From: Rhodothermales bacterium
GTDB taxonomy: Bacteria; Bacteroidota; Rhodothermia; Rhodothermales; JAHQVL01
DNA length: 51,166 nucleotides
Reading direction: 5' to 3'
Assembly: GCA_041738655.1 (NCBI GenBank)
Contig: JBGSPJ010000472.1
Coordinates: 1 to 51,166 of the forward strand
The notes beneath the pieces were generated by a model. That model searched no databases. It saw only the letters and a list, made by a program, of their open reading frames with translations, and had not been told where the DNA came from. Positions 1-51,166 of the stretch are shown here, piece after piece. The position numbers and the translations under genes were made by a program. Position 1 is the first letter of the stretch. Every line of letters begins with the position of its first letter.

Positions 1-369
1 GAGAACAAGCGCGCGTCGGTGGACTACACCGGCATTCCGAGCGCCGTGTTCACCTTGCCGCCGCTGGCGCGCGTCGGCCTGCTCGAAGCCGAGGCCCGCG
101 CCCAGGGGCTGGCGTTTCAGGTCAAGCACGAAAGCGTGCCCGGCTGGTTCACCGCGCGCCGCGTCAACGAGCCTTGCTACGGCTACAAGGTGCTGGTGGA
201 GGAGGGCAGCGGGCGCATCCTCGGCGCTCACCTGATCGGCCCGGACGCCGCAGAAGTGATCAACCTGTTCGGCTTCGCCATGCGCAGCAGACTCACCGCC
301 GACGCGATCCGCCACGCCACCTTCACCTATCCCACCGCGGCGTCGGATATCGAATCGATGCTGCCATGA
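1..369 (+). CDS. Pyridine nucleotide-disulfide oxidoreductase (glutathione reductase/MerA/Lpd family), C-terminal dimerisation domain; 5' end outside window
   Basis: IPSAVFTLPPLARVG...GRILGAHLIG...AEVIN...TYPT motifs; reading frame open from position 1. Confidence 0.85.
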   Translation, partial: ENKRASVDYTGIPSAVFTLPPLARVGLLEAEARAQGLAFQVKHESVPGWFTARRVNEPCYGYKVLVEEGSGRILGAHLIGPDAAEVINLFGFAMRSRLTADAIRHATFTYPTAASDIESMLP

Positions 370-963
370 AAGAGACAATTCAGACGTCCCTCGCTGCAGA
401 CGAGGCGCTGCACGATGGTTTGCAACACGCCGCTTTCGACTACTTCCTGAAGACGGTGAATCCGGCCAACTGACTGATTGCCGACACTTCGCGCGAGAAT
501 TCGCCGTGCAGCATCGGAGCGGTCGGGTTCGCGTTGTCGGCCTATCTGGTTGCAGTGGGGCGCGGCTGGATGGCGCGGGCCGATGCGGTCAAACGCAGCC
601 TCGCGACACTGGGTTCTTCCGCGACAGCGATCAGAGCAACAGCCCGGAGGCGACCGGTTTCAAAGGGTTCTACTACCACTTTCTCGATATGCATACCGGT
701 GCCCGCGTCTGGCGATCGGATCTGTCGACGATCGACACGGCATTTTTGATCGCTGACGCGTTGACCGCAGGTTGTTACTTCACCGCGACCACGCCCGAGG
801 AAACCGAACTGCGCGAACTCGTCGAAACGCTCTACCGTCGCGTTGACTGGCGATGGTCGCAGGGAGGGGCGGCCACGTTCAGGCAAGGCTGGAAATCCGA
901 ATGTGGATTCCTGAACTACGGGTGGGATGGTTACGACGAATCGATCGTCCTTTACATTCTCGC
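366..963 (+). pseudogene. Glycoamylase/GH144-like (DUF3131-type) glycoside hydrolase, N-terminal part, disrupted
   Basis: Reconstructed LQHAAFDYF..NPAN*LIADTSRENSPCSIGAVGFAL / KGFYYHFLDM..LSTIDTAFL..WDGYDE; in-frame TGA at 471-473, frameshift near 613, truncated; ATG overlaps upstream stop (ATGA). Confidence 0.75.
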
Positions 964-964
964 C

Positions 965-1345
965 CTCATCGCCACGGGCAGTGAACTCGGTCTCGCGGTC
1001 CAGGCGCACGAGTAACTTACAGCCGAGGGCAACTGTCCGCGCGTGGTGTCGATGCCTTCCTTTTCCTGGGACATTTTCGAAAAATAGTCGCAGGAATATC
1101 GGAACAGCGTTCTGCCACCCGAACTGAAGGCGCGCTACGCGATCGAGCAGGGTTCAACACTCGGTTGGGAGCGCTACGTCGGCGCATCCGGACAGGTTGT
1201 CGGCATGCAGACGTTTGGAGCCTCAGCGCCTCTCAAGGAACTGCAAAAGAAATTCGGTTTCGAACCATCTCGTCTTATGACGATCGCTAAAGAGTTGCTA
1301 ATGGGCGAAAGGACGGTCCGACAAGGTGCGTCGCCTACTCCTTAA
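965..1345 (+). pseudogene. tkt: Transketolase C-terminal domain fragment with internal stops
   Basis: Translates LIATGSELGLAVQAHE*LTAEG..RVVSMPS..WDIFEK*SQEYRNSVLP..AIEQGSTLGWERYVG..VGMQTFGASAPLKELQKKFGF. Confidence 0.85.
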
Positions 1346-1353
1346 ACCAGGGA

Positions 1354-1897
1354 GTGAATCACATGGACGACATGAACAAATCAAGTGAATCGGCGCACGC
1401 CGAGCGAACAAGCGCATCGGTTAAACAGGACGTCGGAAAAAAGGACGTCCGCGGCAATAGGATCGTTACTGTTGTTCGATGGCTGTCCATCTTGCTGATT
1501 CTCGCCTCGCTGCTGCTGATCGTTCGCGCGTTGCCGACCGGCCAGGCGATAGAAGCGATGAAAGGCTGGATCGGCGGACTGGGAATCTGGGGACCAATGG
1601 TCTTGGCGCTTGTGTACGTCGTAGTCACGGTGCTGTTCGTGCCGGGAGCGATTCTGACATTGGCCGCCGGGGCCTTGTTCGGATTGGTGGTCGGAACGAT
1701 CACGTCGACGCTGGGAGCCTCACCCGCCTTTCTGATCGCCCGCTCTATATGGCCCGTGACAAGGCGGCGGCAATGGCTGACCGCACCGCAAATTCGGCGC
1801 CTTGACGCTGAAACCAATCGTCGAACGCCTGCCGGTCCAGTCGATCATGGACATTCCCGCCGCGGAGCGCTGGGATGCGGTTCACTGGAAGGATTGA
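1354..1897 (+). pseudogene. TVP38/TMEM64 (VTT/DedA-like) membrane protein remnant followed by a DUF547-like fragment
   Basis: LGIWGPMV..YVVVTVLFVPGAILTLAAGALFG..STLGA..AFLIAR, then the frame breaks; 1802-1897 reads TLKPIVERLPVQSIMDIPAAERW (DUF547-like motif). Confidence 0.7.
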
Positions 1898-1932
1898 ACA
1901 GTATTGCCAACAAGCCGTCTCATTAAGCAAGG

Positions 1933-2257
1933 ATGGAGGACACCGCGCTGCAGGAAGAACACACCACACTCCTCGAAGAGCCGGTGATCGAGCGATTGCC
2001 GCAGACCAGTCCAGCGGACGAGTTTAATCGGGAGTTGTTTCGCAACGTTCATCCGGTGGACTGGGTGAACCCGAAGCCCGCCGGACGATACAACGTGGTC
2101 GTAATCGGAGCGGGAACCGCCGGCCTGGTGACTGCCGCCGGATCGGCCTGGGTGCCAAAGTCGCGTTGATCGAGCGCGACCTGATGGGCGGTGATTGCCT
2201 GAACGTCGGCTGCGTACTCTCCACGGGGATCATCAGCGCGGCCCGAATTGCAGCAGC
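1933..2257 (+). pseudogene. Mercuric reductase-like flavoprotein N-terminal fragment, frameshifted and cut by IS21
   Basis: HPVDWVNP..RYNVVVIGAGTAGLV then, in a shifted frame, LGAKVALIERDLMGGDCLNVGC; ends at the IS terminus. Confidence 0.85.
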
Positions 2258-2313
2258 TGTCAACGCCGACTGAAAATGTCCGGGTTTCGCCGACCGAAAA
2301 TGTCCGGGTTTTC
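2258..2313. repeat. IS21 right terminal inverted repeat with two transposase-binding units
   Basis: TGTCAACGCCGACTGAAAATGTCCGGGTTTCGCCGACCGAAAATGTCCGGGTTTT. Confidence 0.9.
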
Positions 2314-2349
2314 GGCTGAGGTGACGAGCCTCTTTGTTGTTGCGTCGGG

Positions 2350-3171
2350 TCAGTTGGTTGGTGTCGAGTTCGCTGTGGATTGCTCCTCGCGTAGACTGCT
2401 CCAGAGCTCGCGTTGATGACGGATTCTGTAGCTGTTTCCACGGATGGGAACGACGTGGCAGTGGTGTAGCAACCGGTCGATGAGCGCCGCCGCCATAACC
2501 TCGTCCCCGAAGATGGCGCCCCACTCCTCGAAGCCTTTGTTGCTTGTCAGGATGGTCGAGGCTGTTTCGTAGCGTCGGCTCATCAGCTGGAAGAACAGCA
2601 TGGCTCCGGTGCGCATGATCGGCAAGTATCCGATCTCGTCGACGACGAGGAGCGAGGGATACGTAAGCGCATTAAGCCGCTGCACCAGATGCCCGGCAGT
2701 CTGGGCTTCTTCCAGGCTGGCCACCAGTTCCGCCAGCGTGCCATAGTAGACCCGTCGCCCGTTCTGCGCGGCCCGTACGGCCAGGCTGATCGCCAGATGT
2801 GTTTTACCCACACCCGGCGGACCGAGCAAGATCACATTCTCCCGTCGCTCGACAAAGCCCAACTCATGCAGGCTCTCGATCTGCTCCCGTTTGATCGACG
2901 GCTGGAATGCGAAGTCGAAGTCGTCCAGCGTCTTGATGCCGGGTAAGCGGCTCGATCGAAGTGCTGTTTCCATGCGTCGACGATTGCGCAGCAAGACCTG
3001 GGCGCCGAGGAGTCGTTCGATGGCTTCACCTGCGGTGGTGCCGCCGCTATCGATGCCCTGCAGTACCTCGTCGAGTGATTCGAGGGCGCCCGGCATCTTC
3101 AGATCGGCGAGCATGCCACGCAGCCGGTCGCGGCGCGAGAAAGACGGATCGGGTAGGACAGTCTTCTTCAT
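2350..3171 (-). CDS. istB: IS21 helper ATPase IstB
   Basis: KTLDDFDF, Walker A GPPGVGKTHLA, Walker B LLVVDEIGY, ILTSN, DRLLHH, GNSYR. Confidence 0.97.
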   Translation of the reverse strand: MKKTVLPDPSFSRRDRLRGMLADLKMPGALESLDEVLQGIDSGGTTAGEAIERLLGAQVLLRNRRRMETALRSSRLPGIKTLDDFDFAFQPSIKREQIESLHELGFVERRENVILLGPPGVGKTHLAISLAVRAAQNGRRVYYGTLAELVASLEEAQTAGHLVQRLNALTYPSLLVVDEIGYLPIMRTGAMLFFQLMSRRYETASTILTSNKGFEEWGAIFGDEVMAAALIDRLLHHCHVVPIRGNSYRIRHQRELWSSLREEQSTANSTPTN

Positions 3172-3173
3172 TC

Positions 3174-4223
3174 TTACAGCCCTCCATACGCCGCGGCGTA
3201 CACGGAAAGTGGACGGCGTTCCACCTCAATCTTCGGTATCTCGAAGCGAGGAAGGGCGTCTCCCGAAGGCCTGGCCGCCGCGGACGATGTCATAGGTCCC
3301 AGCACGATCGAGCGGTACGATCGCTCGGCGAGTGGGGTCAGCAGCGTGGCCTCGTCACGCTCGAAGCGCACGCGAGGCACCTCCTTTGTCGTGGCATGCA
3401 GGCGGTCGTTGGCGCGCTCCTGCCACCGGGCGCGCTCCTCGTCCAGATGGGCATCGCCGAAAAAGTCGCGACCGTAAACGAAGTTCTCCCGGACGTAGCG
3501 GATCGGCCGCTCTACCTTGCCCTTCGTCTGGGCCCGATACGGGCGGCACGCACGCGGCCGGAAGCACCAGTGCGCGGCGAAGCGGAGAAACTCCTCGTTG
3601 ATGACGAGCTGACCGCCTAGAAGCCGCAGGTCTGCCGTGATGACCGCCTTCATCTGATCGAAGAGTAGTTCGTGCGGTACGCCGCCGAAGAATCGGAAGG
3701 CCTCCTCCAGACCGGCGAACAGCGTGCGCATGTCCTGGCGCTCGTAGTAGCGAAACCAGAGCAAGCGTGAGTAACCGAGCACGACGAGCAGCGCGTAGCG
3801 TTTGCCCCAGGGAAAATCGAACTCGGCGAAGTCGACTTGCGCCTGGTGAGCGGCTGGAGTCTCGAAGCGGATCACGGGGGCAGGCGTTGGCCGCGGCCGA
3901 ATGGCCGAAACGTAGGCCTTCAGCTGCGAGTAGCCTCCAGTGTATCCTCCGGCCCGAATCTCCTCCATCAGGCGGACACTCGAGAGCTCGGGGTAGGTGG
4001 CCAGCCTTGTTTGAATGAGGTCCTTGAAGGGATCCAGCTTGGTGCCCTTGACGGGCCGGGGAGTGTAGCGCGGCACCTCGTTGGGATCGCGATCAAGTTC
4101 GCCGTCGGCGATCCAGCGCCGGATGGTGCGTTCGTTGATGTCCAGGCGGCGGGCGATAGCCGCCTTGGACAGTCCTTGGGAAAGAAAATGCCTCAGTAGC
4201 ATACGGGTCTCGAGTCCGATCAC
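3174..4223 (-). CDS. istA: IS21 transposase IstA (start chosen at GTG 4223)
   Basis: N-terminal HTH, RFETPAAHQAQVDF, GYSR, FGGVP..LFDQMK, PYRAQTKGKVER, HATT. Confidence 0.95.
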   Translation of the reverse strand: MIGLETRMLLRHFLSQGLSKAAIARRLDINERTIRRWIADGELDRDPNEVPRYTPRPVKGTKLDPFKDLIQTRLATYPELSSVRLMEEIRAGGYTGGYSQLKAYVSAIRPRPTPAPVIRFETPAAHQAQVDFAEFDFPWGKRYALLVVLGYSRLLWFRYYERQDMRTLFAGLEEAFRFFGGVPHELLFDQMKAVITADLRLLGGQLVINEEFLRFAAHWCFRPRACRPYRAQTKGKVERPIRYVRENFVYGRDFFGDAHLDEERARWQERANDRLHATTKEVPRVRFERDEATLLTPLAERSYRSIVLGPMTSSAAARPSGDALPRFEIPKIEVERRPLSVYAAAYGGL

Positions 4224-4311
4224 GGGGGTCACCGATCTGTCAGTGGGACCCCCAAGTTCACAGTTTGACCGGACTGTCTCCACCCCATGCGAAGGCGTCC
4301 GGCCGCGATCA

Positions 4312-4366
4312 GAAACCCGGACATTTTCAGTCGGCGTTTTCCGGCAATTTACAACCGGCGCTTACA
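4312..4366. repeat. IS21 left terminal inverted repeat
   Basis: Reverse complement reads TGTAAGCGCCGGTTGTAAATTGCCGGAAAACGCCGACTGAAAATGTCCGGGTTTC. Confidence 0.9.
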
Positions 4367-4425
4367 AGGAGGTACGCCAGGCTCGCGAAGCACTCCTGAA
4401 AGAATTGATGGGGGCGCTGGGATGA
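4367..4425 (+). pseudogene. hsdM: 3' tail of a type I R-M methyltransferase gene (hsdM remnant)
   Basis: KEVRQAREALLKELMGALG* resembles type IB HsdM C-terminal helix; stop overlaps the hsdS start (ATGA). Confidence 0.5.
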
Positions 4426-6140
4426 GAGAGCTTGAGATACTGTCGGAGCGGTTCGAGGCTATAGTTCGTAGGCCTACGGCAATTAAGAAGATTCGGGGCC
4501 TAATTTTAGACATTGCCATAAGAGGTAAGCTGACTAGCTCAACCACTATGGAATCTGAAATTGATGAGACTTTCAGGAGATCTCAACAAAGCCATGAAAT
4601 ACTAAATGTTGAGCCAACTCGTGCTCAGGAACTTACAATAGTTGGTGATGATGAAAAGCCATATGAAGTACCAACAGATTGGACTTGGCAGCGTCTAGGC
4701 CAAGTATGTGACATAATCAGAGGAATCACATTTCCTGCGTCTGAAAAATTTCGGGCTTCAGCTCAAAACCGAATCGCTTGCCTGAGGACAGCGAGTATCC
4801 AGGATGAAGTTGATTGGGATGATCTAATATACATAGACACGGGGTTTGTAAAGAGGAAAGATCAGTATGTCCGTAAGGATGACATACTCATATCAATGGC
4901 AAATAGCTACTCTCTGGTGGGGAAGGTATCCCTAGTTAGAGAGGTGCCTATCGAAGCAACAATTGGTGGGTTCATAGCTATCATTAGACCCTTAGGTATG
5001 CTTGCAGAGTTTTTATATCTTGCGCTTTCCTCGCCAACATTTCAAGCTATGTTACGAGCTGGATCCAGTCAGACAACGAACATAGCAAACATTTCATTAT
5101 CTAAGATAAATCCTACATACATTGCTATACCAGGTTTTGAGGAACAGCGCCGGATCGTCGCCAAAGTCGACCAGTTGATGGCGCTGTGCGACGAGTTGGA
5201 GCGGCAGCAGGCCGAGCGCGAGCGCGTCCGCATGCAGGCGAATACCGCCGCCGTCCACACTCTCCTCCAGAGCGACAGCCCCACCGTATTCACCCGTAAC
5301 TGGCACCGCATCCGCGACCGCTTCGATCTCCTCTACAGCGACCCCGCCAACGTCCAGCAACTGCGCCAGGGGATTCTCCAGCTGGCGGTCCAGGGCAAGC
5401 TGGTGCCGCAGGATCCGGAGGATGAGCCGGCGGAGGAGTTGTTGAAGCGGATAGACGCGGAACGCGAGCAATTTGTTGAGGCTAAAAAGATACGACGACA
5501 GAAATATCTTGGGCCAGTCGCTGAGATTCCTTTTGCTATCCCAGACACATGGAAATGGCGCTACTTGGCGGATGTATGCTTCGTCATAACCGATGGGGCG
5601 CATCACACTCCAAAATACCAAGAATCTGGGGTGCCATTTCTTTCGGTTAAAGATGTGTCAAGCGGTATAATTTATTTTACCAATACACGAATGATCAGCG
5701 AAGCAGATCATCGTGAATTGAGTAAGCGATGTCACCCAGAAAAGGGGGATATATTACTCACAAAGGTTGGCACAACTGGGATTGCTGTCACCATTGATGA
5801 CAGTCGTGAATTCAGTATTTTTGTCAGTTTGGCTCTCCTTAAGTTTTCCCAGAAGAATATCGAGGGCAAATACCTGAAGTATTTGATCAATTCCCCGCAT
5901 GTAAGGCGGCAGTCTGCAGAAAATACACAGGGGATTGGCAATAAGAATCTCGTCTTGCGTCTCATACAGCGTTTCTCTGTTCCGATACCACCCCTCGCCG
6001 AACAGCGCCGCATCGTCGCCAAAGTCGATGAACTCATGCGGATGTGCGACGAACTCGAGTCCGGCCTCCGCGCGTCGCAGGAGGTCGCCGTGGCCCTGCT
6101 AGAGGCCGTCGTCGCCGGGGTGGTGCAGGCGAGCGCATAA
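4422..6140 (+). CDS. hsdS: Type I restriction-modification specificity subunit (EcoAI/type IB-like)
   Basis: Two TRDs, repeated EQRRIVAKVD.LM..CDELE, ILQLAVQGKLVPQDPEDEPAEELL..PFAIPDTWKW; true start ATG 4422. Confidence 0.95.
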   Translation: MRELEILSERFEAIVRRPTAIKKIRGLILDIAIRGKLTSSTTMESEIDETFRRSQQSHEILNVEPTRAQELTIVGDDEKPYEVPTDWTWQRLGQVCDIIRGITFPASEKFRASAQNRIACLRTASIQDEVDWDDLIYIDTGFVKRKDQYVRKDDILISMANSYSLVGKVSLVREVPIEATIGGFIAIIRPLGMLAEFLYLALSSPTFQAMLRAGSSQTTNIANISLSKINPTYIAIPGFEEQRRIVAKVDQLMALCDELERQQAERERVRMQANTAAVHTLLQSDSPTVFTRNWHRIRDRFDLLYSDPANVQQLRQGILQLAVQGKLVPQDPEDEPAEELLKRIDAEREQFVEAKKIRRQKYLGPVAEIPFAIPDTWKWRYLADVCFVITDGAHHTPKYQESGVPFLSVKDVSSGIIYFTNTRMISEADHRELSKRCHPEKGDILLTKVGTTGIAVTIDDSREFSIFVSLALLKFSQKNIEGKYLKYLINSPHVRRQSAENTQGIGNKNLVLRLIQRFSVPIPPLAEQRRIVAKVDELMRMCDELESGLRASQEVAVALLEAVVAGVVQASA

Positions 6141-6182
6141 GGAAGGGGCCTGCCCCAGCGAGTGGAACAGGCCCAAGTAGAT

Positions 6183-6214
6183 TTGCAAGGGTGCAACATT
6201 GCAACATTGCAACT
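6183..6214. repeat. Four tandem 8-mers (TTGCAACA consensus), iteron-like
   Basis: TTGCAAGG-GTGCAACA-TTGCAACA-TTGCAACT immediately downstream of the primase stop. Confidence 0.7.
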
Positions 6215-6222
6215 TCGGACTG

Positions 6223-8340
6223 CTATTCAGGCGTCTGGATCGATGACTCAGTTTTCTTCCGGAATACCCCGTGGCGCACCTTGACCACGCTACCGCGATC
6301 GAGAAGCCGCTTATGGCATGTGTCGGCAGAGCGCTCTTTGAATCCTATTCGGGAAGCAGCTGCGACGATTTCCGCTCTACGATACTCCGTATCCGGAAGC
6401 AATTCGAGCATGCGCTTCTCTGGCGATTCCTTCCGCCCACCCGCAAGTTCGCGGCTGAACGCAAACGCGTGTCGGACCAGCACCTTCGTCAATTCGATAG
6501 CCGCATCGACATCCCCATCTTCCGCTACGAGGCAGTTGATCACGTCAAGTCGAACGCCGCGGTCAAAGGCGCGTCGGACGGCGAATTGCATGGCGAATCG
6601 GATAGCCGAAATTCCGGCCCTGAGTGCGGATGCCCTCAAATACTCGTCATCCTCCATCTGCGCCAGATCGAACAGCTCTTCAACCATTGCATCGTGGCGC
6701 TCCCACTGCGGCGGCGACAGTTCGAAAAGCAGCTTCTCCGAACGTACGGCGAGGAGTTGGTACATAGCCAGGTTCAGGTTCTGCTCCCGTTCGAAGATCT
6801 CCTCGCGCTCGGCGTTACGTGTTGATGGTCGCTGCGATCGAGGTCGTGCAACGCCAGATATCCGGAATAGGTTGATTCTGGAATAGAGCCCGTTCTCTGT
6901 GCTTTGCAGGAAGCGCGTGCACTGGTCTGGCGTGCCTGTTATACAGGCGCTCAGTCTGGGATTTGCCACCCAAAGACGACCACCATCTACGCGATTTATC
7001 GATATGTCCTCATGCGATGCAGCCTGTCTAATGAGGTGCTTAAACTCCCCCCATTCCTGGCGCGTCGCGCTGTTGAGAACATCCGATTCGGACTCTACGA
7101 TGCAGCCACTTCCTCCGTTTGCCTGTAAACCATGGATCAAGGCCGAAGCACTCGTATTGCCTGGCAGGAAGAGACACCGAGTTTGCATGGGGTACACGGG
7201 CTCTTGGGCATGGCCCGCCAGGTGCTGCTCCACGCTCATCCCGATTCGTTTCCCGTAGTTCACGGCGATACTTTTATCAGACGCGGGTGGCCCGATGATG
7301 AAGTTGATCACGTCCGGGGCGTACTCGGCCGTCTCCATTTGCGTCCAGACATTGGGCATGCAGGCACCATCAACGGCCATCCTCGCGACCAGCAGAATGG
7401 TCTTCTGTTGCTTGCTCGAAAAGCAGTTTAACGTTCGCTGGATTGACTCTGGAAGCAGACCGAACACGTGATCCGGTACTTCCGGGTAGTCATCCAGTTG
7501 CTCCTGTCTTTCCGCCGGGGCATACCTGCTGACGCTGTGTGCTATCCGCTGAACCTCTTCCTCGGAAAGAGGGGGATTGCAGCGAAGACGGTTTTCTGCT
7601 TGTAGCGCGGCTCCAATAGCTTCTTCCGACATTCCACGGCGTCGCATGCTTCCTGCGAGGCTAGTTAGGCTTTCATTCCTGGATCCTTCCAGGAGCGTCT
7701 TGCCAACCGACCCTTCGCCAAGTTCCGGTCCCCTGCCTTGCAGCTCATCCAAGAGCCATTCGGGCGCCTCTGCGAGTTCCGCTTCATCTGGTGCCGAACC
7801 CAACTCCCACACGTAGCCTTTTCCTGATGCGTGCTGGCTCGGGGCTACGATGATGTAGCCTCCTTCTCCTCGTACGTCCAGTCCGCTGCCCAGCTTCCCG
7901 GCGCTGCATCGCACAGGCACGTCAGGGTGTCGGAAGAAGTAGTGTTTTCCTCCGCCTCCCGTCTCGGCAATGAGCGTGTCGGGCAAATCACCGTACGAAG
8001 TAATCAGGTCGTCAAGCGACTCGTAGCCACCACTGTGCAGATCCACGTCCAGTGCAAAAAGGCCGGATTTTGGTCCGGTCCGGACACCGATGTTGGCTTC
8101 GGGCCGGGTTGTCCACCACTTCCGGATCTGCTCGGGATCGATCGTGGCGTCGTTGAAACCATGGGGTGTTCGGGGATGCTTTCCTATGTTTGAACACCCG
8201 GAATTCCCGCAAGTACACGAGCCATCGTGGCGCGGGGTTTGTACGGGGAATACATACCAACCGAGCATTGCATAGCGGAGCGCTGCTTCGAGGTTGGCGT
8301 TGTGAGAGGAGCCTGTAGGCTCGGGTAGATGTCGTTCCAT
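6223..8340 (-). CDS. Bifunctional primase-polymerase (Prim-Pol) + PriCT-1 + DUF3987 helicase-like domain + C-terminal wHTH
   Basis: GKHP..HGFNDAT, NIGVRTG, LDVD, TGGGGKHYFF, GLDVRGEGGYIIVAPS.H; EGSRNESL..CNPPLSEEEV..IAHS; LPGNTSASALI, PRLSACITGTP, NGLYSR; GAGGA upstream of ATG 8340. Confidence 0.88.
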   Translation of the reverse strand: MERHLPEPTGSSHNANLEAALRYAMLGWYVFPVQTPRHDGSCTCGNSGCSNIGKHPRTPHGFNDATIDPEQIRKWWTTRPEANIGVRTGPKSGLFALDVDLHSGGYESLDDLITSYGDLPDTLIAETGGGGKHYFFRHPDVPVRCSAGKLGSGLDVRGEGGYIIVAPSQHASGKGYVWELGSAPDEAELAEAPEWLLDELQGRGPELGEGSVGKTLLEGSRNESLTSLAGSMRRRGMSEEAIGAALQAENRLRCNPPLSEEEVQRIAHSVSRYAPAERQEQLDDYPEVPDHVFGLLPESIQRTLNCFSSKQQKTILLVARMAVDGACMPNVWTQMETAEYAPDVINFIIGPPASDKSIAVNYGKRIGMSVEQHLAGHAQEPVYPMQTRCLFLPGNTSASALIHGLQANGGSGCIVESESDVLNSATRQEWGEFKHLIRQAASHEDISINRVDGGRLWVANPRLSACITGTPDQCTRFLQSTENGLYSRINLFRISGVARPRSQRPSTRNAEREEIFEREQNLNLAMYQLLAVRSEKLLFELSPPQWERHDAMVEELFDLAQMEDDEYLRASALRAGISAIRFAMQFAVRRAFDRGVRLDVINCLVAEDGDVDAAIELTKVLVRHAFAFSRELAGGRKESPEKRMLELLPDTEYRRAEIVAAASRIGFKERSADTCHKRLLDRGSVVKVRHGVFRKKTESSIQTPE

Positions 8341-8375
8341 CTCCTCAGTCCTCTTCTCGTGGCACATTCAAGACC

Positions 8376-8459
8376 GATCCCTGTCAACCCACGTTGCATC
8401 GCTCGCAGCGTGGGTTTTCTACTTTGGTCCGTTCGCGAAAGCGACCGAAGTGACGGATC
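8376..8459 (+). ncRNA. Candidate structured RNA (three-way junction) antisense to the primase leader
   Basis: Closing stem GATCC-GTCA/TGAC-GGATC encloses an 11-bp hairpin and a GAAA-tetraloop hairpin; G-U wobbles work only on the + strand. Confidence 0.4.
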
Positions 8460-8541
8460 CCGCTGGTTCAGTCCTGATAGGCCAGGTTGTAGTTGCTCGG
8501 TCGCCGGGAGAAAGGAACGACAAGGAGTAGGCCCAAGTCCA

Positions 8542-8581
8542 AAAAACCAAAAACCATCTGGGTACAAGGTTTTTGGTTTTT
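8542..8581. repeat. 14-bp perfect inverted repeat (operator or terminator)
   Basis: AAAAACCAAAAACC-N12-GGTTTTTGGTTTTT between the 8580 ORF stop and the primase leader. Confidence 0.7.
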
Positions 8582-9299
8582 AGCCGTGCGAAAGGGCGTA
8601 GGCGATACACTTCGCAATGGTCTCACCGAGGCCACTGCCCCTGCGGCCCTGTTTGCCAGGCACATAGCAACCTGTTTCTGTGAGGCGTCTCGTCGCGTGC
8701 GACTCGCTGACGCCAGTTAGCTGTAGGACCCATTCGGCAAATTCCTTCTTCGAGGCAAACTTGCGGTCGGTGGCATCACGCAGAGCGGCACCGATCTGGA
8801 CTGTGAAGTCATGTGCTTTCGTGTCAGATGCGGTCCGTTGATTTTGGCCGCTATTCGCCCGCTCGTTGAGTATCCTGCTCACAACCTGAAGGCGAAGGGT
8901 TGTCATCGCAAGATCCTCCTCCTGTCGCATCACCTGCTGAACCCATTGCCAGCGCTCCCTAAGGGCAAAATCGTGAATGAAACCAGCTTCGTAGGCATCA
9001 GCATCTTCGACGGATAAGAACTCGAGGGGTACAAGGACACGCCACCCAGTGGCCAGCGTCAGTTCCTGAACCTTAGTGTTCTGTGCCAGAAGCTCATGTA
9101 CGTCTTGAGCAAGGCCCTCCCGCGACGCGGAGAGATATTGGCATAGCGCTTCGAGATCGGTCAGACTCTTGGTTGCATGCCTTTTCCACTCCGCTTCGTA
9201 AATGTCGACGGGATCCTCATCAGACTTGATGGACCGGGCAAGATGGATGAGAGCGTCGAGTAGAACAGGGTGTTCTTGAGCGAACAGATTGCCAGCCAT
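8580..9299 (-). CDS. Hypothetical protein with possible C-terminal HTH (element regulator)
   Basis: Long ORF co-oriented with primase; FASKKEFAEWVLQLTGVSESHATRRL is HTH-like; start uncertain (9299 or 9419). Confidence 0.55.
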   Translation of the reverse strand: MAGNLFAQEHPVLLDALIHLARSIKSDEDPVDIYEAEWKRHATKSLTDLEALCQYLSASREGLAQDVHELLAQNTKVQELTLATGWRVLVPLEFLSVEDADAYEAGFIHDFALRERWQWVQQVMRQEEDLAMTTLRLQVVSRILNERANSGQNQRTASDTKAHDFTVQIGAALRDATDRKFASKKEFAEWVLQLTGVSESHATRRLTETGCYVPGKQGRRGSGLGETIAKCIAYALSHG

Positions 9300-9402
9300 C
9301 TGCTTCTGAAACTCTGAGACCAGTCTTGAATGAGAGGAATGAAATACAGTGGTGTGCTCTGAGAATATGTGGACAGGATACAACTTGCCGGTGTAAACCC
9401 CA

Positions 9403-10071
9403 ATGATCGGCGGCACCATCTATCTCGTCCACGACGATCATCGCCTTGTCCCGATGAAGGCTTCGTTCTATGAATCCGAGGATCTTCTCCAGGGGCTCCA
9501 AGAGCGCTATCCGGATCTATTGGAGGGAGAGCAGATGAACGAAGGCGAGCCCAGGCGCTGGCTCCTGGTATCCCGTGAGTTCGCTATTCCAGATGACGAT
9601 GGATCTGCAGGCCGCTGGTCGCTCGATCACCTGTTCGTCGATCAGGAAGGTGTGCCGACACTCGTTGAAGTGAAGCGCAGCAGCGATACCCGCATCCGTC
9701 GCGAAGTCGTTGGACAGATGCTGGACTACGCCGCCAACGCTGTGCGCTACTGGCCGCTGGGGCGGATCCAGGCGCAGTTTGAAGCCACCTGCGAAGTTCG
9801 GAAAGAGAATGGAGCAGACTTGCTGGGGGCCTTCCTGGGGCACGATCCAGACACGGAAGAGCCGGTCGATGTGTTCTGGCTTCGTGTTAAGACCAATCTG
9901 CAGGCTGGCCGAATCCGTATGGTATTTGTCGCCGATCTGATTCCTCCTGAGTTAAAACGGATCGTCGAGTTTCTGAACGAGCAGATGGATCCGGCTGAGG
10001 TGCTCGCTGTTGATGTTAAGCAGTATACCGGCGATAGATTATGGACGCTCGTGCCGCATATGGTTGGCTAG
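9403..10071 (+). CDS. PD-(D/E)XK (NucS/DUF91-like) nuclease-fold protein, probably C-terminally truncated
   Basis: SEDLLQ..YPDLL..SLDHLFVDQEGVPTLVEVKR..REVVGQMLDYAAN; a TAG follows LVPHMVG and degraded coding-like sequence continues to ~10250. Confidence 0.7.
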   Translation: MIGGTIYLVHDDHRLVPMKASFYESEDLLQGLQERYPDLLEGEQMNEGEPRRWLLVSREFAIPDDDGSAGRWSLDHLFVDQEGVPTLVEVKRSSDTRIRREVVGQMLDYAANAVRYWPLGRIQAQFEATCEVRKENGADLLGAFLGHDPDTEEPVDVFWLRVKTNLQAGRIRMVFVADLIPPELKRIVEFLNEQMDPAEVLAVDVKQYTGDRLWTLVPHMVG

Positions 10072-10321
10072 GCCGTAGATACGAAACATGAAAAGAAGAT
10101 AACAGGCACCTAAAGGACTCAAATTTTGAAATGAGACGTATTTCTTCGAGGACTTGACGGGCCAATCGCTAGCCGAAGAAGTGGACGTCATGTACAAAAA
10201 AAACCGTGAGATGTCTGGAGCAAAATCAAGAAAATGCGATTCCAGTATTGAGTTATTGAAGCACTGAGTTCATCGCATTTGATAACTTGAAGCATTTTTT
10301 ATTCATATACCTTTCTGTAAC

Positions 10322-10966
10322 TTGATGTGGGAATTCTTGATTCGGACCGTAGATGGAGTGACAATTTTATCAATATTCGCGTTTTTTCTGAGTATTATAT
10401 CGATTTATCTACAATATCGAAAGGGAGAGCTATTTGTCGCAAGTGTGAAAACTGTTGGATTCCGTGTACATTTTACAAGTACTAAATCAGATGAAGAACC
10501 TTTGACCGGTGATGCGACCATGTTATTTTGTGTGGTACCTGTCCTTACCTATGCGACAGGAAGTAAGCCGATACAACTGTCTGATTTTGTTTTGATGGCA
10601 GATTTTACTGATACGGTCGTCAGGATGAACTCGAATCATTTCATGAAAGATATTGGAGAAGATGGGAGGCATGTCTATCCGACGCCGCAGTCATGGGTAC
10701 ATCAGATACTTGTCAAGCCCAAAGATACCTCTCTCCACTATGTGGAGTTTGTCACTCAAGATATGGGCGATGAAGTCTCAGAGAAAGTTAAAAGAAGTCT
10801 TGAGAATATGCGCGGCGTGACATTTACACTAGAGATTACATCCTGTTTGCAGGAAAAATGTACAACAGATAAACTGAAATTTACAGTAAATGGTGATGAG
10901 ATTAAGGCAAATAAATATGGTTGGAGATATACAACTTATGCCGCAGGAAGGGGATCGTTTGCATAA
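10322..10966 (+). CDS. Hypothetical protein, N-terminal transmembrane helix
   Basis: 214-aa ORF in AT-rich DNA; hydrophobic ILSIFAFFLSIISIYL. Confidence 0.65.
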   Translation: MMWEFLIRTVDGVTILSIFAFFLSIISIYLQYRKGELFVASVKTVGFRVHFTSTKSDEEPLTGDATMLFCVVPVLTYATGSKPIQLSDFVLMADFTDTVVRMNSNHFMKDIGEDGRHVYPTPQSWVHQILVKPKDTSLHYVEFVTQDMGDEVSEKVKRSLENMRGVTFTLEITSCLQEKCTTDKLKFTVNGDEIKANKYGWRYTTYAAGRGSFA

Positions 10967-10993
10967 GTTCTGGACATCATTTCGTGATTATCT

Positions 10994-11650
10994 ATGGAAG
11001 TAAGCGCTATGTTATCGCAGCGGCACAATTTTGCAGTTCAGCATTTGATTGCTGCGTCGCGATTCGCTCGAATGTGTTTCAGCGTTGAACAAGATCAGAA
11101 TAATAATACTTTTGGGCCCTTCTTTGATGAGGTAATTTCTTATGTGTCGGCCGCAGTATTATCTTCAGTGGCCGCACTTGAAGCAAATATCAATGAAGTA
11201 TTTTCAGATGTTCAAGATGGAATAATTGTAATAGAAGGCGTTGACGTAGAATCGTTGCTTATCTCTTGGGAAAAAGTAGAAAAGAAAGCCCTTTTGGCGA
11301 AGTATGATTACTTCTTGAGTCTAACAAACAGACCGACTCTGAATAAAGGGGATACTATGTATCAGTATGCATCGATTCTAATACGCGTTCGAAACGCATT
11401 AGTGCATTACAAGCCCGAGTGGTACAGTGCGCAAAGGAATCACTTGACAATAAGTCGCCAATTACAGGGGAAGTTTTCGTTTAGTCCCTTTGTAGATAAA
11501 CGCGCCCCCATTTTTCCAATGCGCTGCATGACTCATGGACTCGCCGAGTGGTCAGTGCAAACAGTGTTGAGATTCGCGGAATCATTCTCGAATGCCGCAT
11601 GTGTACCAGATCGATTCCAGTTGTATAGCGATCGATTTCGAACTACATAG
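10994..11650 (+). CDS. Hypothetical protein with HEPN-like RxxxxH motif
   Basis: SVAALEANINE and LIRVRNALVHYKPE in a helical 218-aa AT-rich ORF. Confidence 0.65.
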   Translation: MEVSAMLSQRHNFAVQHLIAASRFARMCFSVEQDQNNNTFGPFFDEVISYVSAAVLSSVAALEANINEVFSDVQDGIIVIEGVDVESLLISWEKVEKKALLAKYDYFLSLTNRPTLNKGDTMYQYASILIRVRNALVHYKPEWYSAQRNHLTISRQLQGKFSFSPFVDKRAPIFPMRCMTHGLAEWSVQTVLRFAESFSNAACVPDRFQLYSDRFRTT

Positions 11651-11914
11651 GATGAAATGATGCTAGTTAAGAATCGCGCGTGTACGCTCTGGGCCTAGTT
11701 GGGGCTCAAACTCTTCATTTTTCCGGGGGCTAATTCTTTTATGTTTGGCGAGGGAAAAGCGTTGTGAACCTATTTTCGAGAGTGTTACTTTATGCCACCA
11801 CTGTTTCGGTGTTCTTTGCGCGGCTGATGCACGCCGTTGTATACAATCCTGTTGCAATCGGCCTGGTGGCGTTGCGCGCGTTCTTGGTGTAAGTGACTGG
11901 TTTTGCCGGGCTTA

Positions 11915-11988
11915 GGTGACGTGGCCGAGTGGCTAGGCAAAGGTCTGCAAAACCTTCTACGGCGGTTCGAATCCGCCCGTCACCTCCA
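11915..11988 (+). tRNA. tRNA-Cys (GCA)
   Basis: GGTGACG/CGTCACC acceptor stem, AAGGT-CTGCAAA-ACCTT anticodon arm, GGTTCGAATCC T arm, encoded CCA. Confidence 0.97.
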
Positions 11989-11989
11989 G

Positions 11990-12019
11990 GGGTACCCTCA
12001 TGCAGGGCGCCCTTTTTTT
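11990..12019 (+). terminator. Probable intrinsic terminator after tRNA-Cys
   Basis: GGGTACCCT/AGGGCGCCC stem followed by a T7 run. Confidence 0.6.
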
Positions 12020-12095
12020 ATTTTACGGGAGGGTATGCGGAGGCCTCGCGACGCGTCTTGTAAGGTATACGCCCTCAACGCAACCGGCCCACTCC

Positions 12096-12941
12096 ATGCG
12101 TATCTATCTTCCCTCCTACCTCAGCGCTCGAACCATCTACAGCGTGATCGGCCAGGCCCTGAGCGAAGCAAATGCCCTTCGCGCGGATCGATTCAGCTTC
12201 GATTTTTCACCGCTCATCGCGGTGGAGCCCGCCGGCGTCGCAGCGCTGTCGGCACTCATCGACTGGCTCTGCCGCAGGGGAGCGCCCTGTATCCTGTCTC
12301 CAGGCTCTAGCTCTCCGCACGAGCCCGTCGCCTTCACGCTCAGACGCATGGGTTTTTTCCCACGCGTGCTGCATTATCCCGTGTCCTCCTCACCGCCTCC
12401 CGACGCCCGTTGGATGCCGTTGACACGCATTTTGGTCCGCACATGGAGCCGAACCCTGGGCGAAGAAGTGCTCCCCTGGGTTGTGTCTCAAGCCGGCGTT
12501 AGCCGATTTGCCGCGGAATGGAATCTTGCCGCTCTCGGCTCCCTCTTTTCCTCTTCTCCTGACGACAGCCCCCCGGTCACCTGGGCGGCCGGCCGTATCG
12601 ATATGGACAGGGCGCGGCTTGAGTTGGCCTTTGCCACCGTCCTCGCCAATGACGATGTGCCCGATCCTGCGCTCACCGACGGAGAAACAACCTTCGATCG
12701 TCTCGTTGTGGGGCTGCCGGAGCACGTGGCCGGTTGGTTTACGCTCCATGAAGGCTGGCGAATTGTCTCCGCGGTGCCCGATGGACGCCGCCGTGCGCGC
12801 TCCCTCTATCCGGCGCCCGTCGCGTATCCCGGTCGGCTGTTCGATCTGGTCATCGATCTCACCTCATTTTTCCAGCAATCCATGCTCAATGAGCCGATAG
12901 AAGAGGCAGAAGCACCCTGGGCGAACTCCACCTCCCCATAA
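12096..12941 (+). CDS. Hypothetical protein, STAS-like N-terminus and possibly degenerate HATPase-like C-terminus
   Basis: FSFDFSPLIAVEPAGVAALSALIDWL is STAS-like; YPGRLFDLVID resembles a terminal HATPase strand; start at ATG 12096 assumed. Confidence 0.5.
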   Translation: MRIYLPSYLSARTIYSVIGQALSEANALRADRFSFDFSPLIAVEPAGVAALSALIDWLCRRGAPCILSPGSSSPHEPVAFTLRRMGFFPRVLHYPVSSSPPPDARWMPLTRILVRTWSRTLGEEVLPWVVSQAGVSRFAAEWNLAALGSLFSSSPDDSPPVTWAAGRIDMDRARLELAFATVLANDDVPDPALTDGETTFDRLVVGLPEHVAGWFTLHEGWRIVSAVPDGRRRARSLYPAPVAYPGRLFDLVIDLTSFFQQSMLNEPIEEAEAPWANSTSP

Positions 12942-13148
12942 GTGACTGGAATCGCCGGCCCCGAAGAGTACGTATATCCTCCGGCTGAGTGTGCCGGATG
13001 GACTCGAAACAAGTACGTGGGGAAGAGAAGAATATAAATTGAGAAACGGCTTGATTTCCCGGGCGTACCCTGGTACTGTTATGTAACCGGTGGGTTGACC
13101 CGCACCACGTCGGCTTTGTTATCATTTGCCTGGTTAATAGGAAATACC

Positions 13149-13511
13149 ATGACAGCCCTGGGTTTTGTGAGCATCACGCTGATCGTGCTCGTCTTTTTTG
13201 CGGCGCTTTACGGCGTGGTGGAACTGATCGGGCGCGCCGCGGAACGCCGCTACCGCACGGCAGCCCAGGAAGCGCTGGACCGTTACTGGAAGCAGAACAA
13301 AGACGAACTCCGGCTGGACATCCCCTGCCCGAACTGCAATATCCGGTTCGACGCCCCGGATCAGACGTATTTCGAATGCCCGCACTGCGCCTTTCTGCTC
13401 ACGACGGAGTGGATAAAGAACTACCACCACCGCAAGATGAAGGAAGAGTGGGAAAATAGCTTCTCAGGCCGATTCTACCGCATCGCCCCGGAGGCGCCGG
13501 TCAAGCGCTGA
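13149..13511 (+). CDS. Small membrane-anchored zinc-ribbon protein
   Basis: N-terminal TM; CPNC..CPHC; AGGA upstream of ATG 13149. Confidence 0.7.
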   Translation: MTALGFVSITLIVLVFFAALYGVVELIGRAAERRYRTAAQEALDRYWKQNKDELRLDIPCPNCNIRFDAPDQTYFECPHCAFLLTTEWIKNYHHRKMKEEWENSFSGRFYRIAPEAPVKR

Positions 13512-13514
13512 TGC

Positions 13515-16172
13515 CTACCAGGAAACCGAAAGGTCGAACGAGGGCTGTAAGCCGAGGTCGTATACGTCCACATTGACAAAGGAAAAGCCGAGCGCCGGCC
13601 TGTCGGGATTGTATACCTGCACCGGGTCCCGATACCACGTGTTTGGCCGATCGTATACGTTATATACAGAAATGCGTGCATCGACGCGAACCCCTCCAAA
13701 CGGCCTGCTGAACCGTATCCCGCAGTCGAGCCGATGATAATCGGGCAGGTAGACGCGCTCGAGAGGGTCGTCGTACGCCAGGATGTTGGGCGTGCCCGTT
13801 GTATAGTACCAGGTGGCGTAGGCCGTCAAGACGCGGTGTAGGGGAATCGCCAGATGCGTCGAAAACTGGTGCCGCCGGTCCCACTCCGCCGGAAAACGTT
13901 CACCCCGATTGACCCGCGCGTTTTGCAGCTCTACTCGCGAGAGCGTGTAGCTGGATGTCCAGCGCACGTCTCCGATCATCTGGCGAAACATCACTTCGAC
14001 GCCTCTCGCATAGGCCCGGTTATCTGAAAACCAGGGCACAAAACGGTTGTCGTTGGCCGTTGTAATGCCAGCCGGCGCGTTGATTTCGTGCCGCCGGATG
14101 TTCGCGTGTTCGCGCGAATAGGCTTCGATCTGCAGGGCGGCCGAACGATGCGGCTTCATGTAGATACCTGCCGTGAGGTTATTAACTTCACTGGGCTTCG
14201 ACGCACCCGTAGTCATGATCCAGACGCTCGCGCTGTTTGTATTCTGTAGATAGAGATGGTGTAGAAACTGGTAGTTCTTACTGAAGCCCAGCTTAAAGGA
14301 AAGGGGTTTCCCGGGAAGGATCGTCAGTTGCGCGCGAGGCGACAGTTTGAAACTGTTGCCCTGCGTAAAATAATGGCTGCGAAGACCGATGTGGAGGTCG
14401 ACATACTCGAGGTCCGTGGTCTCATACTGCGCGAAGGCATCGCCCTGTATAGCAAAATAGTCCTCATCGAACTCGGGCCGGCTCGCCGAGCGTTCATTGT
14501 AAAAGAGGGCGTAGTAGTTCGCCGCCATTCCCAGTGTCCATTGCCCGGCGTAGTTCGGCGTCAGGTTCAGCAGTTGGGCCCACTGGAAGTCGAACAACTC
14601 GTTCTCGTACTCGAAGGGGAAGATGAAATTGCGCGGCTGCCCTGTCTGGTTGTTGATGCGGGTAAATACGAAATCATCTTTCCCGAAGAAGCTGCGGTAG
14701 TGGCTGCCGGCCAGTACGGACTGGAGATAGGCCCGCCGGCCAATCGGGCGGTAGAACTGGAAGCTGACGGCTTCGTTACCCCATCGGTTGCGGGTTTCAA
14801 CCTCCCGCGTGACAGCTTCGAGGACATTGGACACCGAGTCCCGCTCGGCGTACACGCGCTCGGCATCCAACAGGGTATGATTCCCACCGAAGTAGATCGT
14901 GGCCATACGCCGCCGGCCGTTTGCGGCTTCCGTGTAGAGCTTACCGTGGAGATCGTAGAAGCGGGCCGCTCCGGCGAGGGGGGTCACCAGGCGGTTTTCC
15001 ACGCCGGCGTATTCTGGAGGCAGCGCACTTTTGGATCGACTCACATCCAACCCCATCAACACCAGGTTTTCGTTGTTCAGCCAGTCGATGGCGTCGATGT
15101 ACGAATGCCGGCCGGAAACCAACCAACTTGACCGACCGACCCCGATGGGGCCTTCAAGAGTTCCGCGGACGGCCGTGCTGCTCGCCCCGAGCGCTCCGCG
15201 TACCCGGTTCAGCGAACCTGTGCGCGTGATAAATGACATGGTGCCCCCGGGTGGGGCAAAATAGCTGGCCGGCGCGATGTCGTAATAAAACCCTACCGTC
15301 TGCAGCGCATCGCTATTAAAGACGTCGAAGAAACCGAAGAAGTGATTCTGATTGTAGATCGAGGCCCCATCGAGCAGCACCTGGAACCCATCCGCCTTAC
15401 TCCCGCGCACGTTCAGGCCGTCGGTCATGGCCGGCGACACGGCCACCATCGGCAGGGGTTGGAGGCCGCGTAAGATGCTGCTCTCGCTCAGCGGGGAAAA
15501 TCGGTCCGTTTGAAGCAGGTACAGCCAGGTCGTATCCAGATCCGTCTGCAAGATTGAACTGCTCACCAACACCTCCTGCCCCCGGATCGGCTCGGGTATG
15601 AGTCGAATCGAGAGCTCCTCGGGGTAAGTGCCGGCAACCATGCGCCAGACGGTAGTCTGATAACCGATATATGAAATATGCAGATCGACCGTCGGCATGG
15701 CGGCAAAGGAGTCGTCGATCCGAAGGGTAAAGACCCCTGCTTCGTTGGTTGTGACGCCACGGATTCGCCCGTCCTGGAGCCAGGAGACACTGGCGAACGG
15801 CAGTCGGCCACCGCTCTCCGCATCGATCACCTGGCCAGAAACGGTGGTGGGCGCCTGCTGAACATGTGCCGGGGGCTCGAACAGCAGGATCTGGTGATGG
15901 GCGGGGTCGTAGCGCATGTCTATGCGCAGCGTGGCCAGTGCGGCCTCAAGCGAAGGGACGAGATCGTTAGCCTGAGAGGAAAGGGTGATGCGTTTCTCCG
16001 CGATCAGCGCGTCGCGAAAGAGGAAGCGATACCCCCCGCGCTGCTGAATATCCGCGATCGCTTCGCTGAGCGGGGTGTTGGTGTAGGAGAAGCTTTGTCC
16101 CAGCGCTGGCACGGCCAAGACGCTCAGCACCACGAGGATGGCGAAATAGCGCAGATTATGGACGGGATTCAA
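13515..16172 (-). CDS. TonB-dependent transducer (STN + carboxypeptidase-regulatory-like domain + plug + beta-barrel)
   Basis: Signal peptide, YRFLFRDALI (STN-like), SGQVIDAESGGRLPFASV..SYIGY, LNVRG, LPDYHRLD, YNVYDRPN, C-terminal W; start (TTG ~16172) uncertain. Confidence 0.9.
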   Translation of the reverse strand: MNPVHNLRYFAILVVLSVLAVPALGQSFSYTNTPLSEAIADIQQRGGYRFLFRDALIAEKRITLSSQANDLVPSLEAALATLRIDMRYDPAHHQILLFEPPAHVQQAPTTVSGQVIDAESGGRLPFASVSWLQDGRIRGVTTNEAGVFTLRIDDSFAAMPTVDLHISYIGYQTTVWRMVAGTYPEELSIRLIPEPIRGQEVLVSSSILQTDLDTTWLYLLQTDRFSPLSESSILRGLQPLPMVAVSPAMTDGLNVRGSKADGFQVLLDGASIYNQNHFFGFFDVFNSDALQTVGFYYDIAPASYFAPPGGTMSFITRTGSLNRVRGALGASSTAVRGTLEGPIGVGRSSWLVSGRHSYIDAIDWLNNENLVLMGLDVSRSKSALPPEYAGVENRLVTPLAGAARFYDLHGKLYTEAANGRRRMATIYFGGNHTLLDAERVYAERDSVSNVLEAVTREVETRNRWGNEAVSFQFYRPIGRRAYLQSVLAGSHYRSFFGKDDFVFTRINNQTGQPRNFIFPFEYENELFDFQWAQLLNLTPNYAGQWTLGMAANYYALFYNERSASRPEFDEDYFAIQGDAFAQYETTDLEYVDLHIGLRSHYFTQGNSFKLSPRAQLTILPGKPLSFKLGFSKNYQFLHHLYLQNTNSASVWIMTTGASKPSEVNNLTAGIYMKPHRSAALQIEAYSREHANIRRHEINAPAGITTANDNRFVPWFSDNRAYARGVEVMFRQMIGDVRWTSSYTLSRVELQNARVNRGERFPAEWDRRHQFSTHLAIPLHRVLTAYATWYYTTGTPNILAYDDPLERVYLPDYHRLDCGIRFSRPFGGVRVDARISVYNVYDRPNTWYRDPVQVYNPDRPALGFSFVNVDVYDLGLQPSFDLSVSW

Positions 16173-17139
16173 ACCGGTAGCGTCGGGCGCCGGCGTCGAC
16201 CCGGTTGCTGTTTGTTGCCATCCCCAATTGATCCAGCGCGCTCGGGAGGGAATCGAGAATGATCGTTCCCGATACGGTTTCAGCCAGCCTGTCCGAAGGA
16301 AATTCAATGACGATACCGAAATGGAATTCAAGCTCATCTACCACGTGAGCGAGAGGTTGGCGGGTGAACCGCAACTCGTCGTCGATCCAGTCCAGCGCTT
16401 CTTCCTCGGAACCGCCATGGCCTGCGATCTCCGCGCCGAGGCTATTGACGCGCCCGAGATCCCCTGGTTTCAACACGACGGCACTGCCGGAGGGCCTGTG
16501 TTGCAGGGATACGCTTCCTGATTTGAGGAAGACCTCAACCGATTCTCCCCAGGTTCTGACGACAAACTGCGTGCCCAGCACGGCGATCACGGCTTCGGAA
16601 GAGGAGACCATGAACGTCCGTGATTCGTCCCGAACAACATCGAAGTAGGCTTCTCCCTCCAGGGTGAATTGATGGGGCGAATCCTGCGCGCCGGAGTGGT
16701 AGAGGCGGGAATGAGGGCGGAGGGTGATGATCGAGCCCTCGGCGGTTGTATATATCGCAGGCGCCTCGGCGGCTTCGGCCAGAATGTGCGGCGCCTGGGC
16801 ACGACGAGTGATGAGCCATCCCAGGGCTACGACCAGCAAAAAACTGGCGGCGATGGAAAGCCGGAAGAACCGGCTTCTCAACCGTTGCCTCCGGATCGGG
16901 GGGCGGGCGCCGGCTTCGGCAGGCGTCATAACGTGTGTCACGACGGCCTGCCACATGCGAGCCGACTGGTCGGGCGTTGGCCTGTCGCGGCGACTGTCGG
17001 TCGCGGCTTTGTAGCGGTCCAGCAACGTAACCAGAGGATCTGAGGAGCTGGCCAGAGTACCCTCGTCGAGACGCTTCCCCAGGTGGTGCGCGGCGATCAT
17101 ATCGCGATCGCTATCAGGGAGGGAGGAATCGTCGTGCAT
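16156..17139 (-). CDS. fecR: FecR-family anti-sigma/signal transducer
   Basis: Single TM, then LEGEAYFDVVRD, VLGTQFVV, FTRQPLAHVVDELE. Confidence 0.9.
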   Translation of the reverse strand: MHDDSSLPDSDRDMIAAHHLGKRLDEGTLASSSDPLVTLLDRYKAATDSRRDRPTPDQSARMWQAVVTHVMTPAEAGARPPIRRQRLRSRFFRLSIAASFLLVVALGWLITRRAQAPHILAEAAEAPAIYTTAEGSIITLRPHSRLYHSGAQDSPHQFTLEGEAYFDVVRDESRTFMVSSSEAVIAVLGTQFVVRTWGESVEVFLKSGSVSLQHRPSGSAVVLKPGDLGRVNSLGAEIAGHGGSEEEALDWIDDELRFTRQPLAHVVDELEFHFGIVIEFPSDRLAETVSGTIILDSLPSALDQLGMATNSNRVDAGARRYRFESRP

Positions 17140-17228
17140 GGCACGCACCGAAGAAATTGAGGGTGAGCGTGGAGGCGCCCCCCTTCGCACGATCCGGTCG
17201 GCCGGCGAAGGAGGGCGTCGGAGCGTAA

Positions 17229-18245
17229 TCAGCCGTTGTCGCGGCCGGAGTTGTCGTCGTTCTCGCGGTCGTCATCCCCGCGGTCATCGTCATTCTGACG
17301 TTCCCGCTGGCCGTCGCGCAAGTTGACGCGGTAGATCGGGTTCAGCCCGAGGAAGCGAAGCAGCGCATGGCCATCGCCGGCAAGGTCGATCGTGCCTTCG
17401 GTTTCCTTGATCGTCGTTTCTCCGTTGATGGTCTCCGTCAATGTCATCTGGTAGCTGATGGTGCCCGAAACGTTCGTTTCCAGGTCGTCGTCGTCGCCAC
17501 CGGTGCTATCGTCGGCCAGGGCAGTCTGGGAGATCGTTACATCGACGGTTTCCATCGTCAGCGTGTACGAACCCTCCACGGTCAGCGAATCGCCCATCGT
17601 CCGGGCAAACGTGCCTTCTTTGGTCTGCGCGCCGGACAACGTAGCCACCGAATCCGAGCCGTTCAAGCCGGCGAGGTTCCACTGCGCATCCTGCTCCATG
17701 GTCGCTGAACGGGTATCGCCCGAATCGTACGTGTAAGCGGCCGTCCCGGTACGGGTGCCGGTGAACGCGATGGCGGCAATCTGGCCGCGATTGGTGATCG
17801 GTTCTGCGACAAAGCCGCCCGTGGTATCGGTGAACACGTACTGGAGGTTCACATCGACAGACTTGCTGCAGTTCTCGGCTTCATGCTGCCGGCTGTAGGC
17901 GATCGTAAAGGTGCCCGTGGTGGGGTCGTAATCGCGCGAATAGTCCCGGTTGACGCCGCGGCAGGGGCGCAGGCCCGGGTTGTTCCAGAAATTGCGGCCG
18001 GTGTAGAGGAGTCGCTGGTTGTCCACACGGGCCGTCATGTCGTTCAGGTCGGCCATGAGGCCTTCGCTTTGATCCGACAGCGACTCGGCCATGAGCTCGG
18101 AAGCCAGTTCCAGGTCCTCGGCCGTCATGGCCGCCACTTCGGGCTCGTCGTTGTTGAGAATGTCGCAGCCCGTGAGGGTGAAGGCGAAGAGCGCGGAGAA
18201 TACCGCGACGCGCTTCAGGTTGGGAATAAGATCTATGCGTTGCAT
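17229..18245 (-). CDS. Thr-rich beta-structured lipoprotein with acidic C-terminal tail
   Basis: Lipobox FTLTGC; start at MQRIDL assumed. Confidence 0.75.
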   Translation of the reverse strand: MQRIDLIPNLKRVAVFSALFAFTLTGCDILNNDEPEVAAMTAEDLELASELMAESLSDQSEGLMADLNDMTARVDNQRLLYTGRNFWNNPGLRPCRGVNRDYSRDYDPTTGTFTIAYSRQHEAENCSKSVDVNLQYVFTDTTGGFVAEPITNRGQIAAIAFTGTRTGTAAYTYDSGDTRSATMEQDAQWNLAGLNGSDSVATLSGAQTKEGTFARTMGDSLTVEGSYTLTMETVDVTISQTALADDSTGGDDDDLETNVSGTISYQMTLTETINGETTIKETEGTIDLAGDGHALLRFLGLNPIYRVNLRDGQRERQNDDDRGDDDRENDDNSGRDNG

Positions 18246-18354
18246 GATAGGATGTCGGTTGAAGTTGATCAGGAGATAGGCGATGGGGGTGTCAATCTGA
18301 CAATAGCGGTACACCGGAGGATCACATCACCCCTAAATCCGCCGCTTTTCATCC

Positions 18355-18945
18355 TTAACGAAAGTGGGCCAGTGCGCCACGGATGCTCTTCAGCGCAAAC
18401 GCCATCTGATTCTCCACCGTCTTTATGCTAATGCCCAGCATCTCAGCCGCTTCGCGGTACGACAGCTCCTCCAGGAAGCACAACTCGAATACCGCCCTGC
18501 GGCGCTCGGGAAGACCGGCGATCGCACGGGTTAGCGCGTCGTGCATGGCGTTGTAGTCGTGGCCGGCGCTGACGGAATCGGTAGCCTGCCGGACGTCGAT
18601 CTCGGCGTGGTGGTCGAACTTCGCGTTGTCGCGGAAATGGTTGAGCGCACGGGTGTGACCGATTCGAAAAAGGAAGGCGCGGATTGATTTATTCTCATCA
18701 ATTTGGTCGCGCTTGTCCCATATCATCACAAACGCATTCTGGACGATATCGGACGCCGTTTCCTGGTCGATCCCCCTTCGGCAGAGGTACCCGAAAAGCA
18801 CCCCATGGTAGCGATCGAAGAAATGCTTAAAGGCGCCATGGTCCCCGCGCTTGATGCGGCGGGCCAGTTCGGCGTCTTCCAGCGCCTGGGCGACGTGGAT
18901 GGCCAGGTAGATGAGCAGCGAAGCGACGGTAATCAGGGTCAGCAC
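18355..18945 (-). CDS. ECF RNA polymerase sigma factor (FecI-like)
   Basis: GDHGAFKHFFDRY, ASDIVQNAF, LPERRRAVF..LSYREAAEMLGISIKTVENQM; start (GTG 18945) uncertain. Confidence 0.92.
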   Translation of the reverse strand: MLTLITVASLLIYLAIHVAQALEDAELARRIKRGDHGAFKHFFDRYHGVLFGYLCRRGIDQETASDIVQNAFVMIWDKRDQIDENKSIRAFLFRIGHTRALNHFRDNAKFDHHAEIDVRQATDSVSAGHDYNAMHDALTRAIAGLPERRRAVFELCFLEELSYREAAEMLGISIKTVENQMAFALKSIRGALAHFR

Positions 18946-19209
18946 AGCGGGTCTTCTGGCGTATGGTTGGTTTCCGGTAGGAGGGTGAGGCTGGAGGTGG
19001 CGCCGCGCAGCGCCGGCGCAAGCACTGTGCCGCTTCAAGACGGTAGGAGTCCGATTAGATACGAGCGCCCCCGCATTATCCTGCGAAAAACAGCCGTCCG
19101 ACTATCCCGGAAGACAGACAACCGGAAGGCTGGCTGGCCACGGATGAAACCGGGCAGCCTATCCATAGTTCTAAAACGAGGCTTCCATTCATAACAATAC
19201 ACTCCGCGA

Positions 19210-19560
19210 TTGCGCATCCAGCGGCGACATATTGGCGTTCTGATGCTCCTCGTACTGATCGGGGGGAGCATCCTGTCGCCAACCGTGCACATTCTTCTGC
19301 ACGATGTAGCGAATGCGCATGGAGAATGGGACCCCCATGCGGATGTCGAGTCCGTCTCGATTGGCAACGAGTGCAGCCGGCCGCACGCGCCTGAACGTCC
19401 GTGCATCTTTTGCACACAGATATCCCTCTACGCCGGCATCCTGTACGATCACGCACCTCTCTGGCTCCCTATCGAAACGCTGGACGTGCCACCGGGCATG
19501 GTGCGCACCTCTACTCGTACGCTTGGAGAAGGCATCCGGGGCCCGCCCGTCTTCGTCTGA
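19210..19560 (+). CDS. DUF2946/CruR-like leader protein with CxxC and C-terminal RGPP motif
   Basis: N-terminal hydrophobic segment, His-rich stretch, CIFC (19402-19413), IRGPP three codons before the stop, directly upstream of a TonB receptor. Confidence 0.8.
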   Translation: MRIQRRHIGVLMLLVLIGGSILSPTVHILLHDVANAHGEWDPHADVESVSIGNECSRPHAPERPCIFCTQISLYAGILYDHAPLWLPIETLDVPPGMVRTSTRTLGEGIRGPPVFV

Positions 19561-19619
19561 CCACGCCCGTCGCGCCGCCCGTTAAGGGCCGCCGGCGGTG
19601 AACAATCCTGTCGATGCTG

Positions 19620-19647
19620 GAAATCGCCCTCATTTGCGGGCGGTTTT
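19620..19647 (+). terminator. Terminator/attenuator-like hairpin between the leader ORF and the TonB receptor
   Basis: GAAATCGCCC-N8-GGGCGGTTTT, ~20 nt before ATG 19669. Confidence 0.45.
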
Positions 19648-19668
19648 CGTGGTTATACGAACGCAGCT

Positions 19669-22026
19669 ATGCGCAATCCCTCGTTGTCAAGACGGTGGCT
19701 CTTTCCCGTGGTCCTCCTTTTGTGGAGCACTTTCGGCGGGAGCCTCCTCGCACAGACCCTCCATGGTGTGGTACGTGCGGCTGATGCCAGCCCTCTGCCC
19801 GGTGCCAACATCTACCTCTCGACCCTCCAACGGGGTGCCGTAACAGATCCCGCGGGGTTGTATGAGATCGATAACCTGGCGGTGGGAACGTACGAGGTGG
19901 TATTTAGCTTCATCGGGTATCGCTCGGAGACGCGTACGGTCGCGATCTCTCCGGGACGGAATCGTCTCGAGGTGACGCTCCAGGCAGATGTGGTATGGAC
20001 GGAAGAGGTGCTCGTCGCGGCCGAGCAGGAAAGCCGGCTGACCGTCGACACCCGCTCGGTCGCCATACTCGATGCCGCGGCGCTGGATGAGGTCCGCGGC
20101 CAGACATTGGGCGAAACGCTCGAACATCTCCCCGGAATGACCGCGCTGCAAACAGGCCCATCGATTTCGAAGCCGGTCGTGCGCGGCCTCCATAGCCAGC
20201 GGGTGCTGGTGCTTAACGCCGGCGTATCGCAGGAAGGGCAGCAGTGGGGCGGTGAACACGCGCCGGAGATCGATCCGTTCGCGCCCGTCCGGATCGAGGT
20301 GATCAAAGGGGTGGCCGGCGTCGAATATGGCGTTGGCGCCATCGGCGGCGTGATCCGCCTGGAACCCCTGGAACTGCCCTACATTCCCGGCACGGCCCTC
20401 CGCGGGCAGTTCTCGGGAAACGGATTCTCGAATAACCGTCAGGGCGCTGCCGCGCTGTACCTCGAAGGCGTTGCCAACCGGCTACCGGGCTTCGGTTGGC
20501 GGGCGCAGGGCAGCTTCCGCAAAGCCGGCGACGCCCAGGCCCCCCATTATATCATCCCCAATTCGGCGTTCCAGGAGCAAAACGGCGCCCTCACGCTCGG
20601 TTATCGACGCGGCGCCTGGAATTTCCTGGGTCATCTGAGTCACTTCGGAACGGAGCTGGGCATTTTCAGCGGCGCGCACATCGGCAACCTGGATGATTTG
20701 CTCCGTGCGATCGAACGAGGGCAGCCTTCCACGATCGGTACCTTCGGATTCGATATCGGGCCCCCCAAGCAGTTGATTACGCACGATCTGGCGTCCTTAC
20801 GCAGCCGGTACACGTTGCCTACGGGCGCTCGATTCGAGGTGCAGTACGGGTTCCAGCGCAATCATCGGCAGGAATTCGACGCCCACCGTCCGTACAGTGA
20901 CTCCCTCGCGGCCCTCAATCGGCCGGCCTTCGAACTGAGCCTGCTCTCGCACAGCGTCGAGGCCCGGTTTCACCACCGCCCGGTCGGCCGGTTTTTCGGG
21001 GTGATGGGATTCAGTGGCATGAACCAGCTGAACGTCAACGGGCGCAGCGGCTTTCTCATCCCCAACTTTCGATCGTTCAGCGGCGGGGCGTTCGCCCGCG
21101 AGACCTGGGTAAACGGCGACTGGCAGGTTGAAGCCGGCGCCCGCTACGACTACCGCTGGGTGCGCGCCTGGCCCCGTGAAAACGGTGGCAGCGGCGATTT
21201 CGTGCCGCGTGTGAACGACTATGGAAGCCTATCCGCCGTGCTCGGCGCCATCTGGCAATTCGCGCCAGCGTGGTCGCTCGCCACCAACCTCGGCACCGCC
21301 TGGCGCCCCCCGAGCGTCAACGAACACTACAACTTTGGCGTCCACCACGGCACCGCCCAGTTCGAGATCGGGGATCCCAACCTCGATGCCGAGCGCAGCC
21401 TGGGCATCGACGTGACGCTGCGCCACGACGGAACCAGTACGCGTCTCGAAGTCAGCGCCTACTCGACGCAGTTCCAGCAGTTCATTTACCTCTACCCGGA
21501 TCCCTCGCCGCGCGTCACCATCCGCGGCACGTTCCCCACGTTCCGCTACGCCCAGGCCGATGCGCGGCTGACCGGGTTCGATGCCTCCGTCGAGTATGAC
21601 CTCAACCGGACAATCACCCTCGGCATGGTATCGTCGATCGTGCGCGGCCAGAATCTGGACGACGATGAGCCGCTGTATCAGATGCCGGGCGACCGGTTGC
21701 GCCTCGTCGGTCATATCAACCTGTCCGGCAGCAAGACCGTGCGGGAGCCCCACTTCGAGGTGGAGTCCGCCCTCGTTGCCCGGCAAACCAGGTTTACCGC
21801 CGGCGTGGACTACGCCGAGCCGCCCCCCGGCTATCACCTGCTGAACGCTTCGTTCGCGACCGACCTGCAGGTCAACCAAACTCCCGTCCACGTCCATCTG
21901 TCGGTGCAAAACGCGCTCGACACGGTCTATCGGGACTACCTGAGCCGCTTCCGGTATTTCATCGACGATCCCGGAAGAAGCTTTGTACTGCGACTGAGCG
22001 TGCCAATAGGCGCCCCACGGGTGTGA
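19669..22026 (+). CDS. TonB-dependent receptor (ZnuD-like/metal uptake type)
   Basis: Carboxypeptidase-like N-domain, KPVVRGLHSQR, GQQWGGEHAPEID, GVHHGTAQFEIG, YRDYLSRFRY..PGRSF. Confidence 0.93.
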   Translation: MRNPSLSRRWLFPVVLLLWSTFGGSLLAQTLHGVVRAADASPLPGANIYLSTLQRGAVTDPAGLYEIDNLAVGTYEVVFSFIGYRSETRTVAISPGRNRLEVTLQADVVWTEEVLVAAEQESRLTVDTRSVAILDAAALDEVRGQTLGETLEHLPGMTALQTGPSISKPVVRGLHSQRVLVLNAGVSQEGQQWGGEHAPEIDPFAPVRIEVIKGVAGVEYGVGAIGGVIRLEPLELPYIPGTALRGQFSGNGFSNNRQGAAALYLEGVANRLPGFGWRAQGSFRKAGDAQAPHYIIPNSAFQEQNGALTLGYRRGAWNFLGHLSHFGTELGIFSGAHIGNLDDLLRAIERGQPSTIGTFGFDIGPPKQLITHDLASLRSRYTLPTGARFEVQYGFQRNHRQEFDAHRPYSDSLAALNRPAFELSLLSHSVEARFHHRPVGRFFGVMGFSGMNQLNVNGRSGFLIPNFRSFSGGAFARETWVNGDWQVEAGARYDYRWVRAWPRENGGSGDFVPRVNDYGSLSAVLGAIWQFAPAWSLATNLGTAWRPPSVNEHYNFGVHHGTAQFEIGDPNLDAERSLGIDVTLRHDGTSTRLEVSAYSTQFQQFIYLYPDPSPRVTIRGTFPTFRYAQADARLTGFDASVEYDLNRTITLGMVSSIVRGQNLDDDEPLYQMPGDRLRLVGHINLSGSKTVREPHFEVESALVARQTRFTAGVDYAEPPPGYHLLNASFATDLQVNQTPVHVHLSVQNALDTVYRDYLSRFRYFIDDPGRSFVLRLSVPIGAPRV

Positions 22027-22121
22027 GGCGCCTGATCGACACGCAAGGAAGCCCCGGGTGCTCGGCGGTGCAACGCCGAGGGCCTGATTCTGTACCAAAA
22101 ACAAACCCTACCCAGGAAGCT

Positions 22122-22691
22122 ATGAACCACCTACTCAAGTCTACTTCGTTCGTTTCCCTGTTCCTTTTTATGGCACTGCTCGTCGTGTTGCCGGGGTGTG
22201 ATTCCGGCGAGCCCGACGATGACGCCGGCGAGTCCGAACTCATCACCCGTGTTACACTCACCCTCACGCCGATGGCCGGCGGAGACCCTGTGGTCGCTGT
22301 CGCCGAAGACCCGGATGGCGACGGTGCTAACCTGACCATCGACCCGATTGATCTCGTCCCCGGTACCACCTATCTGGGCGAAATCGAGCTGTTCGATGGG
22401 GTGAACGACGAGGATATCACGGCCGAGGTCGAAGCCGAATCCGATGAGCACCAGTTCTGGTACACCGCGGAGGGCGGCATCGCCGGCCGGGTCACGGTGG
22501 CCATCACGGACACGGATGCCAACGACCTGCCCATCGGGCTGACGTTTACCGTTACGGTCACAGCCGGCGCGGCGACAACCGGGACGCTCAACGTGGTGCT
22601 CAGCCACTACGACGAAAGCCCGAAGACGGGTACGGACCGGAGCGATGAATCGGATATCGACATCGACTTCCCGGTGACCCTCGTCCTGTAA
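22122..22691 (+). CDS. Acidic lipoprotein partner of the TonB receptor
   Basis: Lipobox LPGC; ELITRVTLTL, DITAEVEAESDEHQFWY, VLSH, SDIDIDFPV; AGGA before ATG 22122. Confidence 0.85.
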   Translation: MNHLLKSTSFVSLFLFMALLVVLPGCDSGEPDDDAGESELITRVTLTLTPMAGGDPVVAVAEDPDGDGANLTIDPIDLVPGTTYLGEIELFDGVNDEDITAEVEAESDEHQFWYTAEGGIAGRVTVAITDTDANDLPIGLTFTVTVTAGAATTGTLNVVLSHYDESPKTGTDRSDESDIDIDFPVTLVL

Positions 22692-22774
22692 TCGGCCGTG
22701 TCGTGCGTCGGTCGCGGGTCTTTGGGGGCTACTCTCCGGCGACCCGCGATCTACGCCTACGGCGCTTCCCGGTG

Positions 22775-24352
22775 TTAGAATGGCGCTTCGGCGCCAGGAG
22801 GCAGCGGGATGGAAGGCGCCCGACTTTCGCCGCGATCCCCACCGTACTCGTATGCGCCGGCGCCCTGCTCCTGGATGTACGTGGTGAGGTTCTCGAATCG
22901 GGCGAATTGATTGACAAAGGCGAGCTGCACGTCGCCAATCGGGCCGTTTCGCTGTTTCCCGATGATGATTTCACCGATCCCCTCCGTCGAGTTTCCGTTT
23001 TCGTCCACCGTGATCCCGTACCGTTCGGCGCGGTAGATGAAGGCGACGAGGTCGGCGTCCTGTTCGATGGAGCCGGACTCGCGGAGGTCGGACAGTTGCG
23101 GTCGTTTATCGCCGCCGCGGGTTTCGACCGCGCGGCTGAGCTGGGCCAGGGCGATCACGGGCACATCGATTTCCTTCGCGAGCGATTTCAGGGATCGCGA
23201 GATCTGGGCGATTTCCTGTTCGCGGTTGGAGTTTTTGGCGTTGCCGGTTCCGTGCATGAGCTGCAGATAGTCCACGATCACCAGACCGATGTCGTGTTCG
23301 GCCTTGAGCCGCCGGCTTTTGGCGCGCAACTCCAGCACGCTCAATCCCGGCGTATCGTCGATAAAAATCGGGGCGGCAGAGAGCTTGCCGGCGGCACGTG
23401 CCAGCTTGGGCCATTCTTCATCCCGAAGCCGGCCCGTTCGCGCGGCCTGGGCATCCACGCGCGCTTCGGAGGTGAGGAGCCGCTGCGCCAGCTGCTGCGC
23501 GCCCATTTCAAGCGAGAAGTAGGCCACGCCGGTCGGCTTCTCTGGATGTAATGCTGCGTTTCGTGCCACCGCCAGGCTGAAGGCGGTTTTACCCATCGAA
23601 GGACGCGCGGCAACAATAATCAGGTCGGTTTTCTGCCAACCGCCGGTCATGTCGTCCAGACGGGTGAAGCCGCTTGGTATGCCTGTGATGCCCCCCTCGC
23701 GGCCGTGGACGGCTTCTAGCGCGGCCAGCGTCCCCTTCAGCACATCGTTCATCGACGTAGCCGAGCGGCGCAGCTGGTTGTCCGAAATCTTGAAGATCTC
23801 CCGCTCGCTCGAATCCAGCAACTCAAAGGCGTCGGTGCCGGGATCGTATGCCGTGCCGATGAGGCCGGTCATCGTTTCGATCAACTTGCGCAGCAGCGAC
23901 TTTTCAGCGATGATACGCGCATGATATTCGACATTCGCCGCCGTGTCGACGGCCGTGGATAACTCGGTCAGGTAGTAGGAGCCACCAATATCATCGAGTT
24001 GGCCACGGCGGCGCAATTCCTCGGAGAGGGTGATGTGGTCGACCGGATTACCACGCTCGAACAACGCGAGAATCCCCTGGTAGATGAGCTGATGCTTGGT
24101 CAGGTAAAAGGTGTCTTGCGGCAGAATTTCGATGGCGCGCGGGATCGCGTCGCGCTCGATGAGCATAGCGCCCAGCACCGAACGCTCGACGTCGGTAGCC
24201 TGGGGCGGTGTGCGCCCGGTTTTTTCGTTCGATCGTTTCACTTCGGCCTTTGGCGCCCGTTCGCGCTCGCGCGCCGGCGGCGGGTCGAACGAATAATCGA
24301 CCTCATCGTCCGCGAAATGGAAGGGGGGAATGCTATCGTCGAAGTCGGACAT
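22775..24352 (-). CDS. dnaB: Replicative DNA helicase
   Basis: AARPSMGKTAF, FSLEM, IVDYLQLM, SDLRESGSIEQDAD, KQRNGP. Confidence 0.98.
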   Translation of the reverse strand: MSDFDDSIPPFHFADDEVDYSFDPPPARERERAPKAEVKRSNEKTGRTPPQATDVERSVLGAMLIERDAIPRAIEILPQDTFYLTKHQLIYQGILALFERGNPVDHITLSEELRRRGQLDDIGGSYYLTELSTAVDTAANVEYHARIIAEKSLLRKLIETMTGLIGTAYDPGTDAFELLDSSEREIFKISDNQLRRSATSMNDVLKGTLAALEAVHGREGGITGIPSGFTRLDDMTGGWQKTDLIIVAARPSMGKTAFSLAVARNAALHPEKPTGVAYFSLEMGAQQLAQRLLTSEARVDAQAARTGRLRDEEWPKLARAAGKLSAAPIFIDDTPGLSVLELRAKSRRLKAEHDIGLVIVDYLQLMHGTGNAKNSNREQEIAQISRSLKSLAKEIDVPVIALAQLSRAVETRGGDKRPQLSDLRESGSIEQDADLVAFIYRAERYGITVDENGNSTEGIGEIIIGKQRNGPIGDVQLAFVNQFARFENLTTYIQEQGAGAYEYGGDRGESRAPSIPLPPGAEAPF

Positions 24353-24451
24353 GGATCGGGCAAATGGCGGATTCCAGGGTGATCGTGCCGGGGTCGGGCG
24401 GGGCTCTGCGGGAAGCAGGCGTGGGTGACGGGACGCCCCGTTGCAACGCCG

Positions 24452-25273
24452 TCACCCGGCCGTAAGTTCGTCGTATCGGTCGCGGAGTTTCTGGACATCC
24501 TCCCAGGTCGGGCGCTTCCACTCCGGGTTGCGCAGCAGCGCGGCGGGGTGGTAGGTGACCATCGTCGGAATGCCGTGGAAATCGTTGAAGTCGCCACGGA
24601 GCGCGGCCAACGACGCCTGTTTTTTTAGAAGATTGTTGCCGGCTGTCTTCCCCACGCACAGAATGAGGCGCGGCCGAATCAGCGCAATCTGTTTGTACAG
24701 GATCGGGATGTGGGCGGCCACTTCATCGGCCTGCGGCTCTCGGTTATTGGGGGGCCGGCTTTTGAGGATGTTGGCGATATACACCTGGTCTCGGGAGAAT
24801 CCGATCGCATCCAGTATCTTCGTGAGCAGCTGTCCGGCGCGTCCGACAAACGGCTCTCCCTGCTGATCTTCATCTGCCCCGGGGGCCTCACCGATGACCA
24901 TGAGGTCGGCCTCGGGATTACCAACGCCGAAGACGGGTTTGATCCGGGTCTCGTCCAGCGGAATGAGGATCGTGTTCGCGACATAGTCCCGCACCTCGTC
25001 CAGCGTGCGCAACGCCCGAAGCGGGGAAGCCGTCGGGATGAGCGCTTCGATACGGTCGTATGGGGTGCTGGACTGGGGTGGGGAAGAAACAGGGGGCGAC
25101 ATGATGATCATCTGGTCGGGTGGAGCCTCAGGAAGAGGGCTTGGAGGCGCCGACTCGGGAGCGAAAAGCTCCGCTCTGGCGGGGTCGTCCGTCGGTTCCA
25201 TCGTGACCAGTGGACCTTGCAGGGCTATCTGAAAGGCCAGCGCCTGGCGAAGCAGCGTAATCGAATCGTCCAT
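24452..25273 (-). CDS. Uracil-DNA glycosylase family 4
   Basis: [36 protein letters not shown]; start at MDDSIT assumed. Confidence 0.93.
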
Positions 25274-25405
25274 CGAGCGGGTAAGATCAGAGCGTAAAAA
25301 CATTAACGGGGGCGTCACGATGCAACAGCGCTGACGCGCGTCCTGGAAGATAGGAAACGTTAGGGTCACACGTCTGGTAGATAGAACCCCACTCGACACA
25401 ATCGT

Positions 25406-26251
25406 ATGATGGACCCCTATATTATCGCTCTTCAGCAGACCCAGACGGCGGTTATGGTTGCCGGTCTGGTGCTGCTTTCGCTGGCCGAGCACGCCCATCC
25501 GCTGTTCGATTTTTTCGGTCACCAAGCCGGGGATCGTGGCAGGCACGCGCTCCGCAACCTTGTCCTGGGAGCACTGAACGGAGTCGTGGTGTCGTTCGGC
25601 TTCGTCTGGCTCTGGTTTATTACCACCACCTGGGCAGACACCCAGCGATTTGGCGTCATGCATGTGCTGCAGGATGCGTTGGGGCTGCCGGCCTGGGTAC
25701 ATGCCGTTGGCGTGATGGTATTGCTGGATGTCTGGATGTACACCTGGCACCGCATCAACCATGTCTTCCCGTTCCTGTGGCGCTTTCATCGGGTGCACCA
25801 CGCGGATCCGTTTATGGATGTGTCCACAGCGAGCCGGTTTCATCTTGGCGAGATCGTGCTGTCGTCGCTGCTCCGCGTTCCCGTGTTGGCACTTGCCGGC
25901 GCCCATTTATGGGAGCTGCTGGTCTACGAGACGCTCATGTTCGCCCTCGTCCAGACCCAGCACGCCAACATGGCCTTCCCGGAGCGCCTGGATCGGGTGC
26001 TGCGCACCGTCATCGCGACGCCGGCCATGCACAAAGTCCACCACTCGCGCTGGCGGCCGGAGACCGACTCCAACTACGGCTCTCTCTTCTCCTTCTGGGA
26101 CCGGATTGGCCGCTCGTTTCGTATTCGGGAGGATCTTACGACGCTGAAGATGGGCCTGGAGGAGATGGACGCCGACCGCTTCCAGACAGTGCGCGGTATG
26201 ATCGAAACCCCCTTTCAGTCGGTGCCGCGGAGTGAAGGTCAACCGCCCTGA
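25406..26251 (+). CDS. Sterol desaturase/fatty acid hydroxylase family protein
   Basis: His boxes WHRINH, FHRVHH, HAN, HKVHH; SNYG..WDR. Confidence 0.92.
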   Translation: MMDPYIIALQQTQTAVMVAGLVLLSLAEHAHPLFDFFGHQAGDRGRHALRNLVLGALNGVVVSFGFVWLWFITTTWADTQRFGVMHVLQDALGLPAWVHAVGVMVLLDVWMYTWHRINHVFPFLWRFHRVHHADPFMDVSTASRFHLGEIVLSSLLRVPVLALAGAHLWELLVYETLMFALVQTQHANMAFPERLDRVLRTVIATPAMHKVHHSRWRPETDSNYGSLFSFWDRIGRSFRIREDLTTLKMGLEEMDADRFQTVRGMIETPFQSVPRSEGQPP

Positions 26252-26265
26252 GCGGCGCCCTTCCG

Positions 26266-27471
26266 TTATGCGATGCGCGCCAGAATGGCGGCCGCCACGT
26301 CGGTCTTGCTCATCAGCGGCAGCGCTTCACGCCGGCCGTCGCGTGCTAGCAGCGTCACCTTGTTTGTCTGCGTCCCAAATCCGGCTCCGGGTTCGGTCAT
26401 TTCGTTCAACACGATCCAGTCCAGGTTCTTCCGCCGGAGCTTGTCCAGGGCGTGGGCCTCGCCGTGATCGGTTTCAAGGGCGAACCCCACAAGGGTCTGG
26501 CCGGCGCGTTTTTGCGCGCCTAGCGTTGCGAGGATGTCCGTCGTTCGTTTGAAGACGATCGTCAGTTCGCCCTCCTGCTTCTTTACTTTCGTCGCTGAGG
26601 TTTCGGTCGGCGTGTAGTCGGCTACTGCGGCCGCCATGATGACCAGATCGGCCTCCGAGCGGCTCAAGACGGCGCGCGCCATGTCCTCGGCGGACTCGGT
26701 CGGAATCCATGTGACGCCAGGTGGAGGGGTGAGGGCGGTGGGACCGCTGACGAGGGTGACTTCGGCGCCGGCGGCCGAGGCGGCGGCCGCGAGGGCATAC
26801 CCCATGGTGCCGGTCGAGTGGTTGCTGATAAACCGGACGGGGTCGATGGCTTCGCGAGTCGGGCCTGCGGAGATGAGAACGCGGCGGCCGGCGAGGGATG
26901 GTAACGATGCGGGGTTCAGCTCACGGATCACCCGCTCCAGGATTCGATCGGGCTCAGGTAGTCGGCCCTGCCCGATTAATCCGCTGGCGAGCGGACCGTG
27001 CTCGGTTGGCATGATTCGGTATCCGTAGGACGCCAGGGTTGCCAGATTGGCCTGCGTGGCCGGGTGCAGGTACATGTCGTGGTCCATCGCCGGGCAGACG
27101 AGGATCGGGCAGCGCGCTGAAAGGGCCGTGGCCGTCAGCATCGAGTCGCATCGACCCGCAGCTAGTTTGGCGATGGTGTCGGCGGTAGCCGGCGCAACGA
27201 TGAACAGGTCCGCCCAGAGGCCGAGTTCGACGTGGCGCGTCCAGCCCGTGGTCGGGGCGTCGGGGAAGATCTCGATGGGGACGTCGCGGCCGGACAGTGT
27301 GCCGAGGGTAAGCGGGGTAATGAAGCGCGTCGCGCCGGGCGTCATGAGAGGCTGGACGTCCGCGCCGGAGGTTTTGAGCAGCCGGAGGAGTTCCGCGGCC
27401 TTGTACGCGGCGATGCTGCCGCAGACGCCGAGGAGAAGTTTTCGACCAGCTAGGGGAAGCGGCAGGCTCAT
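26266..27471 (-). CDS. coaBC: Bifunctional phosphopantothenoylcysteine decarboxylase/ligase
   Basis: GSIAAYK, APATA, AGPTRE.IDPVRFISNHSTG, AAVADY, VGFALET. Confidence 0.97.
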   Translation of the reverse strand: MSLPLPLAGRKLLLGVCGSIAAYKAAELLRLLKTSGADVQPLMTPGATRFITPLTLGTLSGRDVPIEIFPDAPTTGWTRHVELGLWADLFIVAPATADTIAKLAAGRCDSMLTATALSARCPILVCPAMDHDMYLHPATQANLATLASYGYRIMPTEHGPLASGLIGQGRLPEPDRILERVIRELNPASLPSLAGRRVLISAGPTREAIDPVRFISNHSTGTMGYALAAAASAAGAEVTLVSGPTALTPPPGVTWIPTESAEDMARAVLSRSEADLVIMAAAVADYTPTETSATKVKKQEGELTIVFKRTTDILATLGAQKRAGQTLVGFALETDHGEAHALDKLRRKNLDWIVLNEMTEPGAGFGTQTNKVTLLARDGRREALPLMSKTDVAAAILARIA

Positions 27472-27502
27472 GGCCGGCGGCCAGAATGGGAGGTACGGAC
27501 GC

Positions 27503-27805
27503 TCAGAGCGTTTCTTCCTCGTTCGGGTTACGGAAGTAGATTTCGCGGTTCATCATCTCGTTGATGGCCACTTCCGGCGGTTTGGCGCGCTTCTCGTAGT
27601 CGATTGAGGTGCGTACCTGCTCCTCCGTCATACGGGTATCCTCGATTTCGCTGCCGAAGCCTTCGAAATAGGAGAGCTTCTCATCCAGTTCGGCCTTGCC
27701 CTTCGCCGAGATCTGACGGGCGCGTTTGGCGAGGATGGCAACGGTTTCGAAGAGACTACCGGTCTCGCTGGTCAGTGCGCTTACGTCGATGGTGCGGATA
27801 GCCAT
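27503..27805 (-). CDS. rpoZ: RNA polymerase omega subunit (Bacteroidota type)
   Basis: TGSLFETVAILAKRARQI..YEKRAKP..IYFRNP; gmk-rpoZ-coaBC synteny. Confidence 0.88.
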   Translation of the reverse strand: MAIRTIDVSALTSETGSLFETVAILAKRARQISAKGKAELDEKLSYFEGFGSEIEDTRMTEEQVRTSIDYEKRAKPPEVAINEMMNREIYFRNPNEEETL

Positions 27806-27883
27806 GGCTACAGGGGTACCTTGAATGGAACGAAGAATGACGGGATGTTGATCGTGCAAAGACGCCGCCGGCGCTCCCACGGA

Positions 27884-28486
27884 TCATATTCCGGTCGTTG
27901 CGTGATTGCGCTCGCCGAGAAACTCACGGATCAGCTCCAATGTTTCCTCCACGGCGGTCTCCAGGTCGTCGTTGAGGACGATGTGGTCGCAGTGAGGAGC
28001 ATACTCCATTTCCATCGAGGCGCGATCCAGGCGTACTTTAAGCCGTTCTGGCGACTCGGTGCCGCGTTGCGAGAGGCGATCGGCGAGGGAGCTCAGAGAG
28101 GGCGGGCGGATGAAGAGGACGAGCGCGTCGTCACCGAGCAGCTCCTTGACCCGCATGGCGCCGCGGACATCGAGGTCCAGCAACGCCGTTCCTACCTTCC
28201 CGATGCGTTCGATTTCGGATAGAAGGGTACCGTAGAAGCAGCCCGGATAGACCTCCTCGAATTCCAGGAAGTCGCCGGCGGCTACCCGTTCCATGAAGGT
28301 ATCTCGCGGAATAAAGTAGTAGTGAATGCCTTCCTTCTCGTAGTCGCGCGGCGGGCGCGTGGTTGCGGAGACCGAAAACGTGAGGGTGGGGCATGTCGCG
28401 AGCACCCGCCGCGCAATCGTTGTCTTTCCCGCGCCGCTGGGAGCGGTGAGGACAACGACGCCGAGTCGGGGAGTCTGTGCGTTCAT
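27884..28486 (-). CDS. gmk: Guanylate kinase
   Basis: APSGAGKTT, SVSATTRPPR, YGT. Confidence 0.97.
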   Translation of the reverse strand: MNAQTPRLGVVVLTAPSGAGKTTIARRVLATCPTLTFSVSATTRPPRDYEKEGIHYYFIPRDTFMERVAAGDFLEFEEVYPGCFYGTLLSEIERIGKVGTALLDLDVRGAMRVKELLGDDALVLFIRPPSLSSLADRLSQRGTESPERLKVRLDRASMEMEYAPHCDHIVLNDDLETAVEETLELIREFLGERNHATTGI

Positions 28487-29364
28487 TCAATATTTTGAAC
28501 TTGCTCTCGAATTTTTTCGAGCTCTTCTTTCATCTCGACGGCCAGGTGAGCGACGCGGGCGTCGTTGGCTTTCGAGCCGATGGTGTTCACTTCCCGGTTG
28601 ATTTCCTGTACGATGAAATTCAGCTTGCGACCAACGGGTTCATCGCTCGCCATGGCATCTCGGAACATTTGCAGGTGCGAAGCCAGTCGGACGCATTCTT
28701 CGGTCACATCCAGCCGATCGGCGAGGAGGGTGATTTCCATCTCCAACCGATCCCGATCCACGCGTTCGTCGCCGAACAATTCGGCGAGGCGATCGGACAT
28801 CCGGTTGCGTGCCTCGGCGATCCGTTCCGGCGCGCGGGTTTCAACCTCGGCGAGCCCCTTATCGATACCGCGCAGACGCATCTCGAGATCCTGGCGCAGA
28901 GCCTCGCCCTCCTGTAGGCGCATGGCCGTGAAGTTGGCAACGGCATCCGCTGTTGCGGCAACGAGGAGGGCGTGGGTCGTTTCGCCGGCCGCCAGGGTCT
29001 CTTCGACGGTACTGATTAGATCCGGGAAGTTCAAGAGATGGGTAAGAGAAACCGGTTCGTCGATGCCGGCTTCGCGAGCGATGGTGCGAAGCAGATGGGC
29101 ATACGCACGCACCTGAGCGAGGTCTGCCTGCATCGGCATCGCCACGTCACCGGCGGTTTCCGGCTGAACGGAAATGCTGATTCGTCCGCGAGAGATCGAT
29201 TGCTTGACCTGGTTCTGTAGAGCGGTCTCGTATTCCGCGAGCTGCCGCGGCAGACGCGAGGAAATTTCGCAGTAGCGGCTGTTCACCGAGCGAATTTCCA
29301 CGACGAGGGCCAGAGAGTCGTTCTGGGCGCGGCCTCTGCCGAACCCGGTCATGCTAGCAATCAT
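28483..29364 (-). CDS. yicC: YicC/YloC family endoribonuclease
   Basis: MIASMTGFG, SVNSR, GRKLNFIVQEINREVNTIGSK, REQVQNIE. Confidence 0.96.
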   Translation of the reverse strand: MIASMTGFGRGRAQNDSLALVVEIRSVNSRYCEISSRLPRQLAEYETALQNQVKQSISRGRISISVQPETAGDVAMPMQADLAQVRAYAHLLRTIAREAGIDEPVSLTHLLNFPDLISTVEETLAAGETTHALLVAATADAVANFTAMRLQEGEALRQDLEMRLRGIDKGLAEVETRAPERIAEARNRMSDRLAELFGDERVDRDRLEMEITLLADRLDVTEECVRLASHLQMFRDAMASDEPVGRKLNFIVQEINREVNTIGSKANDARVAHLAVEMKEELEKIREQVQNIE

Positions 29365-29446
29365 ATCGTTCTCTGGGAAAGGGGGGAGCGCTGGCCGGCG
29401 ACCCAGTACAGTTTCCAGTACATTCACCTGAACGACCGTGTACAAA

Positions 29447-29476
29447 AGAGCCGGATCGCGCTGACGATCCGGCTCC
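29447..29476 (-). terminator. Hairpin downstream of tRNA-Ser
   Basis: GAGCCGGATCG/CGATCCGGCTC stem followed by TTTT on the minus strand. Confidence 0.6.
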
Positions 29477-29485
29477 AGGGCGCGG

Positions 29486-29574
29486 CGGAGAGAGAGGGAT
29501 TCGAACCCTCGGTACCCCGTTAGGAGTACACACGCTTTCCAGGCGTGCACCTTCAGCCACTCGGTCATCTCTCC
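29486..29574 (-). tRNA. tRNA-Ser (GGA)
   Basis: GGAGAGA..CACGC-CTGGAAA-GCGTG, long variable arm, GGTTCGAATCC; CCA not encoded. Confidence 0.96.
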
Positions 29575-29642
29575 GGCTGGTCGTTCATTCAGGGCGTAAG
29601 CATATCGCGGGAAAGGGTACAAGTTCCTGCAATTGCCGCGGC

Positions 29643-30212
29643 TCAGACTTCCATGATTTCCTCTTCTTTGCGCGCCAGCAACTTGTCGATGCCTTCGATG
29701 TGACGATCGGTCATGGTTTGGAGCCGTTCTTCGGCTTCGTAGCGCATGTCTTCGGGCAAGTTCTCGGATTGCTGGATCGACTTGATCTCATCTTTCCCGT
29801 GCCGGCGGATATTCCGGATGGCGATGCGGGCGTCTTCACCACGGACGCGGGCGGCTTTCGCGAGGTCTCTGCGCCGCTCTTCGGAGAGGGGGGGAACCGG
29901 GACGCGAATCAGCATACCGTCGTTGGACGGATTAACCCCGATATTGGCGGCTGAGATCGCTTTTTCGATGTCCCCGAGGGAGGATTTATCCCACGGTTGG
30001 ATGACCAGCAGGTCCGGCTGGGGTGCGGACACGTTGGCCATCTGGTTCAGGGGCGTGCTCGATCCGTAGTAGCTTACCCGGATGTTTTCGAGCATGGCCG
30101 GCGTGGCGCGGCCGGCGCGAATGCTGCTGAGTTCGTGACGCAGGTGCTCCATCGCGCGATTCATTTTGTCTTCCGCGTCATCGAGCACGAGGGTAATCAT
30201 CTCGTCAAGCAT
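29643..30212 (-). CDS. frr: Ribosome recycling factor
   Basis: IRAGRA, YYG..TPL, NPSNDG, PPLSEERR, RNIRR. Confidence 0.98.
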   Translation of the reverse strand: MLDEMITLVLDDAEDKMNRAMEHLRHELSSIRAGRATPAMLENIRVSYYGSSTPLNQMANVSAPQPDLLVIQPWDKSSLGDIEKAISAANIGVNPSNDGMLIRVPVPPLSEERRRDLAKAARVRGEDARIAIRNIRRHGKDEIKSIQQSENLPEDMRYEAEERLQTMTDRHIEGIDKLLARKEEEIMEV

Positions 30213-30253
30213 CGTTCAACCTGTCGGTCAAGTTGGGGGGGGCAGGGGGTGTA

Positions 30254-31027
30254 TCACGCGGCGCGGGGGGCCATCTGGGGGGGCTGTTTGTCGCCCCAGT
30301 ACACAAGGGTACCGATCGACTCGCCCCGGATGACGCGCAGCAGGTTGCCCGGTTCGTCCATATTAAAGACGATGATGGGTAGCCGGCTTTCCTTGCACAG
30401 CGTAAATGCCGTCATGTCCATCACGCGCAACTCGCGCTGGATAACTTCGCTGCCATGGACACGGGCAAACCGCTCGGCGGTGAGGTCCTTTTCAGGGTCC
30501 GCCGTGAAAATGCCATCGACTCGGGTGCCTTTGAGGATGACGTTGGCGTCAATCTCCAGCGCGCGCAGCGAGGCGGCGGTATCGGTCGTAAAATACGGAT
30601 TCCCGGTTCCGGCGCCAAAGATGACGATGCGCCCTTTTTCGAGGTGACGGATAGCGCGCCGGCGGATGAACGGCTCGGCGATCTCGTCCATGTGGATGCT
30701 GGACTGGAGGCGGGTTTTTAGTCCGGCCTGCTCCAGCGCATCCTGAAGCGCCATCGCGTTGATCATCGTGGCGAGCATGCCCATGTAGTCCGCATGGGCG
30801 CGTTTCATCCCTTTGTTGGCCTCGATGCCCCGAAAGATATTGCCCCCACCGATCACGATGGCGACTTCAGCGCCGAGGTTCTGGGCATCTCGGACGGCCT
30901 GGGCGTAGCCGTTGAGCACCTCTTCGTCGATTCCGTAGTCTTTTTTACCGAGCAGCGCTTCGCCACTCAGCTTCAGCAGCACACGTTTATAGCGGGGGGT
31001 GTCACGATTGGATTGATCCTCTGGCAT
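30254..31027 (-). CDS. pyrH: UMP kinase
   Basis: [27 protein letters not shown]. Confidence 0.98.
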
Positions 31028-31215
31028 AGTCTGGAGACGCGGGGTGCATCGGTGAACAAAACATGGAACGAGATCCTTACCGGCGCGCGATCGACTGGAT
31101 TCAGCGATGGACCGGCACGAAGAGGCGTGAAACGGGGCATGCGCTCGGTGCAGGGGGCGGCGGAGAGGGGTGACTGATCCGGCCGGCCGGGCTTCCCGTG
31201 GAGCGCTTCGGGTGT

Positions 31216-31257
31216 AAAACGAAACGCCCCGACCGGCGCGGGCCAGTCAGGGCGTTT
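31216..31257 (-). terminator. Intrinsic terminator after tsf
   Basis: AAACGCCC.GAC.GGC/GCC.GTC.GGGCGTTT stem with T-rich tail. Confidence 0.7.
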
Positions 31258-31268
31258 TATTGAGCGTA

Positions 31269-32099
31269 TCAGTCGCCGAGCGCGAAGCGATGGAAGGCGC
31301 GGACCTCCACCTGCGCTTTGCGGAGCATTTCTTTGACCGAGACCGAGGAGTCTTTGACGAAAGGCTGTTCGACCAGCACATTGTCTTTGTAGTAGCGCTG
31401 CAGTTTACCTTGGGCGATTTTGTCGAGCATGGCTTCGGGTTTCCCCTCGGCCTGCGCGGCTTCGCGGGCGATCTGCATTTCCTTCTCCTTGATGTCCGCC
31501 GGCACTTCGTCGGGTGTCGCGGCAATGGGGTTCAGGGCGGCCACCTGCATGGCGACATCGCGGCCGGCTTCGGCCGTATTGCCCTCTCCGGTCATTTCGA
31601 CCAGCACACCGAGGCGGGCGCCGGGGTGCACATAGGGTACGATGACGCCGGCGGAGGACGAAGCGACCTTGAAGCGCCGGATGTCCACCTTTTCACCGAC
31701 CTTACCGGTCAGGGCCAGGGCGGCGGAGCCTACGGTTTCATTGCCGCCGAGGGGAAGCGCCAGCAGGGCGTCGGCGTCGGCGGGTTTTTTGGCGAGTACG
31801 ATGCCGGCGACCGCTTCGGCGAAGGCCTTGAAGTCGTCGCTGCGCGCCACGAAATCCGTTTCGCAGTTTACTTCGGCGATAGCGCCGTGTTTACGGTCGT
31901 CGCTGACGGCCGTGACCACGAGTCCTTCTTTTGCCTCTTTGTCCGCCCGGTTGGCGGCCACTTTCTGGCCCTTCTTCCGCAGCAGATCGATGGCGGCGTC
32001 GAAGTTGCCATTCGCTTCGGCAAGGGCCTTTTTGCAATCCATCATTCCGACTCCGGTGATTTCGCGGAGCCGCATTACATCCTGAGCAGAGATCGACAT
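31269..32099 (-). CDS. tsf: Elongation factor Ts
   Basis: [27 protein letters not shown]. Confidence 0.98.
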
Positions 32100-32154
32100 G
32101 GTATCGTTCGATTTAATCGTTTCGCAAGCCTACGGAATGGGTCGAGCCAAGCGA

Positions 32155-32979
32155 TCACGCTTCGTCTTCCTCGTCGTCGACCAGATCGTCGACAAACTCT
32201 TCTTCCGCGTCGTCGCCTTCGAATTCCGAGGTGAGGCGCTCGTTTTCTGCTTCTTCAACGGCCGAATCAATGCCTTTGGCCTTGTAGCCTTCATTGATGG
32301 CGTCGGCGATGACCGAGGTGATCAGGTCGATCGACTTGAGCGCGTCGTCGTTGGCCGGGATCGGGAAGTCAACCAGGTCCGGGTCGCAGTTCGTATCCAC
32401 AATGGCAATGATGGGGATGCCGAGTTTGCGGGCTTCCTTGACGGCGATGTGCTCTCGGTTGATGTCCACAACGAACGCGGCGCCCGGGAGCTTGGGCATG
32501 TCGGCGATGCCCTTCAGCACGCGCTGGAGCTTGTCGAGCTCGCGCTGCTTCATGAGCCGCTCTTTTTTCTTGAGCTGTTCTACCGTCCCATCCTCCTCCA
32601 ACTTCTTGATGTCTTCCATCCGGCGGATGCTCTTGCGGATCGTCTGGAAGTTCGTCAGGGTGCCGCCCAGCCACCGCTCAACGGTGTAAGGGGATTTGCA
32701 GGCTTCGGCGTGCTGACGGATGATGTCCTTGGCCTGCTTTTTCGTGCCGATGAAGAGGATCCGCCGGCCCATCTTCGTAAACCGGGTCGCGGCATCAGCC
32801 GCGGCATCCAGCAACGCCTGTGTCTGCATCAGGTCGATGATGTGGATGCCGTTCCGCTCCATGAAGATGTAGTTTTTCATCTTCGGGTTCCACCGGCGGG
32901 TAAGGTGGCCGAAGTGCGTGCCTGCCTTTAACAGGGCTTCGATCTGGACACGATGTCCGTTGCTTTGTGCCTGGCTCAT
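32155..32979 (-). CDS. rpsB: 30S ribosomal protein S2
   Basis: [28 protein letters not shown]. Confidence 0.98.
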
Positions 32980-32984
32980 GGTAT

Positions 32985-33069
32985 CGGGTTGTGTTTCCGC
33001 TACACCCGTCTTGTACACAACCAGACCTCTTGCGAGGCCACCCGGTCATGTATCGGGATGTATGTGTGA
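32985..33069 (-). ncRNA. t44-like rpsB leader (S2 autoregulatory element)
   Basis: ACACATAC..CCGGGTGGCCTCGCAAGAGG..GCGGAAACACAACC immediately 5' of rpsB matches the t44 pattern (ACACAC..GGGUG..hairpin..AACC). Confidence 0.7.
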
Positions 33070-33119
33070 TAAACGCTAAACGAAGATCGCCAGCGCTTTG
33101 ATAAGTAGCGTTTTGCGAA

Positions 33120-33515
33120 CTAGCGCTTCGAGAACTGGAAGCGTTTGCGCGCTTTCGGCTGACCGTACTTCTTACGCTCAACCATGCGCGGATCGCGCGT
33201 AAGCAGATCCGCGTCGCGGAGCTGCTTCTTGAGCGTCTCGTCGTACTTGACGAGCGCGCGGGCAATGCCCAGACGAATCGCTTCGGCCTGGCCCGTAGGC
33301 CCGCCGCCGTTGGTATTCACGACGACATCGAAGTTGCCGGTCGTGCCCGTCTTGTCAAACGGAGCAAGAATTTCCTTGCGCCGCCACGAAAGCGGGAAAT
33401 AGTCCTCGATCGTGCGCTTATTGATCGTGATCGTTCCGTTGCCCGAGCGCAGGTATACGCGCGCTACAGACGTCTTGCGCCGGCCGATCGCCGCGAATTG
33501 TACGAGTGCAGACAT
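33120..33515 (-). CDS. rpsI: 30S ribosomal protein S9
   Basis: [35 protein letters not shown]. Confidence 0.99.
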
Positions 33516-33568
33516 AGTAGTTATAAGGCCGTAGGGTGATGCCGTGGTGTGAACGAGTGGTCGGGTTC

Positions 33569-34012
33569 TCAGAACGAGAGCGGCTTCGGATTCTGAGCTT
33601 CATGCGGATGCTCAGGGCCCGCATATACCTTCAGTTTCTTGATCATCTGACGCCCGAGCGGCCCCTTCGGCAACATCCCCTTCACCGCGTTCTCGAGCGC
33701 AAACGTCGGCTTCTTCGTACGCAACTCCTTCGGCGTCCGGATCTTCACGCCGCCCGGGTAACCGGTGTGGCTGAAGTACTCCTTGTCCGTTTCCTTCTTG
33801 CCGGTGAAGCGAACTTTGTCCGCGTTGATGATGATGACGTGGTCGCCCGTGTCAATGTGCGGGGTGTAGCTCGCTTTGTGCTTCCCGCGCAGCAGGGTGG
33901 CCACGTGCGACGCGAGGCGACCTACAACCGCGTTCTCCGCGTCGATGACGTGCCACGCACGCTCGACTTCCACCGGACGGGCACTGTAGGTCTTAAAGCT
34001 GTTGGTATCCAT
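33569..34012 (-). CDS. rplM: 50S ribosomal protein L13
   Basis: [39 protein letters not shown]. Confidence 0.99.
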
Positions 34013-34328
34013 CGGGACCCCTCTTTGCAGCGTTTCTTTTGGGAGATAAAAGGGCAAATAGTCTGACAACGCCAGAATCCAAATATGCCAGAGCCAGCCT
34101 TGAACGGGCCTGGGCTCCGTGGGATCCCGACATTTTTATGCGAAGACTCACACGCCACGTGTACCACGATGTTTTCAGCGGGCGCATTCTTCCTGTAATC
34201 TTGACGAATGCCCCCGGCGCTTCGTGGACCACCCCTTCCGATTCATTCTATGATGTTTGTTGGCCTTATAAACGTTTGGTGTGGCCCACTTCTGACGCTT
34301 ATTTTGTTGCGGAGATCGCCCCCTGCCC

Positions 34329-35006
34329 ATGCCCGCATTCCACGCCCTGTACGCGCTCAAACGACGCCTGCCTTTCCCCCTGGACGCCATCGACCAGGTC
34401 AATGCCCTGTATCGCCGCTGGCTCCATCTTGGTGTTCAAGACGACGTGCGACTCGTCGATCTCTGGACGTACTGCTTCATCTGGCGCTATCTGCTGATCA
34501 AGTTCGCGCGTGATCCTGCCCTCAACGAAGTCGACCTGGACGTCCAGTTGGGCAAGATCTATGAACAGATCGTCGGTAAACGCCACACGATCCTCAATCT
34601 GGATGGCTATGCCAGTTGGGTCAGCGTGGTCTGTCACCACCAGCACGTCAATTATCTCCGCACCTACCACCCGGAATCGGTCCCCTTTACGCTCTCCTAC
34701 GATACCCCGGAGGACCCGCCCGAGCCGGATGTGGATGCGGTGGTGCTGTTTAAATCGATCATGGCCGCCATTGGCCGGCTGCCGGAGTATTTGAGGGACA
34801 TCGCGGAATTGCGCGTCATGCACGAGTTGTCGTACGAAGACATCGCGCGGCTGACGGGTAAAAACGTGGTGGTGGTGCGCTCGTATGCCAATAAATCGCT
34901 TCAGCGACTGCGGTGCGACCCGGACTTTCTCGGTTTCTGTAGATTTAATTTCGATGAAGAAATCGGGCGAGAGGGTATGTCCGGGGCGCATCCCCTGTCT
35001 GAATAG
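34329..35006 (+). CDS. Divergent ECF-type sigma factor
   Basis: Region-4-like LPEYLRDIAELR..LSYEDIARLTG..VRSYANKSLQRLR; divergent region 2 (YASWVSVVC..VNYLR). Confidence 0.7.
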   Translation: MPAFHALYALKRRLPFPLDAIDQVNALYRRWLHLGVQDDVRLVDLWTYCFIWRYLLIKFARDPALNEVDLDVQLGKIYEQIVGKRHTILNLDGYASWVSVVCHHQHVNYLRTYHPESVPFTLSYDTPEDPPEPDVDAVVLFKSIMAAIGRLPEYLRDIAELRVMHELSYEDIARLTGKNVVVVRSYANKSLQRLRCDPDFLGFCRFNFDEEIGREGMSGAHPLSE

Positions 35007-35026
35007 TCAAAAGAAGGAGCATTTTT

Positions 35027-35950
35027 ATGGATCGCACGAAGATTGAACATATCCTGAGCTACGGATACCTCACCGAGGACGAGCGCCGCGACGTGGAAAG
35101 CTACGTTTCGTGCCACCCCGAGTATGCGCCGATTCTCGAAGAAGCCCGTTTGCACTTCGACGCGATCCTCACCGAGCGATCGGGAAGCGCCGATGACTCG
35201 GTGGATGTCGGCTTGTCGGACGACCAGTTGGTCGCGCACATCGTCGATGTCCGGCTGGGGCACCAGGGCCCAAACGATCCCCGAATTCGCCGCGCGCTCG
35301 ATGACTCGCCGGCTTTCCGGGATCGGTACGAGACCCTCGCCGGCCGGGTTGATCGGCTGTCCTCGACAATCAACCCCGCCGCACGCTTTGAGCAACTGTC
35401 GGGGCATCGATTGGCGGCGATTGGCACCGAAAGGGCAGGGGACCGGCCCGCTCGCGGCGGCGCGGCCGCGGTTTCCAGGCGACGAGTATCCCTCGTGGTC
35501 GGTGTGTTGCTCGTCCTCCTGACGGTTGGTATCTCTTCCGCGCGGCTACGTGCGATCGACGGGCTCGCCTACGGCGGCCCCGAGGAGGTCGACCTCTCCG
35601 GGTACGATACCCCCCTTCGAGGAGAAGCCCCGCCCTCTGGCGCATCGTCGCCCGACCTCCGCTATCGGTATGCGCTGTCCTCGTTTAAACACGCCCGCCA
35701 GGCCGGCATGGGCCTGTTTCCCAGGTATGACGCGGCATTGCTCGTGCAGGCTGAGGAGCAACTCCGCCTGGTTATCGCCAGTGAACCCGATGCGTCGTTC
35801 TTGTCCCACGAAGCCCGCTTCACGCTGGCCAGAGTGTATCTTGCGGCCGATAACCGCACGGCAGCCCGGGAGGTGTTGAACGTGGTGGCGGCGGGCGAGA
35901 ACCATCGCGCGGCCCCGGCGCGTGCGCTCCTCGCGCGCATCGGGCCCTGA
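35027..35950 (+). CDS. Membrane-anchored TPR-like protein, probable anti-sigma factor
   Basis: Follows the ECF gene with AGGAG RBS; central TM; PLRG motif; EARFTLARVYLA TPR-like C-terminus. Confidence 0.6.
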   Translation: MDRTKIEHILSYGYLTEDERRDVESYVSCHPEYAPILEEARLHFDAILTERSGSADDSVDVGLSDDQLVAHIVDVRLGHQGPNDPRIRRALDDSPAFRDRYETLAGRVDRLSSTINPAARFEQLSGHRLAAIGTERAGDRPARGGAAAVSRRRVSLVVGVLLVLLTVGISSARLRAIDGLAYGGPEEVDLSGYDTPLRGEAPPSGASSPDLRYRYALSSFKHARQAGMGLFPRYDAALLVQAEEQLRLVIASEPDASFLSHEARFTLARVYLAADNRTAAREVLNVVAAGENHRAAPARALLARIGP

Positions 35951-36013
35951 CAGGAACGCCATCCCCGGGTGTTCGTACGGGAGGTCTATCCCAAACCTGC
36001 TAACTCTCCTGTG

Positions 36014-37423
36014 ATGCGAACAGCTCTCTGGCTCTTCCTCGTTTGTACGATTACGGCGCCGGCGACGGGCCAGTCACTGCCGTTTCGCGTTGGCGCGGAT
36101 GTGAGTTTCCTGGAAGAAGTGGAAGCCGGCGGCGGGGTGTTTTCACATGACGGGGCGCCGGCGAATCCGCTGGACATCCTGGCCGACAACGGGTTTGACG
36201 CCATTCGTTTGCGTGTCTGGCACACGCCTCCGGATGGTCACAACACCCTTGAAGAGACCCTCGCGACCGCCGCGCGCGCCAGGGCAGCGGGCCTCGATCT
36301 CTTGCTGGACCTCCACTACTCGGACACCTGGGCCGACCCGGGAAAACAGTTTCTTCCGGCGGCATGGAGTGGTCTGACCTTCGACGCGTTGCGCGACAGC
36401 ATACGCGCCTACACATTTACCGTCGTGGACGCGCTGGCCCGCCAACACACCCTCCCGGACATCGTTCAGCTTGGTAATGAGATCATCTGCGGGATGGTGT
36501 GGGACGCCGGCCGGGTATGTGATGCGTTTAACACAAGCGCGCAGTGGGAGCGGCTCGCCTCGTTGTTGTCGGCGGCTCAAGAAGGCGCGCTGGAGGCCGT
36601 CCCCGCCGGGGACTCGCTCCGCATCATGATTCACATCGATCGGGGCGGGGATAACGCCGGCAGTCGCTGGTTTTTTGACCATCTGTTGGCCGAAGACGTT
36701 GCATTCGACCTCATCGGACTCTCCTATTACCCCTGGTGGCATGGCTCGCTGGACGACCTGTCGCGCAACCTGGCCGACCTCGCGGTCCGGTATCGCAAAG
36801 AGATCATCATCGTCGAAACAGGGTACCCGTGGACGCTGGCCTGGAACGACAACACCAATAACCTCGTCGGCGAACCGAGCCAGCTCTTGCCCGGGTATCC
36901 CGCTACAGTAGCCGGCCAGGAAGCGTTTTTTCGCGAACTGCTTCGCCGGGTGAAGGCGACGCCGGATAATCGCGGAGCCGGGGTGTTTCTGTGGGAGCCG
37001 CTGGCGATCAGTGCGCCAGGATTCGGATCGGTGATGGAGAACCTGGCGCTTTTCGACTTCTCAGGGGTTTCGCTGGCGTCGCTGGATGCTTTTGCCCCGG
37101 AGTCATCGACCGGTCGGCTTTCCAATCATCCGTTGCCGGAGAGCGTGGTTGACGTGTACCCGACGCCGTTCCAGACCGATGTCGCGATCGTATATAGGGG
37201 TCCACGGCGTGGCCCGGGTGCAAACGAGCCGTTGGTGGCCCAGATCGTGGATAGTCTGGGGCGCAACGTAATCGACCTCGGGGCGGGAGATTTGTCCGGG
37301 AACGGGAGCACGTGGCGATGGGACGGGCGGGACGGCTCGGGGCGGCGAGCGCCGGACGGACTGTATTTCTGCGTGATCGAAGCGCCGGCTGGCCGGGTCT
37401 ATGCACGGCTCGTTCGCCTGTGA
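36014..37423 (+). CDS. GH53 arabinogalactan endo-beta-1,4-galactanase with FlgD-Ig/T9SS-like C-terminal domain
   Basis: GADVS, RLRVW, DLHYSDTWADPGKQ, VQLGNEI, GLSYYPWWHG, VETGYP, WEP; tail YPTPF..DSLGR..WDGRD..DGLYF. Confidence 0.93.
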   Translation: MRTALWLFLVCTITAPATGQSLPFRVGADVSFLEEVEAGGGVFSHDGAPANPLDILADNGFDAIRLRVWHTPPDGHNTLEETLATAARARAAGLDLLLDLHYSDTWADPGKQFLPAAWSGLTFDALRDSIRAYTFTVVDALARQHTLPDIVQLGNEIICGMVWDAGRVCDAFNTSAQWERLASLLSAAQEGALEAVPAGDSLRIMIHIDRGGDNAGSRWFFDHLLAEDVAFDLIGLSYYPWWHGSLDDLSRNLADLAVRYRKEIIIVETGYPWTLAWNDNTNNLVGEPSQLLPGYPATVAGQEAFFRELLRRVKATPDNRGAGVFLWEPLAISAPGFGSVMENLALFDFSGVSLASLDAFAPESSTGRLSNHPLPESVVDVYPTPFQTDVAIVYRGPRRGPGANEPLVAQIVDSLGRNVIDLGAGDLSGNGSTWRWDGRDGSGRRAPDGLYFCVIEAPAGRVYARLVRL

Positions 37424-38551
37424 TCAGGCGTAGGTATTAAGCATCACCGGCATGATGAGCATGAGGAGATCTTCGCCCTCGCGCTGTTCGAGTGGCGTGA
37501 CGATGCCGGCGCGGTTCGGGGTGCTCAGTTCAAACACGATGTCTTCCGCGGCAATGTGGCCCAGCACGTCCGTCAGGTAGATGGCGTTGAAGCCGATCAC
37601 CATGGGATCTCCGCTGTATTCGCAGAGGACGGTTTCGCGGGCCTCGCTGGAGCGTTCGATGTCTTCCGCCGAGATTTCGATCCGGTTCGCATCGAGCGAC
37701 AGCCGGATTTGATTGGTCATGGTCGACGAATACAGGCCGACGCGTTTGACGGCGGCGAGCATGGCGTCTCGGTTGATGACGAGGCGGCGATCGTTTTCTA
37801 TCGGGATGACCGCCTCGTAGTTCGGGTAGTTCTCGTCGACAAGCCGCGTGAGGACTTGCCCGGTGCCCAACTCGAAGATGGCATAACTGTCGTCGACGGC
37901 AATTGTACAGGCCTCGTCTCCCACGACACGGGCGGCAAGCGCGAGGGCTTTTTCGGGGACGATGAAGTTCTTGGGTTGATCGCTCGTAACATCGTCCATG
38001 GTCAGCCGCACGAGGCGGTGGCCATCGGTGGACACCATGCGGCTGTTTTCGGGCTTCACCTGGAAGTAGATGCCCATCATGGCCGGCCGGAGTGCGTCCT
38101 TGCTCACGGCGAAGCTGGCGATCTGGATGGCGCGGCGCAGAACGGCGCCGGCCAGTTCGATAGTATGTTTGTGGGAGACCTCGGGCAGCGCCGGGTAGTC
38201 GGCGCCGTCGAACCCGACCATCTTATAGACACCCTGGTCGGTCTTGAGGGTGATGTGGAAATCGTCGTCCGCTGCAAAGGATATCGGCAGCGAGGGCAGG
38301 GCGCGTAGTGTGTCGAGCAGGCGCTTGGCCGGCACGGCGATGCGGCTCCGACCGGATGATGCGGCGTCGAAATGAACCGGAAGCGATTGGACGATCGAGA
38401 TCTCGAGGTCAGTCGCGGTCAGCTTCAAACGGCCGTCTTCCTGCGTGAACAGGATACACTCCAGCACGGGCAACGTGCTTTTGGTCGGGACAGCGCCGCC
38501 CACGGTGGTGAGCGCTCTCAACAGGTCCGCACTCGATGCAGTGAACTTCAT
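37424..38551 (-). CDS. dnaN: DNA polymerase III beta clamp
   Basis: ATDLE, STDGHRL, YPNY..VIP, IGFN..YL, LIMPVML. Confidence 0.98.
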   Translation of the reverse strand: MKFTASSADLLRALTTVGGAVPTKSTLPVLECILFTQEDGRLKLTATDLEISIVQSLPVHFDAASSGRSRIAVPAKRLLDTLRALPSLPISFAADDDFHITLKTDQGVYKMVGFDGADYPALPEVSHKHTIELAGAVLRRAIQIASFAVSKDALRPAMMGIYFQVKPENSRMVSTDGHRLVRLTMDDVTSDQPKNFIVPEKALALAARVVGDEACTIAVDDSYAIFELGTGQVLTRLVDENYPNYEAVIPIENDRRLVINRDAMLAAVKRVGLYSSTMTNQIRLSLDANRIEISAEDIERSSEARETVLCEYSGDPMVIGFNAIYLTDVLGHIAAEDIVFELSTPNRAGIVTPLEQREGEDLLMLIMPVMLNTYA

Positions 38552-38731
38552 GATCCGGGTAGCTGATGAAGGGACGGGATTCGGTGTCAAATCTACGCGC
38601 TGGAGAGGGGCTTGTCCATCCCCCGGAACGCGCAACCGGGGGGTAAGGCCATATAAATAGCGCCATGGAACGACCGAGTGCACGGCAACGATACGGGCTG
38701 GAGAAGGTTTCGAGCCCGTATCGTCGCGCGG

Positions 38732-40279
38732 CTAGCGGCTGCGCACATCGAGGCGCTGGCGGATTTCGTTCATCATTCCGGCGAACTTCGGGTTGGTATC
38801 GACCTGGTTTTCGACGCTCTGATTGGCGTGGATGACGGTCGAATGATCGCGTCCCCCGAAATACAGGCCGATGGTCTTTAGGGAGTGCTGAGTGAGTTCC
38901 TTGCTGAAGTACATCGCCACCTGACGGGCCTGCACCACTTCGCGCTTACGGGTCTTGCCTCGCACGAGGTCCTCCGTGATGTCGAAATACTCGCAACAAA
39001 TCCGCTGGATCTCGTCGATCGTCAGGTTTATGCGGGTGTCCTTGATGAGGTCTTTTAGCATTTCGCGCGCGAGGGGCAGGTCGATCTCGCGGTTGTGCAG
39101 CGTGGCGTGCGCCAGGAGTCGAATAAGCGCGCCTTCCAGCTCACGGATGTTGCTCTTTACATGGTGGGCGATGAATTCCACCACATCGCGTGCGATCTGG
39201 ATGCCGTCGTCTTCGGCGCGGCGTTGGAGGATGGCGATCCTCGTTTCAAACTCCGGCGGCTGCACGTCTGCCGTCAGGCCCCACTGGAAGCGGGACAGCA
39301 GCCGCTCCTCGATGCCCGGAATGTCGCGAGGGGGGCGGTCCGCGGAGAGGATGATCTGTTTGCCCGACTGGTGCAGCGTATTAAAAATGTGGAAGAACTC
39401 TTCCTGCGTTTTTTCCTTGCCGCCGAAGAACTGCACGTCGTCTACGATGAGCAGGTCGATCTGGCGATAATACAGGGAAAACTCACTTACCCGGTTGTTC
39501 TGGATCGCCTGGACGAACTCGTTGGTAAAGCGCTCGCTTGATATGTAGAGAACCGAGCGGGCGTTGTGGTTGGCGAGTGCGTAGTTGCCGATGGCCTGGA
39601 TCAGGTGGGTTTTGCCCAGCCCTACCCCACCGTAGATCATAAACGGATTAAAGCTCGTCGCGCCCGGTTGTTGGCCGATGGCGAGGGAGGCGCTGCGTGC
39701 CAGGCGGTTGCAATCTCCTTCGATAAATCGCTCGAAGGTATAGGATGGATTGAGGTTACTCTCCACGGGCGCCGGCTTGATGCCCGGGATGATAAAGGGG
39801 TTGGAAAAGGGCCCTGGTTTTGGGGGGGGCGGACTAAACCGCGGCGCGTTGCTTTGCCCGTTCGAGACGCCGGCCACATCGAAGGCCGGCTGGGGAGCAG
39901 GGGGAGCCGGCCGGCTGGGAGGGCGGTTCGCGGATACGGGGACCGCTTCGGCGTCCACCTGCCTCGCCGCGACCTGCATCGAGGATCCCTGGTGTCCGTT
40001 TTCGGCATCCTCCTTCTCGATGACCACGTTGTAGATCAATCGGCCGTGCGGGCCAACGACTTTGAGTATCGTTTTGCGGAGGAGGGCGTAGTAGTGCTCT
40101 TCCAGCCATTCGTAATAAAACCGGCTGGGGAGCTGTATCGTCAACTTGCGCTGGCCGTCTTCTTCGACGAGGCTCAGCGCTTTGAGGGGTTCGAACCAGG
40201 TTTTAAAGCTCTGCCGGCTGACATTGTCCCGAATGATATCGAGGCAGGTTTGCCAGGCTTGGTCTGCCGAGAGTTCCAT
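38732..40279 (-). CDS. dnaA: Chromosomal replication initiator
   Basis: YTFERFIEG.N, GGVGLGKTHL, DDVQF, QEEFFH.FN, GGRDHSTV. Confidence 0.99.
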   Translation of the reverse strand: MELSADQAWQTCLDIIRDNVSRQSFKTWFEPLKALSLVEEDGQRKLTIQLPSRFYYEWLEEHYYALLRKTILKVVGPHGRLIYNVVIEKEDAENGHQGSSMQVAARQVDAEAVPVSANRPPSRPAPPAPQPAFDVAGVSNGQSNAPRFSPPPPKPGPFSNPFIIPGIKPAPVESNLNPSYTFERFIEGDCNRLARSASLAIGQQPGATSFNPFMIYGGVGLGKTHLIQAIGNYALANHNARSVLYISSERFTNEFVQAIQNNRVSEFSLYYRQIDLLIVDDVQFFGGKEKTQEEFFHIFNTLHQSGKQIILSADRPPRDIPGIEERLLSRFQWGLTADVQPPEFETRIAILQRRAEDDGIQIARDVVEFIAHHVKSNIRELEGALIRLLAHATLHNREIDLPLAREMLKDLIKDTRINLTIDEIQRICCEYFDITEDLVRGKTRKREVVQARQVAMYFSKELTQHSLKTIGLYFGGRDHSTVIHANQSVENQVDTNPKFAGMMNEIRQRLDVRSR

Positions 40280-41250
40280 ACGCGTGGACGAGCGGAATCA
40301 AAGCGTACCGGATGAGGCATCGCTGCACACAACCGGTTCATGGGTGGATGATGCTTTTCCCAGATAGTCCAGATACTACCCTGGCGGCAAGCCGGCCGAG
40401 GGCAGCGTGGTGAAACGCGTCCGCCGCAGGAACGTGCGGCTCAGATATGCACTACTTATTCACACGTGCACGAGCGCAGTGCTTCACTGTGAAGCGCGCC
40501 GGCCATCGGTATGCCGCACTTGTTGACAAGTTTTCAACAACAGAGCACGGCCGCCGGTTTGTCAGAATCGTCGATTCGTAAGCTGTGTGTACAGTATACT
40601 GTACATATACAGCCGCAAGGACTCGTCGTGTTGCCCCGGTGGGCTATACGTGCTTGCCCGATAGGGCTCGGGTGTACACATGTTGTGCACAAGGCGGCCC
40701 CGTATGGTTGAGCATCAGGCCGGGGCCCGGATTTCAGGCGCGTACAGGTGCGCGCAGGTCGGCACTCGTTACTTGATACACGCTGCGGGTGTATCCCGGG
40801 AGGTAACGCAGCCTGGACCATCGCGGCGTCGTGAGGAAGGACCTCATGACCGGCGCCGCAACTGAAAACGGGACTGGCGAGTCAGGACCGTGTGACAGAA
40901 TCGTGTGACAGAATCGTTGTGCGTAGGCACGTCGATGCGTTCCCTTAACTGGGGTTTTATGGTAACCATAATGCCCGGTAACGTCAAGCAAGTGGTTCTG
41001 GTTTTTTGGAGTCAAGCAGTAACGAAGTTGCAAACCGCACAGGGACATTTTGCAAAGTTCACGGGCTTTTTGGACTTGATTCGGAAACCTTATCAACGGG
41101 TGGGGATTAAGGCCAAGCTGTATCGATGTCGCTGCGACTCGGGTGCTGGTTGGCTCCTGTGAGCAGCTGTATCGTGCGTGATTTGCCTGTTCAAGCGACC
41201 TGCTATTAACCAGGTCTGTTTTACATAGGCCTGCTTTTAATTTGGCCCAG
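40280..41250. other. Probable chromosomal origin (oriC) / dnaA regulatory region
   Basis: ~1 kb with no credible ORF, upstream of dnaA; DnaA-box-like TTATTCACA (40456), TGTTGACAA (40521), TTTTCAACA (40531), TTGTGCACA (40683); core gene orientation flips here. Confidence 0.65.
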
Positions 41251-41267
41251 TGAACGGGGTCAGCGTC

Positions 41268-41768
41268 ATGGTTCGAGTTGATTTGAAGCCGTTGAAAAGC
41301 GGCCCACATGAATTTGATTGGGATCTGGAGCCGGAGCCTCTCGGTCTCGATCCAGCCATGTTTCGCGACCTTCGGCTCCATGCGCGCCTTGACGTCCAGC
41401 CTGACTCGGTGTTTGTGCGTCTTACGGCCCGTGGGGTAGCGACACTCATGTGCGATCGGACACTTGTTTCCTACGACGAGCCGGTGGCGGGCGACTATGC
41501 GATGCTCTATGTGACGCAGCGTGAGGCCGAGCCGGCGGATGAGTCGCTGGATGATGTGATCGAACTGGCTCCTGATGAGGAGGAGATTGACCTCACGGAA
41601 GCTGTTCGGGACACGTTGTTACTGGCATTGCCCCATCGGCGCGTGGCGCCCGGCGCGGACGCACTGGAGTTGCCCACACAATTTGGCGCGCCGGCCGAAG
41701 GGGATGACGTGGCGGATCCCCGATGGGATGCGCTTCGTCAACTTCGCGCGGACGGCCGTACTTCGTGA
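41268..41768 (+). CDS. yceD: DUF177/YceD family protein
   Basis: CDRTL, IDLTEAVRD.LLLALP, DPRWDALR; upstream of rpmF. Confidence 0.93.
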   Translation: MVRVDLKPLKSGPHEFDWDLEPEPLGLDPAMFRDLRLHARLDVQPDSVFVRLTARGVATLMCDRTLVSYDEPVAGDYAMLYVTQREAEPADESLDDVIELAPDEEEIDLTEAVRDTLLLALPHRRVAPGADALELPTQFGAPAEGDDVADPRWDALRQLRADGRTS

Positions 41769-41845
41769 GGCGGCCGGCCACATGTTCAGGTGGTCGTCTC
41801 TATATTCTTACCCTGTTGATCCCGGTACATTAAGGAACACCCATC

Positions 41846-42037
41846 ATGGCCAATCCAAAACGTAAGCACTCGAAAGCCCGTTCGCGTTCGCGCCGTGCGG
41901 TCTATTACAACAGCCTGGTGAAGCCGCAAATGGTCGAATGCACCAACTGCGGCAACACGAAGGTCCGTCACCGCGCATGCCCGAGTTGCGGCTACTACCG
42001 CGGCCGTAAGATCGTCGAGGGCGCCGAGGCGGCGTGA
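41846..42037 (+). CDS. rpmF: 50S ribosomal protein L32 (zinc-ribbon form)
   Basis: MANPKRKHSKARSRSRR, CTNC..HRACPSCGYYRG. Confidence 0.98.
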   Translation: MANPKRKHSKARSRSRRAVYYNSLVKPQMVECTNCGNTKVRHRACPSCGYYRGRKIVEGAEAA

Positions 42038-42160
42038 TGGGTCGCCATGGGCCTTTTTTTGCGCTTTGTACGGCGATCCAGTATTCTTAAAGCCTTCCCG
42101 TTACGGCGTGCAGGCATGAATCGATGCCCTGTGCGGTTTAGCTAGATAATCGGACATTAC

Positions 42161-43171
42161 ATGGCTATTCGAGTTGCAGTGGATGCGATGGGGGGAGATC
42201 ATGCCCCATCCGTGGTCGTTCGAGGAGTCGTGCAGGCATTGCAACGGGCCGAGGGCAAGCTGGAGATTTTGCTGGTCGGGCCCGAAGCCACGGTAGCCGA
42301 GGAGATGCAGCGCTGCGGGAATTGCGAGGGGTTGCCGATCCGAATCGTTGATGCGCCGGAGGTGATCGGGATGGGCGAGCAGCCGGCCTCCGCGGTGAAA
42401 AACAAGCCGAAGTCGTCGATCCACGTCGGGCTCAAAGCCCAGAAGGAGGGGTTGGCGGATGCGTTTATCAGCGCCGGCAATACCGGCGCCGTCATGGCGG
42501 CTTCCCTGTTCATCCTCGGGCGGCTCCCCAATGTGGCGCGCCCGACGCTGCTCGGGTTCATCCCGACCACCAAAGGGAAACATACCATCAGCGTCGACAT
42601 GGGTACCAATGTCGATTGCAAGCCCGAGCATCTGGTTCAATTCGCCCAGATGGGCTCCATCTTCGTTGAGCAAGTCCTACAACGCCCCCACCCCACCGTC
42701 GCGCTGATGAACATCGGCGAGGAACCGGGCAAAGGCAACGAGCAGGCCAAGGCCGCCTATGAGTTGCTCAAGGCGGACACTTCAATCAACTTCATTGGCA
42801 ATATCGAGGGGCGCGACCTGCTCAATTATGCCGCCGATGTCGTCGTCTTTGACGGATTTGTGGGCAACATCGTCCTGAAATTTGGAGAGAGTTGTATGAC
42901 GACCGTCCTCTCCACCATGGTCGCCGAGGAGATGGACCGCCTCCAGTTCTCCCTCGATCAGCGCCAGCTTGTCAAGACGCTCCTGGGCAGTATTCAGAAG
43001 CGGTTTAATTACGAAGAGTATGGCGGCGCGCCCTTGCTGGGCATCGCCGGCAACGTGCTGATCGGTCACGGTAGCTCCACCCCCCGCGCCATCGAGCAGC
43101 TGATCGTGACGGCCTCGCGCATCGTCAACCAGCATCTTTCGGATCGGCTCTCCGAAAACTTCAGCGACTGA
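42161..43171 (+). CDS. plsX: Phosphate acyltransferase
   Basis: [43 protein letters not shown]. Confidence 0.98.
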
Positions 43172-43211
43172 CTTAGATCTCCGCTATCCTACCTCGTTAG
43201 CTCCGGTACCC

Positions 43212-44246
43212 ATGTTCAAGGCTGCTATTACCGCCGTCGGTCACTACCTGCCCTCCTATCGGTTGACCAATGCCGAACTGGAACGTATGGTGGATACTAC
43301 CGACGACTGGATTGTCTCGCGTACGGGCATTCGTGAACGGCGCATCCTGAAGGAAGAAGGCAAGGCCACGGCATTTATGGCGTCCGAAGCGGCGCGCGAG
43401 GCCCTGCGGAAACGGGGCATCACGGCGGAAGAGGTCGATCTCATCATCGTCGCCACGGTTACGCCGGACATGGTGTTCCCGGCGACGGCCTGCCTCGTCC
43501 AGGCGCAGATAGGCGCCTCGAAAGCCTGGGGATTCGATCTCTCGGCGGCGTGTAGCGGGTTTTTGTTCGCCCTGTCCACGGGCGCGTCGTTCATCACTTC
43601 CGGCAAGCATAAACGGGTGCTTGTGATCGGCGCGGACAAGATGTCCAGCATCGTCGATTATACCGACCGCACAACCTGCGTGCTGTTCGGCGATGGCGCC
43701 GGCGCCGTGCTGCTCGAGGCCGACTCCGAGGGGTATGGCGTGCTCGACACCATCGAATACACGGACGGCTCAAACTCGACCGCCCTGTGTATGGTCGCCG
43801 GCGGTAGCCTGCACCCCGCCTCCCACGAGACCGTCGACGCCCGGTTGCACTACGCCTATCAGGACGGCAAGACAGTGTTCAAATACGCTGTGACGGGCAT
43901 GGCGGATGTGGCCGAAGAGATCATGAAGCGGAATGAACTCACGGGAGACGATGTTCGCTTCCTCGTGCCGCATCAGGCCAACCAGCGCATCATCGACGCC
44001 ACCGCCCGGCGGATGGGCGTGGACAACGACAAGGTGATGCTCAACATCGAGCGGTATGGCAATACGACGGCCGCTACGATTCCGCTGTGCCTGTACGACT
44101 GGGAAGCCGAGCTCAAAAAAGGGGATAATCTCATTCTTACGGCTTTTGGCGGCGGCTTCACCTGGGGCGCTGCGTACGTCCGCTGGGCCTACGATGGTGC
44201 CGCCGTCCGCGCCGAAACCCACTCAACCGCACGCGCCAACGCTTAA
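43212..44246 (+). CDS. fabH: 3-oxoacyl-ACP synthase III
   Basis: [30 protein letters not shown]. Confidence 0.98.
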
Positions 44247-44258
44247 CGCGATCTGATC

Positions 44259-45008
44259 ATGTCGTTCGACTTCAAGGGCAAGAGCATTCTAGTAACGGGC
44301 GGGACCCGTGGCATCGGCCGGGCGATGGTGGAGGCGTTTGCCGCCGCCGGCGCGCGCGTGGCATTTACCTACCGCTCCTCCGTCGAACAGGCCGAAGCCT
44401 TCCGTTCCGAACTCGAACAGCGCGGCGCGGAGGCCCTCGCGTTCCAGGTGGACGCGGCCTCGTTTGACGAAGCTCAGAAAACGGTCGACGCCGTCATCCA
44501 GGCCTGGGGGTCCATCGATGTACTCGTCAACAACGCCGGCATCACGCGCGACGGGTTGATGATCCGGATGAGCGAGGCGGACTGGGACGCGGTGCTGGAA
44601 ACGAACCTAAAGAGCGTCTTCAACTACGCCAAAGCGGCCTACCGGCCGATGATGAAGCAACGCGCCGGCAAGATCGTTAACATTTCTTCGGTGGTTGGCG
44701 TCACCGGCAATGCCGGCCAGGCCAACTACGCGGCCTCGAAAGCCGGCATCATCGGGTTCTCGAAAAGCCTCGCCAAGGAACTCGGCAAACGCGGTGTCAC
44801 GGTCAATGTCGTCGCTCCAGGGTATGTAGATACCGATATGACGGCCGAACTCCCCGAAAAGGCACGCGAAGAACTGACCAACCAGATCCCCCTGGGCCGC
44901 ACGGCGCGTCCGGAAGAAATCGCCCACGCCGTCCTCTTTCTGGCTTCTCCACTGGCCGACTATATTACCGGGCAGGTCCTCCTTGTCGATGGGGGGCTGG
45001 CGATGTGA
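44259..45008 (+). CDS. fabG: 3-oxoacyl-ACP reductase
   Basis: TGGTRGIG, NNAGITRD, GQANYAASK, VDGG. Confidence 0.97.
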   Translation: MSFDFKGKSILVTGGTRGIGRAMVEAFAAAGARVAFTYRSSVEQAEAFRSELEQRGAEALAFQVDAASFDEAQKTVDAVIQAWGSIDVLVNNAGITRDGLMIRMSEADWDAVLETNLKSVFNYAKAAYRPMMKQRAGKIVNISSVVGVTGNAGQANYAASKAGIIGFSKSLAKELGKRGVTVNVVAPGYVDTDMTAELPEKAREELTNQIPLGRTARPEEIAHAVLFLASPLADYITGQVLLVDGGLAM

Positions 45009-45179
45009 TCCGCCGCTGCCCTATACTGTTCGACATCTTACCGGGTTCGGTCGGTGCGCGTTCGACGCCGGCCGGGCTTCTCCAATCGCCCCTTTCGAAC
45101 GATCGCCCGTCTGAAACGACAGTAGGACGCCTGTATCGTGTACCCTCCAATGACTTTGAGGGGAATAGTTTGATGACTT

Positions 45180-46961
45180 ATGGTTTCTGAAGAATCGGAA
45201 AAACCCGCGTTTACCCAGGTAATCGACCTGACATCCCGGGCGCAGCAGAACGCCCGCGAACAACGCACCACCGCCACCCTGCAAGAACCGGATCCGGCGC
45301 TGCCTCGGGCCACCATCGAAACCCTGCCTGAGACGATCCGACGCGCGGTGATCTCCGCCGGCTGGAACAGCCTGATGCCGGTGCAGGAGTTGTCGATTCC
45401 GTATCTCGTCGCCGGCCGCGACATGATCGTCCAGTCCCGTACGGGCAGCGGCAAAACGGGCGCGTTCCTGCTTCCACTGTTCGAGCGCCTCGATCCTCAC
45501 TCGGCCACGACCCAGGCGCTCCTCCTCTGCCCCACCCGCGAGCTCGCCCGTCAGATCCACGAGGAGTTCGAAGCCATGCAACGCGCCTTCGTCGACGACG
45601 AATACCGGCTTGAATCGGCCCTGGTCTACGGCGGCGTCAAGTACAAGACGCAGAATACTTCGCTCAAAGGAGGCGCCCAGGTGGTCATCGGCACGCCCGG
45701 CCGTATCCTCGACCACCTCGAGCGCCGGACCTTCACGCTGGACGACCTCAAGGTCCTCGTGCTGGATGAGGCGGACGAGATGCTCTCGATGGGGTTCTAC
45801 CCGGCGATGAAGCAATTGCGTCGCTATCTGCCGGCCAGCCGGAATTCCTACATGTTCAGCGCCACGATGCCGCCCAAAGTGCGATCGCTGGCCCAGGACT
45901 TTCTGCGCGACCCCGGTTTCCTCTCGTTGAGTTCCGGACAGATCGGCGTGGACAGTATCGAACATCGGTACTATGTGGCCAATCCGATGGAAAAGGACCG
46001 GGTGCTCGTCCGTATCATCGAGATGGAAAACCCGGATTCGGCCATCATTTTCGCCAACACAAAACGCGACGTGGAGTACCTCGCCAAGTTCCTGCGCAAC
46101 TTCGGCTACGACGCGAGCGAGATTTCGGGGGATCTGGACCAGCGCGCGCGCGAAAAGGTGATGGATCGGATCCGGAAAGGCGAGCTCCGATACCTGGTAG
46201 CCACGGACGTGGCCGCGCGCGGCATCGACATTTCGGACCTGAGCCACGTTTTTATGTACGATGTGCCGCAGGACCCCGAGTATTACATCCATCGCTCGGG
46301 CCGCACCGCCCGCGCCGGCAAAACGGGCACCGCCATCGTGGTGACGACGGCCACGGAGAAAAACAGCCTGCTTCGCATCACGAAAAAATACGGGGTGGAT
46401 TCGCAGCAGCACGAGGTGCCGAGTCCGGAAGACGTGGAAGTCCGTGTGGCCGAACGGATGACGATCGTGCTCGAAGAACGGATGCGCGAGAAGTCCGACG
46501 ATACCCGGGAGCACCTGGGCTATTTCGTCCCGCTCGTCGAGCGGCTCGCGGCCGAGAAGCCAACGCTGCTCAGCATCCTGGTGGACGATGTGTACCTCGC
46601 GCACTCGCTGGGCCGGCTCGCCGAGCCCGAAGAGGTTCCTGAGGACGTGCGTGGATCCAACGAGGAGTTGATGGAGGATAAGCTGGAGGCGCACCTGAAA
46701 GGGAAAACCAACCTGACGCGCGTCCGCGGCGAGCGGTTTGTTCCGCTCGTGCAACAGCTGGTCGCGGAGGAGCCGGAGTTGCTGGCGATGCTGGTTGACG
46801 AGTTAGACCTGGAGCAGGGCGCGTTTGTCTACCGCGAACCCCCGCCTCCTGAGCCGCGTCGAGACCGCGAGGAAGAGGAACGCCTCGCCAGCCGTCGGCC
46901 GCCTCGGCCAGGCGGTGGACGCCCGGGAGGCCGCTCCGGTGGTGGTGGGCGGCGACGGTAA
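45180..46961 (+). CDS. DEAD-box RNA helicase
   Basis: RTGSGKT, PTRELA, TPGR, DEAD, SAT, ARGID, HRSGRTARAG; RG-rich tail. Confidence 0.96.
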   Translation: MVSEESEKPAFTQVIDLTSRAQQNAREQRTTATLQEPDPALPRATIETLPETIRRAVISAGWNSLMPVQELSIPYLVAGRDMIVQSRTGSGKTGAFLLPLFERLDPHSATTQALLLCPTRELARQIHEEFEAMQRAFVDDEYRLESALVYGGVKYKTQNTSLKGGAQVVIGTPGRILDHLERRTFTLDDLKVLVLDEADEMLSMGFYPAMKQLRRYLPASRNSYMFSATMPPKVRSLAQDFLRDPGFLSLSSGQIGVDSIEHRYYVANPMEKDRVLVRIIEMENPDSAIIFANTKRDVEYLAKFLRNFGYDASEISGDLDQRAREKVMDRIRKGELRYLVATDVAARGIDISDLSHVFMYDVPQDPEYYIHRSGRTARAGKTGTAIVVTTATEKNSLLRITKKYGVDSQQHEVPSPEDVEVRVAERMTIVLEERMREKSDDTREHLGYFVPLVERLAAEKPTLLSILVDDVYLAHSLGRLAEPEEVPEDVRGSNEELMEDKLEAHLKGKTNLTRVRGERFVPLVQQLVAEEPELLAMLVDELDLEQGAFVYREPPPPEPRRDREEEERLASRRPPRPGGGRPGGRSGGGGRRR

Positions 46962-46963
46962 CT

Positions 46964-47031
46964 GGTTTAAGGTTTAATGTTCGAGGTTTAAAGAACCCCA
47001 CATTGAACCTTAAACTTCGAACATTAAACCT
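46964..47031. repeat. Heptamer-periodic inverted repeat (probable bidirectional terminator)
   Basis: GGTTTAA GGTTTAA TGTTCGA GGTTTAA ... TTGAACC TTAAACT TCGAACA TTAAACC between convergent genes. Confidence 0.8.
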
Positions 47032-48521
47032 CATTCCGCCCAGGCCGGCGTGCCGAACCAGTCGTGCATCTCCTGCGCAAAAGGGGCGATGACGCTGTCG
47101 GGTTCCGGCCACTCCCCGCGGTCGCCGGTCTCCACGATCCACGTGTCGAGCGCGCCGCGCAGCCGGGATAACGCGGCCTGGTGTTCGGGGCGGTTGGATG
47201 CCGCGAGGTTGACGATCTCGTGCGGATCCGCTTCGGTGTCGAAGAGATGCTCGTACGGGAGAGGCTGCATGAGATCGAGCGCGGGGCCGGTGAGCGTGCC
47301 GGCGGCCAGCATCTCCCGCATAATGGGCTGGATGATGAAGCACTTCTCCTTGTACCGGTTCAGCGACGCAAAGCCCATGTCGGGCATGTAGTTGCGGATA
47401 TAATGGTAGCGGGACTCGCGGACCGACCGCATCCGGTTGATGGTTTCGTCGACCCGATCGCGCGCGCTGAAGGCGTAGGTGCGGGGTGGATCCGGACGAT
47501 CCCCCAGAAACACCCGGCTCTGCATGTTCATCGGTCGCTCGATGCCGGCCATCCAGAGCGTCGTCGCCGTGAGGTCCAGCACGCTGATCACATCGTCGAT
47601 GACGCCGCCGGGCGCGTACTGCGGCGGAGGCGAGAGCGCCGGCGGGTAATACACGATCATCGGGACGTGGATGCCGGTGTCGTACAGCCAATGGATACCG
47701 CGGGGCTCCATCCGGCCGTTATCGCCAAAGAACACGACGATGGTGTTGTCGGCCAGCCCTTCCTCGCGGAGCCGATCCAGGATCCACCCGATCCGCACAT
47801 CCATCCCCGAAACTGAATTGAGGTACCGGGCCCACTCCTCGCGCACCACCGGGTGGTCCGGATAATAGGGCGGCGGGGTGACGTTCTCCGGCGTGGCGAT
47901 ACGGGGGTGCTGATCTTCCCCATACCACTTCACCCGCTCGTGTTTGTACGATTGCCGGTCGTAGATATCGTATTCGCTCTCCGGCATGTTGATCTGCGCA
48001 AAGAAGGGCTCGTTGGTCTTGAGGTCGTTCCACTCGTTCGACTGGTAGATGGGCCCCTCGTTCACGAAGTTGAGGTCCAGCTTCGCCGTCCCCACCTCCA
48101 GGGAGTCGATGTACTTGATGTTGGCGGTGAAGTAGCCGGCGTCCTGCAGGCGGTGGGTGAGCGGACGAACGCCCTCGGGCAGGCGGTAGTCGTCCGTCCG
48201 GTGGGACCGCATGTTGTGGGTGTCGGTCGTCGTCTGGTACATCCCTGTCATAAACGCCGAACGGCTCGGGGCGCAGACGGGGGAGGTCGAGAAGACCCGG
48301 GTGTAGCGGATGCCGAGGCGGGCGAGGGAGTCGAGGCGGGGGGTGTGGACCTGCTGCGCGCCGTAGATCCCCAGATCCAGCTTCATGTTTTCGCCGACGA
48401 GCCACAGGATATTGGGCCGGCCGGCAGCGGCTGTTTCCGAAACGGCCTCCGACATGGATGGAGGGGACTCGCAGCCGAGGAGGGCGAGCAGCAGGGCGTA
48501 GCAGGCGAGTCGTGACGTCAT
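47031..48521 (-). CDS. Cys-type sulfatase (lipoprotein)
   Basis: LLALLGC lipobox, RPNILW, CAPSRSAFMTG, GDNG; start at MTSRLAC assumed. Confidence 0.93.
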   Translation of the reverse strand: MTSRLACYALLLALLGCESPPSMSEAVSETAAAGRPNILWLVGENMKLDLGIYGAQQVHTPRLDSLARLGIRYTRVFSTSPVCAPSRSAFMTGMYQTTTDTHNMRSHRTDDYRLPEGVRPLTHRLQDAGYFTANIKYIDSLEVGTAKLDLNFVNEGPIYQSNEWNDLKTNEPFFAQINMPESEYDIYDRQSYKHERVKWYGEDQHPRIATPENVTPPPYYPDHPVVREEWARYLNSVSGMDVRIGWILDRLREEGLADNTIVVFFGDNGRMEPRGIHWLYDTGIHVPMIVYYPPALSPPPQYAPGGVIDDVISVLDLTATTLWMAGIERPMNMQSRVFLGDRPDPPRTYAFSARDRVDETINRMRSVRESRYHYIRNYMPDMGFASLNRYKEKCFIIQPIMREMLAAGTLTGPALDLMQPLPYEHLFDTEADPHEIVNLAASNRPEHQAALSRLRGALDTWIVETGDRGEWPEPDSVIAPFAQEMHDWFGTPAWAE

Positions 48522-48537
48522 GGGCCCGGGGGGTATA

Positions 48538-49929
48538 TCAACGAAGAGCAGCGGCGACCATCGCGTCGATGCGGGTGAACTTGACGCGAGGCCGGCCCAC
48601 CGCCTCGCCGGCCGCCATTTCGAGAGCATCGAGTTTGAGCCAATCCGGGTAAGTAAACACGTCAGGCTGCCGGCCTCGGACGAAGGCCTCGGCCTCGGCC
48701 GCGGAGGGATGGCCGGGATGAAGGTGTTCGCTACGTGCGGCATCCTCCATCATCCGATCCACGGTGTCGACAGCGCAGGCCTTGTTGGTGCCGATGACGC
48801 CGCTGGGGCCACGTTTAATCCATCCCGCCGTGTATTCCCCCGGCACTGGCCGGCCTGTCTCGGGGTCGACGACACGCCCGTCTGCATTATTGATGAGGCC
48901 GGCGCGCGCATTAAACGGCACGCCCGGCAGGGGGACTCCGAGGTAGCCGACGGACCGGAACACCAGGCCGACGGGCAGCTCTTCGATCTGGCCGGTTGGG
49001 CGCGGGCGCAGCCCACCGCGATCGTCGCGATACAGTTCGTTTTTCTCGAGGCGGATCGCGCGAACGTTCCCGTGCGCATCACCCAGCAGTTCCGTCGGGG
49101 AGACGAGGAAGCGGATGATGAGTTTTTTGGAGCGGGATTGGGCACGGTGCACGGCCATTTCCTGGAGGATTTCGAGTTTTCGTTCGATGGTGCGGTCTGG
49201 CGCTGCGGCGAGGTCGGCCTGGCTGAGGGGGTCGAGGGTGACCTCTTCGCGCAGCGTAAACGCGTCGGCATCCTCCATCTCACCCAGCTCTTTGACCTCG
49301 GGGTTGGTGAAGGCGGCCTGGGCGGGGCCACGCCGGCCGAGCATGACCACTTCGCGGACCTGGCTGTGGCGAAGCGCTTCCAGGGCATAGTCGGCGATGT
49401 CCGTCCGGGCGAGTTCGTCCGGGGTGCGGCACAGGATGCGGGCGACATCGACGGCTACGTTGCCGACGCCGACGACGGCGACGCGCTCCCGGGAAAGGTC
49501 GAAGGACAGGTCGCGGAAGTCCGGATGCCCGTTGTACCAGGCGACAAACGCAGTGGCCGAGTGGCTGCCGGCGAGGTGTTCTCCCGGGATATCCAGACCG
49601 CGATCGGTCTGGGCGCCGGTCGTGTAGCAGATCAGGTGGTAGTACTGGCGGAGGTCGTCGACGGAGAGGTGCCGGCCGAGTTCCACGTTTCCGAAGAAGC
49701 GGAAGCGGGGATCCTGGGCGGTTTTGTCGTACTGGCGGACGACCGACTTGATCTTCTGATGGTCCGGGGCGACGCCGCCGCGCACGAGCCCGTAGGGGGT
49801 CGGGAGCCGATCGAAGAGGTCAACCTCCACATGGGGGTTTTTCAGAAGGTGGGCCGCGGCGTAGAAGCCGGAGGGGCCGGCGCCGATCACGGCTACACGA
49901 AGAGGACGGTTGGGAGATCCTACTGCCAT
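48538..49929 (-). CDS. fprA: Ferredoxin-NADP+ reductase (FprA/adrenodoxin reductase type)
   Basis: [56 protein letters not shown]. Confidence 0.93.
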
Positions 49930-50023
49930 GGGAGTACGAACGAGGGCGGGTGACGAATCGGTCGCCGCAAGCTAACGGGCTACAAGCACTTTGTAAAGAG
50001 TGCAAATGGCAAAGTAAATCAGG

Positions 50024-50100
50024 GCAAAATGCAAAATGGGCTGTTAGCTGCCGCCATTCACTCCCCACTTTTCATTTTCCACTTTTCACTTTTCACTTTT
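50024..50100. repeat. Heptamer tandem repeats (GCAAAAT x2; CACTTTT-type x5)
   Basis: Seen directly in the intergenic region downstream of the histidine kinase. Confidence 0.75.
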
Positions 50101-50110
50101 TCCCCCTCCT

Positions 50111-51166
50111 TCATCCCGCCTGTGGGTCCGCGCGTCGAGGAAGGGCGATGGTGAAGCGGGCGCCCTGGCCGGGGGTGGACGTGCAGGTGATGGCGCCTTC
50201 GTGGTCGTCGACGATTTTCTTGACGATGGCGAGTCCGAGGCCGGTGCCGCCCTTTTTGCCGGCGGTGGCAAACGGCGTGAAGAGGCGGCCGAGCAGCGTT
50301 TCGGGGATGCCGGGGCCGGTGTCGCCGAGTTCGAGATAGATCGTGTTCGGGTCTGCAGAGGTGCGGATGCTGAAGCGTCCGCCGGCCGGCATGGCGTCGG
50401 CGGCGTTTCGCGCGAGGTTATGGATGACGCGCATCATCTTGTGTTCGTCGAAGTAGGCAATGCCGGCGTAGTCCGCCTGGAGGGTGATTTCGACGCCTTT
50501 GCCGGCGAGTTCGTGGCGGAGGTGGGCGGTGACTTCGTCGAGGAAGCGGGCGAGGAAGACCTTGCGGATGAGGAGCCGGCTTTCGCCGCGGGCAAAGGCC
50601 AGCACCTCGCGCGTCATCCCGTTCATCAGGTCGAACTGGCGTTTGATCAGTTCCGTGTACTCGCGGCGTTTGCCGGCGTCCTCGAGTTCGGTCATCATCT
50701 CGGCGTACCACGAGACGATCGTCATCGGCGTCTTGAGGTCGTGCATGACGCCGGCCATCATCTGGCCGATGGTGGCGAGCCGGTTTTCGTTTTCGCGGTC
50801 CATCTTGGCGCGGGCGAGCTGGATGGCGCGGGATGCCTGGCCGGCGATGAGCTGCAGGAGGCGCAGATCCCCTTCGTCGAAGCCGGCAGAGGCATGGCCG
50901 TTGCCGTCGGCGTCCTGTTTCTTATCGATCAGCTCGAGGGCGCCGACGGTTTCATCACCGAGGATGAGGGGCGCGCAGAGCAGGTTGCGCGGCCGGGCGC
51001 CGAGTTTTTCGGCGAAGGCGTGGGCGACGCGGTCGTCGTGATCCGGATCGTTGACGAGCGCCGGCTCACCCCGAGCCGCGACCCATCCGATGATGCCGAC
51101 GCCCATGGGGATGCGTTGACGGATGACCCGGGCCTCGTGTTCGCCGGCGGTGGTGTGGAAGCGGAG
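50111..51166 (-). CDS. GAF-domain sensor histidine kinase, 5' end outside window
   Basis: [21 protein letters not shown]; H-box HDLKTPM; NLARNA, DTGPGI, FTPF, GTGLGL. Confidence 0.93.

Follow-up and report, generated by a model that had tools for sequence, protein, structure and literature searches.

A conserved Rhodothermales leader of the CruR/CutF (DUF2946) type, predicted to act as a metal-sensing arrest peptide ahead of a TonB receptor-lipoprotein pair

Introduction

In Escherichia coli, the exported leader SecM carries a C-terminal arrest motif (...GIRAGP) at which the ribosome halts close to the stop codon; a helix that masks the start of the next gene is thereby opened, and what SecM monitors is secretion, not metal. 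Arrest peptides of the RAPP/RGPP type were reportedly also the subject of work by Fujiwara et al. in 2024. Bordetella pertussis CruR (Bp2923) belongs to the DUF2946 family (PF11162) and is the copper-responsive upstream open reading frame (uORF) of cruR-bfrG-bp2921 (Roy et al. 2022, PMC9426467). It has a CXXC motif and, three residues from its end, a RAPP motif, the two being separated by a conserved spacer of 45, and it acts by Rho-dependent termination from a C>G bubble, while its export signal is dispensable (PMC9426467). In the census of the family, DUF2946 members come from Proteobacteria and a few Planctomycetes, Firmicutes and Deinococcus, and the genes next to cruR homologues include receptors, MbnPH-like and AhpC_TSA genes (PMC9426467). 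According to the available parts of a more recent study, arrest by CruR has been demonstrated in vitro, the P and A sites being occupied by its two Pro codons, and as an arrest core RGPP equals RAPP in robustness (Fujiwara et al. 2025, PMC12992588). The RAPP/RGPP peptides of the 2024 and 2025 studies include ApcA, ApdA, ApdP and a set from Streptomyces lividans, and the 2025 paper reports a motif-based, not family-based, survey in which RGPP/RAPP uORFs are enriched before TonB-dependent receptor genes of Gram-negative bacteria; the experimentally tested peptides monitor Sec/YidC or come from Actinomycetota and Proteobacteria, and the parts of the paper available to us describe no arrest peptide from Bacteroidota or Rhodothermales (PMC12992588).

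A second metal-responsive leader is CutF of Rhodobacter capsulatus (Ozturk et al. 2023, PMC9973294; bioRxiv 10.1101/2025.02.05.636593). In the accessible portions of these two sources, CutF is a small exported leader with a CxxxC motif and a PPP-type C-terminal stalling tail that requires EF-P. It stalls in response to copper and controls the following gene, a detoxifying multicopper oxidase, in cis through an mRNA helix hiding the start region. A bulk list (D) of ‘CutF-like’ proteins holds 5,334 entries, 19% of them from Bacteroidota, with TonB-like proteins as the second most frequent neighbours (PMC9973294, as far as available).

Here, we describe a locus in a 51,166-nt contig of a Rhodothermales bacterium (the window), for which an original prediction, made from the sequence alone, had proposed a metal-sensing ribosome-arrest leader ahead of a TonB receptor and a lipoprotein. 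The background on which that prediction drew, namely CruR/DUF2946 leaders and ribosome stalling at RAPP/RGPP, is correct.

The leader gene

The leader gene occupies 19210-19560 on the + strand (stop codon 19558-19560) and encodes 116 aa from a TTG. The gene callers behind the protein databases start it at ATG 19243, giving 105 aa (P0001); we favour the TTG because MRIQRRHI, N-terminal to that ATG, is kept in orthologues, one of which has an ATG at the aligned position. An N-terminal hydrophobic anchor or signal segment (19231-19287, + strand, residues ~8-26, preceded by RIQRRH) reaches a 19-residue Kyte-Doolittle mean of 2.21 and is followed by H27ILLH31, AHGEWDPH43, C55SRPH and C65IFC68. At the anchor end, the conserved P24-x-x-H27 together with H31 and H43 (19279-19338, + strand) provides candidate metal ligands, P24 being invariant and H27 and H43 conserved at 90% or more in an alignment of leader relatives (A2). 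The CxxC motif (C65-I-F-C68, 19402-19413, + strand) lies 41 residues N-terminal of the predicted arrest motif R110-G-P-P113 (19537-19548, + strand), which is invariant in alignment A1 and stands three codons before the stop. The ORF, hydrophobic segment, His motifs, CIFC and RGPP of the original prediction were all found where it had placed them. The GEGIRGPP of the leader resembles the arrest motif of SecM; SecM differs in lacking both a CxxC and a ruler of set length towards a ligand site, and there is no evidence of homology between the two. Upstream, 36-65 nt 5' of the TTG, a promoter-like TGAAAC-N17-GTTCTAA (19145-19174, + strand) is kept across the genus, in its three species L012, L013 and L014 (MAFFT alignment of upstream regions), and not conserved in the sister genus. 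We take it to resemble an ECF-sigma-type -35/-10 pair; a sigma-70 scan made no call at this position.

A search profile built from the window leader and eight relatives (A1) matches 142 of the 201 genomes of the order and 73 of its 91 genera, often several times per genome, and R[AG]PP followed by at most eight residues ends an ORF at all 30 of the best loci inspected. The family search among 1.84 billion proteins returned 297 representatives at E<=1e-3; homologues stand at 72-77% and at 49% identity to the window leader. Among 148 family members, a hydrophobic segment of the same kind is found in 134 (Kyte-Doolittle), P..H in 145 and P..H...H in 111. The arrest motif is RGPP in 122, RAPP in 24, RDPP in one and absent from one whose tail is missing; it is situated 2-8 residues before the stop in 146 (mode 3 residues, 78 members) and preceded by I or V in 102 of 147, and the CxxC-to-R spacer is 40 (n=13), 41 (74), 42 (28), 43 (1) or 47 (1) residues long, thus 40-42 in 115 of the 117 members having CxxC, all these motif and spacer counts being partly circular, since the search profiles contain RGPP and penalise indels and so enrich for both.

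An RGPP/RAPP ending alone is not more than chance in this G+C-rich genome: among its six-frame ORFs no shorter than 70 codons, 58 have one within their last 14 residues, most of them Arg/Pro-rich junk frames, and RGPP occurs near the end of 23 frames against 20 for the control AGPP. We take the leader to be real because its whole layout is conserved across relatives sharing only 17-44% identity with the window protein (148-member set); at the level of sequence, these comparisons establish a conserved gene with motifs, spacer and operon position under strong constraint. Such a gene could also encode a stable small inner-membrane metal-binding protein, a chaperone or acceptor for the receptor, with a structural, non-stalling RGPP. 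The His and Cys residues would suit that role as well, the leader invariably shares its orientation with transport genes, which would be expected of a subunit, and to our knowledge ribosome stalling has yet to be tried on any Bacteroidota ribosome. We nevertheless regard this reading as highly improbable: the CxxC-RGPP interval is nearly free in sequence and fixed in length, a pattern that marks a ruler and not a folded domain; RGPP/RAPP is depleted from proteomes and enriched at the C-termini of small exported proteins (PMC12992588, available parts); and CruR itself can hardly be detected and is presumed to undergo degradation (PMC9426467).

The receptor and lipoprotein genes

The next gene (19669-22026, + strand) encodes a TonB-dependent receptor of 785 aa with, by Pfam, a CarboxypepD_reg-like domain, plug and barrel. 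It contains no Cys, 23 His and only 6 Met, and the HHG and EH motifs noted in the original prediction are present as GVHHGT and GGEHAP. Its nearest solved chain is ZnuD (4rdr, E 4.6e-21), every match to NCBIfam is far below cut-off, and it stands closer to ZnuD, a zinc receptor, than to the family of copper receptors. The third gene (22122-22691, + strand) encodes a lipoprotein of 189 aa with a lipobox Cys26 (LPGC) followed by DSGEPDDD, an Ig-like beta sandwich and, as foreseen, an EH-containing motif (SDEHQF). In 30 other genomes, relatives of this lipoprotein have a leader match on the same strand within ~3.3 kb, and it is probably a surface partner of the receptor. Its invariant residues (E102, E106, H110, H162 and E176) are, overall, of the His/Glu/Asp kind and the receptor, nearest to ZnuD, lacks Cys; copper is therefore not secure as the ligand, and zinc is a serious alternative.

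Synteny played no part in the leader searches. Among 28 ORFs downstream of leaders, 21 encode CarboxypepD_reg+Plug receptors, one MbnP, one an AhpC/TSA protein and five proteins of no family, which matches the published synteny of CruR homologues. It is conceivable, if rather unlikely, that the arrest peptide senses something other than metal, either the thiol-disulfide (redox) state, through a disulfide within CxxC, or how efficiently the chain is secreted or inserted into the membrane, with the anchor giving a pulling force. In this genome, one paralogue of the leader lies ahead of an AhpC/TSA-type lipoprotein with a thioredoxin fold, 30 of the 148 family members are without CxxC yet retain anchor and arrest tail, and there are reports of RAPP/RGPP uORFs with paired Cys ahead of genes for DsbA or thioredoxin-domain proteins (PMC12992588, available parts). 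Against this, the conserved His beside CxxC and the neighbouring receptors and MbnP point to metals, and the genes that follow the classic secretion monitors are sec or yidC, not receptor genes.

Relation to DUF2946, CruR and CutF

The original prediction had suggested an HMM search against DUF2946 as a check. The result is negative for the window leader itself, which has no match to PF11162 and is recognised by neither Pfam nor NCBIfam, and positive for seven of 147 relatives, over the full length, at the gathering cut-off (23.7 bits); PF11162 matches 16 of 147 at E<=1e-3 and 71 of 148 at E<=1. One of the seven, P0008, is very similar to the leader that a sister genus has in the syntenic position. 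An hhalign comparison of the window clade (A4) with the seven accepted relatives (A5) gives a probability of 98.5%, E 1.8e-15 over 113 columns and superposes anchor/His, CxxC and RGPP, and by this profile alignment the window leader is shown to be homologous to DUF2946 members; the nearest Atlas cluster, with DUF2946 on 12% of its members, is a lead only.

Like CruR, the leader is the small first gene of an operon in which a TonB-dependent transporter comes next, and it combines an N-terminal export/anchor segment, a fixed spacer between two motifs, a C>G bubble in the 3' portion of its coding sequence, an extended and structured intergenic region and family neighbours that include MbnP and AhpC/TSA genes, with homology backed by the hhalign match to Pfam-accepted relatives. 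The proposal of an FCB-lineage counterpart of DUF2946/CruR leaders is thus supported by layout, spacer, distance to the stop, gene neighbourhood and profile alignment. The leader differs from CruR in its RGPP in place of RAPP, its spacer of 41 (40-42 in the branch) in place of 45, its invariant P-x-x-H and additional His at the anchor end, and its escape from the Pfam model; further, the third gene encodes a surface lipoprotein and not a PepSY_TM protein, the receptor is ZnuD-like and without Cys, the stop-region/receptor-start pairing described below is absent from the published CruR model, and the host belongs to the Rhodothermales (Bacteroidota). With CutF, as described in the available sources, it shares the small exported format, a Cys motif, a C-terminal proline stalling motif and a potential cis action through an mRNA helix hiding the next start region. 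What it has in common with the RAPP/RGPP peptides is that a small secretory or membrane protein carries an RGPP core close to its C-terminus and is encoded ahead of a gene of the same orientation.

RNA features

A C>G bubble at 19364-19519 (+ strand; GC skew -0.19 to -0.36), between CxxC and RGPP, is a candidate Rho-utilisation region, and Rho is encoded (624 bits, above cut-off). In 40 of 44 related loci, C exceeds G in the last 200 nt of the leader; the same holds for the first 80 nt past the leader stop in 33, against 20 of the 44 for receptor coding stretches.

The leader-receptor intergenic region of 108 nt folds into hairpins, and the fold of 19530-19690 (minimum free energy (MFE) -66.4 kcal/mol, z -1.95; seven of 200 shuffles fold as well) is only mildly unusual for G+C-rich DNA. 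Hairpin 1 (19567-19598, + strand, MFE fold) is G+C-rich and, by eye, retains its outer CCGCC/GGCGG pairs in the closest orthologue. Hairpin 2 (19619-19648, + strand, MFE fold; GGAAAUCGCCC...GGGCGGUUUUC) is the ‘terminator-like’ one of the original prediction, and its G+C stem and UUUU, 20 nt before the receptor ATG, could suggest classical attenuation, in which it terminates transcription unless a stalled ribosome blocks its formation. Both predicted hairpins fold, but the terminator does not hold up as the read-out: a terminator scan of 18900-19800 found no + strand site, the stem is kept in L013 (77% protein identity) with GGUCUCC replacing the U-tract, and in a third species of the genus the hairpin is present without a U-tract. 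A ribosome stalled at 19543-19548 could also not reach hairpin 2 directly, because its edge lies ~60 nt upstream, and attenuation of this kind is very unlikely.

The same fold contains a long-range helix between 19552-19564 (the last two leader codons, the stop and 4 nt) and 19649-19661 (ending 8 nt before the receptor ATG), both on the + strand, and a ribosome stalled at RGPP would cover its 5' arm. At the window locus, the stop region and the 35 nt before the downstream start have 12.3 expected base pairs between them, against a shuffle mean of 3.4-3.7. Of 21 loci chosen by rule, 15 pair more than the shuffle mean and six are at or below it (Fisher's combined p 0.0015, overstated because the loci are related), and in a cruder duplex test on 44 loci no signal emerged, the z-scores lying on either side of 0. 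The stop-codon region of the leader thus tends to pair with the receptor start region; as the gap to the next gene spans 37 to 703 nt, start-site masking fits poorly as a single design.

Proposed mechanism

We propose that leader, receptor and surface lipoprotein form a three-gene operon with the leader as uORF. The nascent peptide would be anchored or exported through its N-terminal hydrophobic segment, and the ribosome would stall at R110-G-P-P113 while its P site is occupied by Pro112 and its A site by Pro113. This would place CxxC, 41 residues behind, just outside the exit tunnel, where it and the conserved His could bind metal (copper by precedent, zinc as the alternative). Without metal the stall would persist, the ribosome shielding the C-rich stretch from Rho and melting the helix that occludes the receptor start region, so that receptor and lipoprotein would be made. 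In the presence of metal, the nascent chain would bind it or fold and so free the ribosome, termination would follow three codons later, and Rho and/or the re-formed helix would switch the uptake genes off. By analogy and from the anatomy of the locus, we infer that stalling occurs, which ligand acts, in which direction control runs and how much Rho and start-site masking each contribute; sensing ‘during export’ is not implied by the CruR precedent, because the CruR export signal is dispensable.

The opposite polarity, in which metal at the exported CxxC induces or prolongs the stall, melts the helix and switches the receptor-lipoprotein pair on, is unlikely. CutF, a DUF2946 member per its authors, is described as working in this way via an RBS-shielding stem-loop (bioRxiv 10.1101/2025.02.05.636593; PMC9973294; available parts), the window leader has a strong export/anchor segment, and the corresponding helix is present at the window locus and tends to recur. 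Uptake-type receptor modules, however, are normally repressed by their substrate whereas CutF controls a detoxifying oxidase, and the CruR-type combination of CxxC with R-x-P-P three residues from the end contrasts with the CxxxC and EF-P-needing PPP-type tail of CutF.

Conclusions

The leader is real but largely anticipated, as a relative of the copper-sensing leader peptides CruR and CutF. Its novelty is limited because surveys, in their available parts, already report CutF-like proteins in Bacteroidota (PMC9973294) and RGPP/RAPP uORFs before TonB receptors in Gram-negative bacteria generally (PMC12992588); ‘uncharacterised’ is a fair description of this Rhodothermales branch. With a probability of roughly 0.7, we regard the leader as belonging to a Rhodothermales branch of the CruR/CutF (DUF2946-type) family that is divergent and for the most part escapes Pfam, and in which it would serve as the metal-sensing arrest peptide of a receptor-lipoprotein operon.

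The leader gene and its proposed transcription unit

The leader peptide is encoded at 19210–19560 on the forward strand and comprises 116 residues when read from a TTG codon. A 105-residue form starting at ATG 19243 is held in the public protein collection (P0001); the TTG start is preferred because the MRIQRRHI stretch ahead of that ATG is kept at the protein level in orthologues and because one species has an ATG at the aligned start. From its N-terminus, the peptide is composed of a basic RIQRRH segment, a 19-residue hydrophobic stretch (Kyte–Doolittle mean up to 2.21), which is a candidate signal peptide or N-in/C-out transmembrane segment, a histidine-containing part (P24-x-x-H27-x-x-x-H31, followed by H37 and H43), C55 and the CxxC motif C65-I-F-C68 (19402–19413), of which C68 is at least 90% conserved in the 148-member family alignment, and finally R110-G-P-P113 (19537–19548), V-F-V and the stop codon TGA (19558–19560). 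The motifs named in the original prediction, including the CxxC and RGPP, were all located at the positions it gave. After a gap of 108 nt, the leader is followed by a gene for a 785-residue TonB-dependent receptor (19669–22026, forward strand) with a CarboxypepD_reg-like domain, plug and barrel and, 95 nt further on, by a gene for a lipoprotein (22122–22691, forward strand), which has 189 residues from ATG 22122 and a lipobox cysteine, Cys26, followed by DSGEPDDD. The next gene downstream (22775–24352) lies on the opposite strand, and the leader unit is therefore taken to consist of three genes.

Upstream of the leader, at 19145–19174, lies the sequence TGAAAC-N17-GTTCTAA, which is kept in three species of the genus and which we take to resemble an ECF-sigma-type promoter consensus. 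An ECF sigma gene (18355–19038, reverse strand) is divergent from the leader and is followed on its own strand by a 361-residue lipoprotein-like ORF (17229–18314), Asp-rich and without a family, a FecR-like anti-sigma gene (16156–17190) and a gene for a 940-residue outer-membrane-type protein (13515–16337) with a CarboxypepD_reg-like domain and no detected plug. We considered whether the sigma and FecR-like genes form part of the leader system and rejected this, because the sigma gene adjoins a leader in six loci only, all of one taxonomic family, and because its own strand runs on into the FecR-like and 940-residue genes; the stretch 13515–19038 (reverse strand) is treated here as a separate neighbouring unit.

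A C-terminal RGPP is not rare in this G+C-rich genome: among six-frame ORFs it was found 23 times, against 20 for the control motif AGPP, and of the six-frame ORFs with 70 codons or more, 58 carry RGPP or RAPP within their last 14 residues, only four of them looking like the leader family. The motif alone thus proves nothing, and it is conservation that settles the status of the leader as a gene. Homologues are 72–77% identical in Rhodothermales metagenome bins and 49% identical in a congener, and three other families of the order give weak full-length matches (26–29% identity, E 0.003–0.008 per genome). At two of these matches (L004 and L005) the leader directly precedes a CarboxypepD_reg/plug-type receptor gene, and at the third (L008) leader and receptor genes are separated by one for a small lipoprotein. 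A profile built from nine leader sequences has matches at E ≤ 0.01 in 142 of 201 sampled genomes of the order (73 of 91 genera; 109 of the 153 genomes of good quality), and 2–4 copies per genome are frequent. All 30 of the best loci inspected have an ORF in which R[AG]PP is followed by no more than eight residues. The same profile retrieved 297 proteins at E ≤ 1e-3 from 1.84 billion representative proteins. In a phylum-level sample, 19 of 301 genomes match at E ≤ 1e-4, which, tallied by family, are 12 of 18 genomes within the order versus 7 of 283 outside it. The seven loci outside the order again encode the anchor, the histidines, a cysteine motif (CxxC in six, CxxGC in L057) and R[AG]PP, with spacers of 43–44 residues by hand count in six loci; at three of them the N-terminus encoded downstream is receptor-like by eye.

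Relation to DUF2946

The original prediction had likened the leader to the DUF2946 (PF11162) leaders, which include CruR (Bp2923) of Bordetella pertussis. When examined by HMM search, this likeness was borne out for some relatives of the leader and not for the window's own protein, which has no Pfam match at E ≤ 1 and thus stays below the membership threshold (gathering score 23.7 bits). When PF11162 was run at E ≤ 10 against all six frames of the genome from which the window comes, it returned three other places, the leader ORF not being among them. Of 148 family members, 71 match the model when E ≤ 1 is allowed; of 147 relatives, 16 match at E ≤ 1e-3 and seven reach the gathering score, always over the full model. 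One of the seven, P0008 (26.7 bits against PF11162), is very similar to the leader that a sister genus has at its syntenic locus, where the same sigma–leader–receptor order is found. Profile–profile alignment (hhalign) of the window's clade (five sequences) with the seven Pfam-accepted relatives gives 98.5% probability and E 1.8e-15 over 113 columns, with the anchor and histidines, CxxC and RGPP in register; as the profile that retrieved the seven had itself been seeded from the family of the window's protein, this comparison is not fully independent. NCBIfam returned nothing for the leader itself and insignificant matches for the 148 members (CzcI five, CopL three, LpqS four; best E 0.0019). 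Neighbours in a protein atlas fall into clusters of hypothetical proteins of about 117 residues, one of which has DUF2946 on 12% of its members and is a lead only. A word-indexed protein search with the 148-member alignment gave 35 matches, all named ‘hypothetical protein’ and none Pfam-labelled, and hence yielded no independent DUF2946 reference set. From these sequence comparisons we conclude that the leader is a DUF2946 homologue that has drifted below the reach of the model, belonging to the same superfamily though below the formal threshold. RGPP and RAPP are both described as robust arrest cores (PMC12992588).

Anatomy of the family

The family alignment comprises the window's protein and 147 of 150 listed representatives (P0003, P0038 and P0060 were left out). 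One of the three, P0060 (1931 residues), has six separate stretches that match the middle of the leader profile (positions 24–91) and may be a His/Cys-rich repeat protein. Although members are 17–44% identical to the window's protein, their layout is rigid: an N-terminal hydrophobic segment is present in 134 of 148 and P-x-x-H in 145 of 148. The arrest motif is RGPP in 122 members, RAPP in 24, RDPP in one and absent from one, and it is preceded by CxxC in 117 of the 148 (30 are without CxxC) at a distance of 40 (13 members), 41 (74), 42 (28), 43 (one) or 47 residues (one). As RGPP is part of the search profile and indels are penalised by it, these motif and spacer frequencies are inflated to some degree, a bias from which synteny and the Pfam matches are free. 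The motif is followed by 2–8 residues, with a mode of three (exactly three in 78 of 147 members), position −1 is I or V in 102 of 147, and the last residue is Ala in 72 members. In DUF2946 leaders the CxxC-to-motif spacing is expected to vary by no more than 1–2 residues, and it is 45 in Bp2923; in the Rhodothermales branch it is tightly kept at 40–42 (115 of 117 members), which is 3–5 residues shorter than in Bp2923. The intervening stretch has almost no conserved position, and this combination of fixed length and free sequence looks like a ruler that would set the ligand site at a defined distance from the peptidyl-transferase centre.

Most of the 30 members without CxxC belong to a one-cysteine subfamily (H-Y-x-[FY]-M ... 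C-[DE]-Y-A-x-L-F-A-T). In about 26 of the 148 members (for example P0005, P0017, P0026, P0042 and P0070), the CxxC is replaced by a single cysteine in a conserved C-[DE]-Y-A-x-L-F-A-T block, and the anchor is followed by H-[YF]-x-[FY]-M. Of the seven relatives accepted by Pfam's DUF2946 model, three are of this form, and one of the three precedes an MbnP gene. The window's own genome encodes three more leaders, at C461:7167–7559 (forward strand; L009/L044), C671:416–802 (forward strand; L060) and C43:1009–1413 (reverse strand; L061), all of the one-cysteine subfamily (H-Y-x-[FY]-M ... C-x-Y-x-x-L-F-[AG]-T) and ending in RGPP plus 2–5 residues; they are followed, in that order, by genes for an AhpC/TSA thioredoxin-fold lipoprotein, a TonB-dependent receptor and a small His/Asp/Glu-rich lipoprotein.

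Possible read-out of a stall

Two models are available for the conversion of a stall into gene expression. In the case of CruR, the stalled ribosome bars Rho from a C>G bubble that lies in the ORF's 3′ part, and copper relieves the stall (PMC9426467); in vitro, arrest occurs with the two proline codons in the P and A sites (PMC12992588). In the case of CutF of Rhodobacter capsulatus, copper-induced stalling is described to melt a stem-loop over the following gene's ribosome-binding site (10.1101/2025.02.05.636593). Elements of both are present in the window. With regard to Rho, which is encoded in the genome (624 bits, over cut-off), the GC skew is −0.19 to −0.36 over 19364–19519 in the 3′ part of the leader, and an excess of C over G is seen in the leader's last 200 nt at 40 of 44 related loci and in the first 80 nt after the stop codon at 33 of 44, but in receptor coding stretches at only 20 of 44.

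With regard to masking of the start site, the minimum free energy fold pairs 19552–19564 (the last two codons, the stop codon and four nucleotides) with 19649–19661, an arm that ends 8 nt upstream of the receptor ATG, and an analogous stop/start helix is found in five orthologues of differing sequence. When RNA duplexes were sought at 44 loci between the stop region and the 500 nt that follow it, the z-scores scattered around 0; as this search is too noisy in G+C-rich DNA, it was replaced by a test in which pair probabilities are compared with those of sequences dinucleotide-shuffled in all that follows the stop window. By this test, 12.3 pairs are expected in the window versus 3.4–3.7 in the shuffles, and among 21 loci chosen by a fixed rule (gap of 60–260 nt) an excess over the shuffle mean is seen at 15 and none at six, with a combined Fisher's p of 0.0015 that is too small because the loci are related and hence non-independent. 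When Pro112 is in the P site, the ribosome would occupy the mRNA roughly to 19558–19560 and with it most of the 5′ arm, so that stalling should open the helix. The original prediction had noted a terminator-like hairpin and suggested that stalling is possibly coupled to attenuation. The hairpin at 19619–19648, which in the window consists of a stem plus UUUU, was rejected as a conserved intrinsic terminator: no terminator is called there in a scan of the forward strand, and the U-tract is gone in L013 and L014, the loci of two other species of the genus.

Cargo and candidate ligand

Across the family, 28 downstream ORFs were scanned and found to comprise 21 CarboxypepD_reg plus Plug receptors, one MbnP, one AhpC/TSA protein (the thioredoxin-fold lipoprotein downstream of a paralogous leader in the window's own genome) and five without a family, three of which are small lipoproteins; the gap between leader and next gene ranges from 37 to 703 nt. 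Receptors, MbnPH-like and AhpC_TSA genes are also the neighbours reported for cruR homologues (PMC9426467). By analogy, the best reading of the leader ORF is that of a CruR/CutF-type nascent-chain sensor, and since the cargo is an uptake module, the polarity of CruR is favoured: the stall would persist when metal is scarce, with receptor and lipoprotein on, and would be released upon metal binding. By our own estimate, the 41-residue ruler is about long enough to bridge the exit tunnel and arrive at the translocon, so that sensing may be coupled to export; CruR, however, can do without its signal peptide (PMC9426467).

As to the metal, precedent and the MbnP and AhpC/TSA genes next to paralogues speak for copper. 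Zinc is suggested by the window's own cargo and leader. The receptor has no Cys, six Met and 23 His, and the copper site of OprC is made up of Cys, Met and His. The receptor is far under every NCBIfam cut-off, including the OprC/NosA copper receptor model TIGR01778 (54.8 bits versus 472) and the ZnuD model NF038289 (135 bits, partial, versus 950), and its nearest solved chain is ZnuD (4rdr, E 4.6e-21). A possible Cys2-His2 set in the leader and a His/Glu/Asp site in the lipoprotein likewise suggest zinc.

Among 121 genomes of the order, 55 have a conserved copy of the lipoprotein. In 30 genomes besides the window's, a comparison of positions puts it no more than about 3.3 kb downstream of a leader match and on the strand of that match. 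Invariant are the lipid-anchor Cys, the acidic stretch after it, E102, E106, H110, H162 and E176. In an alignment with 25 orthologues, C-D-S-x-E-P-D is shared right after the lipid-anchor Cys, resembling the acidic surface-export signal of Bacteroidota lipoproteins, and E-x3-E-x3-H ... L-x-H-[YF]-[DE] ... E-x-D-x-D is strictly conserved; the set from E-x3-E-x3-H to E-x-D-x-D looks like a metal site. The AF2 model is confident (pLDDT 89.8) and shows an Ig-like sandwich for which Foldseek finds no PDB match at E ≤ 1e-3, a wide VIA-align search returns generic Ig-like sandwiches only (best Z 7.7; CrdA at Z 5.8, rank 30) and a sequence search against solved structures gives nothing below E 0.07, so the fold yields no function assignment. 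Lipoprotein ‘lids’ have been proposed for non-SusC receptors in Bacteroides in a preprint (10.1101/2023.03.17.533168), and by analogy the window's lipoprotein may be a receptor lid of that sort.

How a zinc or other divalent-metal (not copper) sensor of this kind might work can be sketched as follows. A Cys2-His2-type site, split between the anchor end (H27, H31 or H43) and the CxxC, would assemble as the CxxC leaves the tunnel or translocon, 41 residues behind the RGPP-stalled ribosome, and metal-driven folding would pull the chain and release the stall. Expansion in the Rhodothermales to 2–4 copies per genome would have wired each copy to a different uptake module, the one-cysteine subfamily would sense a different ligand, and Rho would be combined with start-site unmasking in the read-out. 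We regard the conjunction of metal, multi-copy expansion and dual read-out as unlikely, with perhaps one chance in five.

Known systems and outlook

The kind of system described here is already known, and bulk surveys have reached the phylum. Bacteroidota make up 19% of the CutF-like list D, where TonB-like proteins rank second in frequency among the neighbours (PMC9973294), and RGPP/RAPP uORFs are described as enriched ahead of TonB receptor genes across Gram-negative bacteria (PMC12992588). In a literature search, which covered the text of papers, no paper on the Rhodothermales branch was found; the text supplements of PMC9973294, which are separate from its protein lists, contain no mention of Rhodotherm*, Salinibacter, Rubrivirga or Bacteroidota. 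Some traits set the branch apart, namely the RGPP core, the 41-residue ruler, the P-x-x-H anchor motif, its invisibility to Pfam, the multi-copy expansion and the lipoprotein partner.

Metal-sensing arrest peptides have been recognised only recently (CruR in 2022, CutF in 2023–2025), and the two studied are both from Proteobacteria and both respond to copper. The design is common in Rhodothermales, occurring in about 70% of sampled genomes and often in several copies, in a branch that is mostly missed by Pfam and NCBIfam and annotated as ‘hypothetical protein’. For annotation, this speaks for a wider family model and for handling leader, receptor and lipoprotein as one regulated unit. The branch also offers natural variation with which the device can be tested: RGPP versus RAPP, a 41- versus a 45-residue ruler, CxxC versus one cysteine, and a ZnuD-like receptor with a His/Glu-rich lipoprotein as cargo. 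Bacteroidota largely lack Shine–Dalgarno sequences, and this variation bears both on the reach of such sensors to zinc and on how a stall is read out where Shine–Dalgarno use is low. If true, the zinc proposal would carry nascent-chain metal sensing beyond copper, to the uptake of zinc and to the surface-lipoprotein/receptor pairs of Bacteroidota.
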